A stretch of 64,000 nucleotides of DNA, taken from positions 12,734 to 76,733 of the forward strand of contig JAZUPN010000025.1 of assembly GCA_045605245.1 (NCBI GenBank), given 5' to 3'. The notes below the pieces were generated by a model that had not been told where the DNA came from, did no database searches, and saw only the letters and a program-made list of their open reading frames with translations. Below are positions 1 through 64,000 of the stretch, one piece after another; the stretch's first letter is position 1, and every line of letters starts with the position of its first letter. A program made the translations under genes and the position numbers. Source of the DNA: Alistipes sp. GTDB taxonomy: Bacteria > Bacteroidota > Bacteroidia > Bacteroidales > Rikenellaceae.

Positions 1-404
1 CGATTAACGAACTCGGCCACCTCCTCGTCGCTTTTGCCCGTAATAAGGGGCCTTTTCTCTTTGTGGCGACAAAGACGCTCAACGAGAATCTTCGGTGGCA
101 CTTTGAGGTAGATACTTGATCCGAACGAATTGATCAACTCCAAATTACCTTCGCGGCAAGGGGCTCCGCCACCTGTTGCGATGATTCGATCTCCCTCCAT
201 TGATCCGAGTTTGGTGATCATCTCGCGCTCGCGTCGGCGAAAGACCTCTTCGCCCTCTGTTGCGAATATCTGGGGTATGGTCATCTCGGCCTCGGCCTCA
301 ATTGCCTTGTCCATATCGACAAAGTCAATCGATAGTCGTTTTGCCAATCTGCGTCCGAGCGAACTCTTGCCGCAGCCCATATATCCGATTAGAAACAGTT
401 TCAT
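1..404 (-). CDS. aroK: Shikimate kinase (C-terminal part runs off the window start)
   Basis: Manual reverse-strand translation from the ATG at 402-404 gives MKLFLIGYMGCGKSSLGRRLAKRLSIDFVDMD...GGGAPC. It has a Walker-A GxxGxGKS motif and a shikimate-kinase-like layout. It is absent from the ORF track because the window edge truncates it. Confidence 0.8.
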   Translation of the reverse strand, partial: MKLFLIGYMGCGKSSLGRRLAKRLSIDFVDMDKAIEAEAEMTIPQIFATEGEEVFRRREREMITKLGSMEGDRIIATGGGAPCREGNLELINSFGSSIYLKVPPKILVERLCRHKEKRPLITGKSDEEVAEFVN

Positions 405-438
405 CTCTTTTACGTTTGCGATGTTGCGACAATATTGT

Positions 439-3138
439 TTAGAACAGATTCAACTGCTCGCTTGTTTCATCGGGGGCGTTGCGAACAATTTCGAACTCAA
501 CGCCGTCATCGTCCATTGCGCTCTGTGCTGTTGTGGGAGCGGCTTCCGCAACAATAGGCTGGGGAACCTCGGTCGGCTCCTCTTCGATGACCTCCTCTGG
601 TTCTATGAAGTTGAGCTGATCAACATCGTAGGTCGATAGACGTTTGCCCTTTGCGCGATGGCTCTTGATACCGATAAAGTCGGCAACGGCAACAGTGTCA
701 GCAGGTCGCGATGCTTGCGCACCCTTATATGTAATCTCCAAACGGGGACGAGCGTCGGTCGAAATTGCAATGAGCTGCATCGATCCATCCTCGTCGAGGA
801 AGTATTGAGTCTTGTCGCCTGCTTCGGCATTGAAACGCTTCAAGTAGTAGTAGCCTGCCACCTTGTCGAAATAGACAACCGAGTAGATACGTGCCGAATC
901 AAATTTCTCGACACTGATCACATCTTCGGGGAAGTGGTGCCCCAGATCGAAGCCGGTTGTGTAATACAAGTTCTTGGCAGTCATTACAATAATGCGATCA
1001 TCGCCGCTGAACTCGCCGAGCAATCGACCGCGACCATCCGAATTCAGACGCATAATATCCTCGTCGAAATAGATGTTCTGTCCGCCGAGTGTCGATGTGC
1101 CGCGCTCCTTCATTACGATTTTATGAATTCCGTAACGCGAGAACAGATTACCCTGACTCTGGCGACCCTTGATTGCGAGAGTCGAGAAATCGAGATCGAC
1201 AATTGCTCGTTTCAGTCGCGGACGCGGCTTGAAATATACCTTCAATACCTCGGCCTCGCCATTGGGATTTACGGTCATATAGATCACCTCACTCTTCGGT
1301 GTCCCCTTCGTAATATCATAAACCTTATCGCGCGTAACTCCCTTAATTGCGCAACGCTTCATCATAATTGCACCACCCTTACCGTCGCGGTACAAGATGT
1401 TGTAGATCGTGCGCTCGTCGTTGCGCTTGAATATACCTATATAATATATATTCTTGTCGAAGAATGCCTTGTCCTGAATCTTCGTAACCATATAGCGACC
1501 ATCTTTGGTCATTACCAATACCTCATCGAGGTCCGAACAGTCGCATACAAATTCATCCTTGCGCATCGACGCTCCGATGCCGAAGAAGCCCTCGGCACGA
1601 TTTACATAGAGTTTCGCATTTGCCACAACAACCTTCGCTGCCTCGATCGAGTCGAATTCGCGCAACTCACTACGACGATCGCGACCCTTGCCGTACTTCT
1701 CCTTGATGCGGGTGTAGTAGGCAACGGCATACTCCGTCAGGTGTTTCAGATCGTGTTTAACCTTGCGAATGTCAGCCTCAATACCGCGAATCAACTCGTC
1801 GGCCTTGGTCGAGTCGTATTTCGAAATGCGAATGAACTGCAACTGTGTCAGTTTCACAACGTCGTCGTGCGTAACCTCTCTCTGTAACAACTGCTTGAAA
1901 GGCTCCAAACCCTTATCGACAGCCTCGTAAGCCTCCTCACGTGAGCGACAGCCCTCGATCAACTGATAGAGTTTATTCTCGATAAATATCTTTTCGAGCG
2001 AGGTTGAGTGCCATTGAGCATTCAACTCGTCGAGTTTGATCTCCAACTCCTGCTTCAACAGAGCCTTCGTGTGCTCTGCCGAGCGACGCAAAATCTCGCT
2101 AACACCCAAGAAGTGGGGCTTATCCTCATAAATGACGCAGGCATTGGGCGAAATCGACACCTCACAATCGGTAAATGCGTAGAGCGCATCGATTGTCTTG
2201 TCGGTCGATTCGTCGGGGGCAACGTGAACAATAATCTCAACCTTCTGCGCGGTGTTGTCCTCCACCTTGCGGATCTTGATCTTGCCCTTATCGTTTGCCT
2301 TTACGATCGACTCTTTAATGCTCTCGGTCGTAGTTGTAAAGGGAATCTCGGTAATAGCCAGCGTACGTTTGTCGATCTTCGAGATACGTGCGCGAATCTT
2401 CACCGCGCCACCACGCAGACCGTCATTATAACGCGAACAATCAACCAGACCGCCCGTCGGGAAGTCGGGAAGCAATGTAAATTCCTCGCCCAGCAAGTGA
2501 GCCACGCAGGCATCGATCAGCTCATTGAAGTTGTGGGGTAGAATCTTCGAAGCCAAACCTACGGCAATACCCTCGACACCCTGCGCCAACAGCAACGGAA
2601 ACTTAACAGGCAGTGTAACGGGCTCCTGATTACGACCATCATACGATGCCATCCACTCGGTAGTTTTCGGGTTGAAGACCACATCGAGTGCAAATTTCGA
2701 CAATCGGGCCTCGATATATCGCGGTGCCGCCGCAGCGTCGCCGGTCAGGATGTTACCCCAGTTACCCTGGCAGTCAATCAGCAGATCTTTCTGACCGAGC
2801 TGCACCAACGCATCGCCAATCGATGCGTCGCCGTGCGGGTGAAACTGCATCGTGTGGCCGACGATATTTGCCACCTTATTGTAACGACCGTCATCCATAC
2901 GCTTCATCGAGTGCAGGATACGTCGCTGTACAGGTTTCAGACCATCTTCGACGTGGGGCACAGCGCGCTCCAAGATTACATACGAAGCGTAATCCAAAAA
3001 CCAATTCTTATACATTCCCGTAAGTTTTCGCGTGCCGCTCGCGTCCTCCATCAACTTGCCGAACTTGCCGTTCGAGGCCTGTGTGGTGGGCTCTTCGGTT
3101 GCGATTACCTCATCGGTTATAATGCTCTTTTCGTCCAT
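439..3138 (-). CDS. parC: DNA topoisomerase IV subunit A (type IIA topoisomerase, GyrA/ParC family)
   Basis: 899-aa ORF with LKPVQRRIL, the active-site region AAAPRYIEARL, and beta-pinwheel C-terminal repeats. I saw no GyrA-box (QRRGGKG). It lies next to a GyrB/ParE-family gene. Confidence 0.88.
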   Translation of the reverse strand: MDEKSIITDEVIATEEPTTQASNGKFGKLMEDASGTRKLTGMYKNWFLDYASYVILERAVPHVEDGLKPVQRRILHSMKRMDDGRYNKVANIVGHTMQFHPHGDASIGDALVQLGQKDLLIDCQGNWGNILTGDAAAAPRYIEARLSKFALDVVFNPKTTEWMASYDGRNQEPVTLPVKFPLLLAQGVEGIAVGLASKILPHNFNELIDACVAHLLGEEFTLLPDFPTGGLVDCSRYNDGLRGGAVKIRARISKIDKRTLAITEIPFTTTTESIKESIVKANDKGKIKIRKVEDNTAQKVEIIVHVAPDESTDKTIDALYAFTDCEVSISPNACVIYEDKPHFLGVSEILRRSAEHTKALLKQELEIKLDELNAQWHSTSLEKIFIENKLYQLIEGCRSREEAYEAVDKGLEPFKQLLQREVTHDDVVKLTQLQFIRISKYDSTKADELIRGIEADIRKVKHDLKHLTEYAVAYYTRIKEKYGKGRDRRSELREFDSIEAAKVVVANAKLYVNRAEGFFGIGASMRKDEFVCDCSDLDEVLVMTKDGRYMVTKIQDKAFFDKNIYYIGIFKRNDERTIYNILYRDGKGGAIMMKRCAIKGVTRDKVYDITKGTPKSEVIYMTVNPNGEAEVLKVYFKPRPRLKRAIVDLDFSTLAIKGRQSQGNLFSRYGIHKIVMKERGTSTLGGQNIYFDEDIMRLNSDGRGRLLGEFSGDDRIIVMTAKNLYYTTGFDLGHHFPEDVISVEKFDSARIYSVVYFDKVAGYYYLKRFNAEAGDKTQYFLDEDGSMQLIAISTDARPRLEITYKGAQASRPADTVAVADFIGIKSHRAKGKRLSTYDVDQLNFIEPEEVIEEEPTEVPQPIVAEAAPTTAQSAMDDDGVEFEIVRNAPDETSEQLNLF

Positions 3139-3176
3139 TTATCGTTTTGTTTTCTCTTATTCCAAATCAAAAAAAC

Positions 3177-5066
3177 TTACACAGCCTCGGCTTCGGTCGA
3201 GTTGTACTTGTCCAGATTCTCAATCAAATCCTCCTCAATGCGCAGGTTGTCGATGATGAAGTTCTGACGGTCGAACGTATTCTTACCCATATAGAACTCC
3301 AACATATCGTGAATGGGATCATCTTTGGTCAGGCGTACTTTGTCCAAACGCATCTTCTCGCCAATAAACTCACCAAACTCTTCGGGCGAAATCTCTCCCA
3401 AACCTTTGAATCGAGTGATCTCGGCCGTCGAACCGCACTTAATGATAGCGCGCTGTTTCTCCTCCTCGCTGTAACAATAGTGCGTCTCTTTCTTATTGCG
3501 CACGCGGAACAGCGGTGTCTGCAATACGTAGAGGTGGCCCTGACGAATCACGTCGGGGAAGAATTGCAGGAAGAAGGTCATCATCAGCAATCGAATATGC
3601 ATACCATCGACATCGGCATCGGTTGCGATGATCACCTTGTTGTAGCGCAGGTTATCCATATCCTCCTCGATGTTGAGGGCAGCCTGCAACAGGTTGAACT
3701 CCTCATTGTCATAGACCACCTTTTTGGTCAGACCAAAGCAGTTCAGTGGCTTACCGCGCAACGAGAAGACGGCCTGCGTCTGCACGTCGCGGCTCTTTGT
3801 GATCGAACCCGATGCCGAGTTACCCTCTGTAATGAAGATCATCGACTCCTCGGCGCGATCGTTCTTGTCGCAGAGGTGAATCTTGCAGTCGCGCAACTTT
3901 TTGTTATTGAGCGAAACCTTCTTCGCAATCTCACGCGCCTTCTTCTGTACGCCCGAAATGGCCTTGCGCTCCTTCTCGTTTTCGAGAATCTTTTTGTTCA
4001 GTACGCCTGCCGTATCGGGATGTTTGTGCAGATAGTTGTCCAACTCCAATTTGAGAAAGTCAATCACATACTGACGAACGGTCGGACCGTCGGGTTCCAT
4101 ATCCTTCGATACCAATCGAGTCTTGGTCTGCGAGTCAAAACCGGGCTCCTCGACATTGACACTGATAGCCGCCACAATCGAGGTGCGCACGTCCGACGGA
4201 TCGTAATCCTTCTTATAGAACTCCTTAACCACCTTTGCAACCGCCTCGCGCAGAGCCGCTTGGTGCGTACCTCCGCGGAAGGTATTCTGGCTATTCACGA
4301 ACGAGTAATAGGTTTCGCCATAGCTCGTACCGTGAGTAATTGCCACCTCGATATCCTTACCTTTGAGGTGGATAATGGGGTAGAGCGGCTCCTCGCCCGA
4401 CATATTCTCGGTCAGCAGATCCAATAGACCATTCTTCGAGTGATACGACGTACCGTTGAACTTAATCGTCAAACCCTGATTCAAATATGTATAATTGCGC
4501 AAACGCTGCTCGATGTACTCCATATGGTACTCGTAATGGCCGAATACATCCTCATCGACGATGTAGCTGATCATCGTACCATTCTTCTCGGTAACGCCGC
4601 TTTCACGTCTGTCGCTGATCTCCAAACCGGTTTGGTAATTGACCGTGCGAGCCTCGCCATCGCGGACGCTTCGAGCCGTAAATTCGCTCGACATCATATT
4701 CACTGCCTTGACACCGACACCATTCAGACCTACCGTCTTCTTGAACGCGCCCGAACCATATTTACCACTCGTATTGATCTTCGATACGGCATTGGCCAAA
4801 CTGTCGAGGGGAATACCTCGACCATAGTCGCGTACCGTTACACGCTTGTTTTCGTCGATTGTGATCTCGATGACCTTACCCGCACCCATAATAAACTCGT
4901 CGATAGAGTTATCGACCACCTCTTTGAGCAAGGTGTAGATACCGTCATCGGGTTGCGAGCCGTCGCCCAAGTTGCCGATCCACATACCCGGACGCAGACG
5001 CATCTGGTCGCGCGTGCTGAGGGTTTTAATGTGGGAATCGTCGTATTGTACTGTTGTTTCAGCCAT
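3177..5066 (-). CDS. parE: DNA topoisomerase IV subunit B (GyrB/ParE family)
   Basis: 629-aa ORF with a GHKL ATPase N-terminus ([15 protein letters not shown]) and a TOPRIM region ([18 protein letters not shown]). Confidence 0.88.
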
Positions 5067-5085
5067 TATGTAGTTTCTCCTGTTT

Positions 5086-5811
5086 TTAGTCGTTCATATT
5101 TTTCAAAACCTCTTTGGCAGCGACCATCTGTTCGCGTACCATATCGCTTAACTCCTTCAACTCCATCGAAGCAACCACCTCGGCTGGAATCGGATCGAGT
5201 ACATCAAGACGGAATGTGTGTCGCCAAGGCAGTCGCCAGCCATTGGCGAAGAGCGTATCCGAACCGTGCATTACGACGGGCAGAATAGGTACGCCCGCCT
5301 CTTTTGCCAACGTGAATGCTCCCGATTTGAAACGGTGAATCTCGCCATCTTTCGAGCGGGTGCCTTCGGGGAAGATGGCCACCGAAGCACCGCGACCGAG
5401 CCACTTTTTACCCAAAGTCGTAACCTTCGTCATTGCGCCCGACGATGAGCGGTCGATGCATATATCGCCGTGCAGCGTGAGCATCTGTCCGAAGAAGGGA
5501 ATACGGAACACCTCGCGTTTCGATACCCAACGGAAGTTGAGTGGGATTTGATAGAGCATAGGAATATCGACCATACTTGTATGGTTGATCGTAATCACAT
5601 AGGCCTGCTTGCGGTTGATCTTCTCAACGCCGCGAACGATCTTGCGCCACTTGGGCCAGCAAAAGAAGATACGAGTCAGCACGCGCGACAGCTCGTGAAT
5701 GCAACGACGTGCGGGGTCAAACGGTCGCAACAGCACCAAAAAGATGGCCGAAAGAATCAGTACCAAGGTGCAGGCGATGCCTAAAACGATGTAATGAATT
5801 ATTGCTAACAT
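5086..5811 (-). CDS. plsC: 1-acyl-sn-glycerol-3-phosphate acyltransferase
   Basis: 241 aa with an N-terminal TM segment, the HxxxxD motif (NHTSMVD) and FPEGTRS. Confidence 0.8.
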
Positions 5812-6061
5812 AGTCTTTCTAAATGAGTTTTAGGTGCGAAATGGGGTTAGAACACACTACGCACCGTATTTAATCCTGCAATTTTAGCAAAATTTTGGCT
5901 GATTTCCGCTATTTATAATAGGTAAGTTATCAACATTTAATCAAAATGTGTGTAAAATTTCCGCAGAATCGTTACCTTTGTCCCGTCGCAAGGAAGGGAG
6001 AGGAGAATACAATGAGACTTGCGGCAAGGTAAATTTGTAATAAATTTAACATTGAAACACA

Positions 6062-6946
6062 ATGAAAGCATTTGTATTCCCCGGCCAGGGCTCGCAATTC
6101 TCTGGTATGGGTAAAGATCTCTATGAGAACTCTCCTGCTGCGAAAGAGCTTTTCGAAAAGGCTAACGAAATCCTCGGTTTCCGCATCACAGACATTATGT
6201 TCGCAGGTACTGACGAAGAGTTGAAGCAGACCTTCGTAACCCAGCCTGCGGTATTCCTCCACTCGGTTATTATGGCAAAGGTGTTGGGCGAAGAGTTTAA
6301 GCCTGATATGGTTGCAGGTCATTCACTTGGTGAGTTTAGCGCATTGGTTGTGGCTGGTGCATTGGATTTCGAAGATGGTCTGCGTCTGGTGGCAAAGCGT
6401 GCCGCTGCAATGCAGAAGGCTTGTGAGGCACAGCCCTCGACTATGGCCGCAGTGCTTGGTCTTGAAGATAAGGTGGTTGAGGATATCTGCGCCGAGATCG
6501 ATGGTGTGGTTGTCGCTGCTAACTACAATTGCCCCGGCCAGCTCGTTATTTCAGGTTCGATCGAGGCTGTCGATGCCGCTTGTGAGCGATTGAAGGCTGC
6601 GGGTGCGCGTCGTGCATTGCGCCTGCCCGTTGGCGGTGCTTTCCACTCGCCTCTGATGGAGCCTGCGAAGGTCGAACTGCAAGCAGCAATCGAAACGGCC
6701 GAGTTCAAGACTCCGATTTGCCCTGTATATCAGAATGTTGATGCAAAGCCTTATACCGATCCCGAACAGATTAAGGTAAATCTTATTGCACAGCTTACGG
6801 CTCCCGTTCGTTGGACCTATATCGTTGAGAATATGTTGGCTGATGGCGCAGACTCGTTTATGGAGTTGGGCCCTGGTGCCGTTCTTCAAGGTCTGATTAA
6901 GAAGGTCAGCCGCGATGTTGAGGCTACTTCGAAGGCTACGCTTTAA
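6062..6946 (+). CDS. fabD: Malonyl-CoA:ACP transacylase
   Basis: 294 aa with FPGQGSQ and the GHSLGE nucleophile elbow. Confidence 0.92.
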   Translation: MKAFVFPGQGSQFSGMGKDLYENSPAAKELFEKANEILGFRITDIMFAGTDEELKQTFVTQPAVFLHSVIMAKVLGEEFKPDMVAGHSLGEFSALVVAGALDFEDGLRLVAKRAAAMQKACEAQPSTMAAVLGLEDKVVEDICAEIDGVVVAANYNCPGQLVISGSIEAVDAACERLKAAGARRALRLPVGGAFHSPLMEPAKVELQAAIETAEFKTPICPVYQNVDAKPYTDPEQIKVNLIAQLTAPVRWTYIVENMLADGADSFMELGPGAVLQGLIKKVSRDVEATSKATL

Positions 6947-7186
6947 TGCTTCGAAAGAGATTTTTAGGCTCGCTTTCGAATAGAATTAAACATAGAGCAA
7001 AATTGACGCGAGAGGTCGATGATCGATCTCTCGCGTTTGTTATTATCTATTATTTTCGCTCGGAATCAGTTGCCCATTTATGGTTTCACTTGCTCTTTGA
7101 TTTGAAAAATATTTCGTAATGCTATTGCATTTATAAAAATCTTTATTAATTTTGTTCTGTAAAGGTATAATCAAAAACGATACTTT

Positions 7187-8413
7187 ATGACTTCATTGAA
7201 AGAGTTTTTCAATCAGCACGAGGATGATATAATGAAGGGTGTAACCCATAAAAACAGCCTCATTAAACGAAATATAATTGCCTATATGGCAGTGCGTGGC
7301 CAATGCACGTTGGCCGAGCTGACCAAAGAGTTGCATATCAGCGTTCCAACCATCACCAAATTGGTTCAGGAGTTGGTTCAGGAGGATATTGTAGTGGATA
7401 ACGGCAAGGTCGAAACGCCTGGCGGTCGTCGCCCGAATATCTTCGGTTTGGCCAATTCTGCAATCTATTTTGTAGGTGTCGAAATAGCTCGCGACTATAT
7501 GCAGTTTGTGCTCACCGATTTGCAAAATAATGTGATATATCAGCAGTGCGATGAGAGTTTCAAGTTGGTCGATACTTCGCAATGCCTTGAAAAAATCTGT
7601 AATTCAATAACCAATTTTATTGATAACTGCGGAGTTGATCGTAGTAAAATTTTAGGAATTGGAGCTTGTATTGCAGGTCGCGTCAATCCCGATACGGGTT
7701 GCAGCTATCGATATTTCACCTCGAATGACCGCTCATTGCGTGCAACCATTGAGGAGCGTGTCGGTGTGCGCGTGTTGCTCGAAAATGATACTCGCGCACG
7801 CTGTTTTGCCGAGTGTGCTTTGACCGATACGCCGAAGAACGATATGGTCTATCTCTATCTGGGTCGCGGTGTTGCGATCGGTATCGTGATGAAGGGCGAA
7901 CTCTATTATGGTAAGAGTGGTTTTGCGGGCGAGTTCGGTCATACGCCATTCTTCGATAACGAGATCATCTGTTCGTGCGGCAAGAAGGGTTGCCTTGAAA
8001 CCGAGGTGTCGGGTGTTGCGATCGAACAGAAGATGGTCCGAATGATTCGCTCTGGTGTCAATTCGATTTTGCGCGATAAGGTGGATAAAGAGGGTGTGGT
8101 GCATATCGACGATATTATCGATGCAGCGCGCAATGATGATAACCTCTCGATCGAATTGATTGAGGAGGCGGGCGAAAAGATTGGTAAGAGTGTAGCTTTT
8201 CTGATCAATATTTTCAATCCCGAAACGGTTGTTATTGGTGGTAATCTTGCCGAGGCGGGCGATTATCTGATGTTGCCTTTGAAATCGGCTACCAATAAAT
8301 ATTCGCTCAATTTGGTTTATAAAGATACCAAATTCCGCGTGTCGCAGCTCGATCAGACGGCAGGTGCGTGGGGCGTGGCGATGTTGATCCGCAATAAAAT
8401 TATCGGTCTGTAA
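7187..8413 (+). CDS. ROK-family transcriptional regulator / sugar kinase-like protein
   Basis: 408 aa. An N-terminal winged-HTH (RNIIAYMAVRGQCTLAELTKELHISVPTITKLVQELV) is followed by a ROK sugar-kinase fold with the Cys-rich motif CSCGKKGCLE. Confidence 0.8.
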   Translation: MTSLKEFFNQHEDDIMKGVTHKNSLIKRNIIAYMAVRGQCTLAELTKELHISVPTITKLVQELVQEDIVVDNGKVETPGGRRPNIFGLANSAIYFVGVEIARDYMQFVLTDLQNNVIYQQCDESFKLVDTSQCLEKICNSITNFIDNCGVDRSKILGIGACIAGRVNPDTGCSYRYFTSNDRSLRATIEERVGVRVLLENDTRARCFAECALTDTPKNDMVYLYLGRGVAIGIVMKGELYYGKSGFAGEFGHTPFFDNEIICSCGKKGCLETEVSGVAIEQKMVRMIRSGVNSILRDKVDKEGVVHIDDIIDAARNDDNLSIELIEEAGEKIGKSVAFLINIFNPETVVIGGNLAEAGDYLMLPLKSATNKYSLNLVYKDTKFRVSQLDQTAGAWGVAMLIRNKIIGL

Positions 8414-8416
8414 ATA

Positions 8417-8935
8417 ATGCTGTTACAAGGATTATCTATATCGTTGCGTGCGCTCGAACCCGAAGATGTCGAGGCGATGTATCGTTGGGAAAACGACCCT
8501 GCGGTGTGGGGCGTGAGCGGCACGGTCGCTCCCTTCTCGCGCGAGATTTTGCGCACGTTTATCGAGCAACAGCAGTACGACATTTGGCGCACTCATCAAC
8601 TGCGTTTGGTCATTGCTCTTAACGAGGATGGTCGCGCAGTCGGTGCGGTCGATCTGTTCGATTTTGATCCACTGAACCGACGTGCGGGTGTCGGGGTGTT
8701 GGTTGTCGATGAGGAGCGTGGTCGCGGACGAGCTTCGGAGGCGTTGGGCCTGTTGGTTGAATATGCACGTGATGTTCTGATGCTCAATCAGTTGTATTGC
8801 GATATTGATACTGATAACGCATCCTGTCGTGCTCTGTTTGCGGGTTGCGAGTTCGAGGAGTGCGGAGTGCGACGTCGTTGGCGATTGGGCGCTGACGGTT
8901 GGCACGATGTAGTGATGTTGCAACGCCTATTTTAA
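8417..8935 (+). CDS. GNAT-family N-acetyltransferase (RimJ/RimL-like)
   Basis: 172 aa with LRALEPEDVEAMYRWENDP and the acetyl-CoA loop RGRGRASEAL. It starts 4 nt after the ROK gene stop. Confidence 0.75.
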   Translation: MLLQGLSISLRALEPEDVEAMYRWENDPAVWGVSGTVAPFSREILRTFIEQQQYDIWRTHQLRLVIALNEDGRAVGAVDLFDFDPLNRRAGVGVLVVDEERGRGRASEALGLLVEYARDVLMLNQLYCDIDTDNASCRALFAGCEFEECGVRRRWRLGADGWHDVVMLQRLF

Positions 8936-8942
8936 GAAAATG

Positions 8943-8969
8943 AAAACCGCCTCGTTTGGGGCGGTTTTT
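8943..8969. terminator. Bidirectional rho-independent terminator between convergent genes
   Basis: AAAACCGCC-loop-GGCGGTTTT hairpin flanked by A and T runs. Confidence 0.6.
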
Positions 8970-8976
8970 CATTGCA

Positions 8977-9522
8977 TTATTTTCGAATCATTTTGGCTAA
9001 ATTTTCGGTCTTTTCCCAATCAACATCGCGCTCAATCACAAACTCGAAATTGCGTGGATATTGATCCTCCTTCATTACGTTCGCCAGGTAGTCGTATGCC
9101 TGTTTTGGATTGCTCACTTTCCAAATCAACTGACGTGTGCCGTTGTGTGTAATGCGCGCGAAAAAGATAGCATTGGGCAACTCGCCTTCGCCGGCTAATC
9201 CCTTCGACAATTCGTCCTCAAAAGCATTGAGAACCTCCATTTCGGCAGGCGAGGGCATTCCATTCTCTACCAATTCTTTACACTCAACGATCAGCGAGCA
9301 ATGCCATTCAAACGATTTTTTATGCTCGAAGTCGGTCAGCGCAGCGTCAATAACCGCAATGGCAGGCAGCGAATCGATCTCAAAAGTTACAATCGACAGA
9401 CTCTCTTCGGGCAGAGTTATCTGGGGCGTTTGGGTACGTTTCGAGGGTTTGGCGGCCTCGGCCGAGTACGCTCCCAAAAGTGTAGCAAGAACTAATGCTA
9501 CGGCAAAAAATCTAATGTTCAT
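8977..9522 (-). CDS. Secreted protein, DUF695-like
   Basis: 181 aa with a signal peptide (MNIRFFAVALVLATLLGAYSAEA). The core ...ENGMPSPAEMEVLNAFEDELSKGL...FFARITHNGTRQLIWKV resembles the DUF695 pattern. The assignment is from memory only. Confidence 0.45.
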   Translation of the reverse strand: MNIRFFAVALVLATLLGAYSAEAAKPSKRTQTPQITLPEESLSIVTFEIDSLPAIAVIDAALTDFEHKKSFEWHCSLIVECKELVENGMPSPAEMEVLNAFEDELSKGLAGEGELPNAIFFARITHNGTRQLIWKVSNPKQAYDYLANVMKEDQYPRNFEFVIERDVDWEKTENLAKMIRK

Positions 9523-10536
9523 TTACTTATAAATCTTGCGTTTGTTCAGCTCCTTTGTGTAGGCGCGGGCGTTGCGCAGATGTTCGGTGTAGGTGGCGGC
9601 GAAGTTGTGATGACCGTCAAATGTGGGACGCGCGCAGAAATAGATATAGTTGTGTTTCTCGAAGTTGAGCACACCGTCGATCGCAGCAATCGAAGGCATA
9701 CAGATAGGCGAGGGGGGCAGTCCCTTATTTTTATAAGTGTTGTAGGGCGAATCGATACGCAGGTGCTTATGAAGGATTCGACGCAGTGTGAAATCACCCA
9801 CAGCATACTTCACGGTCGGGTCAGCCTGCAATGGCATACCTTTATTCAGACGGTTGATATAAACACCCGCTACCGTAGCCATTTCGTCGGTTGCGCGAGT
9901 CTCTTCATAAACAATTGAAGCCAACGTCATTACCTCCAAACGCGACAATCCGCTGCGTTTGCGTTTTGCATCGCGGTCCGCCCAAAAGGCCTCGTTCTCC
10001 TTGTTCATACGCTCAACAATCTGTTCGGGCGAAACGGTCCAATAGAACTCATAAGTGTTGGGTACAAACATCGAAAACATCGTTAACGGATTCTTGTAAC
10101 CATACTTCTCTGCGACCTTCTGATCGGTCAGCACCGCAGCGATCTCTGCCGAGTCGGCATCGATTTGTCGAGCGAGTTTTCCGGCCAAATATGCGGGAGT
10201 CTTGGCATTGTTGAAAGTTACATTTACGGGCGTTTGCATACCGAGTTTGATCATACGAACAATCTCAATTACGTTCATTCCCTCGTCGAGAACGTAGTGT
10301 CCTGCCTTGTAGGTTTGCTCCAAATTAAGACGTTTGGCGTAAATGTCGAATGCCAAATGGTGTCCGATTTTTGGTTTGAGCGAATCGATCAAAGTGGCAT
10401 AGTCCGAACGCTTCGAGAGAAAGATTTCTGCGCTCTGTTTCACTGCGTTACCCTTGAACGAGATAATGCCCCACGCGGCTGCGGCAGTGCCCAGAACAAC
10501 TACCGACAAGAATATCCAAATGAGAGTTTTTTTCAT
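9523..10536 (-). CDS. mltG: Endolytic murein transglycosylase MltG (YceG family)
   Basis: 337 aa with an N-terminal TM anchor and the motifs ASIVYEET, YNTYKNKGLPPSPI and YIYFCA. Confidence 0.85.
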   Translation of the reverse strand: MKKTLIWIFLSVVVLGTAAAAWGIISFKGNAVKQSAEIFLSKRSDYATLIDSLKPKIGHHLAFDIYAKRLNLEQTYKAGHYVLDEGMNVIEIVRMIKLGMQTPVNVTFNNAKTPAYLAGKLARQIDADSAEIAAVLTDQKVAEKYGYKNPLTMFSMFVPNTYEFYWTVSPEQIVERMNKENEAFWADRDAKRKRSGLSRLEVMTLASIVYEETRATDEMATVAGVYINRLNKGMPLQADPTVKYAVGDFTLRRILHKHLRIDSPYNTYKNKGLPPSPICMPSIAAIDGVLNFEKHNYIYFCARPTFDGHHNFAATYTEHLRNARAYTKELNKRKIYK

Positions 10537-10587
10537 TTCGTTTGTAAATTTTTTGCAAATATAAGAAAAATACGTACATTTGCACTC

Positions 10588-10683
10588 GGGTAAGTCTTAT
10601 ACGACCAGCTCCTACTGAATCCCCCAGGTGCGGAAGCGAGCAAGGGTAGGTGGTCGTAGCGGTGCGATATAAGTAGCTTACCC
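10588..10683 (+). ncRNA. ffs: Signal recognition particle RNA (small bacterial 4.5S type)
   Basis: The termini GGGTAAG...CTTACCC pair. The central CCAGGTGCGGAAGCGAGCAAGGGTAGG resembles the conserved SRP domain IV (CAGG...GGAAG...AGCA). A T-run follows immediately. Confidence 0.7.
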
Positions 10684-10695
10684 TTTTTTGTTTTA

Positions 10696-10729
10696 ATAGC
10701 CGTCGGGAGGATCTCGGCGGCTATTTTTT
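10696..10729. terminator. Rho-independent terminator hairpin
   Basis: ATAGCCG...CGGCTAT stem followed by TTTTTT. It lies between the SRP RNA and the convergent thioesterase gene. Confidence 0.55.
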
Positions 10730-10759
10730 ATGTTATTATCGTCTTAAATCCCAAATAAT

Positions 10760-11482
10760 CTATCTCCACTCGAAGGTGGTGCGGCAAGCAACCGTGCCCT
10801 CGTCGGTGGCGATTTCAAACTCCCAACGGTCGCCCTCGTTGCGATATCCGATGCGGAGCAGCTGTCCGTAACGAGTCTCGTTCAAGAAGTTAATTTCGAT
10901 ACGTACTGCGCGATCCTCGGTTAAAATCTCCAATGGCAGGCAATCGAGCATAAGATCGAAATAGCGCAACGAATTCATATGACGATTGAAGTCGATATCG
11001 CTATATGCTACGCGATGTTCAGTGGTTGCTGTGGCTTCGACTGCGGGCAATTTGCCTGCGCGTTCGATGGGCGGCTCTTCGTCGCAAACCGCGTCATTAT
11101 GCTCGGCAATATAGCGAAGATCGACCGCACGACGTGTATTGAAGTCAATCATTGACCATTGTGTCGTAGCCGAGCCAAATACCTCGCCCTCGCAATCGAG
11201 AACAAAATTACGGGTACTCATAGCGCGACCATAGTCGCTTACCCACGTGGTAATATTATAAGGTGTATATTCGCTCGGAAGGTGGTTGATCTCAATAGCC
11301 ATACGCGATAAAACCCACGAGCGATTTTGCGGTTTCAGTTCGCGAATACCGAATCCCTTGCTGTCGGCATCTACGCCTGCGACATTGAGAGTTTTAGCAA
11401 TCAGATTCGAGATCGATGCACGCAGGGTGAAATCGACATCCTGCGGATCAACCATATGGGGATATGTTGTCTTTGCTGCCAT
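10760..11482 (-). CDS. Acyl-ACP thioesterase
   Basis: The tandem hotdog-fold sequence (WVLSRMAIEI..., AYSDIDFNRHMNSLRYFD) is typical of FatA/B-like thioesterases. I chose the internal ATG at 11480-11482 (MAAKTTYPHM) because the upstream 30 codons of the track ORF look like non-coding AT-rich sequence. Confidence 0.78.
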   Translation of the reverse strand: MAAKTTYPHMVDPQDVDFTLRASISNLIAKTLNVAGVDADSKGFGIRELKPQNRSWVLSRMAIEINHLPSEYTPYNITTWVSDYGRAMSTRNFVLDCEGEVFGSATTQWSMIDFNTRRAVDLRYIAEHNDAVCDEEPPIERAGKLPAVEATATTEHRVAYSDIDFNRHMNSLRYFDLMLDCLPLEILTEDRAVRIEINFLNETRYGQLLRIGYRNEGDRWEFEIATDEGTVACRTTFEWR

Positions 11483-11601
11483 ATTCGTCAAAAGTTTTTC
11501 GAATAACAAAAATAACGAAAAATAGTTGAATTGCAATACAAAAAACGAGTACGGCCTAATTAAAGACCGCACTCGCAGAGGTTTAGAACAATCGTTGTTC
11601 G

Positions 11602-13002
11602 TTATTTCTTATCTTCGATACCGTAGCCCTTGCGCTTATCCTCGCGTTTGAGCAATATAGCGAAGAGGATTGCCGAAAACGACAGAGCCGCGAAGATAAC
11701 CATCGGAGTAGTATAGTCATACTTGTTGATGGTTGCGCCGTCGAGCATCTGAGTACCAACGATACAATACTCGTTCAGTACCCAGTTGATCAGCAGAGGC
11801 ACTCCCATCAGACCTACGTTCTGCAACCAGAAGATCAGTGCGTAAGCCGAACCAAGTTTCTTTGGCTCAACGATCTTGGTTACAGCGGGCCACATTGCCG
11901 AGGGAACCAGCGAGAAGGCGATACCCAGAACGACCATCATTGCGATAGCAACGGCAACGCTGGTAATCTGCGGCACTGCAAATACCACGTGAACGAAGAA
12001 CAACAGCACCGAGCCGATCAACATCAGCGTAGCACCGCGACCAACCTTATCGTAGATGCCGCCAAAGATCGGGGTCAGCAGAATGGTACCGAAGGGCAAC
12101 ATCGCAGGGATCCACGAAGCGTAATCGAAATCAATAGGATACTTGTTGAACATAAAGTCGGTGGCGTTCTTCAAGAAGGGGAACACGGCCGAATAGAATA
12201 CCAAGCAGAGAATTGCGATATACCAGAATGCGGGTACCTTGATGATGTCGATGATGTCGCGTACGCGGAAAGGCTCCTCCTGCTCAACGTTCGATTCGGT
12301 CTCCTCTTTGTCCAAACGAGCATCCATTACGCAGAATACGAGGAAGGTGATCAAACCGATACACATAATCGCCATACCAACCATTACGGGAGCCGAGATC
12401 TGGAAATCAAACCATTCAGGCAGTTTCGGACAGAGCACGAAAGCAGCAGCCGTACCCAAACGTGCGGTAGCTACCTGCAAGCCCAATGCCAGCGCAAGCT
12501 CACGACCTGCAAACCAACGAGCGATAATGCGGGTAACGGTGATACCTGCGATCTCCGAGCCGAGGCAGAATGTCGCATAGCCCAACGAAATGTAGAGCAA
12601 CGACGAGTGGATATTGCCCAGCCAGGGCAGAGTCTCTGCTGCGAAGTCGGGGTTCTGAACGGTGTATTCGATAACGAAATACTTGATAGCAACGCCGACC
12701 AACATTAGGCCTGTTGCCAACACGCCCGTAAATTTGGTGCCCCATTTATCGAGGATGATACCGCCGATAATGAGCATAAAAAGGAATACGGTGAACCAAC
12801 CGTACGAGAAGTTAAATACGCCGAAGTCCATCGATGTCCAACCCAAACCACCGTCAGCAATCTCCTTTTCGAGCAGCGTTTTGAGCGGCGACATAATGTC
12901 CGAGATGAAATAGGCGCACATCATCGTGAACGAAACGAGTGCAAGGACCGTCCAACGCGCGGTCTTCGATTCGCTCAGCTTTTTTTGAATTGCTTTTACC
13001 AT
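11602..13002 (-). CDS. MFS transporter
   Basis: About 12 predicted TM helices. I chose the ATG at 13000-13002 (MVKAIQKK...) so the gene does not overlap the upstream TPR gene stop at 13043. Confidence 0.78.
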   Translation of the reverse strand: MVKAIQKKLSESKTARWTVLALVSFTMMCAYFISDIMSPLKTLLEKEIADGGLGWTSMDFGVFNFSYGWFTVFLFMLIIGGIILDKWGTKFTGVLATGLMLVGVAIKYFVIEYTVQNPDFAAETLPWLGNIHSSLLYISLGYATFCLGSEIAGITVTRIIARWFAGRELALALGLQVATARLGTAAAFVLCPKLPEWFDFQISAPVMVGMAIMCIGLITFLVFCVMDARLDKEETESNVEQEEPFRVRDIIDIIKVPAFWYIAILCLVFYSAVFPFLKNATDFMFNKYPIDFDYASWIPAMLPFGTILLTPIFGGIYDKVGRGATLMLIGSVLLFFVHVVFAVPQITSVAVAIAMMVVLGIAFSLVPSAMWPAVTKIVEPKKLGSAYALIFWLQNVGLMGVPLLINWVLNEYCIVGTQMLDGATINKYDYTTPMVIFAALSFSAILFAILLKREDKRKGYGIEDKK

Positions 13003-13042
13003 CTTTTTTATTGTTTGAATTATTAGTTTGTTTTTTTGTTGT

Positions 13043-15040
13043 TTAGTCGTGTTTGGCCGATGCATAGCGTTGCAAGAGCTGATAGGAATTAGCGATACCC
13101 AATTCGCCTGCTTTGCTCAAATCGAGGCAACCTTTGCGGGTATCTTTCATATAAATTTGTACCAGACCTCTGTTGTAATATGCCTCGGCAAAGTTGGGCC
13201 ACAACTCGATAGCCTTCGAATAGTCTTCGAATGCTTCGGGCAACTTGCCTGAAAGAGCTTGCAGATTTGCTCGGTTGTAGTAGGCGTAAGCAAACGTGGG
13301 GTAGAGCTTGATCGCCTTGTTCAGGTCCGCAATCGCCTCGTCGTAGTTATACGAGCGCGAAGAGGCATTTTGCAGTCGATTAACCGGATCGGCATCAATC
13401 GTAATACGCTGGTACGAATTGTCGATCGACGAGATGAAGTCGATCATCTCGGCCTGCGTGGTCGAGCGATTGAGATAGAGGAACGGATTTGTCGGTGCGC
13501 GATCGATCGCTGCTGTATATGTAGCGACAGAATTGGTATATTGCTTAATCAGCGACTGCGTTATACCGCGCAGGAATAGCGGCTTCCAATCATCCGATTG
13601 CTCGGCGATGCGAGCAGCGAGTCGGCTGTCAAGCTCCACGAGTGAGTCGGTCGGAATGTCGCTCTCACGACGCGATAGTTTCATATCGGGCTGTGCAAGT
13701 TCGGCCACGAAATCCTCTACGCGCTGCAAGTAATAGCGTTTCGGATCGATCTGCTGAATGCTATCGGCACGTGTAATCGTGAAACGGAACAGCGGCATCA
13801 GTGCTAAATTCTCACCCGACGTATGAGTTGTGATGCGCTCGAAATTACTGCCTGCCATCTTGGTATCGAACGAGAGCAGCTGGTCGAAACGGTGTGTCGT
13901 ATCGGAATAGATCGAGTACGAAATGCTATCCTTCAACTTTGAACGATACTCGGCAATCTTTTTATCAGCCGTTTGGCGATCCTGACGAGCACCCTTCGTA
14001 TCGCGCAACATATAGCGAATATTGCTTCGATTGATGTATGCATTTGCAAAATCGGGATAGAGGTCGATGGCTTTGTTGTAATCGCGCAGTGCCGCCTTCA
14101 AATCACCCAATTGAGTATGGAGCAACGCACGATTGTAATATACCAATACATTGTCGGGGGTGTAAAATGCCACTTGATTATAATCCTCCAATGCACGGTT
14201 ATAGTCGCCAATCTGTGAGCGAACGAGTGCGCGGTTGAAATATGCGAGTGAATTCGACGAGTCAAGCTCGATTGTGCGATCGAAATCCAACAGCGACTCG
14301 ACGGGACGATTCAGATGCGAATGAACAATCGCTCGGTTGAAGAATGAAACCATATAACTCGAATCACACTCAACGGCCTTATTAAAGTCGGCCAAAGCCT
14401 CGCTGTATCGTTTCTGCGCCATCAACAATGAGCCGCGTCGATTGTATCCGTCGGGATTCTCACGATTGGTACGAATGGCGAGGTTATAGTTGTCGTATGC
14501 CGCTGTGGTATCTTTCAAATAGAGGTAGCTTGTGCCGCGATTGATATATGCATCCGTAACCTTTGCATCGTGGCGGATAAACATATTGAAGTCCTCGATT
14601 GCCTCTTTGAATTGCTGATTAAGCAGGCGCGTTACACCTCGGCTGTAATATGGATTCGGCAGGTCGGGGCGCAGATCGATAGCCTCCTGAAAATCTTTCA
14701 GCGCATCGTCATAGTTGCCTAATCGCGAACGTGTAATGGCGCGATAGGTGTAGGCGTTGGTATATACGGGATTTTTCTCGATAGCACTTGTGAAATCGGC
14801 CTCTGCGCCCAGCAGGTCATCGAGGTTGTACTTTGCAATGCCACGCAGAAAATAGGCCTCATAAGCCTCCTCATCGACACGCAACAAAATATTGAGCGTC
14901 TTAATCGCTTCGGGGTAGTTGTTCTCGACCAAAAAGTGTCGGCCCACCCAGAAAAAATACTCTTTGTTATATTGCGCCGAGGCGCGATTGCCGACAAAAA
15001 GCGACAGCGCGATGAGCAATATGGTTATATATTTTCGCAT
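13043..15040 (-). CDS. Tetratricopeptide-repeat protein (secreted or periplasmic)
   Basis: 665 aa with a signal peptide and many tandem TPR units (A..Y.NRG......A..DF.KAIELDP pattern). Confidence 0.8.
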   Translation of the reverse strand: MRKYITILLIALSLFVGNRASAQYNKEYFFWVGRHFLVENNYPEAIKTLNILLRVDEEAYEAYFLRGIAKYNLDDLLGAEADFTSAIEKNPVYTNAYTYRAITRSRLGNYDDALKDFQEAIDLRPDLPNPYYSRGVTRLLNQQFKEAIEDFNMFIRHDAKVTDAYINRGTSYLYLKDTTAAYDNYNLAIRTNRENPDGYNRRGSLLMAQKRYSEALADFNKAVECDSSYMVSFFNRAIVHSHLNRPVESLLDFDRTIELDSSNSLAYFNRALVRSQIGDYNRALEDYNQVAFYTPDNVLVYYNRALLHTQLGDLKAALRDYNKAIDLYPDFANAYINRSNIRYMLRDTKGARQDRQTADKKIAEYRSKLKDSISYSIYSDTTHRFDQLLSFDTKMAGSNFERITTHTSGENLALMPLFRFTITRADSIQQIDPKRYYLQRVEDFVAELAQPDMKLSRRESDIPTDSLVELDSRLAARIAEQSDDWKPLFLRGITQSLIKQYTNSVATYTAAIDRAPTNPFLYLNRSTTQAEMIDFISSIDNSYQRITIDADPVNRLQNASSRSYNYDEAIADLNKAIKLYPTFAYAYYNRANLQALSGKLPEAFEDYSKAIELWPNFAEAYYNRGLVQIYMKDTRKGCLDLSKAGELGIANSYQLLQRYASAKHD

Positions 15041-15259
15041 ATAATATCTCTTTAAGGGGTCAAAGGTACTAATTTTTTTTGAATAACTTATCTATTAACG
15101 TTATGATATAATAATTAGTGTATATTATTAGTGGAAATGTTGTCGCGCGAACTCGAAGAGAGTGAAAAAGCCGAAAATTTATTTGGGGTTTTAGCGAAAA
15201 AGCATTAACTTTGACAGCAATTTATTTTTGCACTGATCGTAAAAATTAAAACCAGACAA

Positions 15260-16522
15260 ATGAAAAAAGTAGATGTTGTACTCGGCCTGCAATGGGGCGA
15301 CGAGGGCAAAGGTAAAATGATAGACGTTTTAACGCCTAACTACGAGGTGGTTGCACGTTTTCAGGGCGGTCCCAACGCGGGCCATACGCTCGAATTCGAG
15401 GGACAGAAGTATGTCCTGCGCTCGATCCCGTCGGGAATCTTTCAGGGCGGTAAGGTCAATATTATCGGTAACGGCGTAGTGCTTGATCCGATTCTCTTCA
15501 AGGAGGAGGCTACGGCTCTGGCTGCAAGCGGCCACGATCTGACCAAGCGTCTCTACATCTCGAAGAAGGCTCACCTGATTATGCCTACTCACCGTATGCT
15601 CGACGCAGCTTATGAGGCTGCGAAGGGTAGTGCCAAGATCGGTACGACGGGTAAGGGTATCGGCCCCACCTACACCGACAAGATCAGCCGTAATGGCGTG
15701 CGTGTAGGTGATATTTTCCGCGATTTTAAGACTATCTATGCCGCAGCGAAAGCTCGCCACGAGGCTACTTTGCGTTCGCTGGGTTACGAGTACGATGTAA
15801 CCGAGTTGGAGAAGCAGTGGTTTGAGGGCATCGAGTACTTGAAGAAATTCAATATTATCGATAGCGAGCAGACCGTAAATGATCTGCTGATGGCCGACAA
15901 GAGCGTTCTCGCCGAGGGCGCACAAGGTACATTGCTCGACGTTGATTTCGGTTCGTATCCCTTTGTAACTTCGTCGAATACCGTTTGTGCAGGTGCTTGT
16001 ACGGGTTTGGGTGTTGCTCCCAACCGTATCGGCGATGTGTATGGTATCTTCAAGGCATATTGCACCCGCGTAGGTAGCGGCCCGTTCCCCACCGAGTTGT
16101 TCGACGAAACGGGCAAGCAGTTGCGCGATATCGGCCACGAGTACGGTGCAGTTACGGGTCGTGAGCGTCGTTGTGGTTGGCTTGACCTCGTTGCGTTGAA
16201 ATATTCGATTATGATCAACGGTGCAACGGCTCTGATTATGATGAAGGCTGATGTGATGAATGACTTCGACACAATTAAGGTTGCAGTTGGTTACGAGATC
16301 GACGGCGAGCGTGTTGATCACTTCCCCTATTCGGTTGATTGCGAGATTAAGCCGATCTATGCCGAGTTGAAGGGCTGGAAGTGCAATATCAACGATATTC
16401 GTCGCTACGAGGATTTCCCCGCAGAGTTGAAGGCCTATGTCGAATTTATCGAGCAGCAGACGGGTGTGCCCGTTAAGATTGTGTCGGTAGGTCCCGACCG
16501 TGAGGCTACAATTGTACGATAA
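15260..16522 (+). CDS. purA: Adenylosuccinate synthase
   Basis: 420 aa with the QWGDEGKGK P-loop and GIGPTY. Confidence 0.95.
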   Translation: MKKVDVVLGLQWGDEGKGKMIDVLTPNYEVVARFQGGPNAGHTLEFEGQKYVLRSIPSGIFQGGKVNIIGNGVVLDPILFKEEATALAASGHDLTKRLYISKKAHLIMPTHRMLDAAYEAAKGSAKIGTTGKGIGPTYTDKISRNGVRVGDIFRDFKTIYAAAKARHEATLRSLGYEYDVTELEKQWFEGIEYLKKFNIIDSEQTVNDLLMADKSVLAEGAQGTLLDVDFGSYPFVTSSNTVCAGACTGLGVAPNRIGDVYGIFKAYCTRVGSGPFPTELFDETGKQLRDIGHEYGAVTGRERRCGWLDLVALKYSIMINGATALIMMKADVMNDFDTIKVAVGYEIDGERVDHFPYSVDCEIKPIYAELKGWKCNINDIRRYEDFPAELKAYVEFIEQQTGVPVKIVSVGPDREATIVR

Positions 16523-16549
16523 GAATTATTAACCTAAAAAATTATAACT

Positions 16550-17233
16550 ATGAAAAGATTTGGTATAATGTGTATGACGCTGGCTACGGCAGCGATGTTG
16601 TTCACCGGTTGCGGTGCCTTGAAGGGTGGTCTTATCGGTGGCGCAGCAGCAGGTGCATTGGGCGCAGGTATTGGTGCTTTGGCCGGTGGCGGTAAAGGTG
16701 CTGCTATTGGTGCAGCGGCAGGTGTGGCAGTAGGTGCTACGGCTGGCGCTTTGATCGGCAAGAAGATGGAGAAGCAGAAGGCTGAATTGGAGGCGATCGA
16801 GGGTGCAGACGTTGAGACTGTAACCGATACCAACGGTCTGGATGCATTGAAGGTAACTTTCGATAGCGGTATTCTGTTCGCAACCAATAAGAGCGACTTG
16901 ACCGCAACTTCGAAGGCTTCGCTTGATAAGTTCGCTATCAGCTTGTTGCAGAACCCTGAGACTGATGTAACCATCTTCGGTCATACCGATTCGACCGGTT
17001 CGTTGGAGGTTAACGAGCGTATCTCGTTGCAGCGTGCGCAGTCGGTTCAGAACTACTTGCAGGGCAAGGGCGTTGAGGCTGGCCGTATTATTAAGGTTGA
17101 GGGTAAGGCTTACAGCGAGCCCGTAGCTTCGAACGACACTGCTGAGGGTCGTGCTGCAAACCGTCGCGTTGAGGTTTATATCTCGGCTAACGAGACTATG
17201 GTTGAGCAGGCAGAGGCTGGTACTTTGAAGTAA
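16550..17233 (+). CDS. OmpA-family lipoprotein with N-terminal glycine-zipper region
   Basis: Lipobox LFTGC, a GxxxG-rich glycine zipper, and a C-terminal OmpA_C domain (GHTDSTGS...NRRVEV). Confidence 0.8.
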   Translation: MKRFGIMCMTLATAAMLFTGCGALKGGLIGGAAAGALGAGIGALAGGGKGAAIGAAAGVAVGATAGALIGKKMEKQKAELEAIEGADVETVTDTNGLDALKVTFDSGILFATNKSDLTATSKASLDKFAISLLQNPETDVTIFGHTDSTGSLEVNERISLQRAQSVQNYLQGKGVEAGRIIKVEGKAYSEPVASNDTAEGRAANRRVEVYISANETMVEQAEAGTLK

Positions 17234-17254
17234 TCAACCAACTCATACATAAAT

Positions 17255-17287
17255 AAAAATGCCGTCTCGCGAAGAGGCGGCATTTTT
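17255..17287. terminator. Bidirectional rho-independent terminator
   Basis: AAAAATGCCGTCTC-GCGAA-GAGGCGGCATTTTT hairpin between convergent genes. Confidence 0.65.
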
Positions 17288-17305
17288 ATTTGATAGGTAC
17301 AGCAG

Positions 17306-17674
17306 TTATAACGAAGGCTGGCGGATAATTACTCGATCCTCGGCTGTGAAACTTGCAGCGATGACTCTCACCACGCGACGCTTGCCGGTATTGTTGGCTG
17401 TAAATTTGATCTTAATTCCTGAATCCCATTCAGCCAATGCTCGTGTCATCTCGTAGTTGTCGATGATCTCGGCAACTTCGCACCAGTCTTTGTTGTTGCT
17501 GCCGTAGTATTTAATCGCCACCTGATCTAAACCTGTCGAATTGACGGGGATAATCATCTCGCCACCTGCGGCTGAAACCTCATAGCTACGTTCGTAGAAA
17601 TCGACATCGGGGACATCGCAACCCGTAAATGTTATGGTCGAAAGCAGAATGCAAAAGGCAAGTAGTCGTTTCAT
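17306..17674 (-). CDS. Small lipoprotein, BACON-like single domain (hypothetical)
   Basis: 122 aa with lipobox ITFTGCD. The pattern YEVSAAGGEMIIPVNS...W...N.TGKRRVVRVIA...VIIRQ resembles a BACON-type Ig-like domain. This is a weak assignment from memory. Confidence 0.45.
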   Translation of the reverse strand: MKRLLAFCILLSTITFTGCDVPDVDFYERSYEVSAAGGEMIIPVNSTGLDQVAIKYYGSNNKDWCEVAEIIDNYEMTRALAEWDSGIKIKFTANNTGKRRVVRVIAASFTAEDRVIIRQPSL

Positions 17675-17704
17675 AGTAGTTGTGTTTTAGTGGTTTATAA
17701 AGTA

Positions 17705-17737
17705 CAAATATACCCCCCCCCATTCGAGAATTCCAAA
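17705..17737 (-). promoter_or_regulatory. Bacteroidetes-type promoter (-33 TTTG / -7 TATATTTG) whose 21-nt spacer contains a G9 homopolymer
   Basis: The minus strand reads TTTG-GAATTCTCGAAT-GGGGGGGGG-TATATTTG, about 30 nt upstream of the lipoprotein ATG at 17674. The C9 run on the plus strand is at 17713-17721. Confidence 0.4.
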
Positions 17738-17866
17738 TTTTTAGATCGAAAAAATCACTTCAAACTCGAAAAATAACCACGCGAACCTCTTATTCTCCCT
17801 TACAGAAAAGCCGCACTCCGAAAAGGAGCGCGGCTCATTTGATTGGATATTTCGTTGTCGCAACTA

Positions 17867-18808
17867 TTAGAAGATGAAGCGCGAGCTGATCTCCTTATAG
17901 TTATAAACTCGGTCGATAACGTCTGCAAAGATGTCGGCAACGCTCAACACTGTGAACTTCGACAAATCCTTAGTCTGATCCAGAGGAATGGTGTCGGTAA
18001 TGATAACCTCTTCGAGCGAGCTGTTGTTGATACGCTCGTAAGCGGGCCCCGACAGAATAGCGTGGGTAGCTACGGCACGAACGCTCTTTGCGCCCTTCTC
18101 CATCAACATATCGGCAGCCATAGTGATCGTACCTGCGGTGTCGATCATATCGTCGAGAATGATCACGTTGCGACCCTCGACATCACCGATAGCGGTCATC
18201 TTGCCAACAACGTTGGCCTTCTCGCGCTGCTTGTGGCTGATAATCATCGGTGCACCCAGATACTTTGCATAAGCACTTGCACGTTTTGCACCACCCATAT
18301 CGGGCGAAGCTACCGACAGATCCTCGATACCCAACGAGTTGATGTAGGGAACGAAGATACCGCTTGCGTAGAGGTGATCAACGGGAATATCGAAGAAGCC
18401 CTGAATCTGATCAGCGTGCAGGTCCATCGTCATAATGCGATCAACGCCTGCTGCGCGCAACAAGTTAGCAACGAGCTTTGCACCGATCGAAACGCGAGGA
18501 CGATCCTTGCGATCCTGACGAGCCCAGCCGAAATAGGGCATAACTGCGATTACGCGGTGAGCCGAAGCGCGGTGAGCTGCATCAATCATCAGCAGAAGCT
18601 CCATAAGGTTCTCTGCGGGCGGGAAGGTCGATTGAATGATAAATACGGTGCAGCCACGAATACTCTCGTTATAAGCGGGCTGGAATTCTCCATCACTAAA
18701 TTCGAGAACTTGCGAGTCGCCGAGTTCGCTGCCGTAACTGCGGGCGATCTTCTCTGCCAGAGGTCGCGAACCACGGCAAGCGAAGAATTTGATTTTGTGG
18801 ATAGCCAT
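17867..18808 (-). CDS. prs: Ribose-phosphate pyrophosphokinase
   Basis: 313 aa with DLHADQIQGFF and the PRPP-binding loop IILDDMIDTAGT. Confidence 0.93.
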   Translation of the reverse strand: MAIHKIKFFACRGSRPLAEKIARSYGSELGDSQVLEFSDGEFQPAYNESIRGCTVFIIQSTFPPAENLMELLLMIDAAHRASAHRVIAVMPYFGWARQDRKDRPRVSIGAKLVANLLRAAGVDRIMTMDLHADQIQGFFDIPVDHLYASGIFVPYINSLGIEDLSVASPDMGGAKRASAYAKYLGAPMIISHKQREKANVVGKMTAIGDVEGRNVIILDDMIDTAGTITMAADMLMEKGAKSVRAVATHAILSGPAYERINNSSLEEVIITDTIPLDQTKDLSKFTVLSVADIFADVIDRVYNYKEISSRFIF

Positions 18809-18850
18809 AAGTCAGTTTGGTATGATCGTTAGTGTTACAAAATTACAATT

Positions 18851-19480
18851 TTATTTGTTTGATCCATCCTCTTCGATGTCGATTTTTTCAACATCATTCA
18901 AACATTTATCGATAAAATCCAAAATTTCATCTCTTCCGCGACCCTTTTCCGACGAACTAACAAGCATCAGTGGCATCTCTTCCCACTGCTCGGCAAGCGT
19001 TCGCTGGTAACGCTCAACGCTGCGTTTTAGCTGTGCGGCTGACAATTTATCAGCTTTGGTGAAGATTAAACCGAAGGGGATACCGCGCTCTCCAAGCATT
19101 GTGATAAATTCCAGATCGATACGTTGCGGCTCCAAACGCGAATCGACCAATACGAACAAGTAGTGCAACTTGCGACACTTTGTTACATAGTCGGTGATAA
19201 GTTTCGAGAAACCACCACGCACATCCTTCGAGACACGCGCATAGCCATATCCGGGCAGATCGACCAGATACCACTTATCGTTAATCAGGAAATGGTTTAT
19301 AAGGCGGGTTTTACCGGGTGTGCCCGACACCTTTGCCAACTGACGCTGGGTGAGCATATTGATCAGCGACGATTTGCCGACATTACTTCGACCGATGAAT
19401 GCAAACTCGTGGAGGTTGTCATCGGGAATCTGTTGCAGTTTCTGACTGCTGCATTTGAATTGGGCTTTGCTGATAATCAT
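18851..19480 (-). CDS. engB: Ribosome-biogenesis GTPase YsxC/EngB
   Basis: G1 motif GRSNVGKSSLIN, G3 DLPGYG and G4 TKADK. I preferred the ATG at 19478-19480 (MIISKAQF...), which gives the typical length of about 200 aa. The track ORF extends to 19531. Confidence 0.85.
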   Translation of the reverse strand: MIISKAQFKCSSQKLQQIPDDNLHEFAFIGRSNVGKSSLINMLTQRQLAKVSGTPGKTRLINHFLINDKWYLVDLPGYGYARVSKDVRGGFSKLITDYVTKCRKLHYLFVLVDSRLEPQRIDLEFITMLGERGIPFGLIFTKADKLSAAQLKRSVERYQRTLAEQWEEMPLMLVSSSEKGRGRDEILDFIDKCLNDVEKIDIEEDGSNK

Positions 19481-19631
19481 CGCTCGCGGTTTTTTCGCAT
19501 ACAAAGATAACAATTTTTGCCGAAAACTCAAACCGTTTCGACTATTATTAAAATATTTTCACAACTTGATTTGTAGAATCTCTATGAAAATCGTATCTTT
19601 GACCTCGACTTTTATATGAAAGACAAATAAT

Positions 19632-20705
19632 ATGAAAAGATTTATATTGTTGATTATGACCATTGTACCACTGATATCGACAGCACAGCGTCAAGTAACC
19701 GATGCGGAGATTGAAGCTCTCCACGATCGAATTATTTCGATTGACACCCACAACGACTTTTCGTTGGGATATTGTTTCCCCAATGCAGGTTTTTCGACAG
19801 CAAAGGGTCAGGTGTCGTTCGAGAAGATGATCGAAGGCCGTCTGGACTGTGCTGTGTTTGCCGCCTATATTGATCAGGGAAAGTGTGATGAGGCGGGCCA
19901 CGAGTGGGCTCGCAATCGAGCCGAAACGATGGTTGCAGGTTTGAAACGATACGTTGCCGAGAATGAGGATAAGGGCGTTGTGGTCTATTCGGCTGCGGAG
20001 ATTGAACGCGCAAAGCAGGAGGGTAAGCGAGCAATGATGATCTCGATCGAGAATTGCTACTGCTTCGGTACTGACATTACGGCGGTCGAGCACTTCTATA
20101 ATATGGGTGTCCGTATGGCAACGCTGACCCACAATGGAGCGAACGAGATCGCCGACACTTGCGTCGATCAGGGCGTGAAGGGTGGTCTAACGGAGTTTGG
20201 TCGAAAGGTGATTGCCGAGATGAATCGATTGGGTATGGTGATTGATGTCTCGCACGCATCGCGTCTGGCTACGTTGCAGGCCGCCGAGTTGAGTGAAACG
20301 CCTATTATCGCATCACATTCAGGCGTTTATGGCGTTCGCGCAATTCGTCGAAATCTTACCGATAAGGAGATTTTGGCAATTGCTGCGAAGGGCGGAGTAG
20401 TTCAGGTTGCGATTGTACGCTCGTTTATTTCGAACAAGCCGAAGGGCGAGGAGAGCCTTGCAGATCTGGTTGCTCACGTCGATTATCTCGTTAAACTTGT
20501 CGGTGTTGATCACGTAGGCTTTGGCTCGGATTTCGATGGCGGTGGCGGTATGCGCGGCTGTCGCAATATGTCGCAGATCAAAAATGTAACTCGCGCCCTG
20601 ATGGAGGCTGGCTATTCGGATGAGGATATTGCCAAAATGTGGGGTGGTAATACCTTGCGTGTGTTGAAGGCAGTCGAGGAGTATGCCGCAAATCAGCGCA
20701 AATAA
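19632..20705 (+). CDS. Membrane dipeptidase (peptidase M19 family)
   Basis: 357 aa with a signal peptide and the motifs IDTHNDF, LTHNGANE, DVSH and GFGSDFDG. Confidence 0.85.
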   Translation: MKRFILLIMTIVPLISTAQRQVTDAEIEALHDRIISIDTHNDFSLGYCFPNAGFSTAKGQVSFEKMIEGRLDCAVFAAYIDQGKCDEAGHEWARNRAETMVAGLKRYVAENEDKGVVVYSAAEIERAKQEGKRAMMISIENCYCFGTDITAVEHFYNMGVRMATLTHNGANEIADTCVDQGVKGGLTEFGRKVIAEMNRLGMVIDVSHASRLATLQAAELSETPIIASHSGVYGVRAIRRNLTDKEILAIAAKGGVVQVAIVRSFISNKPKGEESLADLVAHVDYLVKLVGVDHVGFGSDFDGGGGMRGCRNMSQIKNVTRALMEAGYSDEDIAKMWGGNTLRVLKAVEEYAANQRK

Positions 20706-20721
20706 AGACCGATAATCCGAA

Positions 20722-20764
20722 AAAATAACGACCGAACTCATTTGGAGTTCGGTCGTTTTATTTT
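20722..20764. terminator. Bidirectional rho-independent terminator
   Basis: AACGACCGAACTC-ATTTG-GAGTTCGGTCGTT hairpin with flanking A and T runs. Confidence 0.6.
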
Positions 20765-20770
20765 GCCGCT

Positions 20771-21583
20771 CTATTTCAGTGGCGAATCGGGCTCGCGGGA
20801 CATTACCATATAGAACAGACGATCCAAAAGTGCCGGCGAAAACTTCTTGATAAAGTGAGTCAGACGACCCTCGTACTCCATCAAACAGAGGCGTTTGCGA
20901 CGCTTGATGCCACGCATAACGATATGTGCAACCTGTTCGGCGGTCATCATCTTATCCTCGTTACGAGGGGTTTCGCCCTGCGAGGTGCCATCGGCGGTAA
21001 GGGCAGCGAAACGGACATTCGATGCGGTGAAACCGGGGCAGGCAACCATTACGTGCAGACCCTTTTTCAAATTTTCGATTCGCAATGTTTCGAGGAATCC
21101 CGTCATCGCATATTTCGAAGCCGAGTAACCCGTACGTGCCGGCAGACCGTGCAGACCTGCGACAGACGAAATGCCTACAATCGATCCCTTTGATTTTTGC
21201 AGATAGGGGAGAGCGTATTTGCAACAGTTAACTGTACCCCAGAAATTTACATCCATCAATCGGTGCAGAACATTCAGATCGACATCATCAAAGATCGCAC
21301 GCATCGAAAGACCTGCGTTGCAGATCAAAATGTCGATGCCGCCAAATGCGTTTATTGCGCAGTCAATCAATCGTTTGCAATCCTCCTCCTTTGTAACGTC
21401 GGCCGCTGTGTATGCTGCGGCACCGCCTGCGGCTTTAATCTCGGCTGCAACGGCGGCGAGTTTATCTTCGCTACGTGCGCCCATTACTACATTGGCTCCT
21501 GCGGCAGCAAATTCACGCGCCAATGCCAAGCCGATTCCCGACGATGCACCTGTTACGATTACGGTTTTTGATTTGAAATCCAT
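20771..21583 (-). CDS. SDR-family oxidoreductase
   Basis: 270 aa with the TGASSGIG cofactor motif and YSASK catalytic motif. Confidence 0.85.
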   Translation of the reverse strand: MDFKSKTVIVTGASSGIGLALAREFAAAGANVVMGARSEDKLAAVAAEIKAAGGAAAYTAADVTKEEDCKRLIDCAINAFGGIDILICNAGLSMRAIFDDVDLNVLHRLMDVNFWGTVNCCKYALPYLQKSKGSIVGISSVAGLHGLPARTGYSASKYAMTGFLETLRIENLKKGLHVMVACPGFTASNVRFAALTADGTSQGETPRNEDKMMTAEQVAHIVMRGIKRRKRLCLMEYEGRLTHFIKKFSPALLDRLFYMVMSREPDSPLK

Positions 21584-21595
21584 AGCTTAATATTT

Positions 21596-22378
21596 TTATT
21601 CATTTATCTCTATTGAAAGGGTATCGTAAGCCAATTCGATACCTTCGGGTAGTAGGGTTGATGTTATGGCGTGCAACCCAATGTCGTGCGACATATGGGT
21701 CAAAAATGCTCGCAGCGGAGCTACACGCGAAATTAACTTCATCGCCTCTTCTACGGTGAAGTGCGAAATGTGATCGTGCCAGCGCAATGCATTGACTACC
21801 AATACTTCTACTCCCTTTAATTTAGCTATCTGCGCCTCTTCGATATGCTTGAAATCGGTCAGATATGCGAGCTTTCCGATGCGGTAACCCGTAACCTCAA
21901 AGCGGTCGGAGTGTTGTCCGTGTATAGGCACAATCTCTACTCCCTTAACCTCGAAAGGGGTGTTTCGCTCGATAGTATGTAGCTCAATTTCGGGCACTCC
22001 GCGATACTTGTCTTCGGCAAAGGCGTAGTCGAAATCTTTGCGCACGCACGCTGCGGTTTTGGCCGTAGCGTAAATATCAACACGATGAATCGTCGGAAAA
22101 TCGACGAAATTAAAGGCTCTGACATCGTCAATTCCGCCCGTATGATCCTTATGCTCGTGAGTGAGCAGAATTGCATCAATCCTTCGCACACCTGTTCGTA
22201 ACATCTGATAGCGGAAGTCGGGGCCTGCGTCAATAATCAATCTCACGTCGCCAACCTCGATCATCGCCGATGTACGCAGGCGATGATCGCGCGGATCAGT
22301 CGAGCGACACACCTCGCATCGACAACCGATTGTCGGCACGCCTTGCGAAGTTCCTGTTCCGAGAAATGTCAGACGCAT
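21596..22378 (-). CDS. MBL-fold metallo-hydrolase (PhnP/GPMB-like)
   Basis: 260 aa with HEHKDH (HxHxDH) and an N-terminal CxC...C cluster. Confidence 0.8.
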   Translation of the reverse strand: MRLTFLGTGTSQGVPTIGCRCEVCRSTDPRDHRLRTSAMIEVGDVRLIIDAGPDFRYQMLRTGVRRIDAILLTHEHKDHTGGIDDVRAFNFVDFPTIHRVDIYATAKTAACVRKDFDYAFAEDKYRGVPEIELHTIERNTPFEVKGVEIVPIHGQHSDRFEVTGYRIGKLAYLTDFKHIEEAQIAKLKGVEVLVVNALRWHDHISHFTVEEAMKLISRVAPLRAFLTHMSHDIGLHAITSTLLPEGIELAYDTLSIEINE

Positions 22379-22391
22379 AACGAGTTGTAGG

Positions 22392-23165
22392 TTAGTTTAT
22401 TAAATTGACACAAATGTCGTGCAGCGAGATCAATCCGAATAGATCGGCGATGCTTACCAGCACAACAGCAATCATAAAATATTGTAAGAATTTTGTGCCC
22501 CAATGTATTCCATAGTGCGAAGCGATGAATGTTCCGACCACGTTTCCAAGTGCGTGCAATAGTCCGACGGCGTAATCGACCTGACCGTGCAACATAAAGA
22601 TAATCAACGAGAATGGGGTGGCGACGAAGATTACGAAACCCTTGATTACGTTTGCCGTAATAATATCGAGGTGCATCGTTGTCAGTGTGATTGCCAAGAT
22701 CAGGTAGCCCAAGCCGATATAGACATATCCGCCATAGAATCCAATTAGCAAGAACCATAAGTAATGCCACCATTTAATCTCCAAGCCGTGTCCGCCGTGA
22801 ATGTGAGTTTTGGCAAAGAGCATATAGGCTAAAATTGCAAAAAGCACAATGCCCATACACCATTTGAAGACCGTTTCATTGATTTGAGTTGCTACCAATG
22901 AGCCTGCGATATTGCCGATAATTGCCGGAACAGAGAGCTTTAATCCGCTCTTGATATCGAGCAGGCGTTTTTTGATAAATACTGCTGACGAGGTGAGGTT
23001 CTGTAATACGATTGCGATTCGGTTTGTTCCGTTCGCCACTCCGATCGGCAGACCGAGAGCCATAAAAACCGTCATAGACATTATGGCTCCGCCACCGGCC
23101 AAAGTGTTGATAAAGCCGACCACGATACCTGAAACAATCAGTAGTATTATCATTTGCAGTGTCAT
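22392..23165 (-). CDS. TauE/SafE-family anion exporter
   Basis: 257 aa. It is polytopic with internal duplication and GGG...G motifs typical of TauE/SafE. Confidence 0.75.
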   Translation of the reverse strand: MTLQMIILLIVSGIVVGFINTLAGGGAIMSMTVFMALGLPIGVANGTNRIAIVLQNLTSSAVFIKKRLLDIKSGLKLSVPAIIGNIAGSLVATQINETVFKWCMGIVLFAILAYMLFAKTHIHGGHGLEIKWWHYLWFLLIGFYGGYVYIGLGYLILAITLTTMHLDIITANVIKGFVIFVATPFSLIIFMLHGQVDYAVGLLHALGNVVGTFIASHYGIHWGTKFLQYFMIAVVLVSIADLFGLISLHDICVNLIN

Positions 23166-23177
23166 CTTCTCAATCTT

Positions 23178-23942
23178 TTAATGCATCTTCAATTCGAAAT
23201 CATCGGCATCGCGCTCAACGGGAAATTTATGTCGAAACTCCTCCAATGCCACGCAGTCGATCATCGCACTCAAAACCGTTGCGGTCGATTCGGCGCGAGC
23301 TATTGCTCGACCGCGATAATCATAGACAATCGAGCCTCCGCTGTACGTAGTCGAGGGATCGTTGCCGATACGGTTTGCCCCAATCGAGTATGCAACATTT
23401 TCGATGGCTCTGGCACGAAGTAATGTATCCCAAACTTCGGCGCGAGCCGAGGGCCACGATGCGGCGCAAATCATCGCGTCGTAGTCGCCGCGATTGCGTA
23501 ACCAAACGGGGAAGCGTAGGTCGTAACACGTTGCCAACAACCATCTTACGCCTCGCCACTCAACCACCACGCGCTCTGCGCCTGCACAATATTGATCACC
23601 TTCGCCGCCAATCGAAAACAGATGACGCTTGTCGTAAGCCTCGATGTTGTTTGGCGTAACAAATAGGTGTCGGTTGCGAAATTTCGCGTCGCGCTCGACG
23701 ATCAGTGTGCCGCTAATGGCGCAATCGAACTTTTGAGCCAATCTCTTCATCCACGCAACAATTCCCTCTTCGTATTGCGCAGCCTGCGAAGGGTCGGCAG
23801 CAAAGCCCGTTGCAAATGTTTCGGGTAGCACATAAAGGTCGCTTTTGGGTGCAGAGTCGAATAGTTTTTCGATCGACCGAAGGTTGTTCCCGACCGAATT
23901 CCACTCAATATCAGGCTGAATAAGCGATACTTTTACGGGCAT
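23178..23942 (-). CDS. Carbon-nitrogen hydrolase (nitrilase superfamily, omega-amidase YafV-like)
   Basis: 254 aa with the E/K/C triad context (LPETF..., ...KRHLF..., ATCYDLRFP). Confidence 0.8.
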   Translation of the reverse strand: MPVKVSLIQPDIEWNSVGNNLRSIEKLFDSAPKSDLYVLPETFATGFAADPSQAAQYEEGIVAWMKRLAQKFDCAISGTLIVERDAKFRNRHLFVTPNNIEAYDKRHLFSIGGEGDQYCAGAERVVVEWRGVRWLLATCYDLRFPVWLRNRGDYDAMICAASWPSARAEVWDTLLRARAIENVAYSIGANRIGNDPSTTYSGGSIVYDYRGRAIARAESTATVLSAMIDCVALEEFRHKFPVERDADDFELKMH

Positions 23943-24051
23943 ACTCTCTTAAAGGTAAAACTTCTTTCATACAAATATATAAAAAATCCTCGAAAAAAGT
24001 TATCTTTGTACGATGAAATCGACCCAATGTGGTCAATTTAATATTATAGAT

Positions 24052-24885
24052 ATGATAAAACCCGGTCGCTACCAAACACTCACCGTGAGTCGTATCTCCG
24101 ACTACGGCCTATATCTTACCGATGGCGAGGAGAACGAAGTTCTGCTCCCTAATCGCTATGTCTCGCTCTCGGATAAGGAGGGAGATGAGAAGTATGTATT
24201 TGTATATCACGACTCTGAGGATCGTTTGGTTGCAACAACCGAGACCCCTTTGGCTACGGTTGGTCAGGCTGCTTGCTTGCAGGTGGTCGATAAGACTCTG
24301 CATGGAGCTTTCCTTGATTGGGGTTTGCAGGGTAAGGACCTTTTCCTGCCGAATCGTAATCAGCAGGGTGGTGTGATGGTCGGCCATCGCTATATTGTAT
24401 ATGTCTATGAGGATAATATCACCTCGCGCTCGGTTGCAACGATGCGTACCAAAACCTATATCAACAACGATACGATTACGGTCGCTCCGCGCCAGAAGGT
24501 TGAGATTCTGATCGCTTCGGAGTCGCCGATTGGCTATCGCGTGATTGTGAATGATCGCCATTGGGGTATGATCTACAAGAATCAGTTGTTCCGTTCTGTA
24601 CGTATTGGCGAGCGAACAGAGGCATATGTCAGCCGCATTACGCCCGATGCACGTATTGATTTGAGTTTGCAACAGCAGGGTTTGGAGCAGGTGCGCGACT
24701 CGGCCGATGAGTTGTTGGCACTGCTTCGCAATAACGATGGCGAACTGCCTGTCAATGACGATACTGCGCCCGAACGTGTGCACGAAGTTACGGGTATGAG
24801 CAAAAAGATGTTCAAGCGTTCGTTGGGTATGTTGCTGAAAAGCGGCCGCGTAGAGATTACTGATAACGGAATAAAAATGAAATAG
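24052..24885 (+). CDS. S1-domain RNA-binding protein (CvfB/YitL family)
   Basis: Repeated S1-like modules and a C-terminal winged helix. I preferred the ATG at 24052 (MIKPGRYQTLTV...). A TATCTTTG -7 box at 24001-24008 would put the transcription start at or after the upstream ATG at 24013. Confidence 0.72.
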   Translation: MIKPGRYQTLTVSRISDYGLYLTDGEENEVLLPNRYVSLSDKEGDEKYVFVYHDSEDRLVATTETPLATVGQAACLQVVDKTLHGAFLDWGLQGKDLFLPNRNQQGGVMVGHRYIVYVYEDNITSRSVATMRTKTYINNDTITVAPRQKVEILIASESPIGYRVIVNDRHWGMIYKNQLFRSVRIGERTEAYVSRITPDARIDLSLQQQGLEQVRDSADELLALLRNNDGELPVNDDTAPERVHEVTGMSKKMFKRSLGMLLKSGRVEITDNGIKMK

Positions 24886-24887
24886 TT

Positions 24888-25667
24888 ATGGCAGCAAAAA
24901 TGCAAACAGCCGAGCGCGTGTCGCAGACCGATAGCTCGGATAATTACGTTTTTCAGCGTTCGTTGCTGGCATATTATCACGCTGCAAAGTTGGTCAGCGG
25001 TATGGTGTTGGAGATTGGTACGGGTAGCGGTTATGGTATCAATGTAATTGCTCCGTCGGCCACTCGTTTTATGACCATCGATAAGTTCGAGACGAAGATC
25101 GATACCTCCGATATGGATAATGTCGAGTTTCGACAGATGACTGTTCCTCCGATTGACCTTCCGTCAAGCAGTGTCGATTTTGTCATTTCGTTTCAGGTGA
25201 TCGAGCATATTAAGGACGATGTTGATTTCGTGGCGGAGGTCTATCGCGTGCTGAAACCTAATGGCGTTTTTATCGTTTCGACACCTAATGCTGCGATGTC
25301 GCTCACGCGTAATCCGTGGCACGTGCGCGAATATTCGATTGATGAATTTGATCGCTTGATGGGTAACTATTTCGCTGATATTGAGCGTTGTGGTGTGTTC
25401 GGTAACGAGAAGGTAATGAATTATTACGAGAAGAATCGTGCAAGTGTGCGCCGTATTACGAAGATCGATTTTCTCGATTTGCAACACCGCCTGCCGCGCT
25501 GGATGTTGAAGATTCCATACGATATTATGAATCGCCTGAATCGCCGTTTGCTATTGGTGCGCAACCGCAACCTGACGACCGATATCGCAATGGATGACTA
25601 TCGCATCGCCCCTGTCGCCGACGGCTGTTTCGACCTCTACTACATCGCCCGCAAGGTGGAGGAGTAG
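24888..25667 (+). CDS. Class I SAM-dependent methyltransferase
   Basis: 259 aa with SAM motif I (VLEIGTGSGYG) and LKPNGVFIVSTPN. Confidence 0.75.
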   Translation: MAAKMQTAERVSQTDSSDNYVFQRSLLAYYHAAKLVSGMVLEIGTGSGYGINVIAPSATRFMTIDKFETKIDTSDMDNVEFRQMTVPPIDLPSSSVDFVISFQVIEHIKDDVDFVAEVYRVLKPNGVFIVSTPNAAMSLTRNPWHVREYSIDEFDRLMGNYFADIERCGVFGNEKVMNYYEKNRASVRRITKIDFLDLQHRLPRWMLKIPYDIMNRLNRRLLLVRNRNLTTDIAMDDYRIAPVADGCFDLYYIARKVEE

Positions 25668-25672
25668 TCCTA

Positions 25673-25716
25673 TTGAAAATAGGCGGTAGTCAAAAAACTG
25701 CCGCCTATTTTTCAAT
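25673..25716. terminator. Bidirectional rho-independent terminator shared by the methyltransferase gene (+) and the WYL cassette (-)
   Basis: TTGAAAATAGGCGGTAGT-loop-ACTGCCGCCTATTTTTCAA long hairpin. Confidence 0.65.
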
Positions 25717-25736
25717 GGGTATGTTAATTTATGTTA

Positions 25737-26348
25737 TTAATTCAAGTTCCTTAACCTTGACTCGATATATTCAATTAACAGCTCCTTATATTGTCGATTA
25801 ATTATATCCTCAATTGTTACACCTTTATATTTTTCGTAGATTGATATGCGAATTATAGGAACTCCTATGATAATAGATGTAACATCTTTAATGAAATCAT
25901 AGAATGCTCTTTGCTTCCATCTAGTTCGGTTTTGATCTAATAGATCAAGATCTATCACACTATTCCCAAATTGCTTATCGGTGGAACTATTGTGGGCATA
26001 TTTCCCGTATGTTAAACAGTTGTGCTCATAGTTCTTGCAAAACTTTTTATAATTTTCAATATTTACATTTCTATTATTTGTGTAAATTGTAGAGTTAAGA
26101 GTTGAAAGTCGATAGCGATTAAAATGGTTTTCTTCATCAAACTCTATGATGAAATTGGGAGTGTCAATGTCATATGCGCCTACTCTTGTAGGAGCATCAT
26201 CAAGAATGCCACCTAATCTTTTGTAAATATTTATAATTTCATCATAGTAAGCAGATGCTTGCAGTTCATTTGCTGATAATTTAGTGTGATTGCCTTTGTC
26301 GTAATACTCTTGACACACTTGGGCTAAATAAGTTTGTTTTTTTGCCAT
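25737..26348 (-). CDS. Hypothetical protein with Vsr/DUF559-like PD-(D/E)xK nuclease-fold signature (last gene of WYL cassette)
   Basis: 203-aa ATG-initiated ORF in AT-rich DNA, 19 nt downstream of the preceding ORF. It contains GAYDIDTPNFIIEFDEENHFNRYR and, about 80 aa later, RWKQRAFYDFIKDVTSIIIGVPIIRISIYE. This is analogous to the D...E.DG..H ... D..R..L...G..vlR layout of DUF559/Vsr-like endonucleases. The fold call is an inference. Confidence 0.55.
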   Translation of the reverse strand: MAKKQTYLAQVCQEYYDKGNHTKLSANELQASAYYDEIINIYKRLGGILDDAPTRVGAYDIDTPNFIIEFDEENHFNRYRLSTLNSTIYTNNRNVNIENYKKFCKNYEHNCLTYGKYAHNSSTDKQFGNSVIDLDLLDQNRTRWKQRAFYDFIKDVTSIIIGVPIIRISIYEKYKGVTIEDIINRQYKELLIEYIESRLRNLN

Positions 26349-26367
26349 ATAGTTTATTGCAATATAA

Positions 26368-26682
26368 TTAGTAGTTTAAAATAATCCACTCAATAGTGAT
26401 GCCCATACAAGACTCGTGCCAATCAAGTGAGTCAAATAATTCCATCGGTTTGGTTGTACGAGCAACAAAATTAATAGTGTTATAGTTGTTGTCGTTAGCT
26501 TGTTGAAGAATATAACGAAAATAGCTCTCGCTTTGCGTAAATTCCTCAATAATAGGCACTACTAAGATTTTGTCTTTGCCATTTGTTGCCTCCATATTGA
26601 TGCAGGCCGCCTCAATCTCTCGGATATTGTTATACCCAAGTGCAGAGAGTGCATTTAGAGTTTGTTGTTTAATGCTGTCCAT
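26368..26682 (-). CDS. Hypothetical 104-aa protein (third gene of WYL cassette)
   Basis: ATG-initiated ORF 12 nt downstream of the preceding ORF. I recognise no family. Confidence 0.5.
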   Translation of the reverse strand: MDSIKQQTLNALSALGYNNIREIEAACINMEATNGKDKILVVPIIEEFTQSESYFRYILQQANDNNYNTINFVARTTKPMELFDSLDWHESCMGITIEWIILNY

Positions 26683-26694
26683 GTTTTTATCGTT

Positions 26695-27051
26695 TTAATC
26701 GTGGTAATAATCGTATAATTCATAGTAGTCTATGTCGTACCAATCATTGAAACCCTCGTCGGCACTTGGGGGTATTGCAATACTCTGTTGTGTCGTGTCA
26801 ATAACTGCTTCTGTGCGATACTCGCGATAGCGAACCAAACGATTCTCGTAGTCAAGTTCAGCAATATCACTTGCACTCTTTGATGGGTCGAGGTTTCGCC
26901 AATGTGATTCATAGTGTTGCTGTGATGTTGGGCGAAACCACTCGTCATATACAGCTACAATCAGCGTATATATCATAACTACATAGACAAACGGCTTTGC
27001 TAAATGCCAAATAATAGTTATTATCTCTTTTAAGTCGGTTCGCTCATCCAT
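26695..27051 (-). CDS. Hypothetical single-pass membrane protein with aromatic/acidic C-terminal tail (second gene of WYL cassette)
   Basis: 118 aa with one hydrophobic helix (IITIIWHLAKPFVYVVMIYTLIVAVY). The C-terminus is FNDWYDIDYYELYDYYHD. It starts 4 nt after the WYL gene stop. Confidence 0.5.
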   Translation of the reverse strand: MDERTDLKEIITIIWHLAKPFVYVVMIYTLIVAVYDEWFRPTSQQHYESHWRNLDPSKSASDIAELDYENRLVRYREYRTEAVIDTTQQSIAIPPSADEGFNDWYDIDYYELYDYYHD

Positions 27052-27055
27052 ACAT

Positions 27056-27961
27056 CTATATCTTATTTCGTTCTATGGCTCCAAGTAGTGTTTCATATAT
27101 TCGTTGTCGCAATGAATGTGGTTTAATGATTTCGATAGAACGGCTACGTGATAGCAGAGCCATTACAAAATCATTTGTTATGCGTAGTTTAAGCCCAATA
27201 GTAATCGAATCCTCGTTTTCTTCTATTATTCTTTGCGTGTGATGCAGAGGCAGACTCTTAACAAACGATCCGTCTAATCGATCATATTTAATAACAATAT
27301 CTTCAACCTGTTGATTCCCATCTGCCCATACTCCAAAACTTTCTGAAAATTGTTGCTTTATTTCTTCCATTGGTCTAGACTTGAATTTTCTATGTTCAAG
27401 GTATTTTACACTTTGAACTCGCTCCAACGCATAGACGCGGAGCTCTCCGCCTTCATTGTAGCCGACTATATACCAACGGTGTTGCGACTCTTTGAGTAGA
27501 TGCGGAGATATAGTATGTTTTCGTAGCTCATTGCAATTGCGGTAATGCTCATATTCAATCTCTATCATTCTACGTTCTCGAATGGCGAACAAAACTTCGT
27601 GGAATGAATCTCCGATAGGTGGTAATCTGTGCTCTGCATCAATGCAACTTACAAGTGAAGGATCATCTATGCGACTTAATAATTCGAAATTTTGTAGCAG
27701 CTTTTCGTATTCATGAGCTGTTTCGCCACGTTCTAATATGCAATAGCCTTTTCTTGCTCTATTGTAACCTATTCTGATGCCAAATATATCTTGAATGGCA
27801 GTAAAATCACGCTGTAATGTTCGAATAGTTATCGACTCGTCGTGATCGCCAAGACCTTGTGTCGCATAATTTATTAATTCATCTTTACTTAATATAGCAT
27901 TGGGATAACTCAATTTGTTGGTAATCCTAACTATTCTTCGTATTAAGGCTATGGTGTTCAT
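27056..27961 (-). CDS. wHTH-WYL-domain transcriptional regulator (BrxR/CapW-like architecture)
   Basis: 301 aa. The N-terminal DeoR-like wHTH is ...SITIRTLQRDFTAIQDIFGIRIGYNRARKGYCILE. The central WYL domain is ISPHLLKESQHRWYIVGYNEGGELRVYALERVQSV. A C-terminal extension domain follows. Confidence 0.8.
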   Translation of the reverse strand: MNTIALIRRIVRITNKLSYPNAILSKDELINYATQGLGDHDESITIRTLQRDFTAIQDIFGIRIGYNRARKGYCILERGETAHEYEKLLQNFELLSRIDDPSLVSCIDAEHRLPPIGDSFHEVLFAIRERRMIEIEYEHYRNCNELRKHTISPHLLKESQHRWYIVGYNEGGELRVYALERVQSVKYLEHRKFKSRPMEEIKQQFSESFGVWADGNQQVEDIVIKYDRLDGSFVKSLPLHHTQRIIEENEDSITIGLKLRITNDFVMALLSRSRSIEIIKPHSLRQRIYETLLGAIERNKI

Positions 27962-27976
27962 ATTGTTAATTTTTTA

Positions 27977-28010
27977 CAAAGATAATATAGTGTCGCGACA
28001 AAATATGTCG
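27977..28010 (-). promoter_or_regulatory. Promoter of the WYL cassette with an embedded palindromic operator candidate
   Basis: The minus strand reads TTTG-TCGCGACACTATAT-TATCTTTG, with the -7 box on the plus strand at 27977-27984. The perfect 10-bp palindrome TGTCGCGACA (27991-28000) sits in the spacer. An extra TGTCG half-site is at 28006-28010. Confidence 0.4.
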
Positions 28011-28040
28011 TTGTAATGGGAATTTGCAGTTAGTGAGTCT

Positions 28041-28086
28041 AAAAATACAAAGGCCCTGAATCCGTTATTGGAATCAAGGCCTTTGT
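28041..28086 (-). terminator. Rho-independent terminator of folD
   Basis: CAAAGGCC...GGCCTTTG stem followed on the minus strand by TATTTTT. It separates folD from the WYL cassette promoter. Confidence 0.5.
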
Positions 28087-28107
28087 GAGAATTTGGTCTT
28101 CGTGTGT

Positions 28108-28983
28108 CTATCCGTAAATCTCCTTCTTGGCTGCTTTTAAGGTGTTGCGCATCAGTGAGATGATGGTCATCGGGCCGACGCCACCCGGAACGGGGGTGAT
28201 GTAGGCGCATTTGGGGGCAACCTCGTCGTACTTCACGTCGCCCAGCAATTTCCAGCCACTCTTGGTCTTGTCGCTCGGAACGCGAGTGATACCTACGTCG
28301 ATAACCGTCGCACCCTCCTTAACCATATCGGCAGTTACGAACTCAGCCTTACCCAAAGCTGCGATCACGATATCAGCCTCTGCTACAACCTCTTTCAGAT
28401 TCGGAGTGCGGCTATGGCAGAGCGTTACGGTGCAGTCCCAACCCTTCTGCGAGAGCAGGTTTGCGATCGGGCGACCAACGATGTTGCTACGACCAATTAC
28501 GGCGCAGCTACGACCTGCGGTCGGCACGTTGTAATATTTCAAAAGCGAAAGGATGCCGTCGGGCGTTGCGGGCAGATAGGAGGGGAGTCCCGAAATCATA
28601 CGACCTGTATTTACAGGGTGGAAACCATCAACATCCTTGCGCGGGTCGATAGCCTCGATCACCTTCTGCTCCGAGATATGGCGGGGCAGGGGCAGCTGCA
28701 CAATGAAGCCATCAACCTTCGGATCGCCATTCAACTCGTCGATGCGAGCGAGTAACTCCTCCTCGGTGGTCTCCTCGGGCATACGCAGTACGGTCGATGT
28801 GAAACCGCACTCGTGGCAGCACTTCTCCTTGTGGGCTACGTAGGTCTGGCTTGCTCCATCATTACCCACCAAAATTGCAACCAAATGGGGCGCGGGCTTA
28901 CCCTCGGCCACCATTGCTTCTACTTCGGCTGCTATCTCTCGGCGCATAGCCGCAGCAACCTCTTTACCATCGATAATTGTCAT
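28108..28983 (-). CDS. folD: Bifunctional methylenetetrahydrofolate dehydrogenase/cyclohydrolase
   Basis: 291 aa with [22 protein letters not shown] and [10 protein letters not shown]. Confidence 0.93.
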
Positions 28984-29016
28984 AATCGTTTGTTGGTCAG
29001 TGTTATATTGTTTCTG

Positions 29017-29973
29017 TTATTGATTACTCTTACCTTGCTCGGCATAGAAGATCGCCTCTTCGATCTGCGGAACGATATTGCAATCTTTCAACATCACTCG
29101 CTTCTCGCTATCTAACAGATAGAGCGACGGAATAGCTTTCAGATCGTACAACTCCTCATCGCGCATACGCAACTTTTTGTCGTAGCTGTTGATCCACGAT
29201 GCGGGGATATTGTGGCGATAGTTCAGCCAAGCGGTGATGTCCTCGTCGGGATATATCGCCAGCACCTTCATCACTCCACGTTCGATCATCTCGCTCAACA
29301 TCGGCGATGCGCAGATCTGTTCGCGGATCTCCTTGCAGGCGGGGCAGTCGGGGTTATTGATAAAGATCAGCAAATACTCCGCCTCGATAGCATACATACG
29401 TCCCGTACGGCCATCGTGCAGGGTATATACGAAATCGTTTGCCTTTTCGCCAATGCGATTCTTCATCGCCATATTGAGCAATTCCTGCGGACGTATCTTC
29501 TCCGCTTCGTCAAGTAGGGGAGAGGCGAGCATCACTTCGAGTGTAGGAATCAGCAACTCGTCATTGCGAAAAGGCGAATTGGGATCATACAGATATTTAT
29601 CATTCAGCGAATTGAAATAGTCGAACACAACCGAATCGGCTTCGGCGCGATGAGTCATATCTGCAATTGCCGCACGCGCAACAGACGGCTCGACATATCT
29701 CAAAATATCGATATAGTTCGCGTAAGCCTGCTCGGTGATATCGGGCTTATTGCAATATGTCGTATCGCTGAAATCGAATCGATCCCAGAAATGTTCAGCC
29801 AAATATTTAGCTCGATCCTCGACGGGCAACATCTCTGGTACCGAAATCGACGGAAACGACAACTCTTCCACAGATTGTTTCTTCTGCTCTGTCGATGCTG
29901 CCTTCTTGCCTTTTTGACCGCAGGCGGTCAGTAATGCAAGCGCAATGAGAGTCGCTATTTTAAGTGTTTTCAT
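29017..29973 (-). CDS. Thioredoxin-fold lipoprotein (TlpA-like, DUF5106-type N-terminal domain)
   Basis: 318 aa with lipobox LLTACG and a C-terminal thioredoxin fold with CPAC (NNPDCPACK). Confidence 0.62.
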   Translation of the reverse strand: MKTLKIATLIALALLTACGQKGKKAASTEQKKQSVEELSFPSISVPEMLPVEDRAKYLAEHFWDRFDFSDTTYCNKPDITEQAYANYIDILRYVEPSVARAAIADMTHRAEADSVVFDYFNSLNDKYLYDPNSPFRNDELLIPTLEVMLASPLLDEAEKIRPQELLNMAMKNRIGEKANDFVYTLHDGRTGRMYAIEAEYLLIFINNPDCPACKEIREQICASPMLSEMIERGVMKVLAIYPDEDITAWLNYRHNIPASWINSYDKKLRMRDEELYDLKAIPSLYLLDSEKRVMLKDCNIVPQIEEAIFYAEQGKSNQ

Positions 29974-30178
29974 ATACCTTATTATTATAATAGTGCAAAT
30001 GTACGATTTTAGCGCGTAAAATCAAACTCCGCATAGCGTATAAGTTCTGCTTATGCTTATATAAAATAATATGATTGCAGATTTATTGCTATTTGCCATT
30101 GTAAAATAGCGAAAAAAGTTTATTTTTGTACTCGGAAAAGCAAACAAATCAAATTACACACATAAAACTATTACGACT

Positions 30179-30727
30179 ATGAAAAAATGGAAATGTACCG
30201 TATGTGGTTATATTCACGAGGGCGATTCGGCTCCCGATAAGTGTCCTCTTTGCAAGGTTGGCGCAGATAAGTTTGTCGAGGTTGTAGAGCAGGAAGGCGA
30301 TCTTCAATTCGTTGATGAGCACGTTATCGGCGTAGCCAAGGGCGTTGATGAGGAGGTTTTGCAGGGCTTGAAGGATCACTTTATGGGTGAGTGCACCGAG
30401 GTAGGTATGTATCTTGCAATGAGCCGCCAGGCAGACCGTGAAGGTTATCCCGAAATCGCCGAGGCCTTCAAGCGTTACGCTTGGGAGGAGGCAGAGCACG
30501 CAGCCAAGTTTGCCGAGCTGTTGGGCGAAGTTGTTTGGGATACCAAGACCAATGTATATAAGCGTATGATGGCCGAGCAGGGCGCGTGCGAGGATAAGAA
30601 GCGTATTGCAACTCTTGCAAAGAAACTGAACCTTGACGCAATCCACGATACCGTACACGAAATGTGTAAGGATGAGGCTCGCCACGGCAAGGGTTTCGAG
30701 GGCCTTTACAAACGCTACTTCAAATAG
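30179..30727 (+). CDS. Rubrerythrin with N-terminal rubredoxin-like domain (reverse rubrerythrin arrangement)
   Basis: 182 aa. The N-terminus carries CTVC...CPLC. The diiron four-helix bundle carries ExxH motifs ([18 protein letters not shown]). Confidence 0.85.
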
Positions 30728-30742
30728 TAGGGTAGCCCCCTA

Positions 30743-30790
30743 AACCAACAGCCTCCTGAACCTTTCGATTCAGGAGGCTGTTGGTTTTTT
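30743..30790 (+). terminator. Rho-independent terminator of the rubrerythrin gene
   Basis: AACCAACAGCCTCCTGAA-loop-TTCAGGAGGCTGTTGGTT followed by TTTT. Confidence 0.7.
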
Positions 30791-31511
30791 GTAGATATGA
30801 TTCATCACATATAATGCAATTGATTGATCTCTTTTTGTCGCCAAAAAACATTTTTGAATTTACAAGGAAAATTATTCAGCCAAATGAAAACACGTCAATT
30901 AAAACGATTTGATTATGTTAAATAGAAAATATGGTTATTTTACAATTCCCAGTAAGGGTATAGAGTGCCATTTTTTTAATATTAACCAAAAGTTCAAGAA
31001 TCGAGTTATTAGGTGGAACATTGGGAGGCATACACAACGTGCTGATTTTTTCACTGCAAATTACATATAAATAAATTTCCGCTATATAATGCTGAACTCT
31101 CCGATGTGTCCAATACTCAAAGAACCCTGAACAGAACATCCTAAACACCAATCATATGCATTTAATACTACGTATGAAATACAAGAAATGGAACTATTAG
31201 AGGATACGTATAATACGTTGGGCTTGCCGAACGCTAATAATAGAGGACGGCTCAACTCTAACAATTCCATTACAAGTGCAAAGTTACTAAATGGAGTTAA
31301 GAAAACCAAAAAAACACATATTTAACATAATGCAAATATTATTTCATCATCTTTGCAGTGGAATTATTCACCTTTTAATAGACAACACAATGAGTCAAAG
31401 AGTTATAGAGATTGCAGAACTCCCGCAACCTCAGCCCGACATTCTCGGTAAAACGGGTAAGAATCTGCATTATGCAGTATTAACAGATGTAAACCGTTAT
31501 CGTAACTATGC

Positions 31512-31745
31512 CTACCGCACATCCTGCCTTTCTCGTGCATTGGTCTCCATCAAGAACTCTTTATAATCATTAGGTAGCTTAATACCAAGACTCTGTTCAA
31601 ACGCCTCAATATCCTCCCGCTTTGCAGGGGAATACCACCATTCGGTTAGATCGTCTGCGAACTTTTGCAATTCGTCAATTACATCTGCTGATGTTGTGGG
31701 AAATGGTACTATTGCGTCAAAAAGCAAGGATAAAATAGTACTCAA
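31512..31745 (-). pseudogene. Truncated SMI1/KNR4 (SUKH-1) family immunity-protein fragment
   Basis: The 77-aa ORF contains ...REDIEAFEQSLGIKLPNDYKEFLMETN..., the characteristic N-terminal SMI1/KNR4 motif. The frame then terminates about 10 codons later. I saw no obvious continuation in the other frames. Confidence 0.45.
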
Positions 31746-32013
31746 ACAAGGTGATAGATTAGTTACTCTTCGTCGAAATGTCCGTCATAATGGCAAAAAA
31801 ATAGCCGATAAGAATTGGATTCTTACGGCTTATGATGAAACAGCAGGCGATGACGCAAGTGCTATAAGCGGCACCAATCAAGGTCAAGCTGCACAGACCC
31901 CTGCTGATTCTGTCGGCAAAGATACACAAAAGCTGGCAAAAGCCAAAGCCTCGGCAGATTTCATAATTATCAAATATTATTTAGGGTACTCATTTCCCAA
32001 TAATCTCTACTGA
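31696..32013 (+). CDS. Orphan 105-aa ORF (GTG start), possibly the C-terminal remnant of a larger gene
   Basis: The ORF overlaps the start of the SUKH fragment by 50 nt and the end of the XRE gene by 7 nt. It contains ...KIVLKQGDRLVTLRRNV...KNWILTAYDE.... I can name no family with confidence. Confidence 0.25.
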   Translation: MGNGTIASKSKDKIVLKQGDRLVTLRRNVRHNGKKIADKNWILTAYDETAGDDASAISGTNQGQAAQTPADSVGKDTQKLAKAKASADFIIIKYYLGYSFPNNLY

Positions 32014-32459
32014 ATTGTGTATGCCTCGAATGATTTGTCAGAATATAGAATAATTACACGCTCAATGTTGGCCGAGTTTTTCGCTGAAGATACGATATTT
32101 TCGATTGTTCCTTTGGTCGAATTTATTTCATTGACCGAATGAGATACAGAATTAGTATTTGATCGGATCGAAGAGTCGGCTGCGGTGTTATTCTCAACCA
32201 CATTGCTACGATTGCTCGTGCCATCAAATTTTTGCTGAACGTCTGCTTCTGAACGATACATTTGATCTGCATCAAGCAAGAGCCAATCCGGATTCAGTGT
32301 CGGAAAGCGACGCAGAATCTTAACCAGAAAATCGAAGCTTGGTTTGTTTCTTCCTGACAGAATATGAGAGATACTCGAAGGCTGTATTTCGAGAATTTCA
32401 GCCAAGCGACTTGACGAGAGTTTCTCGCTTTTCATTAATTTCAGCAATTTTTCGCGCAT
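32007..32459 (-). CDS. XRE-family helix-turn-helix transcriptional regulator
   Basis: 150 aa. The N-terminal HTH is LSSSRLAEILEIQPSSISHILSGRNKPSFDFLVKILRRFPTLNPDWLL. The C-terminal half is low-complexity and Ser/Asn-rich. Confidence 0.75.
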   Translation of the reverse strand: MREKLLKLMKSEKLSSSRLAEILEIQPSSISHILSGRNKPSFDFLVKILRRFPTLNPDWLLLDADQMYRSEADVQQKFDGTSNRSNVVENNTAADSSIRSNTNSVSHSVNEINSTKGTIENIVSSAKNSANIERVIILYSDKSFEAYTIQ

Positions 32460-32469
32460 AATCGTAAAT

Positions 32470-32502
32470 TTTTACAAATATAACACTTTTTTATTTGTAA
32501 AA
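32470..32502. promoter_or_regulatory. Perfect 11-bp inverted repeat (TTTTACAAATA / TATTTGTAAAA, 11-nt spacer) just upstream of the XRE gene
   Basis: The arms are at 32470-32480 and 32492-32502, which is 11-43 nt upstream of the XRE ATG (32457-32459). This is a candidate autoregulatory operator. Confidence 0.35.
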
Positions 32503-33101
32503 CAAGCGCTGATACACTTTTGTAAAAATGTTAATTGTTCAAAACTTATTTACAATTGTAATAACGGTCGGCCTATTGAAATTAATGACATATATTATCT
32601 GTAAGTTTTACGTGATATAAAATGCCGCAACGTGCTGATAATTAAAGCGTATATTTGGCAAGTGTCTTGTATGAGCACCTTGTCTTGTTTATTCTCGTTA
32701 ATGCCTCCTATGTGTTAATCTTTTTATTGATATAAAACTCGCAAACGATTGATTTATAGTGTCTATGTGTGTCGGTATTTCAAATATTGATCAGCGATTT
32801 ATCCTGTATTTGGTTGCTATTTGCGCGCGCTGTTGCCTATATGTGTATGATTTACAAATCGCAAATATTAACAATTGATATTGGATTACAAATGTGTAAT
32901 TTGTAAATATTTACATCTTTACAAAAGTAACAATACCCCACTCTGCTCTTGTAAATTATTGATTTTTCTTTGCTTATCAATGACTTATCTTTGATGATTG
33001 TTAATAAAAGTGTTGATTTGATAATTATGTTAAATAGATAAATAAAGGGCAGCTAACAAAATAGCTACCCTTCTGATATATAACTTATTATATATTTACA
33101 A
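32471..33101. repeat. Dispersed array of at least 9 copies of the heptamer TTTACAA/TTGTAAA in a 650-bp AT-rich non-coding region
   Basis: Exact copies start at 32471, 32495, 32520, 32549, 32851, 32901, 32918, 32949 and 33095, in both orientations. Partial copies are at 32556, 32886 and 32910. Confidence 0.55.
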
Positions 33102-33109
33102 TCCTTGTT

Positions 33110-33496
33110 CTATGCGCGCAGCATTGCGGCTATTTCGGCAAACTCGTCTGAGGTTAAATTTAGCTTTTCCTTGCGAAAATCAACATCAGATTCGGTATTC
33201 ATAGGGATCAGATGTATGTGAGCGTGCGGAACTTCGAGTCCGAGGACTACCATTGCGACCTTCTTACACTCTATTTTACATTTGATTTGTTCTGCTACCC
33301 TCTTTGCGAATACGATCATCTTCTCCAATGTCTGATCTTCGAGATTAAACAGGTAATCAATCTCCTGTTTGGGAACAACGAGTGTGTGTCCTTTCATTAA
33401 CGGATTGATATCAAGAAATGCGTAAAAGTTCTCATCCTCGGCCACCTTGTAGCTTGGGATTTCGCCTGCGATTATGCGTGAAAAAATTGTTGCCAT
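33110..33496 (-). CDS. HIT-family (histidine triad) protein
   Basis: 128 aa with the HAHIHLIP histidine triad. Confidence 0.88.
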   Translation of the reverse strand: MATIFSRIIAGEIPSYKVAEDENFYAFLDINPLMKGHTLVVPKQEIDYLFNLEDQTLEKMIVFAKRVAEQIKCKIECKKVAMVVLGLEVPHAHIHLIPMNTESDVDFRKEKLNLTSDEFAEIAAMLRA

Positions 33497-33515
33497 ACCT
33501 TATTATTTTATTGTT

Positions 33516-34088
33516 CTATTGGTCGAATTTTGGTTTGAGTATCTCTGCATAAATAACGGCCTTTGCGAGATCGAACTCTTCGGCAATATCCGACATCTCG
33601 TTCGAGGCCGCGGTATTTATGTCTTGCAATTGCGATGTTGTATTTTTTGTTACGGTTGCCGATTGCTTTGGTGCGGTTTTCTTGGGCTGAGGTTTGGGCT
33701 TGCGGGCTTGCGGAATCGTTACCTCGCCGCGCGATGAGGTGGATTCAAATCGCGGAGCGTTGTGTATCGAGGTGCTCTCTGCTTGTGTCGGAATGTATGG
33801 GCGATTCTGTCGCGCTGCCTCTACCCTTTTTCTCGACTCTATTATCTGCTTACGGATGGCTTTCGCGAGAGCCTCTTGGTCGTCGTCCAACATTTTTTCG
33901 AAATTTGGAATATTGTTGGGCTCTATTTTGCGTGCGGGAATGGCCTCTTCTCCCGAAAAATCGTGCTCGGCATCGAATCCTCGAGTTGTGTCATCGCTGT
34001 TCAACTGTTTCTCGGTGCTGCGATTAATGATGCGACCAAGTATGATAATTACAGCTGTTATTATCGCAAATATTGAAGAGGGGCTCAT
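33516..34088 (-). CDS. Membrane-anchored low-complexity protein (hypothetical)
   Basis: 190 aa with an N-terminal TM helix (IFAIITAVIIILGRII) followed by charged, Pro/Lys/Ala-rich sequence. It lies in an operon position between relA/spoT and HIT. Confidence 0.5.
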   Translation of the reverse strand: MSPSSIFAIITAVIIILGRIINRSTEKQLNSDDTTRGFDAEHDFSGEEAIPARKIEPNNIPNFEKMLDDDQEALAKAIRKQIIESRKRVEAARQNRPYIPTQAESTSIHNAPRFESTSSRGEVTIPQARKPKPQPKKTAPKQSATVTKNTTSQLQDINTAASNEMSDIAEEFDLAKAVIYAEILKPKFDQ

Positions 34089-34101
34089 AGTGTTCGTTTT
34101 T

Positions 34102-36342
34102 TTAGTTCAAATTGCGTTTTACGACCTCGATGCCTTTGATCATTCGAATCTTGTCCATCAAGCTGTTGAGAGATTGGATGTCCTTGACATATAGGCTTAT
34201 ATTGCCCTCAAATATGCCGTCGTGGCTCTGGATGTGAATCTCGCGAATGTTGATATTGAACTCGTCTTTAATCAACTGTGCCAAATCGAGGATGATGCCA
34301 ATACGGTCGATGCCTCGCAGCTCGATGGCCGAGAGGTAGGATACGGCCTTGTGTTGCGACCATTTAATCTCCTCTTTTACAATGTTTTTGCCATATTGGG
34401 CACCCAGGCGGGTGAGCTCGTCGCAGGTGTTTTTATGTACGAAAATACGGCCCGTTTCGGGATCACGATAGCCTACTACCTGGTCGCCGGGGATCGGCTT
34501 ACAGCACTCCGCAATGACGAATTGAGGCTCGATATCGGTCTCTGCACCAACAACTAAATTTTTATTGCCGCTCTGCTCGTCGCCATTTTCGATATTTTCC
34601 TCATCGGTCTCGCCATCTCCCTCTTCGTCGAGGAATAATGACCAGAATTTCAAAATTTTACGAGCCGAATTTTGGCGCAAAACCTTTTCGAGATTGTCGA
34701 GATTGAGGATCCCTGCGCCGAGTTTGCTGTAAAATTCGTCCTTTGTGGCGCACTCATAAGCGGGTAAAACCTTGACAAATACGCGTCTGCTGGGTGTAAT
34801 GCCCATATCTTTCAAACGGTCGTCAAATGCCTGCATACCACGTGCAATATTATTTTGGCGATCCTTTTTGAGGTAGCTCTTGATCGACTGCTTGGCTTTT
34901 GTTGTGGTAACGTGATCGAGCCACTCGGCTTTGGGATGAACGCTGTCTGAAGTGATGATTTCGATCTGGTCGCCGCTATGAATTTCGCTGAAAATTGGCT
35001 TGATGATGTGGTTGATTTTTGCACCGATGGCTTTGTGTCCAATCTTCGAGTGTATGTCGTAAGCGAAGTCGAGAGCGGTTGCTCCGTGAGGCATCGTTCT
35101 TGCCTCTCCCTTTGGTGTAAATACAACAATTTCAGATGTATATAGCGATAACTTAAAGTTGTCCAAGAAGTCCACAGCACTCTCGGTCGGTGAGTTGAGA
35201 GCTTCGCGAATCTTTTTGAGCCACTTGTCAAATTCGTCTTCGTTTTGCGAAATTGTTGCGTGCTTATACTTCCAATGGGCTGCAAAACCGCGCTCGGCAA
35301 TATCCTCCATTCGCTGGGTGCGAATCTGTACCTCTACCCATACGCCGTCGGGGCCCATCACGGTTGAGTGAAGAGCCTCATAGCCGTTGGCTTTGGGCAT
35401 ACTGATCCAGTCGCGCAGGCGTTCGGGTTTGGGGGTGTAGATGTCGGTGATTGACGAATATATCTGCCAGCACTGGGTCTTTTCCGAAGGGAACTGCAAT
35501 GGCTTGAATACCACGCGAATTGCAAACAGATCATAGACCTCCTCGAAGGGTATCTGTTTGCGCTGCATCTTCGACCATATCGAATAGATGCTCTTGATGC
35601 GTCCCGAAATTTCGAAATCGATACCGTTGCGCTTCAATGCATTGATGATGGGCGCATTGAAACGGGCGATATATTCATTCAGCTGAACCTTTGTCTTGCT
35701 CAATTTGTCGGCAATTTCGCGATATTGATCGGGAAATCTGTACATCATACAGAGGTCCTCTAACTCGGTCTTGATCGAATATAGGCCGAGGCGATGTGCC
35801 AGAGGGGCAAACAGATAGATTGTCTCGCTGGTAATCTTAATCTGTTTATTTACAGGCATTGCACCGAGTGTTCGCATATTGTGCAGACGGTCGGCGATCT
35901 TGATCAAAATTACGCGGACATCATCCGAGAGTGTGAGCAGAATTTTTCGGAAATTCTCTGCCTGCTCCGATGTTTCGGTGTTGAAGACTCCCGACATTTT
36001 CGTCAGACCATCGACCATTGTGGCGATCTTCTGACCGAACATATTGGTAATGTCTTCGACCGTATATTCCGTATCCTCTACCACGTCGTGCAATAGTGCG
36101 GCGACAACCGACTTTACACCCAATCCGATCTCCTCGACTGTAATTTTGGCAACTGCAATAGGATGTAGCAGGTATGGCTCGCCCGAACGGCGGCGCACGC
36201 CTTTATGGGCCTCTTTTGCAAGGAAAAAGGCCTTCTTGATGAAGTCTCGATCGCTGTTCGACTTGCATATCTTTTCGCAAATCGACATCAAATCCTCATA
36301 CTTCTCCTGAATGAGCAGTTCGTCTTCCGCCGTATAGTTCAT
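34102..36342 (-). CDS. Bifunctional (p)ppGpp synthetase/hydrolase (RelA/SpoT homologue)
   Basis: 746 aa with an HD domain (HDVVEDT), a RelA_SpoT synthetase region, then TGS and C-terminal ACT-like domains. Confidence 0.9.
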   Translation of the reverse strand: MNYTAEDELLIQEKYEDLMSICEKICKSNSDRDFIKKAFFLAKEAHKGVRRRSGEPYLLHPIAVAKITVEEIGLGVKSVVAALLHDVVEDTEYTVEDITNMFGQKIATMVDGLTKMSGVFNTETSEQAENFRKILLTLSDDVRVILIKIADRLHNMRTLGAMPVNKQIKITSETIYLFAPLAHRLGLYSIKTELEDLCMMYRFPDQYREIADKLSKTKVQLNEYIARFNAPIINALKRNGIDFEISGRIKSIYSIWSKMQRKQIPFEEVYDLFAIRVVFKPLQFPSEKTQCWQIYSSITDIYTPKPERLRDWISMPKANGYEALHSTVMGPDGVWVEVQIRTQRMEDIAERGFAAHWKYKHATISQNEDEFDKWLKKIREALNSPTESAVDFLDNFKLSLYTSEIVVFTPKGEARTMPHGATALDFAYDIHSKIGHKAIGAKINHIIKPIFSEIHSGDQIEIITSDSVHPKAEWLDHVTTTKAKQSIKSYLKKDRQNNIARGMQAFDDRLKDMGITPSRRVFVKVLPAYECATKDEFYSKLGAGILNLDNLEKVLRQNSARKILKFWSLFLDEEGDGETDEENIENGDEQSGNKNLVVGAETDIEPQFVIAECCKPIPGDQVVGYRDPETGRIFVHKNTCDELTRLGAQYGKNIVKEEIKWSQHKAVSYLSAIELRGIDRIGIILDLAQLIKDEFNINIREIHIQSHDGIFEGNISLYVKDIQSLNSLMDKIRMIKGIEVVKRNLN

Positions 36343-36371
36343 AAGCCGACGTGGTTTTGGTTAATTTTTCT

Positions 36372-37409
36372 CTATTCCTCTTTGTTTTTCATTGCCTCGC
36401 GAACCTTTGCCTCGATTTCGGCTTGCAGTTCGAGATCGTTTGTGAGCAGCTCCTTAACGGCATCGCGGCCCTGGCTCAACTTGCGGTCGCCATACGAGAA
36501 CCACGAGCCCGACTTCTTGATAACGCCCAGATCGACACCTAAATCAAGTATCTCGCCAATCTTCGAGATACCCTCGCCGAACATAATATCAAACTCGGCC
36601 TTGCGGAACGGGGGCGCAACCTTGTTCTTTACGACCTTAACTCGTACGCGGGTGCCGAGCTGCTCGTCGCCATCTTTAATTACGCTTGCTTTGCGGATGT
36701 CGATGCGAACGCTTGCGTAGAACTTCAAGGCGTTACCGCCCGTAGTTGTTTCGGGGTTGCCATAAATTACGCCGATCTTATCGCGCAGCTGGTTGATAAA
36801 GATACAAACGGTCTTAGTCTTCGAGATGCTTGCGGTCAATTTGCGCAGAGCCTGCGACATTAAACGAGCCTGCAAGCCCATCTTCGAATCACCCATTTCG
36901 CCCTCGATTTCTGCTTTGGGAGTCAAGGCGGCAACCGAGTCGATAACGATGATATCGATTGCGCTCGAACGGATCAGCGAATCCGCGATTTCGAGTGCCT
37001 GCTCGCCGTTGTCGGGCTGCGAGATCAGAAGGTTATCTACATCAACACCCAGACGCTGTGCATAGTAGCTGTCAAAAGCGTGCTCTGCATCGATAAACGC
37101 TGCGATACCGCCTGCTTTCTGTGCCTCTGCGATAGCGTGGATTGCGAGTGTGGTTTTACCTGACGATTCGGGACCGTAAATTTCGATAACGCGACCTTTG
37201 GGGTAGCCGCCTACGCCCAAGGCAACGTCGAGAGTGATCGAGCCGGAAGGAATTACTGCAATATCGGTAACGGCCTGACTGCTCATCTTCATAATCGAGC
37301 CTTTGCCAAAATCTTTCTCGATTTTGTCCATTACTGCGCTGAGTACTTTCAGCTTTTCGGGATTTACCTGAGGTTTTGCTTGAACCTCGGCTTGTTTCTT
37401 CTCTGCCAT
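36372..37409 (-). CDS. recA: Recombinase RecA
   Basis: 345 aa with Walker [10 protein letters not shown] and the canonical RecA core. Confidence 0.97.
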
Positions 37410-37440
37410 AGCTTTTCTATTTTTTCTTGTTCTTAATTAT

Positions 37441-37911
37441 TTACTTTGTAGTGTTGTGCCAATCGAGAATCTGTTGATAGTGATTCTTCGTATCGACCTT
37501 CTCGAAGATGTGTTCGATGGTGCCATCTTCGCCGACGATAAATGTTGTGCGCTGAATTCCCATATATGTTCGACCATACATCCTCTTCTCGACCCAAACA
37601 CCAAATGCTTCGGCCATCTTCTTCTCGGTGTCGCTCAATAGAGTGAAATTCAACTCGTACTTTGCGCAGAAATTCTGGTGCGAACGCTGGCTGTCGGGGC
37701 TGATGCCATAGATTTCGTAACCTTTGGCTGCCAATTCGGCCTTTCCGTCGCGCATACTCTTTGCTTCAAGCGTGCAGCCGGAGGTGTTATCCTTCGGATA
37801 GAAATAGAGAATCACTCGTCGGCCATTGATCGAGTCGTTGGTAACGATGTCGCCATTCTGCGTAATTGCTTCGAAAGTAGGCACTTTGTCGCCAATTTTA
37901 AGCTTTGTCAT
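37441..37911 (-). CDS. bcp: Thiol peroxidase Bcp (peroxiredoxin)
   Basis: 156 aa with the peroxidatic Cys context YPKDNTSGCTLEA. Confidence 0.88.
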   Translation of the reverse strand: MTKLKIGDKVPTFEAITQNGDIVTNDSINGRRVILYFYPKDNTSGCTLEAKSMRDGKAELAAKGYEIYGISPDSQRSHQNFCAKYELNFTLLSDTEKKMAEAFGVWVEKRMYGRTYMGIQRTTFIVGEDGTIEHIFEKVDTKNHYQQILDWHNTTK

Positions 37912-38050
37912 AGCGGTTTTGGATATAACGAAATTTTAACAAGTAAAAGTAGTAAAATTTATTGTGAAAACAAATTTCTGCTGCCCGAAATTTTTCAAAA
38001 AAAATGGACCTTGTTTGCCCGTATTGGAGTAATAGCGACGGAATAATCGC

Positions 38051-38085
38051 AAAAAATAAGCCGCTACCCTTTCGGAATAGCGGCT
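38051..38085 (-). terminator. Rho-independent terminator of dnaA
   Basis: AGCCGCTA-loop-TAGCGGCT stem followed on the minus strand by TATTTTTT. Confidence 0.55.
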
Positions 38086-38120
38086 AACTCTGCTTTCTCT
38101 TTATATCCCTTTTGTTTGGC

Positions 38121-39530
38121 TTACTTTGCCAAAACAAGTTTCTCTATCTCTTCAACCTGATGGCGGAATGCCTTGTCGGTCTCCATTAAGTTGGCGACAG
38201 CCTTGCACGAGTGCAAAACGGTGGCGTGGTTACGGCCGCCGATAGCTGCGCCGATCTGTGTCAGCGGAGCCTTGGTGTGCTGCTTGCTTAAATACATCGC
38301 AATCTGGCGAGCCTGCGCAATTTCGCGTGTACGCTCGGTCGAGTTAAATCGCTCTACATCCAAATTGAGATATTGGCATACCACCTGCTGAATGTGCTCG
38401 ATGGTTATCTCCTTCTGGTAGAGCTTGATATAGGCCTTCAAAATATCCTTCGCAAGTGAGATCGAGATCTTCTTGCCGAGGAACGATGCGTGCGCCACGA
38501 GCGACGAGAGTGCGCCTTCGATTTCGCGTACATTTGCGCTGATGTTCTCTGCCAGATAATTTACAACCTCATCCGAGAGTTGTGCATTCATCTTTGAAGC
38601 CTTGCTGCGAATAATCTTCACTTTGGTCTCGTGGTCGGGCGAATTAAGCTGCGCCGACAATCCCCACTTGAATCGGGTGAGCAATCGAGCCTCGATATCC
38701 TTCAACTCTACGGGCGGCTTATCCGAAGTGAAGATAAGCTGCTTGCCTGACAGGTGCAGGTGGTTAAAAATGTTGAAGAATACGGTCTGCGTTCCCGCTT
38801 TGCCTGCCAACTCCTGAATATCGTCGATAATCAACGCATCAACCATCTGATAGAAATGGATGAAATCGGGCACCTCTCCGTTGCGTACAGCAGTCTGGTA
38901 CTGCGCCATAAATTTATTCATCGACACATAGAGCACCTGCATCTGCGGATGACGCTGGCGAATTTCGTGGCCGATAGCCTGCACGATGTGGGTCTTTCCG
39001 AGGCCCGAATCTCCATATATATATAATGGATTGAACGGAGTATTCCCCGGATTGACAGCTACGGCCATACCTGCCGAGCGAGCCAAACGGTTACATTCGC
39101 CCTCGATAAACGATCCAAAAGTGTAGTTCGAATTGAGCTGCGGGTCGATAATAATCTTTTTGAGGCCGGGAATTACAAACGGATTCTTTATATTTGCAGT
39201 GTCGGTTTGAGTCTTAAACTGCGAAATAGCGGTCGTATCACTGTTTTTAGGCAGTGGTATGCTCTGCTCCGATTTGGGTATCGCGTACCTCACGCGGGTT
39301 TGTTGACCGAAAAGTGAAGCGATGATCGGCTTGATGAACGGAATATAGTTGTGTTCGATCTGGCTGATGTAGCTTTCGTTCGGGACACGCAGGCTGAGCG
39401 TCTGACCGTCGAAGTTGAGCAACGCGATGGGTTCGATCCAACGCGCAAACTCCTCCTCGGAGGTCTGCTTGCGAATTTGCGACAGGCAGTTTTGCCATAT
39501 ATCGCTATATGCCTGAGTGTTTGTGAGCAT
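38121..39530 (-). CDS. dnaA: Chromosomal replication initiator DnaA
   Basis: 469 aa with AAA+ Walker A GDSGLGKTH, IIDDIQ, and the C-terminal DNA-binding domain (...IAMYLSKQHT...IG...GGRNHATVLH). Confidence 0.95.
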   Translation of the reverse strand: MLTNTQAYSDIWQNCLSQIRKQTSEEEFARWIEPIALLNFDGQTLSLRVPNESYISQIEHNYIPFIKPIIASLFGQQTRVRYAIPKSEQSIPLPKNSDTTAISQFKTQTDTANIKNPFVIPGLKKIIIDPQLNSNYTFGSFIEGECNRLARSAGMAVAVNPGNTPFNPLYIYGDSGLGKTHIVQAIGHEIRQRHPQMQVLYVSMNKFMAQYQTAVRNGEVPDFIHFYQMVDALIIDDIQELAGKAGTQTVFFNIFNHLHLSGKQLIFTSDKPPVELKDIEARLLTRFKWGLSAQLNSPDHETKVKIIRSKASKMNAQLSDEVVNYLAENISANVREIEGALSSLVAHASFLGKKISISLAKDILKAYIKLYQKEITIEHIQQVVCQYLNLDVERFNSTERTREIAQARQIAMYLSKQHTKAPLTQIGAAIGGRNHATVLHSCKAVANLMETDKAFRHQVEEIEKLVLAK

Positions 39531-39769
39531 TTTTCGTTGAAAAAGGGTTATTTGTTTCTTTTGACATCACAAAGATTGTAATAAAATTGTGCAAAAAAAA
39601 CAGGTCGATTAGTTGTATTTTAATTTTTTTATCTTATGGCAAAATCCTGCAAAATTTTATCGATATATTTAACGTGCTGATTGTGAATTATTGATAAATT
39701 TTTACTATCTTTGTGTATAATTTTTTTTGGCTCGATAAACCGTAAACTATAAATAAAACTAATCACATT

Positions 39770-41509
39770 ATGAACAACAATCTGGAACAGCTCGTAATGA
39801 GCAAAGCGCAGAAGTGGCTCGAAGGTAACTACGATGAGGCTACCAAAGAGCAGGTTAAGTATCTGATTGACAACGACAAGAAGGAACTTACAGAGTGCTT
39901 CTACAAAGATCTTGAATTTGGCACCGGTGGTTTGCGCGGTATTATGGGTGTAGGCTCGAACCGAATGAACGAATACACCGTCGGTATGGCTACTCAGGGC
40001 CTCTCGAACTATTTGAAAGAGTGCTTTGCAGGTCAAGAGGTTAAGGTTGCCGTAGCACACGATTCGCGTAACAACTCGCGCTTCTTTGCAGAGCGCGTTG
40101 CCGACATTTTCGCATCGAATGGTTTTAAGGTATATCTGTTTGACGAACTCCGCCCCACGCCTGAGTTGAGTTTTGCAATTCGTGAGCTTGGTTGCCAGAG
40201 CGGTGTTGTTGTAACAGCGTCGCACAACCCCAAAGAGTATAATGGTTATAAGGCTTATTGGGCAGATGGCGCACAGGTAACTCCTCCGCACGATAAGAAT
40301 ATCATTGCAGAGGTTGAGAAGATCACCTCGATCGACCAGATCGAGCTGGGCAAGAATCCTGAAAATATTACCATTTTGGGTAAGGAGTTCGACGATATCT
40401 ATCTGGCACGTATCAAGGGCCTGTCGATGGCTCCGGAGGCTGTTGCCAAGAACCACGATATGAAGATCGTCTATTCGCCTATGCACGGTGCAGGTGTGAA
40501 GTTGGTTCCCGCATCGTTGCGTAATTTCGGCTTTACCAATATTATTATGGTCGAGGAGCAGAGCATTGTCGATGGTAACTTCCCCACTGTCGCATCACCC
40601 AACCCTGAGGAGCGTGCTACGATGAGTATGGCTATCGAGTTGGCTCGTAAGGAGGGCGCGGAGTTGGTTATCGCAACCGACCCCGACGCTGACCGTATCG
40701 CAATCGCCGTTTTGGACGATAAGGGCGAGTATGTGCTCTTGAACGGTAACCAGACTATGGTTCTGTTGTTGAGCTATATGCTGACTCGCTGGGGCGAGCT
40801 GGGTAAGCTCGACGGCAAGCAGTTCGTTATCAAGACTATCGTAACTTCGGAGATGGTTAAGGCGGTGGCTGACGCATACGGCGTGAAGTGCTACGACTGC
40901 TTGACCGGCTTTAAGTATATCGCAAAGATTATCCGCGAGAATGAGGGCAAGACTACCTATATCGGTGGCGGTGAGGAGAGCTTCGGCTTCCTCGCAGGCG
41001 ACTTTGTTCGCGATAAGGACGCTGTGAGCGCGTGCGCATTGGCTGCCGAGGCTATGGCTTGGGCAAAGGAGAAGGGTCTGACTCTGCACGAGTGGTTGAA
41101 GGAGCTCTATGTGAAGTATGGTTTCTACCGCGAGGGTCTGGTATCGGTTGTTCGCAAGGGTAAGGAAGGTGCCGAGGAGATTCAGAAGATGATGGTCGAT
41201 ATGCGCACCAATCCTCCCAAGACTATTTTGGGCTCGCCCGTAGTGAAGATCAACGATTTCTTGTCGTTGGAGGAGACCAACGTTGCGACAGGCGTTAAGA
41301 CTCCGATTGAGCAGGATAAGAGCAACGTATTGCAGTTCTTTACCGAGGACGGTACGAAGGTATCGGTTCGCCCGTCGGGTACCGAGCCCAAGATTAAGTT
41401 CTACTTTGGTGTTTGCGCACCTCTGTGCTGCACCGAGCGTTTCGACGAGGTTCAGGCAGAGCTTGATGCCAAGATCGAGGCAATTAAGAAGGAGTTGAAT
41501 CTGATCTAA
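39770..41509 (+). CDS. Phospho-sugar mutase (phosphoglucomutase/phosphomannomutase family)
   Basis: 579 aa with the active-site loop TASHNPKEYNGYK, the metal loop DPDADR and the sugar loop GGEESFG. Confidence 0.88.
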   Translation: MNNNLEQLVMSKAQKWLEGNYDEATKEQVKYLIDNDKKELTECFYKDLEFGTGGLRGIMGVGSNRMNEYTVGMATQGLSNYLKECFAGQEVKVAVAHDSRNNSRFFAERVADIFASNGFKVYLFDELRPTPELSFAIRELGCQSGVVVTASHNPKEYNGYKAYWADGAQVTPPHDKNIIAEVEKITSIDQIELGKNPENITILGKEFDDIYLARIKGLSMAPEAVAKNHDMKIVYSPMHGAGVKLVPASLRNFGFTNIIMVEEQSIVDGNFPTVASPNPEERATMSMAIELARKEGAELVIATDPDADRIAIAVLDDKGEYVLLNGNQTMVLLLSYMLTRWGELGKLDGKQFVIKTIVTSEMVKAVADAYGVKCYDCLTGFKYIAKIIRENEGKTTYIGGGEESFGFLAGDFVRDKDAVSACALAAEAMAWAKEKGLTLHEWLKELYVKYGFYREGLVSVVRKGKEGAEEIQKMMVDMRTNPPKTILGSPVVKINDFLSLEETNVATGVKTPIEQDKSNVLQFFTEDGTKVSVRPSGTEPKIKFYFGVCAPLCCTERFDEVQAELDAKIEAIKKELNLI

Positions 41510-41530
41510 TCGGGACTACCCCATTAAACG

Positions 41531-41571
41531 AAAATATCCGCTACCTCGCGCGAGGTAGCGGATATTTTTTT
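41531..41571. terminator. Bidirectional rho-independent terminator
   Basis: AAAATATCCGCTACCTCG-CG-CGAGGTAGCGGATATTTTTT. Confidence 0.7.
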
Positions 41572-41590
41572 GCGCTTTCGTAAGCGATCC

Positions 41591-43060
41591 TTACTTGATG
41601 GTAACGCTTACGGCCTCGCTCTCGTTGTGGCAGCGGTCCATAGCTGTTACAACATAAGTACCCTCTGCATTGGCGGGCAGAGCGAACTCGGTCGAACGAG
41701 TAGTCTTAACGATGTGGTTACCAGCATCAACATTCACCTTCTCGCCCTTTGCGAAGTGATATACAACAAAGTAGATCTGCTCCTGCATAGGATCTTTGGT
41801 TGCTGCGCGCTTCCAAGTGAGCTTGCCGTTGTTCATCTTCAAACTCTTAACCTTTGCGGGTGCAACAGCGTCGATAAAGTCGTATGCGGGGATAACAGCG
41901 GGACGTGAGTGCTCAACATTGATCAGCTGATCACCTGCGCCGTTGTAGTTGCTTACGATAGGATAAGCGGGCCACATACAGGTACCGTGAACATTGTCCA
42001 GATAGCGGCTCATCTCAATCATACGGGTAAACTGATTGGTGCCTTCGCACAGGTCGGGAGCCTTGATAGCCGAATTTACGCTCAAACCATAGTACATATG
42101 GCGGCCGAAAGTGTTCTCATTCCACCAGCGAGCCAAGATGTCGTAGCTTGCAGTCTTGTGGTCGAGACGCAGATAGAGCTGCGGCAACATATAATCAACC
42201 CAACCCTTCTCGGTCCAGAGGATTACGTCAGAGAACAGACCGCTATAATTCTCAAAAGCGTTGGTGCGGCTACCACGAGGATCGTTCTTCTGGTTGCGCC
42301 ATACGCAGAAGGGGCTGATACCCAAACGTACCCAAGGTTTGGTCGCACGCATATCGTAGTGCAACTGCTCGATCAACAGATCTACATTGTGGCGACGCCA
42401 GTCGTCCAACTTCATACCGTTGCCATACTTCGCATAGCTCTTCTCGTCGGGAAACTCCTCGTCCTTAACGGGATAGGGATAGAAGTAGTCATCCATATGG
42501 ATTGCATCAACATCGTAACGGGTTACGATATCGCGAACTACTGCGGTGATGAAGTCGCGGCATTCGGGCAGACCCGGATCGAAGAGAATCTGCTGGCCAT
42601 AGCGAACAAACCATTCGGGATGTTTGTAATAGATGTGATTTTCGGGCAGCTCATCGGTCTTAACCGTCGTAACGCGATAGGGATTGATCCAAGCGTGCAG
42701 CTCGATGTTGCGCTTGTGGCACTCGTCAATCATAAACTGCAAGGGGTCCCACATCGGGTCGGGTGCCTGACCTGCGGTACCGGTCAAATAGCGGCTCCAA
42801 GGCTCCAACTCCGAAGGATATAGAGCGTCAGCCGAAGGGCGAATCTGCCACAAAATAGCATTGATACCTGCCATTTCGAGCGAATCAACCATATTAACCA
42901 GATAAGCCTGTGTCTGCTCCGAAGTCATTGCAGCATACTGCTTCTGATGTACGGTGTGAATCCACGCACCGCGGAACTCACGTTTGGGATGCTGCTGTGC
43001 CTCTGCCTGTGCAACAAAAGCAATTGCAACAACTGCCAAAAGTAACGATTTGAGTTTCAT
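41591..43060 (-). CDS. Glycoside-hydrolase-like family 10 (GHL10/DUF187, YngK-like) secreted protein
   Basis: 489 aa with a signal peptide, a TIM-barrel-like N-terminal 400 aa (REFRGAWIHTV..., HAWINPYR, DDYFYP) and a C-terminal Ig-like domain. Confidence 0.68.
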   Translation of the reverse strand: MKLKSLLLAVVAIAFVAQAEAQQHPKREFRGAWIHTVHQKQYAAMTSEQTQAYLVNMVDSLEMAGINAILWQIRPSADALYPSELEPWSRYLTGTAGQAPDPMWDPLQFMIDECHKRNIELHAWINPYRVTTVKTDELPENHIYYKHPEWFVRYGQQILFDPGLPECRDFITAVVRDIVTRYDVDAIHMDDYFYPYPVKDEEFPDEKSYAKYGNGMKLDDWRRHNVDLLIEQLHYDMRATKPWVRLGISPFCVWRNQKNDPRGSRTNAFENYSGLFSDVILWTEKGWVDYMLPQLYLRLDHKTASYDILARWWNENTFGRHMYYGLSVNSAIKAPDLCEGTNQFTRMIEMSRYLDNVHGTCMWPAYPIVSNYNGAGDQLINVEHSRPAVIPAYDFIDAVAPAKVKSLKMNNGKLTWKRAATKDPMQEQIYFVVYHFAKGEKVNVDAGNHIVKTTRSTEFALPANAEGTYVVTAMDRCHNESEAVSVTIK

Positions 43061-43109
43061 AGTGTTGTTGTTTTAATTGGTTAGAGATTTTTGTTTATTT
43101 GTTTAGTCT

Positions 43110-43757
43110 TTATTTTACTCTTATCATATTAATTCCGTCGCGCAAGGGCAGGATAAAACTCTCGACGCGATCGTCCTCGCGCACCATACGGTTAAATTCC
43201 AAAATACCCTGTGTCTGGCGATCGTTATGAGCAACCTCCTCGACAACCTTGCCGTACCATAATATATTATCCGCAAGTAGTATAGAGCCACTATGAACAA
43301 GCGGTACTCCCCCATCATCACCCATCAACATTCGGTAGTATGCGGGATATTCGCGCTTGTCGCCATCGATAAAGACCAGATCGAACTTCTTACCGAGTGT
43401 AGGCGCAATATCGAGAGCCGAGCCGATGTGCAGATGAATCTTATCGCCATATTCGGCACGATCGAAAAAATCCTGCGCCATTGGTTCCAATTCGTCATCC
43501 ACCTCGAACGTATCGAGTGTCGCGCCCTCTTCCAATCCTGCCGCCATACTCAATGCCGAGTAGCCGGTAAAGGTGCCTATTTCGAGAATTGTGCGTGGGC
43601 GTAACATCTGCACAATCATACGTAGCAGTCGCCCTTGAATATGCCCCGATATCATTCTTGGATGCATAATTCGTAGGTTGGTCTGCCTATCGAGCTCGTG
43701 CAACAGAGCCTCTTCGGGTGATGAAAGGTCGTGTATATATCTCTCTAATGGGTCCAT
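43110..43757 (-). CDS. SAM-dependent O-methyltransferase (caffeoyl-CoA OMT/YrrM family)
   Basis: 215 aa with ILEIGTFTGYS and FDLVFIDGDK. Confidence 0.8.
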   Translation of the reverse strand: MDPLERYIHDLSSPEEALLHELDRQTNLRIMHPRMISGHIQGRLLRMIVQMLRPRTILEIGTFTGYSALSMAAGLEEGATLDTFEVDDELEPMAQDFFDRAEYGDKIHLHIGSALDIAPTLGKKFDLVFIDGDKREYPAYYRMLMGDDGGVPLVHSGSILLADNILWYGKVVEEVAHNDRQTQGILEFNRMVREDDRVESFILPLRDGINMIRVK

Positions 43758-43771
43758 AGTCTATCCCTACC

Positions 43772-44989
43772 TTATTTATATATAAGTGTCGAAGTCTGAC
43801 CGAATATCTCGTTGGTAATATCGGCAATCTGTTCGCGGGTAATGGCCTCGACGCGCGCATATACCTTCTCGATCGGTTCAACTTCGTTGTAAATCAAATA
43901 ACTCTTGCCCGTGCCGAGCATATATGCCTCACGACTCTCCATTGCGATCGCAACCTGCCCCATATATTGCTTTTTGGCAATGGCTAACTGACGTGCCGAA
44001 AGCGAATTCTTGCATAGCTCTTCAATCTGCTCGGCCACAAGCTCGCGACAACGGTCTATCTTGTCGCGGTCCGAACTGAAATAGATGCTTGCCGCGCCTG
44101 TGTCGGTATATGGAGTGTAGTTTGCCTCGATGTTGTAAGTCAATCCATTTCGCTCTCGCACAGCGATATTCAGTAGTGAGTTGGCGCAAGGGCCGCCTAA
44201 TGTATTGATTAATAGTGCCAGCGGTAATCTCCTTTCGTCATTGAGTGAATATGCGCGACCGCCAATAATGCAATGCGCCTGATGAAGATGCTTGCTGATG
44301 CTCTTCTCGAATCGGTCAATCGGTGCCGGTTCAATACGCTTAAAGCTACGCGCCGAGGCGGGTGCCGTTGCAAAATATCGTTCTGCAATTTCACGAATAC
44401 GTCGCTCCGAGATATTTCCGACCGAGGCAAATACCATCTGATCGGTGGTATGGGTACGATCGACGAAGCGGTGAATACGTTCGGTTGTATAGTGTTTGAG
44501 TGCGGCTTTGCGACCTAAAATGTTGTGTCCGAGTTGCGAACCTTCGAAAATCATATCTTCGAACGTGTCGTAAATCATATCGGCAGGCGAATCTTTGTAC
44601 GAATTGATCTCGTCGGCTACAACCTCCCTTTCGCGTGTAAGCTCTTTTTCGGGAAATGTTGAATGAAATGCAATGTCGGAGATCAATTCGGCAGCCTTTG
44701 CAATGTCGCGTTTGAGTACGGTTGCGTGAATCGTTGTCTCCTCTTTGGTTGTGTATGCGTTCAGTTCCCCGCCGAGATTCTCCAATCGGCAATTGATATG
44801 ATATGCGCGGCGGTGCTCCGTGCCTTTGAAAAGAGCATGCTCTGTAAAGTGCGCCAATCCGAACTCATCGGCGAGCTCGTCGCGTGTTCCTGCATTGATA
44901 ATCAACGCACAATAGGCCACGTCGGAGCGCACTGCACGATGAATGCCGCGAATTCCGTTCGAGAGTTGATATGTATAAAGTTTCTCCAT
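43772..44989 (-). CDS. M16-family zinc peptidase (pitrilysin/insulinase-like)
   Basis: Inverted zincin motif HFTEH (GLAHFTEHALFKG). I preferred the ATG at 44987-44989 (MEKLYTYQL...), which overlaps the uvrA stop as TAATG. The track ORF extends to 45034. Confidence 0.8.
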   Translation of the reverse strand: MEKLYTYQLSNGIRGIHRAVRSDVAYCALIINAGTRDELADEFGLAHFTEHALFKGTEHRRAYHINCRLENLGGELNAYTTKEETTIHATVLKRDIAKAAELISDIAFHSTFPEKELTREREVVADEINSYKDSPADMIYDTFEDMIFEGSQLGHNILGRKAALKHYTTERIHRFVDRTHTTDQMVFASVGNISERRIREIAERYFATAPASARSFKRIEPAPIDRFEKSISKHLHQAHCIIGGRAYSLNDERRLPLALLINTLGGPCANSLLNIAVRERNGLTYNIEANYTPYTDTGAASIYFSSDRDKIDRCRELVAEQIEELCKNSLSARQLAIAKKQYMGQVAIAMESREAYMLGTGKSYLIYNEVEPIEKVYARVEAITREQIADITNEIFGQTSTLIYK

Positions 44990-47787
44990 TATTCGTGTTT
45001 TGCGAGGAAACGACCTGTATAACTCTGCTCGCATTTTCGCAAATCGTCAGGTGTTCCCTCAAATACAATCTGACCGCCTCTATCACCCGCTTCGGGACCG
45101 AGGTCGATAATCCAGTCGGCGCACTTTATCACATCCATATTATGCTCGACGATTACCACCGAGTGCCCTCGCTGGATCAATGCCCCGAAGGCTGTAAGCA
45201 GTTTATTTATATCGTGAAAATGCAGGCCTGTGGTTGGCTCGTCGAAGATAAACATCACTCGACCTGCGCTATTCTCACGCAACATATACGATGCTAATTT
45301 CACTCGCTGACTCTCGCCCCCCGACAGCGTCGAAGAGGATTGGCCGAGTTTGATATATCCCAAACCAACATCCTGCAATGGTTTCAAACGCTCGACAATA
45401 CGTTGGCAGATGCTCTCTTTGCCCTCACCGAAGAAGGTAATTGCCTCGTCAATAGTCATTTCCAATACGTCGTGAATTGATTTCTCGTGCCAACGCACCT
45501 CTAAAATCTCCTCTTTGAATCGCTTGCCGCCGCACGCCTCGCATTTCAGTTCGATGTCAGCCATAAACTGCATCGAAACCTTAATCACGCCGTCGCCTTG
45601 GCACTCTTCGCAACGCCCGCCCGCGATGTTGAACGAGAAGTGCGAAGGCCCCATTCCGTTGTGTTTTGCATAGGGCTGATCGGCATACAGACGACGAATA
45701 TCGTCATACGCCTTGATATATGTAACGGGATTCGAGCGTGAAGATTTTCCAATCGGATTCTGATCGACCATCTCGACCGATGTCAGCAATCCAAAATCGC
45801 CCTCCAATGTCTCGAAATCACCGGGTTTTAGTCCCGTTTCGGTCAGTTGTCGGCGCAATGCAGGATAGAGAATACCCTTTACGAGCGACGACTTACCACT
45901 GCCACTAACGCCTGTGATGCAGGTTATTACGCCGAGTGGAATGCTCACATCGATACCTTTCAGATTGTTCTCTCTGGCTCCTCGAATCGTTATTTTTCCG
46001 GCAGGGCTACGGAACGATTGCGGGATTGCTATCGCTCGACGACCCGTAAGATAGTCTGCCGTTAGACTCTCGCTTTGCTCTGTGAGCAATTTCTCGAAAG
46101 GACCATTGAAGACTACCCTTCCGCCCAATTCACCAGCCTTCGGGCCTATATCGACGATGTAATCTGCGGCACGAATAATCTCCTCTTCGTGTTCTACAAC
46201 GATTACCGTATTGCCCAAGTCGCGCAGTTGCTTTAACACTCCAATCAAACGATGGGTGTCGCGCGGATGCAGGCCGATACTCGGCTCGTCTAAAATATAG
46301 AGCGACCCGACCAGCGAACTGCCGAGCGACGTGGAGAGGTTGATGCGCTGACTTTCACCGCCCGAAAGTGTCGAAGAGAGACGATCGAGAGTCAAGTACC
46401 CCAGACCGACATCGGTCAGGTATTGCAGTCGGTTACGAATCTCGACCATAATGCGCTCCGAGGTGGCCTTGTCGTACTCGTCGAGCTCGATCGTGGCGAA
46501 GAAATCGACTAACTCATCGACGCTCATTGTAACCAAATCGGCGATTGCTTTTCCTCCGACACGCACGTAAAGAGCCTCCTTGCGCAGGCGACTACCTCCA
46601 CACTCCGAGCAGAGAGTTTTGCCCGTATATCGAGCCTTCATTACTCGGAATTGTATCTTATATCGCTCGCTGTCAATGTATTGGAAGAATTCGTCAAGTC
46701 CGTGAAAATATTCGTTTCCGCGCCATATCAACTGCTTTTGCTCGCGCGTAAGGTCGTGATAAGGCGTGTGAACGGGGAAATCGAACTTATAGGCATTATT
46801 TACCAGCTGATCGCGCCACCACTTCATCGTTTGCCCTTTCCAGCAAGCGATCGCATCCTCAAAAATCGAACGACTCTTGTCGGGTACAACCAAATCCTCG
46901 TCAATGCCGACCACCTTGCCGTAGCCTTCGCAACGGGGACACGCACCAATCGGATTGTTGAAACTGAAAAGGTGCTCGGTCGGCTCCTCAAATCTCATTC
47001 CGTCAAGTTCGAAACGTGAGGAGTATTCAATCACTTCGTTCTGCTCGTCGCCGAGTACGATGATGCGACACACGCCGCCACCCAATTCGTAGGCGCGCGC
47101 AACGGCATCGCGCAAGCGGCTACCCAACTCTTCGTCGTCGGTTAATCGGGCGCGATCCACCACTACCGAGATCCCTTCGGGTGATTCGTTGCTTGAAATA
47201 TCCTTTATAACATCCTCAATCAAAGACGTTTGCCCATTGCGGTAGATTCGCAGAATACCCTCGCCGAACAATACGGTCAACTGTTCGATAACGCTTTGTC
47301 CTTCGGTCAAAACCAACGGCGCAGCGACCATCACGCGACTACCCGACCAACACTTAACAGCCTCCGAAATTACCTGTTCGGGCTGATAGCTAACCACTTC
47401 GCGTCCCGAAATTGGCGAGAAGGTGTGTCCTACGCGGGCAAAAAGTAGTTTCAGATAGTCGTAAATTTCGGTTGTGGTGCCGACGGTCGAACGTGGATTT
47501 TTGGTCGAAACCTTTTGCTCAATGGCGATCGCGGGTGCAATACCAGAGATCATATCGACATCGGGTTTCTCGATACGACCGAGGAACTGACGCGCATAAG
47601 CCGACAGACTTTCGACATAACGACGCTGACCCTCGGCAAAAATTGTGTCGAAGGCCAAAGTGGATTTGCCCGATCCCGAAAGGCCGGTTACCACCACAAG
47701 TTTGTTATGCGGAATCGTGAGCGAGATATTTTTTAGGTTATGTACCCTCGCCCCTTGAATCCTAATCTGTTGCTTATCGTCAGTCAT
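44989..47787 (-). CDS. uvrA: Excinuclease ABC subunit A
   Basis: 932 aa with two ABC ATPase modules ([18 protein letters not shown]), zinc-finger Cys clusters and LSGGE signatures. Confidence 0.96.
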
Positions 47788-47795
47788 TCAAATAA

Positions 47796-48263
47796 TTACT
47801 TTATTAACTCCATCTGCGATTGAAGGGTTACCTTCTCGCAGTAGCGGCAACGCAACGAGATTTTACCGTCGTTATTCAGTACGTCAAATGCGGTGCGAAC
47901 GGGCTCGTTGTTGGTGATGCACTTGGGATTGACGCAACGTACAAAGCCCTCCATACGCTCCGGAACGGTTACCTTGCGCTTCTCGATAACCTCGAAATCC
48001 TTGATCGTATTGACCATCGCCATCGGCGCAAAGAGCGCGATGCGGTTAATCTCCTTATCTTGGCAGTAGCGATCGGCAATCTTGATAATAGCCTTGCTAC
48101 CCATACGCTTGCTTTCGAGATTCATTCCGAAGGTGATGCGCTGCGGAGCGCGATCGAGCTGCATAATGCGGATAATCTTGAAGAGCTGATCCGACGGAAT
48201 GTGGTCGATTACCGTGCCATTTTCGATGGCGCGAACCTCCAAAATCTTATTATCGTGTGTCAT
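47796..48263 (-). CDS. pyrI: Aspartate carbamoyltransferase regulatory subunit
   Basis: 155 aa with a C-terminal Zn domain (CxxxxC...CxxC: CVNPKCITN...CRYCE). Confidence 0.9.
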   Translation of the reverse strand: MTHDNKILEVRAIENGTVIDHIPSDQLFKIIRIMQLDRAPQRITFGMNLESKRMGSKAIIKIADRYCQDKEINRIALFAPMAMVNTIKDFEVIEKRKVTVPERMEGFVRCVNPKCITNNEPVRTAFDVLNNDGKISLRCRYCEKVTLQSQMELIK

Positions 48264-48271
48264 AGTTCTCT

Positions 48272-49183
48272 TTACTTTTTAACGCCTAACAAATAACTGA
48301 TAATTGCCATACGGGTATAAACGCCGTTCTCGGTTTGGTTGAAGTAGTATGCCTTCGGATTCTGATCGACATCGTAAGCGATCTCGCCCACGCGCGGCAG
48401 CGGGTGGAGAATACGCATATTATCTTTGGTACCTTCGAGCATCGAGTTCTTCAAAACATAGACATTTTTCACGCGCTCATACTCCATCGGATCGGTGAAA
48501 CGCTCGCGCTGTACGCGGGTCATATAGACGATGTCGGCCTCGTTGATGGCGTCGCCAATCTCGGTCGTTTCGGTATATTCCAGACCCTTGTCGCGCAGGA
48601 ACTGCTTATACTCCTCCGGCATACGTAGTTCGGGAGGAGCTACGAATGTGAACTTAGTGTCGAAGTGCGAGAGAGCCTGCAATAGCGAATGTACGGTGCG
48701 GCCATACTTCAAATCGCCGACCATCATAATATTGATGCCGTCGAGCGTGCCCTGCGTCTTTTTGATCGAATAGAGGTCGAGCAGTGTCTGAGAGGGGTGC
48801 TGATTTGCACCGTCGCCAGCATTGACGATGGGTACTTTCGAAAATTCGCTGGCATAGCGCGGAGCACCCTCCAACGAGTGGCGCATCACGATCATATCGC
48901 AATAGTTGCTGATTACCTGAATGGTGTCGTGGAATGTTTCGCCCTTCGATACGCTTGTGTTTGTTGTATCGGAGAAACCGATTACACGTGCGCCAAGACG
49001 ATTGATTGCGCTCTCGAAACTGAGTCGGGTTCGGGTCGAAGGCTCGAAAAACAGCGAGGCAATAACGCGACCGTTGAGCAGAGGCTCGTAGGGATGCTCC
49101 TCGAAGTAGGCGGCCAGTTCGGTGATGCGAATGATCTCATCTTTGGTGAGATCGGTGATTGAAATAAGACTCTTCTTCGCCAT
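48272..49183 (-). CDS. pyrB: Aspartate carbamoyltransferase catalytic subunit
   Basis: 303 aa with STRTR and HPLPR motifs. Confidence 0.95.
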
Positions 49184-49197
49184 AGTTTATGTTTGTT

Positions 49198-49809
49198 TTA
49201 GTTGTTTGTCGTAATTTCTGCCTGCGCGCCCTCGACCTTCGAAAGACGTGTGAGCAGTTGCTCGCTTTGACTCTGACGTATGGTTAGCGTCATCGTGCAG
49301 AGGTTGTCGAAGCATTGCTCGACAATCTTCGGTTGCATATCCTTAACGATGCGCATAACCTCGTTCATCGCCATATATGAGAATCGCACCTCGATACGCT
49401 CATCTACCGTGCGCTCGACTACATTTGCCGCCGCGATAACCTCGGCAGCCGAAGTTTTGTAGGCCTCGATTAGTCCCGAAACGCCCAATTTCGTACCGCC
49501 GAAATATCGCACGACAACGATCAGACAGTCGGTAATCTCATTCGATAACAGCTGTCCGAGAATCGGTTTGCCGGCTGTCGATGAGGGCTCGCCATCGTCA
49601 TTTGCGCGGAACGTTTCACCACGCGGGCCTAATCGCCACGCATAGCAATGGTGTGTAGCGTCGTAATATTTTTTGTACAACACCTCGAGGTGCTCGCGTA
49701 TCTGCTCCTCCGTCGTTACGGGGTAAGCAAAGCAGAGGAACTTGCTGCTCTTCTCCTTGAAGATAGCCTCGGCATTGGCCTCGATTGTGCGATATACGTC
49801 GTTCTCCAT
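49198..49809 (-). CDS. yigZ: YigZ/IMPACT-family protein
   Basis: 203 aa with the UPF0029 core (SKFLCFAYPV..., HHCYAWRLG..., DDGEPSSTAGKPIL). Confidence 0.8.
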   Translation of the reverse strand: MENDVYRTIEANAEAIFKEKSSKFLCFAYPVTTEEQIREHLEVLYKKYYDATHHCYAWRLGPRGETFRANDDGEPSSTAGKPILGQLLSNEITDCLIVVVRYFGGTKLGVSGLIEAYKTSAAEVIAAANVVERTVDERIEVRFSYMAMNEVMRIVKDMQPKIVEQCFDNLCTMTLTIRQSQSEQLLTRLSKVEGAQAEITTNN

Positions 49810-49851
49810 AGTCGCGTTAGACGGCGTTTGGGGTTTGTTACTATTGTGCGT

Positions 49852-51231
49852 TTATTTGGTTTTGCGGAACATTCTGCTCCAACGGATATTCGCGGGAAAA
49901 CTCTTCTCCGGATCAAGCGACAGCCATATGAACGAAGCCTTGCCTACGATATGATCTTCAGGAACAAAACCCCAGAAACGCGAATCGGCCGAGTTGTGTC
50001 GGTTGTCGCCCATCATAAAGTAGTAATCCATCTTGAACGTATATTCTGTTGCGGGCTGACCGTTAATCAGAATCGCACCCTCGCGCTCCTCGATCGAGTT
50101 GCCCTCATAAACCTCAATGGCACGACGATACAACGGCCAACTCTTCTCGTTGAGTGCGATAGTCGCACCCTTTGCAGGAATCCACAGCGGCCCCATATTA
50201 TCGATATTCCAATTGTATAAGGTGTCATTGGGGAAATAGTCGAGATTGACCAGATCGTCATAGTAACGCTCCATAGCCACAACTTTGCGCATCTGGCCGA
50301 CAGCCTTCTCCTCGGCTTCGGTCAGGTGCATCGAGTAGTTTAGTCCTGCGCCTGCAACCTCGCTGATCCCCATCCCCTTAAACGCCTGTATGCTTACGGG
50401 GGCGTTGGTGGTTACAAAGTTGAGGTGCTGTTTTTCGGGAATCTCGCACTGCTTCTCGCCATTGACGAACACATCGCCATTGACAATCGAAAGTGTGTCG
50501 CCTGCAATCGCAACGCATCGCTTAATGTAGTTCTCGCGTTTATCGACGGGACGAGCAACAATCGTAAAATCCTGCTCCAAACGGCGGCGACCCTCGGTGT
50601 GCCCATATTGCTGCTGATAGTAACGCAGAACGTCGTAATAGGTCTTTTCCTGACGCTCCAAAAGCACCGTGTCGCCTGCGGGGAAGTTGAACACTACGAT
50701 ATCGTCGCGCTCGATCGAACGCAAGCCTTTCAGTCGATGATAGGGTCGCTGAATAATCTCCGAGTATGACTTTGCGCCTGTTTTTGAGAATGGCATAGTG
50801 TGATGAACGAACGGAAACGCAATGGGGGTATTGGGCATTTGCGGGCCGTATGTTACCTTGCTCACATAGAGATAGTCGCCCACGAGCAGCGTGCCCTCCA
50901 TCGATGACGAGGGAATGACATACATCTGGAAGATGAAGAGGTGAATGATCGAGGCCACAACCGTAGCAAAGATGATGGCACTAATCCACTCCTCAATCGA
51001 GCGATAGAGCTTGCTCTTCTCTTTGAGTTTGTCGTTATATTGACCGATAAATCGGTATAAAAACTTCGTGATATAGACATCGAAAATAACAATCAGACCG
51101 AGCAACCACCAAAGATTTCCGGTCCAAACGACAAACCAAAGCGTGTAAACGATGGCTGCGATCGAGAATTTAACCCAACGATTCGAGAATATCTGTTTTA
51201 ATTTATCCATTTTATTGCGTTCGAAAATCAC
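49852..51231 (-). CDS. lepB: Signal peptidase I
   Basis: 459 aa with the catalytic Ser box [12 protein letters not shown] and [11 protein letters not shown]. The start could be the downstream Met (MDKLKQIF, 51210). Confidence 0.85.
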
Positions 51232-51393
51232 GTTAAAATATTAGTTTTCAGGGCTGTTTGCAGAGTTGTTCTGCGGCTTGCTCCTAACGGACAAAGATAC
51301 GATTTTATCTGCTTAAAATGAAATATTTTTTGACAGTTTTAGATTTTTATATTACATTTGTTGGCAATAAACGTAAAAGAATCGAAATCATCG

Positions 51394-52155
51394 ATGCGAT
51401 ATTTCATTGAGCTACGTTATGATGGTACCGCATATTGCGGTTGGCAGCGTCAGAAATCGGCCCCCTCGGTGCAACAGAGCATCGAACAGGGACTCTCTAC
51501 CCTTCTGCGATGTCCGACTGAAATTGTTGGTGCAGGTCGCACCGATACGGGTGTTCACGCAGCCTATTATGTGGCCCATTTCGATTCTGTACAACCCATT
51601 GCCGACACGTCGAGCTTTGCGTATCATTTGAACGCAATTTTGCCGCGCGATATTGCGGTGATGAGCATTTCGCAGGTGGCTGACGACGCCCACGCCCGTT
51701 TCGATGCTGTGCGCCGCGAGTATCGCTACCGCATAGAGAATCGCAAGAATCCATTTACGCGAGCTCACGCGTGGCAGTATTATGTTGCGCTGGATGTCGA
51801 AGCGATGAATAAGGCGGCTGCGCAATTGTTTGATTTTGAGGATTTTACATCGTTCGCAAAACTCAATTCGAACAATACAACCAACATCTGCCATATCTAC
51901 GAGGCTTGCTGGCAGCAGCGCGAAGATGGTACGTTGGAATTTACAATTGCGGCCGATCGCTTTTTGCGAAATATGGTGCGTGCGATTGTCGGCACGTTGG
52001 TCGATGTTGGCACGGGCAAACTAACGTCCGAAGGCTTTGCCGAGATTGTTGCTGCGCGTGATTTATCGCGCTCGTCGGGCTCGGCTCCGGCTCAGGGACT
52101 GTTTTTGAATGATGTGCAATACCCGCCCGAAGTATTCGAGCGAAAAACGAAATAG
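51394..52155 (+). CDS. truA: tRNA pseudouridine(38-40) synthase
   Basis: The ORF starts MRYFIELRYDGTAYCGWQRQ and has the catalytic loop GAGRTDTGVHA. I preferred the ATG at 51394 over the track start at 51358. Confidence 0.9.
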   Translation: MRYFIELRYDGTAYCGWQRQKSAPSVQQSIEQGLSTLLRCPTEIVGAGRTDTGVHAAYYVAHFDSVQPIADTSSFAYHLNAILPRDIAVMSISQVADDAHARFDAVRREYRYRIENRKNPFTRAHAWQYYVALDVEAMNKAAAQLFDFEDFTSFAKLNSNNTTNICHIYEACWQQREDGTLEFTIAADRFLRNMVRAIVGTLVDVGTGKLTSEGFAEIVAARDLSRSSGSAPAQGLFLNDVQYPPEVFERKTK

Positions 52156-52187
52156 AAACTATTGTTTAACCCTAAATTTATACAAAA

Positions 52188-52376
52188 ATGATTGTTGGTT
52201 TGATTTGTCTGGTTATCCAGATCATTCTTGCAGTTCAGATCTTCAAGCGTACTGATCTGGACATCGTAGGTAAGCTTGTTATGGCTTTGGTAGTAATCTT
52301 GGTACCCTATATGATCGGTGCTGCGTTCTACTACTTCTACGCAAAGGATAAGGCTGCACAGTGGTTCAAGAAGTAA
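52188..52376 (+). CDS. Small two-helix membrane protein (hypothetical)
   Basis: 62 aa with two hydrophobic helices. A strong terminator follows. Confidence 0.4.
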   Translation: MIVGLICLVIQIILAVQIFKRTDLDIVGKLVMALVVILVPYMIGAAFYYFYAKDKAAQWFKK

Positions 52377-52400
52377 TCCACTCTGCGCATTAAACGCAAT

Positions 52401-52443
52401 ACCGCCCGACTTCGCAAAAGGTCGGGCGGTGTGATTTTTTTTT
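52401..52443. terminator. Bidirectional rho-independent terminator
   Basis: ACCGCCCGAC-loop-GTCGGGCGGT followed by a T9 run. Confidence 0.7.
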
Positions 52444-52455
52444 GATAGTTTTTCG

Positions 52456-52929
52456 TTAGTATTGGAACATAAAGTTTAACGTATAGGCTGTTCGATAGAA
52501 TTTTGTTCCGTCAAGACTGACTGCTGGATGCCATTTTGGAGACTTTTGCAAGACCTCTTTAACGGCTTCGGTCAGTGCCGGATCAGGCGAGAAAAGTAGT
52601 TCGTGGAAATATACGCTTCCGTCGTTATCGACAACGATTCGCACTTGAACTTTGCCTCTGGCTGTGCATCCTTTGGGGTATTTAATCATACTTTGCGCCC
52701 AAACTCGATAATCTATTGAGGGGTGTTTGTCTTTATTTTTGAAAAAAGCGGCATAGATAACTGTACCGTCTTCCATTGTTACAACCTCTCTGCCAACCGT
52801 GTCGAGCAGAAAAGCCTGCTCTTTTTGAGCTTTGCGTAGCTCTCTTTTGTTCTGATCGGCAGCCGTCGCTTGTCCAATTGCCAATGTGGCAAATAGAATG
52901 GCGAGTAAAAGTTTGGTTATCGTTTTCAT
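52456..52929 (-). CDS. Secreted TonB-C-terminal-like domain protein
   Basis: 157 aa with a signal peptide. The C-terminal GKVQVRIVVDNDGSV...ALTEAVKEVLQKSPKWHPA resembles a TonB_C fold. Confidence 0.5.
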   Translation of the reverse strand: MKTITKLLLAILFATLAIGQATAADQNKRELRKAQKEQAFLLDTVGREVVTMEDGTVIYAAFFKNKDKHPSIDYRVWAQSMIKYPKGCTARGKVQVRIVVDNDGSVYFHELLFSPDPALTEAVKEVLQKSPKWHPAVSLDGTKFYRTAYTLNFMFQY

Positions 52930-53037
52930 AGTTTTTATAGATTGATTTTTGCAAAATTAAAAAAAACATTTGCAATTCCAAATAAAAAACGCCCGATTTC
53001 GCGTTGAATCGAGCGTTTCCTGTGAAAATATTGGATT

Positions 53038-54429
53038 CTATCCGTGAATAGCGTGTCCCAGAGCTGCTTCGGCTGCCTCCATCACCGCCTCGTTCATTGT
53101 CGGGTGCGGGTGGATTGTGTGTGCCAGAACCTCGGCCGTTGCACCCAAAGCCTTGGCTACGGTCGGCTCGGCGATCATCTCGGTTACGTTCATACCGACG
53201 AAGTGTGCACCGATCAATTTGTCGGTTGCGGCGTCAAAGAGCAACTTCACGAATCCGTCGCGCTCGCCAGCCGCAGCCGCCTTGCCCGATGCGGTGAATT
53301 GGAATCGGCCGACCTTCAATTCGATACCCTTCTCTGTTGCCTGCTTTTCGGTCAAACCAACCGAGGCAACTTCGGGCGATGTATAGACGCACGAAGGAAC
53401 AGTCGAGTAATCAAACGGTTGAGGTGAGCGGCCGGAAATTGCATCAACACAATGAGTTGCCTGGGCCGATGCAACGTGCGCTAATGCGGGCGTGGGGATC
53501 AAATCGCCAATGGCATAAATGCCTTCGACGGCCGTCTGGTAGTGCTCGTCAACCTTGATCTTGTCGCGCTCCAACTCGATGCCGACCCTCTCCAAGCCGA
53601 TATTTTCGGTGTTGGTTTTGATGCCGACAGCCGCCAAAACCATATCTGCAACGAGCGTTTCGGCCCCCTTCTTACCCTCAATATCGACCTCGCAACGACC
53701 CTCGTCATTTACGCGAGCGGCCTTAACGGTTGTGCCCGTATAGACCGTCGCGCGCATCTTGCGGAAGGCGCGTTCCATTGTCTTCGACACCTCCTCGTCT
53801 TCGAGAGGCATAAGGTTGGGCAGATACTCGACAATAGTTACCTTCACTCCTAATTGTGCGAATAAAAAGGCAAACTCGCTACCGATCGCACCTGATCCGA
53901 TTACGACGATTGATTCGGGCAGATCCTTGATGACCAAAGCCTCGCGCGAGGTGATAATTTTCTCGCCATCAACGGGAATAAAGGGCATTTGACGCGGGCG
54001 CGCACCCGTAGCCAAGATGATATGATCGGCCTCATAAAGCGTGCGACCCTCCTCGTTTTCGACAGCTACAACGCCTTTGCTCTCGATCGAGCCGTGGCCA
54101 CGCAGAACGTCGATTTTATTCTTCTTCATCAGGAAGTCAATGCCCTTGCTCATCGTCTCGGCAACGCCACGACTACGAGCTACAATCTTTGCGATGTCGG
54201 CCTTTGCCTCACCCTCGATGTCAATGCCGTAAGCAGCGGCATTCTTGACGTAATGATAGACAGACGCACTTTTCAGAAGCGCCTTTGTCGGGATACAACC
54301 CCAATTCAAGCAGACGCCACCCAACGCTTCGCGCTCGACGATTGCGGTGCGTTTGCCGGCCTGTGCAGCGCGTACGGCGGCTACATAACCACCGGGTCCG
54401 CTGCCGATAACTATAATGTCGTATTTCAT
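53038..54429 (-). CDS. lpdA: Dihydrolipoyl dehydrogenase
   Basis: 463 aa with the FAD motif GSGPGGY, the redox disulfide GGVCLNWGCIPTK and the C-terminal HPHPT. Confidence 0.92.
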   Translation of the reverse strand: MKYDIIVIGSGPGGYVAAVRAAQAGKRTAIVEREALGGVCLNWGCIPTKALLKSASVYHYVKNAAAYGIDIEGEAKADIAKIVARSRGVAETMSKGIDFLMKKNKIDVLRGHGSIESKGVVAVENEEGRTLYEADHIILATGARPRQMPFIPVDGEKIITSREALVIKDLPESIVVIGSGAIGSEFAFLFAQLGVKVTIVEYLPNLMPLEDEEVSKTMERAFRKMRATVYTGTTVKAARVNDEGRCEVDIEGKKGAETLVADMVLAAVGIKTNTENIGLERVGIELERDKIKVDEHYQTAVEGIYAIGDLIPTPALAHVASAQATHCVDAISGRSPQPFDYSTVPSCVYTSPEVASVGLTEKQATEKGIELKVGRFQFTASGKAAAAGERDGFVKLLFDAATDKLIGAHFVGMNVTEMIAEPTVAKALGATAEVLAHTIHPHPTMNEAVMEAAEAALGHAIHG

Positions 54430-54445
54430 TCTCTTATAGCGTGTT

Positions 54446-56125
54446 TTATTTGATTACTTTAAGCGTTTCGCCAGCGTCGTCAGCTACTGCGCGCTTCCAC
54501 TTCTCGTCGTAGCCGGGGAACATAGGCATTTCGGGAATCGAGCGACCATTGCCATTGTCTTGGAACGAGCCGTCCTCGTTTTGACGCTTCACGTTGCCGT
54601 CGATGTACTTCACCAGCAGATACTGATCCAGAGCCGACCACTCTGCGAACAATTTCTGTGCCTTCTCAACCGAATAGCGGGTAACGAACTCCTGTGCCTT
54701 TTTGGGACTCTTCTTGTAGAGTGCCACTGCCTGAGCATCAATCTCTGCCAACTCCGCCAGACGATCGTTCTCCCAAGCATCAACCTTGCCACGTACCTCT
54801 GTGCCAATCATATTATAACGAAGGTATGCGAAATTTGAAACGCGATTGAACAGCCAGAATGCCGATGTAGGCGAGTACTCCATCATTGAGCCGTTGCCCT
54901 CTGCAAAACATTCGGGAACTTCGGTTGTCGAGCAATAGATCGGGGTCAGAGCCGAGGTCGATGCGTCATCAACGCCAAACCACAGAATGCCACCAATCGG
55001 ATTAGGTAGCCAATTACGAGTCTGTGCAACGAGCCAGAAACCGGTCTGCTGCGTAGCGATTGCACGCTCGTTGGTATATTCAACGCCATCAACCTCCCAG
55101 CTCATCGGTCGCCAACGATAAGGCAGACCATTGCCACCTGCACCAACGTCGGTTGTCATATCCATCGGAGTACCCTCATAGTGGTCGCGCATAGCGTCGA
55201 AAACCACCTTCGCCGATACCTTTGCGCGAGGTTTAACCCACAGAGGCATACGGTTTTTGGGATTGTGGCCCATTGCATAGTCGAGGTACTGATCCATACC
55301 GTCGGCAACCATACGGAAGAAACTCCAAACGCGAGCCTCGCAACCGCGCAGTGCCATAAAATCGGCAGGTGCGTAGGTGTCGCAGAAACTGAAATCGTCG
55401 TCCGAGCCCTCATACAAACCCGCCTCGCGTGCGAACGAGATTACATCGTCGGCATAGACACAATTTTCGGGATCGTTCTTCGGGAAGGTCGAGATGCGCG
55501 AGTGGTTGGCGTGTGCGCTGACGTATCCGTCGGGAATGCGGCGCGCCACATATACGATACCTTTGTGAATGTTGTCGCCGCGCTCGTTGAGCTTGCAACC
55601 CTTGCCGATTAACTCCATAATCCACGCCTCGTTAGCGTCGGCAATGGTGAATGACTCACCACTCGATGCGTAACCATACTCTTCTGTGAGTGAAACGATT
55701 ACGTCGATTGCCTCACGTGCCGTTTTAGCTCGTTGCAGGGTGATGTAGATCAGTGAGCCGTAGTCCATAATGCCTGTCGAGTCCTCCAATTCGGGGCGAC
55801 CGCCGAATGTTGTTTCGGTGATAACGAGCGAGTGCTCGTTCATATTACCGACGGTCGAATAGGTGCGCTCGGCCTGCTTGATCTGACCCATATATTTGCC
55901 GCTATCCCAATCATATACTGACATATACGAGCCTTTGGGATAGCCCTTTTTGGGTGCGTTGTACTTGTAGAGTGCACCATAAAGCTGGTGTGAGTCGGCA
56001 GCATAGCTGACGAGAATCGAGCCGTCGGCCGATGCACCGCGCGTAACGATAAGGTTTGTGCAGGCCAAAGCCACGCCCGAGGCGAGCAATGCAACTGCCG
56101 TAAGTAGTGATTTAAGTCGTGTCAT
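54446..56125 (-). CDS. C69-family dipeptidase
   Basis: 559 aa with a signal peptide ending in the nucleophile Cys (ALACTNLIV). The length and motifs are typical of peptidase C69. Confidence 0.8.
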   Translation of the reverse strand: MTRLKSLLTAVALLASGVALACTNLIVTRGASADGSILVSYAADSHQLYGALYKYNAPKKGYPKGSYMSVYDWDSGKYMGQIKQAERTYSTVGNMNEHSLVITETTFGGRPELEDSTGIMDYGSLIYITLQRAKTAREAIDVIVSLTEEYGYASSGESFTIADANEAWIMELIGKGCKLNERGDNIHKGIVYVARRIPDGYVSAHANHSRISTFPKNDPENCVYADDVISFAREAGLYEGSDDDFSFCDTYAPADFMALRGCEARVWSFFRMVADGMDQYLDYAMGHNPKNRMPLWVKPRAKVSAKVVFDAMRDHYEGTPMDMTTDVGAGGNGLPYRWRPMSWEVDGVEYTNERAIATQQTGFWLVAQTRNWLPNPIGGILWFGVDDASTSALTPIYCSTTEVPECFAEGNGSMMEYSPTSAFWLFNRVSNFAYLRYNMIGTEVRGKVDAWENDRLAELAEIDAQAVALYKKSPKKAQEFVTRYSVEKAQKLFAEWSALDQYLLVKYIDGNVKRQNEDGSFQDNGNGRSIPEMPMFPGYDEKWKRAVADDAGETLKVIK

Positions 56126-56224
56126 AACTGTTCGAATATTGTAGTTTAACTACAAATATACGAAAATTTCGGGATTTTACGAATTTTGACTAACTTTACG
56201 CATCGAAACTAACGATTTTTCGCA

Positions 56225-56890
56225 ATGTCAGTAAAAAGTCAATTGGAGTGCGTGCGTGCGACGTTACCCGAAGGGGTTACGCTCGTTGCGGTGTCGAAAA
56301 CCCACCCGATCGAGGCGATCGCGGAGGCGTACGAGGCGGGTCAGCGTGTCTTTGGCGAGAGCCGCCCGCAGGAGTTGCGCGCCAAGTATGAGGCTCTGCC
56401 GTACGACATAGAGTGGCATATGATCGGTCATCTCCAAACCAATAAAATCAAGTATATTGCTCCTTTCGTCGCGCTTATTCATTCGGTTGATAGCGAGCGA
56501 CTTGCCGAGGCTATTCAGGTGCAGGCAGCCAAGTGCAATCGAACGATTGATGTGCTGCTCGAAATCCACGTTGCAGCCGAGGAGAGCAAGTCGGGCTGGA
56601 CGATTAAGGATCTTCGTGCGGCGGTGGCATCGGGGCTGTTTGAACGTCTGCCAAATGTGCGTGTGCGCGGCGTGATGGGCATTGCGACCAATACCGATGA
56701 TGAGCGGCGCGTTGCGGCCGATTTTGCGCAACTCAATGCTTATAAAGAGGAACTTGCGCTCCATTTTGGCGAGCCGTTCGATACCCTCTCGATGGGAATG
56801 TCGGACGACTACCCCGCTGCCATCGCAGCCGGCTCGACAATGGTCCGCATAGGCTCAACAATCTTCGGCGAGCGCGACTATTCGAAATAA
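56225..56890 (+). CDS. yggS: YggS-family pyridoxal-phosphate homeostasis protein
   Basis: 221 aa with the PLP lysine in VAVSKTHP and MGMSDDY. Confidence 0.88.
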   Translation: MSVKSQLECVRATLPEGVTLVAVSKTHPIEAIAEAYEAGQRVFGESRPQELRAKYEALPYDIEWHMIGHLQTNKIKYIAPFVALIHSVDSERLAEAIQVQAAKCNRTIDVLLEIHVAAEESKSGWTIKDLRAAVASGLFERLPNVRVRGVMGIATNTDDERRVAADFAQLNAYKEELALHFGEPFDTLSMGMSDDYPAAIAAGSTMVRIGSTIFGERDYSK

Positions 56891-56912
56891 GATTTACTGT
56901 CAATCACAAAAT

Positions 56913-56942
56913 AAAAACCCACGACCAAAAATCGTGGGTTTT
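56913..56942. terminator. Bidirectional rho-independent terminator
   Basis: AAAAACCCACGA-loop-TCGTGGGTTTTT. Confidence 0.65.
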
Positions 56943-56961
56943 ATTATTGATATAAAGTTGC

Positions 56962-58020
56962 TTATCTCACTCGCAACGAACGACCAATGCGCAGTGTGGT
57001 TTTGCTCGAAATGCCATTCAGACGACAGATTGCGCCAACCGTTGTGCCATACTTGATAGCCAAACTGCCGAGTGTATCGCCCGAACGAATCTTGTGATAG
57101 ACCTGCTTTGCAGCCTCCTCCTTTTTCTTCTGCTCGGCAATCTCTTCGTCGCCAAGAATCTCATCTTCAAAATCTTGAATGCCCGCGCGCGAGTGAATAT
57201 CGAAGTAATCCTTTTTGAGCAGGAATGTCTCGCGGCGCAAGTTACCCGTTTCGAAATTTACCAGACGTTCGGGGTCGAAAGTCTGTCCGAAATAGCGCAT
57301 TTCGTAGTGCAGATGCGGACCTGTACTGCGGCCCGTATTGCCACCCAAACCAATGATTTGACCCGCATAAACCGTATCGTTGGGTTTAACCAGACGCTGG
57401 TCGAGATGACCGTGCCAAGTTTCAAGACCGTTGTCGTGGCGAATCACAACGAGATTGCCATAACCTCCTTTGTTGTAGGTCGATATGCGAACTTTGCCAC
57501 TAAATGTAGCATAGATCGGGTCGCCCGTTTTAAGCGGAATATCGATGCCGCGATGACGGCGACGGCCACGCGGACCGAACTTCGAACGAATCGTTCCCTT
57601 GTAGGGATAGTGGTATCCTTTCAGCGAATCAACCAACTCGATCACAACCGATTCGGGCAGGTCGGCCAGCTTTACATCCTCATAGGGGAACAACTTGACC
57701 GTATCCCAATGCTTTGCGTAGGTATCCACCTCCCAATCTTCGGCGGTGCGGATGCGAACATATCGCCACGAATTGTCGTTAAACAGAACGACCTTAACTG
57801 CATCGTTTTCGGTCGGGAGTGTATCGAGGGCAATCGTACCGTTGCCGGTGCTGACCGAGCTGACAGGCTGCGCTTTTGCTTTGGGCATTGCTTCGAGTAA
57901 TTCGATCTCGCTCTGTGCCTGCTGGATTAGCTCTTTAAGTTTGCTAACATCCTGTGCTTGTGCAGTTACCGATGTCGCAACTGCCAATGCTATGGGTAGA
58001 ATAAGTTTGGTAATTTTCAC
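56962..58020 (-). CDS. M23-family peptidoglycan endopeptidase with C-terminal LysM domain
   Basis: 352 aa with a signal peptide, HRGIDI, GNTGRSTGPHLHYE and LysM (YHKIRSGDTLGSLAIKYGTTVGAICRLNGI). Confidence 0.85.
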   Translation of the reverse strand: MKITKLILPIALAVATSVTAQAQDVSKLKELIQQAQSEIELLEAMPKAKAQPVSSVSTGNGTIALDTLPTENDAVKVVLFNDNSWRYVRIRTAEDWEVDTYAKHWDTVKLFPYEDVKLADLPESVVIELVDSLKGYHYPYKGTIRSKFGPRGRRRHRGIDIPLKTGDPIYATFSGKVRISTYNKGGYGNLVVIRHDNGLETWHGHLDQRLVKPNDTVYAGQIIGLGGNTGRSTGPHLHYEMRYFGQTFDPERLVNFETGNLRRETFLLKKDYFDIHSRAGIQDFEDEILGDEEIAEQKKKEEAAKQVYHKIRSGDTLGSLAIKYGTTVGAICRLNGISSKTTLRIGRSLRVR

Positions 58021-58056
58021 GTTAATCGTAATTTTTAGTCGGGCAAATATACGTAT

Positions 58057-58641
58057 TTATTCCGATTTTTCACTCTCTTTGATATATTCTTCGGCGGCTT
58101 CGAGTGCCTTGTAGAACTCCTCGCCAAAACGACGAGTGATAGGCTCTTTCAGTGCCTTATAAACGGGTACGCCCAATTTGCGACCACACTCCACCGCATC
58201 ACGACAAACTGACCAGCGATGATAATTCAGACCGACGCTGCCGTTCGAGAAATTGACCAATCGAATGGGGTAAAGATGGCACGAAATAGGCTTGTAGAAC
58301 GAGCATTTGCCCTCGCGGTAGGCACGCTCGATAGCGCAGAAAGTAACGCCATCCTCTTCGAACGAATAGGCGCACTCGGCATCGTTAATCAGCGGTGTGC
58401 AATAATCTCCGTCGCTATCGACGACCATAAAGCCTTGTTGCTCAATGGCCTCAATGCCTTCGGACTTCATATAGGGTTTGTAATTTTCATACTCCTCTTC
58501 GAGAATATCAACCTCGTCGATATCAAGCGGCGCACCTGCATTGCCCTCGACGCAACAGATTCCGCGACACTTGCCTAAATCGCACACGAAACACTCGCGC
58601 AGCAGATCGAGGCTCACAATTTTGTCATCAATTTCAATCAT
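58057..58641 (-). CDS. DUF3109-family Cys-rich protein
   Basis: 194 aa starting MIEIDDKIVSLDLLRECFVCDLGKCRGICCVEG, typical of Bacteroidetes DUF3109. Its start overlaps the ddl stop by 1 nt. Confidence 0.7.
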   Translation of the reverse strand: MIEIDDKIVSLDLLRECFVCDLGKCRGICCVEGNAGAPLDIDEVDILEEEYENYKPYMKSEGIEAIEQQGFMVVDSDGDYCTPLINDAECAYSFEEDGVTFCAIERAYREGKCSFYKPISCHLYPIRLVNFSNGSVGLNYHRWSVCRDAVECGRKLGVPVYKALKEPITRRFGEEFYKALEAAEEYIKESEKSE

Positions 58642-59621
58642 TATTTCAAAGAATCAGCAATTACTAAATCGAACATTTCGCCCAGCGACATTCCCATTGT
58701 TGCAGCCTGTTTGGGAACTATACTTGCGGCACTCATACCGGGGATCGTGTTGATCTCGACCATATAGGGTACGCCTTCGGGAGTGAGGATAAAGTCGGCG
58801 CGCACTACTCCACTGCAACGGCACAGACGATATGCCTCGACGGCCATTTGGCGAATCTTCTCGGCCGACTCTTCGTCAATGGGTGCGGGAGTGATCTCGT
58901 CAGACATACCGCTTGTATATTTAGCCTCGTAGTCGAAGAAATCCTTTTTCGAAACGATCTCGGTCAGCGGGAATACACACTCCTTCTCGCCGAGGATCAT
59001 CAAACCGCAGCCAATCTCACGACCCGCGATCATCTCTTCGATCAAGATGTCGTCGCTCTCGCTACGTGCGTACTCAATAGCGGCTGCAATATCCTCTTTT
59101 TTAGATACTTTTGTTACACCGCAACTGCTACCGCTTGCGTTAGGCTTGATAAATACGGGCAGGCCCAACTGCTCAACCACTTCGTCTGCCGACACGTTTT
59201 CGTTGCGTGTAAGGAAGATCTCGCGAGCAACGGGAACGCGACCTGCAACAGCGCGTTTAGTCGAAATCTTGTCGAATGTGATCACCGACGATGCCATTCC
59301 GCACGAAGAGTAAGGTACGCCCATAATGTCGAGGTAGCCCTGCAACTTGCCATCTTCACCCGGAGTGCCGTGAATGATAATCAATGCATAATCAAAGGGC
59401 TTGTGAATGCCATCGATCGTAATCGAAAAATCATTCTTATCTACTGCAATGACCTCGCCTGCGGCAGTTGTGTGGTTCCAATTGCGACCCTGCACATCGA
59501 CCACCGTAATATCATATTTCGAGTGGTCCATTGCCTGCTCGATCTGCGCTGCGCTTGCCAATGCAATTTCGCGCTCCGATGAGTCGCCACCCGATAAAAG
59601 GGCTATATTGAGTTTTTTCAT
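58641..59621 (-). CDS. ddl: D-alanine--D-alanine ligase
   Basis: 326 aa with an ATP-grasp fold and typical Ddl N-terminus (LLSGGDSSEREIAL) and C-terminus (EINTIPGM). Confidence 0.93.
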   Translation of the reverse strand: MKKLNIALLSGGDSSEREIALASAAQIEQAMDHSKYDITVVDVQGRNWNHTTAAGEVIAVDKNDFSITIDGIHKPFDYALIIIHGTPGEDGKLQGYLDIMGVPYSSCGMASSVITFDKISTKRAVAGRVPVAREIFLTRNENVSADEVVEQLGLPVFIKPNASGSSCGVTKVSKKEDIAAAIEYARSESDDILIEEMIAGREIGCGLMILGEKECVFPLTEIVSKKDFFDYEAKYTSGMSDEITPAPIDEESAEKIRQMAVEAYRLCRCSGVVRADFILTPEGVPYMVEINTIPGMSAASIVPKQAATMGMSLGEMFDLVIADSLK

Positions 59622-59641
59622 CTTTAAATCGTTGTTTGTGA

Positions 59642-60451
59642 TTATGGGTTATAAATATCCTTATATCTAAATGCGAGAATCTCCTGAATCAGGTCGATAT
59701 AATTCTTCGCTTCGCATTCGGGATCAATCTTCGTGGCGCGCTGGAAATCGTTCAAGGCAGCACCCCACTCATTGTGGCGATAGTGCCATTCGCCACGCTC
59801 GATATATAATTTTGCGTTGTCGGGGTCTGCTTCGATCGCCTGATCAAGATGTTGGCGATATTCGGCTGCCGACCATAAATTATTTTTACGAATATAGCTC
59901 AAAACACCCTCGCAAAGCATCGATTGTGCATCGCCGCCCGTTTGGAGTGTCTTGCGAACCATAGTCGATGAGTAGTTGTGCTGTGGCGCATCTTCGAGGA
60001 TGGTTACTCGATCTACAAATTTGTCGATAGGCTCGCCTTTGCGCGGATATACATATATAGGATAGTTTTCGAGGATATATTCGGGCTCGCGCCACGTGTC
60101 GAGCGTGCGAATCAAATCACCTCCCATAAGGATCGAGAACTGCATCTCGTTGCTGAAATTATCGTGCAGATAACGCAGAGTATTGACCGTATATGAGGGA
60201 CGTTCGAGTACGAACTCTATTGCTGATGCCTTTATATGTTCGGGGAAACGCGATGCCGCGCACGCAATTTCGGCCATTTCGAAACGCTGAAATTCGGCGG
60301 CCAATTCGGGTGCCGATTTGTGCGGATTCTGGGGTGAGACGATAAGGATAACCTCGTCGCACAACTTGCGCTCGACGGCATACTCGGCTATGGCAATATG
60401 TCCTTTATGGATCGGGTTGAACGATCCGAAATAGAGCATTACCTTCTTCAT
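59642..60451 (-). CDS. nadD: Nicotinate-nucleotide adenylyltransferase fused to a C-terminal TPR-like extension
   Basis: GSFNPIHKGH ((H/T)xGH motif) and SSTMVR. I preferred the ATG at 60449-60451 (MKKVMLYF...); the track start at 60460 is GTG. The last approximately 75 aa (AAEYRQHLDQAIEADPDNAKLYIERGEWHYRHNEWGAALNDFQRATKIDPE...) look like TPR. Confidence 0.8.
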   Translation of the reverse strand: MKKVMLYFGSFNPIHKGHIAIAEYAVERKLCDEVILIVSPQNPHKSAPELAAEFQRFEMAEIACAASRFPEHIKASAIEFVLERPSYTVNTLRYLHDNFSNEMQFSILMGGDLIRTLDTWREPEYILENYPIYVYPRKGEPIDKFVDRVTILEDAPQHNYSSTMVRKTLQTGGDAQSMLCEGVLSYIRKNNLWSAAEYRQHLDQAIEADPDNAKLYIERGEWHYRHNEWGAALNDFQRATKIDPECEAKNYIDLIQEILAFRYKDIYNP

Positions 60452-60459
60452 TTCGAGCA

Positions 60460-61020
60460 CTATGCGATAAAGTTCTTGACGATTTCGGCAACTTCGGCAA
60501 CGGCAACTTCGAGATCGTCATTTACCACCTGCTTGTCGAATTGCGGAGCTTTGGTCAACTCGAATGAGGCCTTTGCAATTCGCTTTTCGATCACCTCAGG
60601 AGCGTCTGTCCCGCGACCCTCCAAACGGCGGCGCAACTCCTCGATCGAGGGCGGCATAACGAATATTGACATTGCGTCATTGCCGAAAATCTCTTTTAGG
60701 CGAATACCGCCCATAACATCGACATCGAACAGAATGATGTTGCCCTTGCTCCAAATGCGCTCCATTTCACTGCGCAGTGTGCCGTAGCAGGTGCCTTTAT
60801 AGACCTCTTCCCACTCTACAAATTTATCAGCGGCAACGGCCTCTGCAAACTCTTCGGCCGAAAGGAAGTAGTAATCTACCCCATTCTGCTCCATACCGCG
60901 AGGTGCGCGACTTGTAGCCGAGATTGAGAATTCGAGATTTGTGAATTGTTCAAGCAGACGGCGTACGATAGTTGTTTTGCCCGATCCGCTCGGTGCCGAA
61001 AATATCAAAAGTTTCCCCAT
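60460..61020 (-). CDS. gmk: Guanylate kinase
   Basis: 186 aa with the P-loop SAPSGSGKTT and ATSRAPR. Confidence 0.93.
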   Translation of the reverse strand: MGKLLIFSAPSGSGKTTIVRRLLEQFTNLEFSISATSRAPRGMEQNGVDYYFLSAEEFAEAVAADKFVEWEEVYKGTCYGTLRSEMERIWSKGNIILFDVDVMGGIRLKEIFGNDAMSIFVMPPSIEELRRRLEGRGTDAPEVIEKRIAKASFELTKAPQFDKQVVNDDLEVAVAEVAEIVKNFIA

Positions 61021-61033
61021 TGTTGCTGAATGT

Positions 61034-61915
61034 TTAGAGCAGGTTTAACACTTGTTCCTTAATCTTCTCCAATTCATCTTTCATCTGTACGACAAGACGC
61101 TGCATCTGGCTGTCGTTCGACTTCGAGCCGAGTGTGTTGATCTCACGACCCATCTCCTGCGCGATGAAACCGAGCTTACGGCCGGGAGCCTCCTCGCCTG
61201 CTGCCACTTCGCGGAAATATTTGCAGTGGTTTGTCAGACGTACCTTCTCCTCAGTAACGTCTAACTTCTCGATATAGAAGATCATCTCCTGCTCCAAGCG
61301 ATTCTTATCAACCTCGACCTTCAACTGCTCGATCGATTCGAGAATCTTTGTGCGGATAGCCTCCGTGCGGGCCTTTTCGAAGGGGGTAACAGCCTCTTTG
61401 AGCGACTCGATCTTATCGACACGATGCAGCAGGTCGGTAATCAAAATTGCACCCTCCTGCGTACGGAACGAATCGAGCTGTGCGATAGCACCGCCAACGG
61501 CCTCCATCAGAGCCTTCTGCTCATCTTCGGTAATATCTGCGGTGTCGTTCGATACAACTTCGGGCAGGCGCATAACCGACTGAATCAACGAAGCATTGGT
61601 TTCGGGCGAGAGCTCGATACCGTTCTCCTTGCAGATTTGATTCAGTGCGTTATAGTGTATTTTGAACAGATCGCCGTTGATCTTTACCGAGCCTTCGTCG
61701 ATGGTCGTTTCGACGTTGATATATACATCAACCTTACCTCGTTTAACAGATTGTGAAATCTGGTTGCGAATCTCGTATTCGTAGGGGCGATAGATCGCAG
61801 GGAGCTTAATGCTCAAATCGAGCTGTTTGCTGTTGAGTGATCGAATTTCGACCGTGATTTTCTTGTTTTGAGTAGCGGATTCGGCCTTGCCGTATCCGGT
61901 CATCGATTTTATCAT
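61034..61915 (-). CDS. yicC: YicC-family stress-induced protein
   Basis: Begins MIKSMTGYGKA at the ATG at 61913-61915. The C-terminus has GRKLGFIAQEMGREINTLGSKSN. Confidence 0.8.
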   Translation of the reverse strand: MIKSMTGYGKAESATQNKKITVEIRSLNSKQLDLSIKLPAIYRPYEYEIRNQISQSVKRGKVDVYINVETTIDEGSVKINGDLFKIHYNALNQICKENGIELSPETNASLIQSVMRLPEVVSNDTADITEDEQKALMEAVGGAIAQLDSFRTQEGAILITDLLHRVDKIESLKEAVTPFEKARTEAIRTKILESIEQLKVEVDKNRLEQEMIFYIEKLDVTEEKVRLTNHCKYFREVAAGEEAPGRKLGFIAQEMGREINTLGSKSNDSQMQRLVVQMKDELEKIKEQVLNLL

Positions 61916-62137
61916 AGTTGGTGTTTCTTTTTTTTCTTGTTGGCAAAGGTACATTAAAATTCTCATAAAAGACCGTATTTACCATAAAAAAGTTGATAAT
62001 ATCGTTGGATGTAACGAAATAAATTTCTATATTTGTAAGCCGCACGAGTGAAATGACGTTTGCTTACGGATTGAAAGTGTAACAAAGAAATAACCTAAAA
62101 ATACTAAACGAAACAAACTAAAACTAATAAAAGCATT

Positions 62138-63211
62138 ATGAAAAAGCACAATTTTAACGCGGGACCCTCGATCCTGCCACGCGAGGTAATCGAAAAGGCA
62201 GCAGCGGCTGTTCTCGATTTTGACGGTATGGGACTATCGATTCTTGAAATCTCACACCGAAGCAAAGAGTTTGATGCTGTTATGGATGATGCAGTGGCAT
62301 TGTTCCGTGAGTTGATGAATATCCCTGAAAACTATAAGGTAATCTTCGTCGGTGGCGGTGCTTCGACGCAGTTCTTCCATATCCCCTACAACCTGCTTGA
62401 AACAAAGGCTGGTTATATCAATACGGGTGTTTGGTCGAAGAAGGCTATCAAAGAGGCGAAGAATTTTGGCGAGGTTGCCGTTCTGGCATCGTCGGAGGAT
62501 CGCAATTTTACCTATATCCCCAAGAATGTAGAGATTCCTGCCGATCTGGACTACGTACATATTACAACTAACAATACGATCTACGGTACGGAGTATCATA
62601 CCGATATCGACTGCCCCGTCAATCTTATTGCCGATATGAGCTCGGATATTTTGAGCCGCCCCGTTGATGTTACCAAGTATGCTATGATCTATGGTGGCGC
62701 ACAGAAGAACCTCGGCCCCGCAGGTGCAACCTTCGCAATCATTCGCGAAGATATCGTAGGTAAGGTGTCGCGCGCATTGCCTTCAATGGTTGATTATCGC
62801 AGCCATATAAACAATAATTCGATGTATAACACTCCTCCCGTATTCCCCGTATATGTAATCCGCGAGACTTTGAAGTGGATCAAGAGTATCGGTGGTGTTG
62901 AGGAGATCTATCGTCGCAATAAGGAGAAGGCCGAGCTGCTCTACGCCGAGATCGATCGTAACCCGTTGTTCCGAGGTACAGCCGAGAAGGAGGATCGTTC
63001 GTTGATGAACATCTGCTTCGTTATGAATCCTGAATATGAGGCATTGGCTCCCGAATTTATGGAGTTTGCCAAGGAACGTGGTATGGTCGGCATCAAGGGT
63101 CATCGCTTGGTTGGCGGTTTCCGCGCATCGTGCTACAATGCTCTGCCGAAGGAGAGTGTTGAGGCTCTGGTTGCTACTATGCAGGAGTTTGAGAAACTGC
63201 ACGTAAAATAA
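62138..63211 (+). CDS. serC: Phosphoserine aminotransferase
   Basis: 357 aa starting [10 protein letters not shown]. The PLP-lysine region is [11 protein letters not shown]. Confidence 0.95.
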
Positions 63212-63315
63212 ATTAAAAGGAGGAAGTGCTTATGAGCCACGATTGGTATGTCAATATTGTGAAGCCGCAGCCGCAAGGTGAGGTGCTTCCTGTTACCCAT
63301 TATTATTCATTGAAT

Positions 63316-64000
63316 ATGGCAAAGAAAGTATTGGTGGCGACCGAAAAGCCGTTCGCCAAAAAGGCTGTAGATGGTATTCGCGAGGTTGTCGAGAAGGCCG
63401 GCTACGAACTGAAAATGCTCGAAAAATATACCGATAAGGCTCAACTGCTCGAAGCTGTTGCTGATGTCGATGCGCTGATTATCCGCAGCGATAAGGTTAC
63501 GGCCGAGGTGCTTGTTGCGGCTAAAAATCTGAAAATTGTTGTGCGTGCAGGTGCAGGCTACGACAATGTCGATTTGGAGGCAGCAACCGAGCGTGGCGTG
63601 GTGGTTATGAATACCCCCGGTCAGAATGCAAATGCCGTGGCTGAATTGACGATTGCAATGATGGTATTTATGGCTCGCAACGGCTTCAATCCCGGTACGG
63701 GTATGGAGTTGCGTGGTAAGCGTCTGGGTATCGTGGCTTATGGCGCAATTGGTCGCATCGTGGCTGATGTAGCTGATGGCTTCGGTATGTATGTTCACGT
63801 CTATTCGCGCCCGAATCCCAATAAGGTGCGTCTGTATGCGAAGCATTTGCGTCGCGACGATTCACTCGAACAGATGTTTTCGGAGAGCAATTTCGTGTCG
63901 TTGCATATGCCTGCAACGCCCGAAACAAAGGGTATGATTGGCTACGACCTTATTAAATTAATGCCTGCTGGCGGTGTTCTGGTGAATACTGCTCGCAAAG
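63316..64000 (+). CDS. serA: D-3-phosphoglycerate dehydrogenase / 2-hydroxyacid dehydrogenase (3' end runs off the window)
   Basis: Manual translation gives MAKKVLVATEKPFAKKAVDGIREVVEKAGYEL...VRAGAGYDNVDLEAATERGVVVMNTPG...GIVAYGAIGR. It sits directly downstream of serC. An in-frame upstream ATG at 63232 is an alternative start. It is not in the ORF track because it is open at the window end. Confidence 0.85.
   Translation, partial: MAKKVLVATEKPFAKKAVDGIREVVEKAGYELKMLEKYTDKAQLLEAVADVDALIIRSDKVTAEVLVAAKNLKIVVRAGAGYDNVDLEAATERGVVVMNTPGQNANAVAELTIAMMVFMARNGFNPGTGMELRGKRLGIVAYGAIGRIVADVADGFGMYVHVYSRPNPNKVRLYAKHLRRDDSLEQMFSESNFVSLHMPATPETKGMIGYDLIKLMPAGGVLVNTARK

Follow-up and report, generated by a model that had tools for sequence, protein, structure and literature searches.

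In an uncultured Rikenellaceae bacterium of the gut, folD and a SAM-methyltransferase gene flank a compact, AT-rich cassette. The question is whether this cassette is a defence operon and which of its parts form the working unit. The original prediction described a candidate defence or abortive-infection module in which a WYL-family regulator gates a fixed trio consisting of a membrane component, a small partner, and a nuclease-like protein. Our analysis of the window (the whole stretch of DNA studied, 64,000 nucleotides) leads to a different unit, a conserved gene pair followed by an interchangeable DNA enzyme, with the WYL gene as an optional addition. With middling confidence, we regard the locus as a candidate modular DNA-targeting anti-phage or anti-plasmid operon with a conserved g2-g3 core and a swapped terminal enzyme.

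Anatomy of the cassette

The four minus-strand ORFs (27961-25737) all start with ATG and are separated by gaps of 4, 12, and 19 nucleotides, supporting a single operon headed by a WYL-family regulator. The genes and boundary features are as follows.

27056..27961, minus strand: g1, a predicted WYL + WCX transcription regulator of 301 aa (Pfam, PADLOC, and PDB sequence matches)
26695..27051, minus strand: g2, a 118-aa single-pass membrane protein (by hydropathy) with an acidic/aromatic C-terminal tail DWYDIDYYELYDYYHD
26368..26682, minus strand: g3, 104 aa, with a predicted restriction-endonuclease-like fold and without the canonical D...(D/E)xK motif (AF2, Foldseek)
25737..26348, minus strand: g4, a 203-aa DUF7255 protein in the interchangeable terminal enzyme slot (Pfam PF23913)
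28049..28084, minus strand: intrinsic terminator of folD, marking where the cassette is bounded upstream (a -26.3 kcal/mol hairpin with z = -7.7, then UAUUUUU)
25676..25711, no strand assigned: bidirectional hairpin terminator of g4 and the convergent methyltransferase gene, and downstream boundary (-19.5 and -23.3 kcal/mol on the two strands, z about -6.1)
27996..28010, no strand assigned: palindrome CGACATATTTTGTCG, candidate operator of the WYL regulator, covering -20 to -35 of the cassette promoter
27977..27984, minus strand: Bacteroidetes-type -7 box TAtcTTTG, invariant in an alignment of eight cassette promoters
26368..26426, no strand assigned: left recombination breakpoints of effector swaps at the 3' end of g3 (ends of homology with alleles L084 and L089)

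The GC content of 25737-27961 is 36.3%. The window as a whole has 47.9%, folD has 55.5%, and the methyltransferase gene has 48.5%; only 0.6% of 2.2-kb segments across the window are equally AT-rich. These coordinates, gaps, and GC values confirm the four-ORF AT-rich cassette, and the claim that mobile and phage genes are absent nearby was borne out, with no integrase, transposase, or phage structural gene within about 5 kb. The pattern TTTG-N17-21-TAnnTTTG occurs 11 times in the window against an expectation of 0.82, and is thus a real promoter signal there. In the cassette promoter the TTTG lies only 14 nucleotides upstream of the -7 box, which is itself the only canonical part. Of the promoter and terminator predicted for the cassette, the hairpin terminators and the -7 box therefore stand, and the TTTG spacing is non-canonical.

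An optional regulator and its candidate operator

The g1 product matches the Pfam WYL family (PF13280; 3.6e-11, 43.3 bits, cut-off 21.8) and the PADLOC WYL profile (5.9e-24). Its match to Pfam WCX (PF25583; E 8e-5, 23.3 bits) is just under the cut-off of 23.9; homologues in two related loci (L115 and L120) were scored as "WCX (weak)", and g1 aligns with the WYL-WCX region of DriD over residues 150-292. The N-terminal wHTH that had been described matched no HTH family at E<=1 in any library searched, so that only the WYL part of the proposed three-part architecture was recovered above threshold. A pattern recognized by eye, RTLQRDFxxIQDxFGIxIxY..xKGY, together with the conserved operator, suggests DNA binding.

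In a phmmer comparison with PDB sequences, g1 was closest to the DNA-damage activators PafBC (3.8e-5) and DriD (2.4e-4), with CapW (0.014-0.058) and BrxR (0.84) ranking behind them. We therefore rejected membership in the BrxR/CapW type, the kinship originally claimed, and the label "BrxR-like repressor" can be applied to g1 only as an analogy. WYL repressors of the BrxR family recognize inverted repeats whose halves are 5 bp apart, and 48% of them adjoin known defence genes (PMC9122601); CapW senses single-stranded DNA (ssDNA) (PMC11662680). The cassette resembles BrxR and CapW operons in having a WYL+WCX regulator first and on the same strand, a promoter palindrome with a 5-bp spacer, and variable downstream cargo (PMC9122601). 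It differs from them in that g1 is not specifically related to these regulators by sequence, in that the cargo matches no known system, and in that the regulator is deleted in most natural alleles.

The palindrome gives g1 one BrxR/CapW-type trait, an inverted repeat within the regulator's own promoter and ahead of the operon that g1 is predicted to regulate. CGACA-N5-TGTCG has no other match in the 64 kb, where 0.08 are expected. In L096, L006, L031, L008, L007, and L026 it also precedes the WYL gene, with unchanged spacing to the -7 box, and L011/L015 have a variant; overall, the position is kept upstream of 7-9 homologues, including some from other genera. Where present, the WYL protein would bind this sequence, and it would most likely repress the operon until a nucleic acid signal, for example ssDNA from damage or infection, releases it.

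In most sister strains the WYL gene has been precisely deleted, from ATG to ATG, leaving g2, g3, and the effector gene intact. These alleles retain the -7 box while the operator half-site decays, as in the WYL-less allele L089, in which the left half of the palindrome is degraded. Loss of the regulator with the remaining genes intact argues against a toxic, abortive-infection effector, and the module is probably not abortive. The abortive-infection reading is accordingly disfavoured. The unit is also not a WYL gene plus three fixed genes.

The g2-g3 pair and the terminal enzyme slot

The genes g2 and g3 are real genes under purifying selection, because their dN/dS ratios are 0.17-0.32 and 0.16-0.25, respectively. 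The single-pass character proposed for g2 is upheld by one hydrophobic helix (residues 17-35), whose Kyte-Doolittle hydropathy averages 1.88. No family match was found for g2 in the libraries searched (Pfam, PADLOC, and PHROGs), and its tail is conserved among versions that are 37-55% identical.

An AF2 model of g3 (pLDDT 83.7, pTM 0.76) has the topology alpha-beta-beta-beta-alpha-beta-alpha-beta. Its top Foldseek match was EcoT38I (E 3.9e-3, probability 0.99, TM 0.52); a tRNA splicing endonuclease was matched with probability 0.99 (rmsd 2.6 Å over 72 residues), and Cap4, XisH, and BamHI were also found, all with modest E-values, none of them <=1e-3. The core topology and these structural neighbours point to a restriction-endonuclease-like fold in the modelled protein, so that the nuclease-like fold originally assigned to g4 would belong to g3 instead. 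The catalytic D...(D/E)xK motif is absent from g3, there being no conserved lysine on strand 3; the invariant residues are E31, E46, E47, and D84. In a set of 1.84 billion representatives, homologues of g3 make up only five real clusters, and none was found in IMG/VR.

The g4 product, which had been thought to fall outside any named family, is a full-length member of the named but uncharacterised family DUF7255, matching PF23913 with an E-value of 6.6e-38 (130.2 bits, cut-off 27) over profile positions 2-154 of 156. DUF7255 has no described function, and we found no paper that mentions it. We found 352 homologues; the family occurs in many bacterial phyla and some archaea, the gene is stably single-copy in many genomes, and the residues D60, E69-x-DEENHFNRYR, and RWxQRAFYD are invariant. 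The AF2 model of g4 (pLDDT 84.7, pTM 0.84) has no significant structural neighbour in the PDB (best Foldseek E 1.1, TM < 0.25) or in BFVD (best E 0.16), and a PDB profile search gave 0 matches. The motifs ExDxxxH and DxxK...G...R may resemble those of Vsr/DUF559. Assignment to a PD-(D/E)xK or Vsr-DUF559-like group was rejected, since hhalign against E. coli Vsr gave P = 0.07 and aligned a different region.

Most of the 77 DUF7255 loci examined, which span many phyla, have no g2-g3. The commonest neighbour of DUF7255 is a WYL gene, present in 12 of the 77 and in each case lying upstream in the same orientation. Recurrent neighbours include N6_Mtase, Type ISP RM, TOTE, GmrSD, DinG, SMC/LmuB-like, ResIII, and Mrr proteins; others are housekeeping genes (dnaK/HSP70, fusA/EF-G, gyrA, and glyA/SHMT), and many DUF7255 genes stand alone beside these. 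About half of the large neighbours checked were restriction-modification (RM) or defence-type proteins and the remainder housekeeping, and 137 neighbours fall into 130 families, these counts being without a background control. To the Pfam entry for DUF7255 our analysis adds positional equivalence with nucleases and glycosylases, the linkage to WYL genes, and a confidently modelled fold that lacks structural neighbours.

We compared about 46 loci, which represent five lineages of g2-g3 (33-98% identical) and occupy at least two chromosomal sites. Every complete locus has one terminal enzyme gene 4-35 bp after g3, and never another kind of gene or nothing. Four types occur: DUF7255 (a putative DNA enzyme), a GIY-YIG nuclease (GIY_YIG_2, 1e-31), a UDG of the deoxyinosine-glycosylase type (TIGR04274, 136 bits, cut-off 80; the family-6 type NCBIfam equivalog "DNA-deoxyinosine glycosylase"), and a fourth nuclease-like domain. 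DUF7255 is the rarest option in the species group of the window. The expected co-occurrence of three genes thus holds in all the loci found for g2, g3, and a DNA enzyme, and fails for g4 specifically; the WYL-gated module keeps its regulator-headed operon, with a dispensable WYL gene and a g2-g3 pair plus swappable enzyme in place of the fixed trio.

Among close relatives the exchange is sharply bounded, with five alleles at one slot. The window and L001-3 carry DUF7255, L084 carries an adaptor-UDG gene, and in L086 an acyltransferase gene replaces the whole cassette, all within flanks that are 97-99% identical, which supports an accessory locus shuffled by recombination. Homology to the UDG allele L084 stops at window position 26426 and resumes at 25666; for the GIY-YIG allele L089 these positions are 26368 and 25708. 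The difference between L103 (UDG) and L107 (GIY-YIG) is confined to the terminal gene, with flanks 97-98% identical. Diverged g2-g3 pairs (33-49% identical) are followed by the same enzymes: UDG in L096 and L150, GIY-YIG in L113 and a GIY-like gene in L146, DUF7255 in L147, the fourth type in L115/L149, and DUF7255 fusions in L005/6/31 and L120-124. The adaptor is an N-terminal domain of about 73 aa that precedes UDG in some fusions and DUF7255 or the fourth domain in others (37% identity, E 2e-9); through it, the UDG gene of L150 is 89.5% identical to the L115 effector gene. It is restricted to g2-g3 cassettes among the loci examined, and the DUF7255 of the window is without it.

The dS values of g2 and g3 (0.28-0.30) are far below those of folD (0.63) and the methyltransferase gene (1.02), and g2-g3-UDG is 94% identical between backgrounds from different species whose flanks are 82-87% identical; the cassette therefore moves by recombination or horizontal gene transfer (HGT). 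The slot between folD and the methyltransferase gene is an old hypervariable locus and not a recent insertion, because the cassette has occupied it across species with flanks only about 80% identical. Being conserved across the clade in this slot, the cassette behaves partly as a resident locus.

Possible functions of the cassette

The earlier statement that the module matches no described system was substantiated: g2, g3, and g4 had no match at E<=1 in PADLOC-DB v2.0.0, and the alternative genes (GIY-YIG, UDG, and others) had none at E<=0.1. A phage lysis or morphogenesis module was rejected, since PHROGs gave nothing significant for g2-g4, g4 is absent from 50,697 GenBank phage records, and g3 is absent from IMG/VR, where g4 occurs in 17 contigs only.

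A defence function is suggested through guilt by association. The core pair would consist of the membrane-anchored g2 with its acidic/aromatic tail and the small g3 with its putative restriction-endonuclease fold; the terminal enzyme would serve as the effector and damage foreign DNA, perhaps DNA that carries modifications; g3 and g2 may target, tether, or license it; and diversifying selection would favour exchange of the effector within populations. CBASS, Lamassu, Avs, and retrons combine a constant sensor core with interchangeable effectors, and the cassette is like them in having a constant module with unrelated effectors at a fixed position, exchanged by recombination. It is unlike them in its tiny core (118 aa + 104 aa), without an NTPase, cyclase, reverse transcriptase, or sequence relationship. 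Brig1 and Brig2 are UDG-fold glycosylases that act as stand-alone antiviral effectors and lie in AT-rich regions (PMC11078745; bioRxiv 10.1101/2025.10.29.685425). Together with Dag1/2 and type IV restriction, they share with our locus a DNA-targeting enzyme in an AT-rich, horizontally exchanged setting, with a UDG fold in the sister alleles; here, in contrast, g2-g3 always precedes the enzyme, which often has a dedicated N-terminal adaptor, and the UDG is of the family-6 type.

A DNA-damage-response cassette is a serious rival, though on the whole we think it unlikely. In such a cassette g1 would be an ssDNA-sensing activator of the DriD/PafBC type, g2 a DidA-like division blocker, and the terminal gene a repair enzyme (deoxyinosine glycosylase, incision nuclease, or DUF7255). 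The ranking of the g1 matches favours it, as do the bona fide repair family of the alternative UDG, the frequent position of DUF7255 beside stress or housekeeping genes such as dnaK, and the documented WYL regulators of damage responses (PMC10853764, PMC10693628). The DriD-didA and PafBC systems, which include the closest solved relatives of g1, share its WYL architecture, a small membrane protein as first regulated gene (PMC10853764), and DNA-repair-type enzymes downstream. The present locus is, in contrast, accessory, AT-rich with an HGT signature, allele-swapping, and horizontally exchanged, with a regulator that is dispensable; the loss of g1 in most strains, with the -7 box and g2-g3-effector kept, fits a dispensable repressor better than an essential activator. 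Repair genes are normally core, whereas strains of one species carry unrelated chemistries in this slot, or none (L086). The Bacteroidetes, moreover, already possess a LexA-type SOS system (PMC8565304).

The remaining alternatives deny the coupling of g2-g3 to the effector or reinterpret it. That the terminal gene is a self-sufficient restriction-like tenant (type IV-like or Brig-like) of a hotspot, sharing a promoter with an unrelated g2-g3, would explain the many DUF7255 loci without g2-g3 and the swap breakpoints that exactly flank the terminal gene, and single-gene glycosylase defences exist (PMC11078745); we consider it distinctly unlikely, given that g3 is always trailed closely by one of four enzyme types in five lineages and that three of these types share an adaptor peculiar to the cassettes examined. 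It is quite improbable that the terminal genes are selfish, homing-endonuclease-like elements that compete for the site after g3 and co-convert its flanks, with g2-g3 merely their home. In its favour, the GIY-YIG family is classically associated with homing endonucleases, the nucleases are mutually exclusive at one insertion point, g2-g3 is more alike between strains than the outer flanks, resembling a co-conversion tract, and many of the weak BFVD matches of DUF7255, none significant, are "restriction/homing endonuclease" entries; but glycosylases do not act in homing, the GenBank phages lack DUF7255, the gene is stably single-copy in many genomes, and the dedicated WYL gene upstream of it in 12 loci would be unexpected for a parasite. 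We give very little credence to an addiction module in which the terminal enzyme is a toxin that is specifically inhibited by g3 or by the acidic tail of g2, the latter mimicking DNA. The small operon, DNA-damaging enzyme, upstream regulator, and acidic tail may be reminiscent of such systems and their DNA-mimic inhibitors, but near-identical g2-g3 pairs (>=86% identity) accompany three unrelated enzyme folds with no specific fit, a fit through the adaptor would be needed and the DUF7255 of the window has none, and neither PADLOC nor Pfam gave a toxin-antitoxin match. A type II toxin-antitoxin pair in particular was rejected for want of a co-varying cognate pair.

We thus favour the modular DNA-targeting operon. 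A more far-reaching form of it, which we offer tentatively and with some doubt, is that g2-g3, a membrane-anchored protein with a degenerate endonuclease-fold partner, is a hitherto unrecognised minimal immunity "chassis" that can arm any of at least four unrelated DNA-damaging enzymes and is re-armed by gut Bacteroidales through effector swaps, with DUF7255 as a new nuclease or DNA-modifying fold that is widespread in bacteria and archaea and the WYL protein as an optional damage-sensing throttle. The near-isogenic wild strains, differing only in effector (DUF7255, GIY-YIG, or UDG) or in whether they have the regulator, constitute a natural experiment, and they make testable the relation of effector choice to phage type, the licensing of the enzyme by g2-g3, and the contribution of the WYL throttle. 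If the damage-response reading were true, the locus would be a WYL-controlled, strain-variable repair module in the Bacteroidota. If the defence reading is true, the cassette would be among the smallest systems with a constant core and interchangeable effectors, would provide the first functional handle on DUF7255, and would extend what is known of immunity in the gut Bacteroidales, whose repertoire is poorly charted.

Anatomy and regulation of the cassette

The four ATG-started genes lie in an AT-rich segment between folD and a class I SAM-methyltransferase gene, with intergenic spacings of 4, 12, and 19 nt.

Features of the cassette and its borders (window positions)
28983-28108, minus: folD, upstream neighbor of the cassette
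28049-28084: folD hairpin terminator (-26.3 kcal/mol, z = -7.7)
27996-28010: perfect palindrome CGACATATTTTGTCG, 11 bp upstream of the -7 box, candidate g1 operator
27977-27984: Bacteroidetes -7 box TAtcTTTG of the cassette promoter
27961-27056, minus: g1, WYL regulator, 301 aa, ATG start
27051-26695, minus: g2, membrane protein, 118 aa, ATG start
26682-26368, minus: g3, 104 aa, ATG start
26348-25737, minus: g4, DUF7255 protein, 203 aa, ATG start
25676-25711: bidirectional hairpin 3' of g4 (z about -6.1)
24888-25667, convergent to the cassette: class I SAM-methyltransferase gene

The G+C content of the cassette is 36.3%, whereas the window has 47.9%, folD 55.5%, and the methyltransferase gene 48.5%; just 0.6% of 2.2-kb windows are equally rich in AT. 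Given the reading frames, composition, hairpins, and -7 box, the original prediction of an AT-rich four-gene unit bounded by terminators was a correct description. Its Bacteroidetes-type promoter holds for the -7 box only, since the upstream TTTG is just 14 nt from that box. Promoters of this class evidently function in this genome, as 11 full motifs occur in the window versus 0.82 expected; the host is an uncultured member of the Rikenellaceae known from MAGs.

The g1 protein matches Pfam WYL (3.6e-11), WCX slightly below threshold (8e-5), and the WYL models of PADLOC; none of the libraries searched reported its N-terminal HTH. Among solved structures, PafBC (3.8e-5) and DriD (2.4e-4) are closer to g1 than are CapW (0.014) and BrxR (0.84). 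On these matches we class g1 as a generic member of the HTH-WYL-WCX superfamily and not as a BrxR or CapW in particular.

CGACA-N5-TGTCG, the pattern of the palindrome, occurs a single time in 64 kb, against 0.08 expected. The palindrome is also found, at equal distance to the -7 box, 5' of the g1 homologues of loci L096, L006, L031, L008, L007, and L026, and as the variant CGACA-N5-GGTCG in L011 and L015. The loci bearing it differ in cargo, and their tested regulators are 52-71% identical to g1 at the protein level. BrxR similarly binds an inverted repeat, with arms 5 bp apart, in the promoter of its own gene, and known defense genes abut 48% of BrxR homologues (PMC9122601). CapW is released by ssDNA (PMC11662680), and DriD and PafBC are activators of the same architecture as g1 (PMC10853764). 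We favor autorepression by g1 because the palindrome covers the -20 to -35 region of the cassette promoter and because strains with a deleted WYL gene keep intact cargo and have a decayed operator; given the activators of like architecture, we infer this role and do not assert it.

Alternative alleles at the folD-methyltransferase slot

Contigs encoding an identical FolD or close g3 variants were surveyed, and the slot was found to have five alleles.

Alleles of the folD-methyltransferase slot
A: WYL-g2-g3-DUF7255 (window, L001-3, L144)
B: WYL-g2-g3-[73-aa N-terminal domain + UDG] (L084)
C: g2-g3-GIY_YIG_2 nuclease, without a WYL gene (by far the commonest)
D: g2-g3-UDG, without a WYL gene (L103, L106)
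E: cassette absent, Acyl_transf_3 gene on the opposite strand (L086, flanks 98.8% identical)

The abundance of allele C is such that a single g3 variant, P0147, is indexed in 136 collection blocks. Allele B of L084 is 97.9% identical to the window as far as 26426, a position within the 3' end of g3; homology returns at the end of the methyltransferase gene. On either side of the terminal gene, L103 (UDG) and L107 (GIY-YIG) share 97-98% identity; that gene is their sole difference, and the left breakpoint falls 12 bp past the g3 stop codon. The UDG domain belongs to NCBIfam TIGR04274, DNA-deoxyinosine glycosylase (136 bits versus a cut-off of 80), and the GIY-YIG domain matches PF20815 at 1e-31. 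In the alleles without a WYL gene, a deletion runs precisely from the ATG of g1 to that of g2; the -7 box and leader remain to drive g2, and the palindrome has a decayed left half.

Between the window and L097, dS is 0.28-0.30 for g2 and g3 but reaches 0.63 in folD and 1.02 in the methyltransferase gene. The g2-g3-UDG segment is 94% identical across backgrounds with flanks 82-87% identical. These sequence comparisons indicate that the cassette is exchanged between lineages.

In L084 the UDG gene is directly followed by a 48-bp direct repeat (4988-5035) of the 3' end of folD, 95.8% identical to the folD end of the same strain, after which comes a different terminator. Either an old att-like scar or a footprint of recombination could explain it. 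An origin as an integrative element was rejected, as the repeat flanks the cassette in L084 only (other alleles, including that of the window, do not have it) and there is no integrase. The adjoining methyltransferase was also considered as a cognate DNA methylase and rejected; it is a generic class I enzyme with only weak BioC/UbiG/ArsM-like matches, and every allele has it, even the one without a cassette. The exact methyltransferase protein of the window had no match in the contig index.

About 3 kb from the cassette is a second AT-rich stretch (30700-33400, GC 0.31-0.38), which looks like another hypervariable hotspot.

Features of the second AT-rich stretch (window positions)
30179-30727: rubrerythrin gene, one border
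32007-32459, minus: HTH_3 gene, inside the stretch
33110-33496: HIT-family gene, other border

In sister strains this slot holds Acyl_transf_3 (L100), unknown 276- and 74-aa proteins (L105/L108), or a weak REP_ORF2-G2P match (L097). A metallo-beta-lactamase-fold gene about 4 kb from the cassette (L088 5213-5995, with equivalents in L097-L112) matches Pfam Anti-Pycsar_Apyc1 (PF23023) in precomputed annotation. Despite the notable family name it is probably a housekeeping phosphodiesterase, since all of those strains carry it.

Core proteins, terminal enzymes, and DUF7255

Distant g2-g3 pairs, 33-49% identical to those of the window, occur at other chromosomal sites, each again with one of the same enzymes directly after it.

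Distant loci with g2-g3 homologues
L096: WYL-g2-g3-UDG
L146: WYL-g2-g3-GIY-like
L147: g3-DUF7255
L113, L114: g2-g3-GIY_YIG_2
L005, L006, L031, L120-124: WYL-g2-g3-DUF7255, N-terminally extended in one of two ways; flanked by meaB and a ykuD-like gene in Alistipes MAGs
L115, L149: WYL-g2-g3 with a fourth, Pfam-less domain
L150: lineage of L115/L149, with UDG instead

Across about 46 loci, every g3 that we saw was followed at 4-35 bp by such an enzyme gene. In L115, the gene convergent to the cassette (3676-5094, minus) encodes a 472-aa protein that weakly matches AAA/STAND-like P-loop NTPases, and it is possibly a neighboring defense gene.

An N-terminal "adaptor" of about 73 aa is common to the UDG, DUF7255, and fourth-type proteins; in the window, the DUF7255 protein is without it. 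The adaptor of the L084 UDG protein is 37% identical (E 2e-9) to that of P0013, a 326-aa DUF7255 protein, and the adaptors of the L150 UDG gene and the L115 effector are 89.5% identical. The N-terminal domain of the GIY-YIG protein showed no similarity to that of P0016, and those of the 315-326-aa DUF7255 proteins are unrelated to g3, so these are not g3-g4 fusions. It is mainly because of the shared adaptor, and because it occupies the position that a nuclease or a glycosylase has in other loci, that we treat DUF7255 as a putative DNA-acting enzyme.

Neither g2 nor g3 had a match in family searches. The g2 protein carries a single hydrophobic helix at residues 17-35, and its C terminus is a striking acidic/aromatic tail, DWYDIDYYELYDYYHD; a word-indexed protein search returned three clusters only. 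A search of 1.84 billion representatives yielded just five real clusters for g3. Its AF2 model (pLDDT 83.7, pTM 0.76) has a predicted alpha-beta-beta-beta-alpha-beta-alpha-beta topology, that of a restriction-endonuclease-like fold. The top Foldseek match is EcoT38I (probability 0.99, TM 0.52), and other neighbors are the Cap4 nuclease domain, tRNA-splicing endonuclease, XisH, and BamHI. A conserved D...(D/E)xK is absent from g3, the invariant residues being E31, E46, E47, and D84. Both genes are under purifying selection (dN/dS 0.16-0.32). From these features, membrane tethering and binding of DNA or the effector are our guesses at their action.

The g4 protein matches Pfam DUF7255 over its full length (6.6e-38), with an invariant acidic/His/Arg cluster comprising D60, E69-x-D-E-E-N-H-F-N-R-Y-R, and R-W-x-Q-R-A-F-Y-D. 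Its AF2 model is confident (pLDDT 84.7, pTM 0.84). Foldseek gave no significant neighbor, the best E being 1.1 against PDB and 0.16 against BFVD, and a sequence profile had zero matches in PDB. The motifs had suggested a Vsr/DUF559-type endonuclease. We dropped this fold because hhalign against E. coli Vsr (its sequence verified against 1CW0) gave no support (P = 0.07, with a different region aligned); the Foldseek searches gave none either, and a regex search for DUF559-like proteins in all fetched loci yielded one candidate only. Alignment of DUF7255 with the fourth effector type by hhalign was weak (P = 0.0068, probability 5.6), although the expected RWKQRAFYD...IRIS segment was aligned. 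Literature searches on DUF7255, PF23913, PF20815, and GIY_YIG_2 found nothing, and a metagenomic defense-selection preprint mentions none of the cassette components.

DUF7255 has hundreds of members. Our scan of species-representative genomes gave 80 loci in Bacteroidota, Acidobacteriota, Actinomycetota, Chloroflexota, Planctomycetota, Bacillota, Proteobacteria, and two archaea. The neighbors are heterogeneous, 137 flanking proteins falling into 130 Pfam families. The commonest, in 12 of 77 loci, is a WYL gene resembling g1, which always lies upstream on the same strand. Between it and DUF7255 may lie nothing, a small acidic-tailed membrane or secreted protein, a 150-aa protein, or an N6-methylase/HATPase protein of about 1,000 aa with an unknown of 300-395 aa. 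Further neighbors include a Type ISP RM enzyme, TOTE primase-helicase, DinG, GmrSD, Schlafen/NERD helicase, SMC/LmuB-like ATPases, and N6-methylases, and housekeeping neighbors include dnaK, fusA, gyrA, glyA, and a GH94 enzyme. Judged by raw, unnormalized neighbor counts, these contexts have a defense "flavor".

Several other arrangements were observed. The order WYL, N6_Mtase+HATPase_c (about 830-1,000 aa, weakly matching PADLOC mad2), family-less 300-395-aa protein, DUF7255 (L014 5096-10606; L027 1298-6726; L043 3351-8653) may be another uncharacterized methylase-linked system using DUF7255. The order dnaK-DUF7255-DUF6078 is kept in Segatella baroniae, two Prevotella, and the flavobacterium Bergeyella cardium (L018 8018-11107; L019; L020; L022), either as a stable non-island context or as a transferred block. 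A family-less helical protein of about 90 aa directly precedes or follows DUF7255 in WYL-headed cassettes of other Bacteroidales (L007 10628-10900; L008 3619-3879; L011 9697-9978; L015 9691-9984). A Dethiobacter MAG encodes a 649-aa fusion with an N-terminal von Willebrand factor A domain (L045 1923-3872), and proteins of 451 and 308 aa in other phyla have long C-terminal extensions (L062 9923-11278; L046 2446-3372).

DUF7255 occurs on five Actinobacterial or Bacteroidota plasmids; the Arthrobacter plasmid contexts are uninformative because every neighbor is hypothetical. In IMG/VR it is found in 17 contigs, 16 of them one prophage-like element. These near-identical predicted viral contigs (L127-L142) have a homologue of about 41% identity at 6001-6564 and neighbors weakly matching Bacteroides phages SJC01/10/16, and theirs is probably a prophage-borne copy.

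Interpretation as a modular operon

With about an even chance of being right, our reading is a modular DNA-targeting, defense-type operon. Its g2-g3 pair would be the constant core, the terminal enzyme an exchangeable effector of which DUF7255 is one option, and the WYL protein an optional throttle. The effector is probably not autotoxic, because constitutive, regulator-less alleles predominate. The abortive infection considered in the original prediction thus seems less likely than a direct attack on foreign or modified DNA. There is precedent for antiviral effectors of UDG fold in AT-rich, exchanged loci (PMC11078745; bioRxiv 10.1101/2025.10.29.685425).

The variation among strains could also be that of a DNA-damage-response cassette, which we think unlikely but worth keeping in mind. 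That the slot is a hotspot with independent tenants is more doubtful; the enzymes follow g2-g3 at distant sites as well. Selfish nuclease genes in competition, one of the terminal enzymes being a glycosylase, are improbable, and a toxin-antitoxin module is very improbable. A phage lysis or morphogenesis origin was not supported: there was no significant phage-family match, DUF7255 was absent from 50,697 GenBank phages, and g3 was absent from IMG/VR.

The regulator was the sole component matching PADLOC v2, and literature searches found no description of the cassette. Candidate defense systems are numerous, and WYL-fronted defense-like operons with a nuclease-type effector are already known as a kind. 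What is new is the g2-g3 chassis, the DUF7255 fold, and the exchange of four effector types among natural near-isogenic strains; the comparative evidence is well founded and directly testable.
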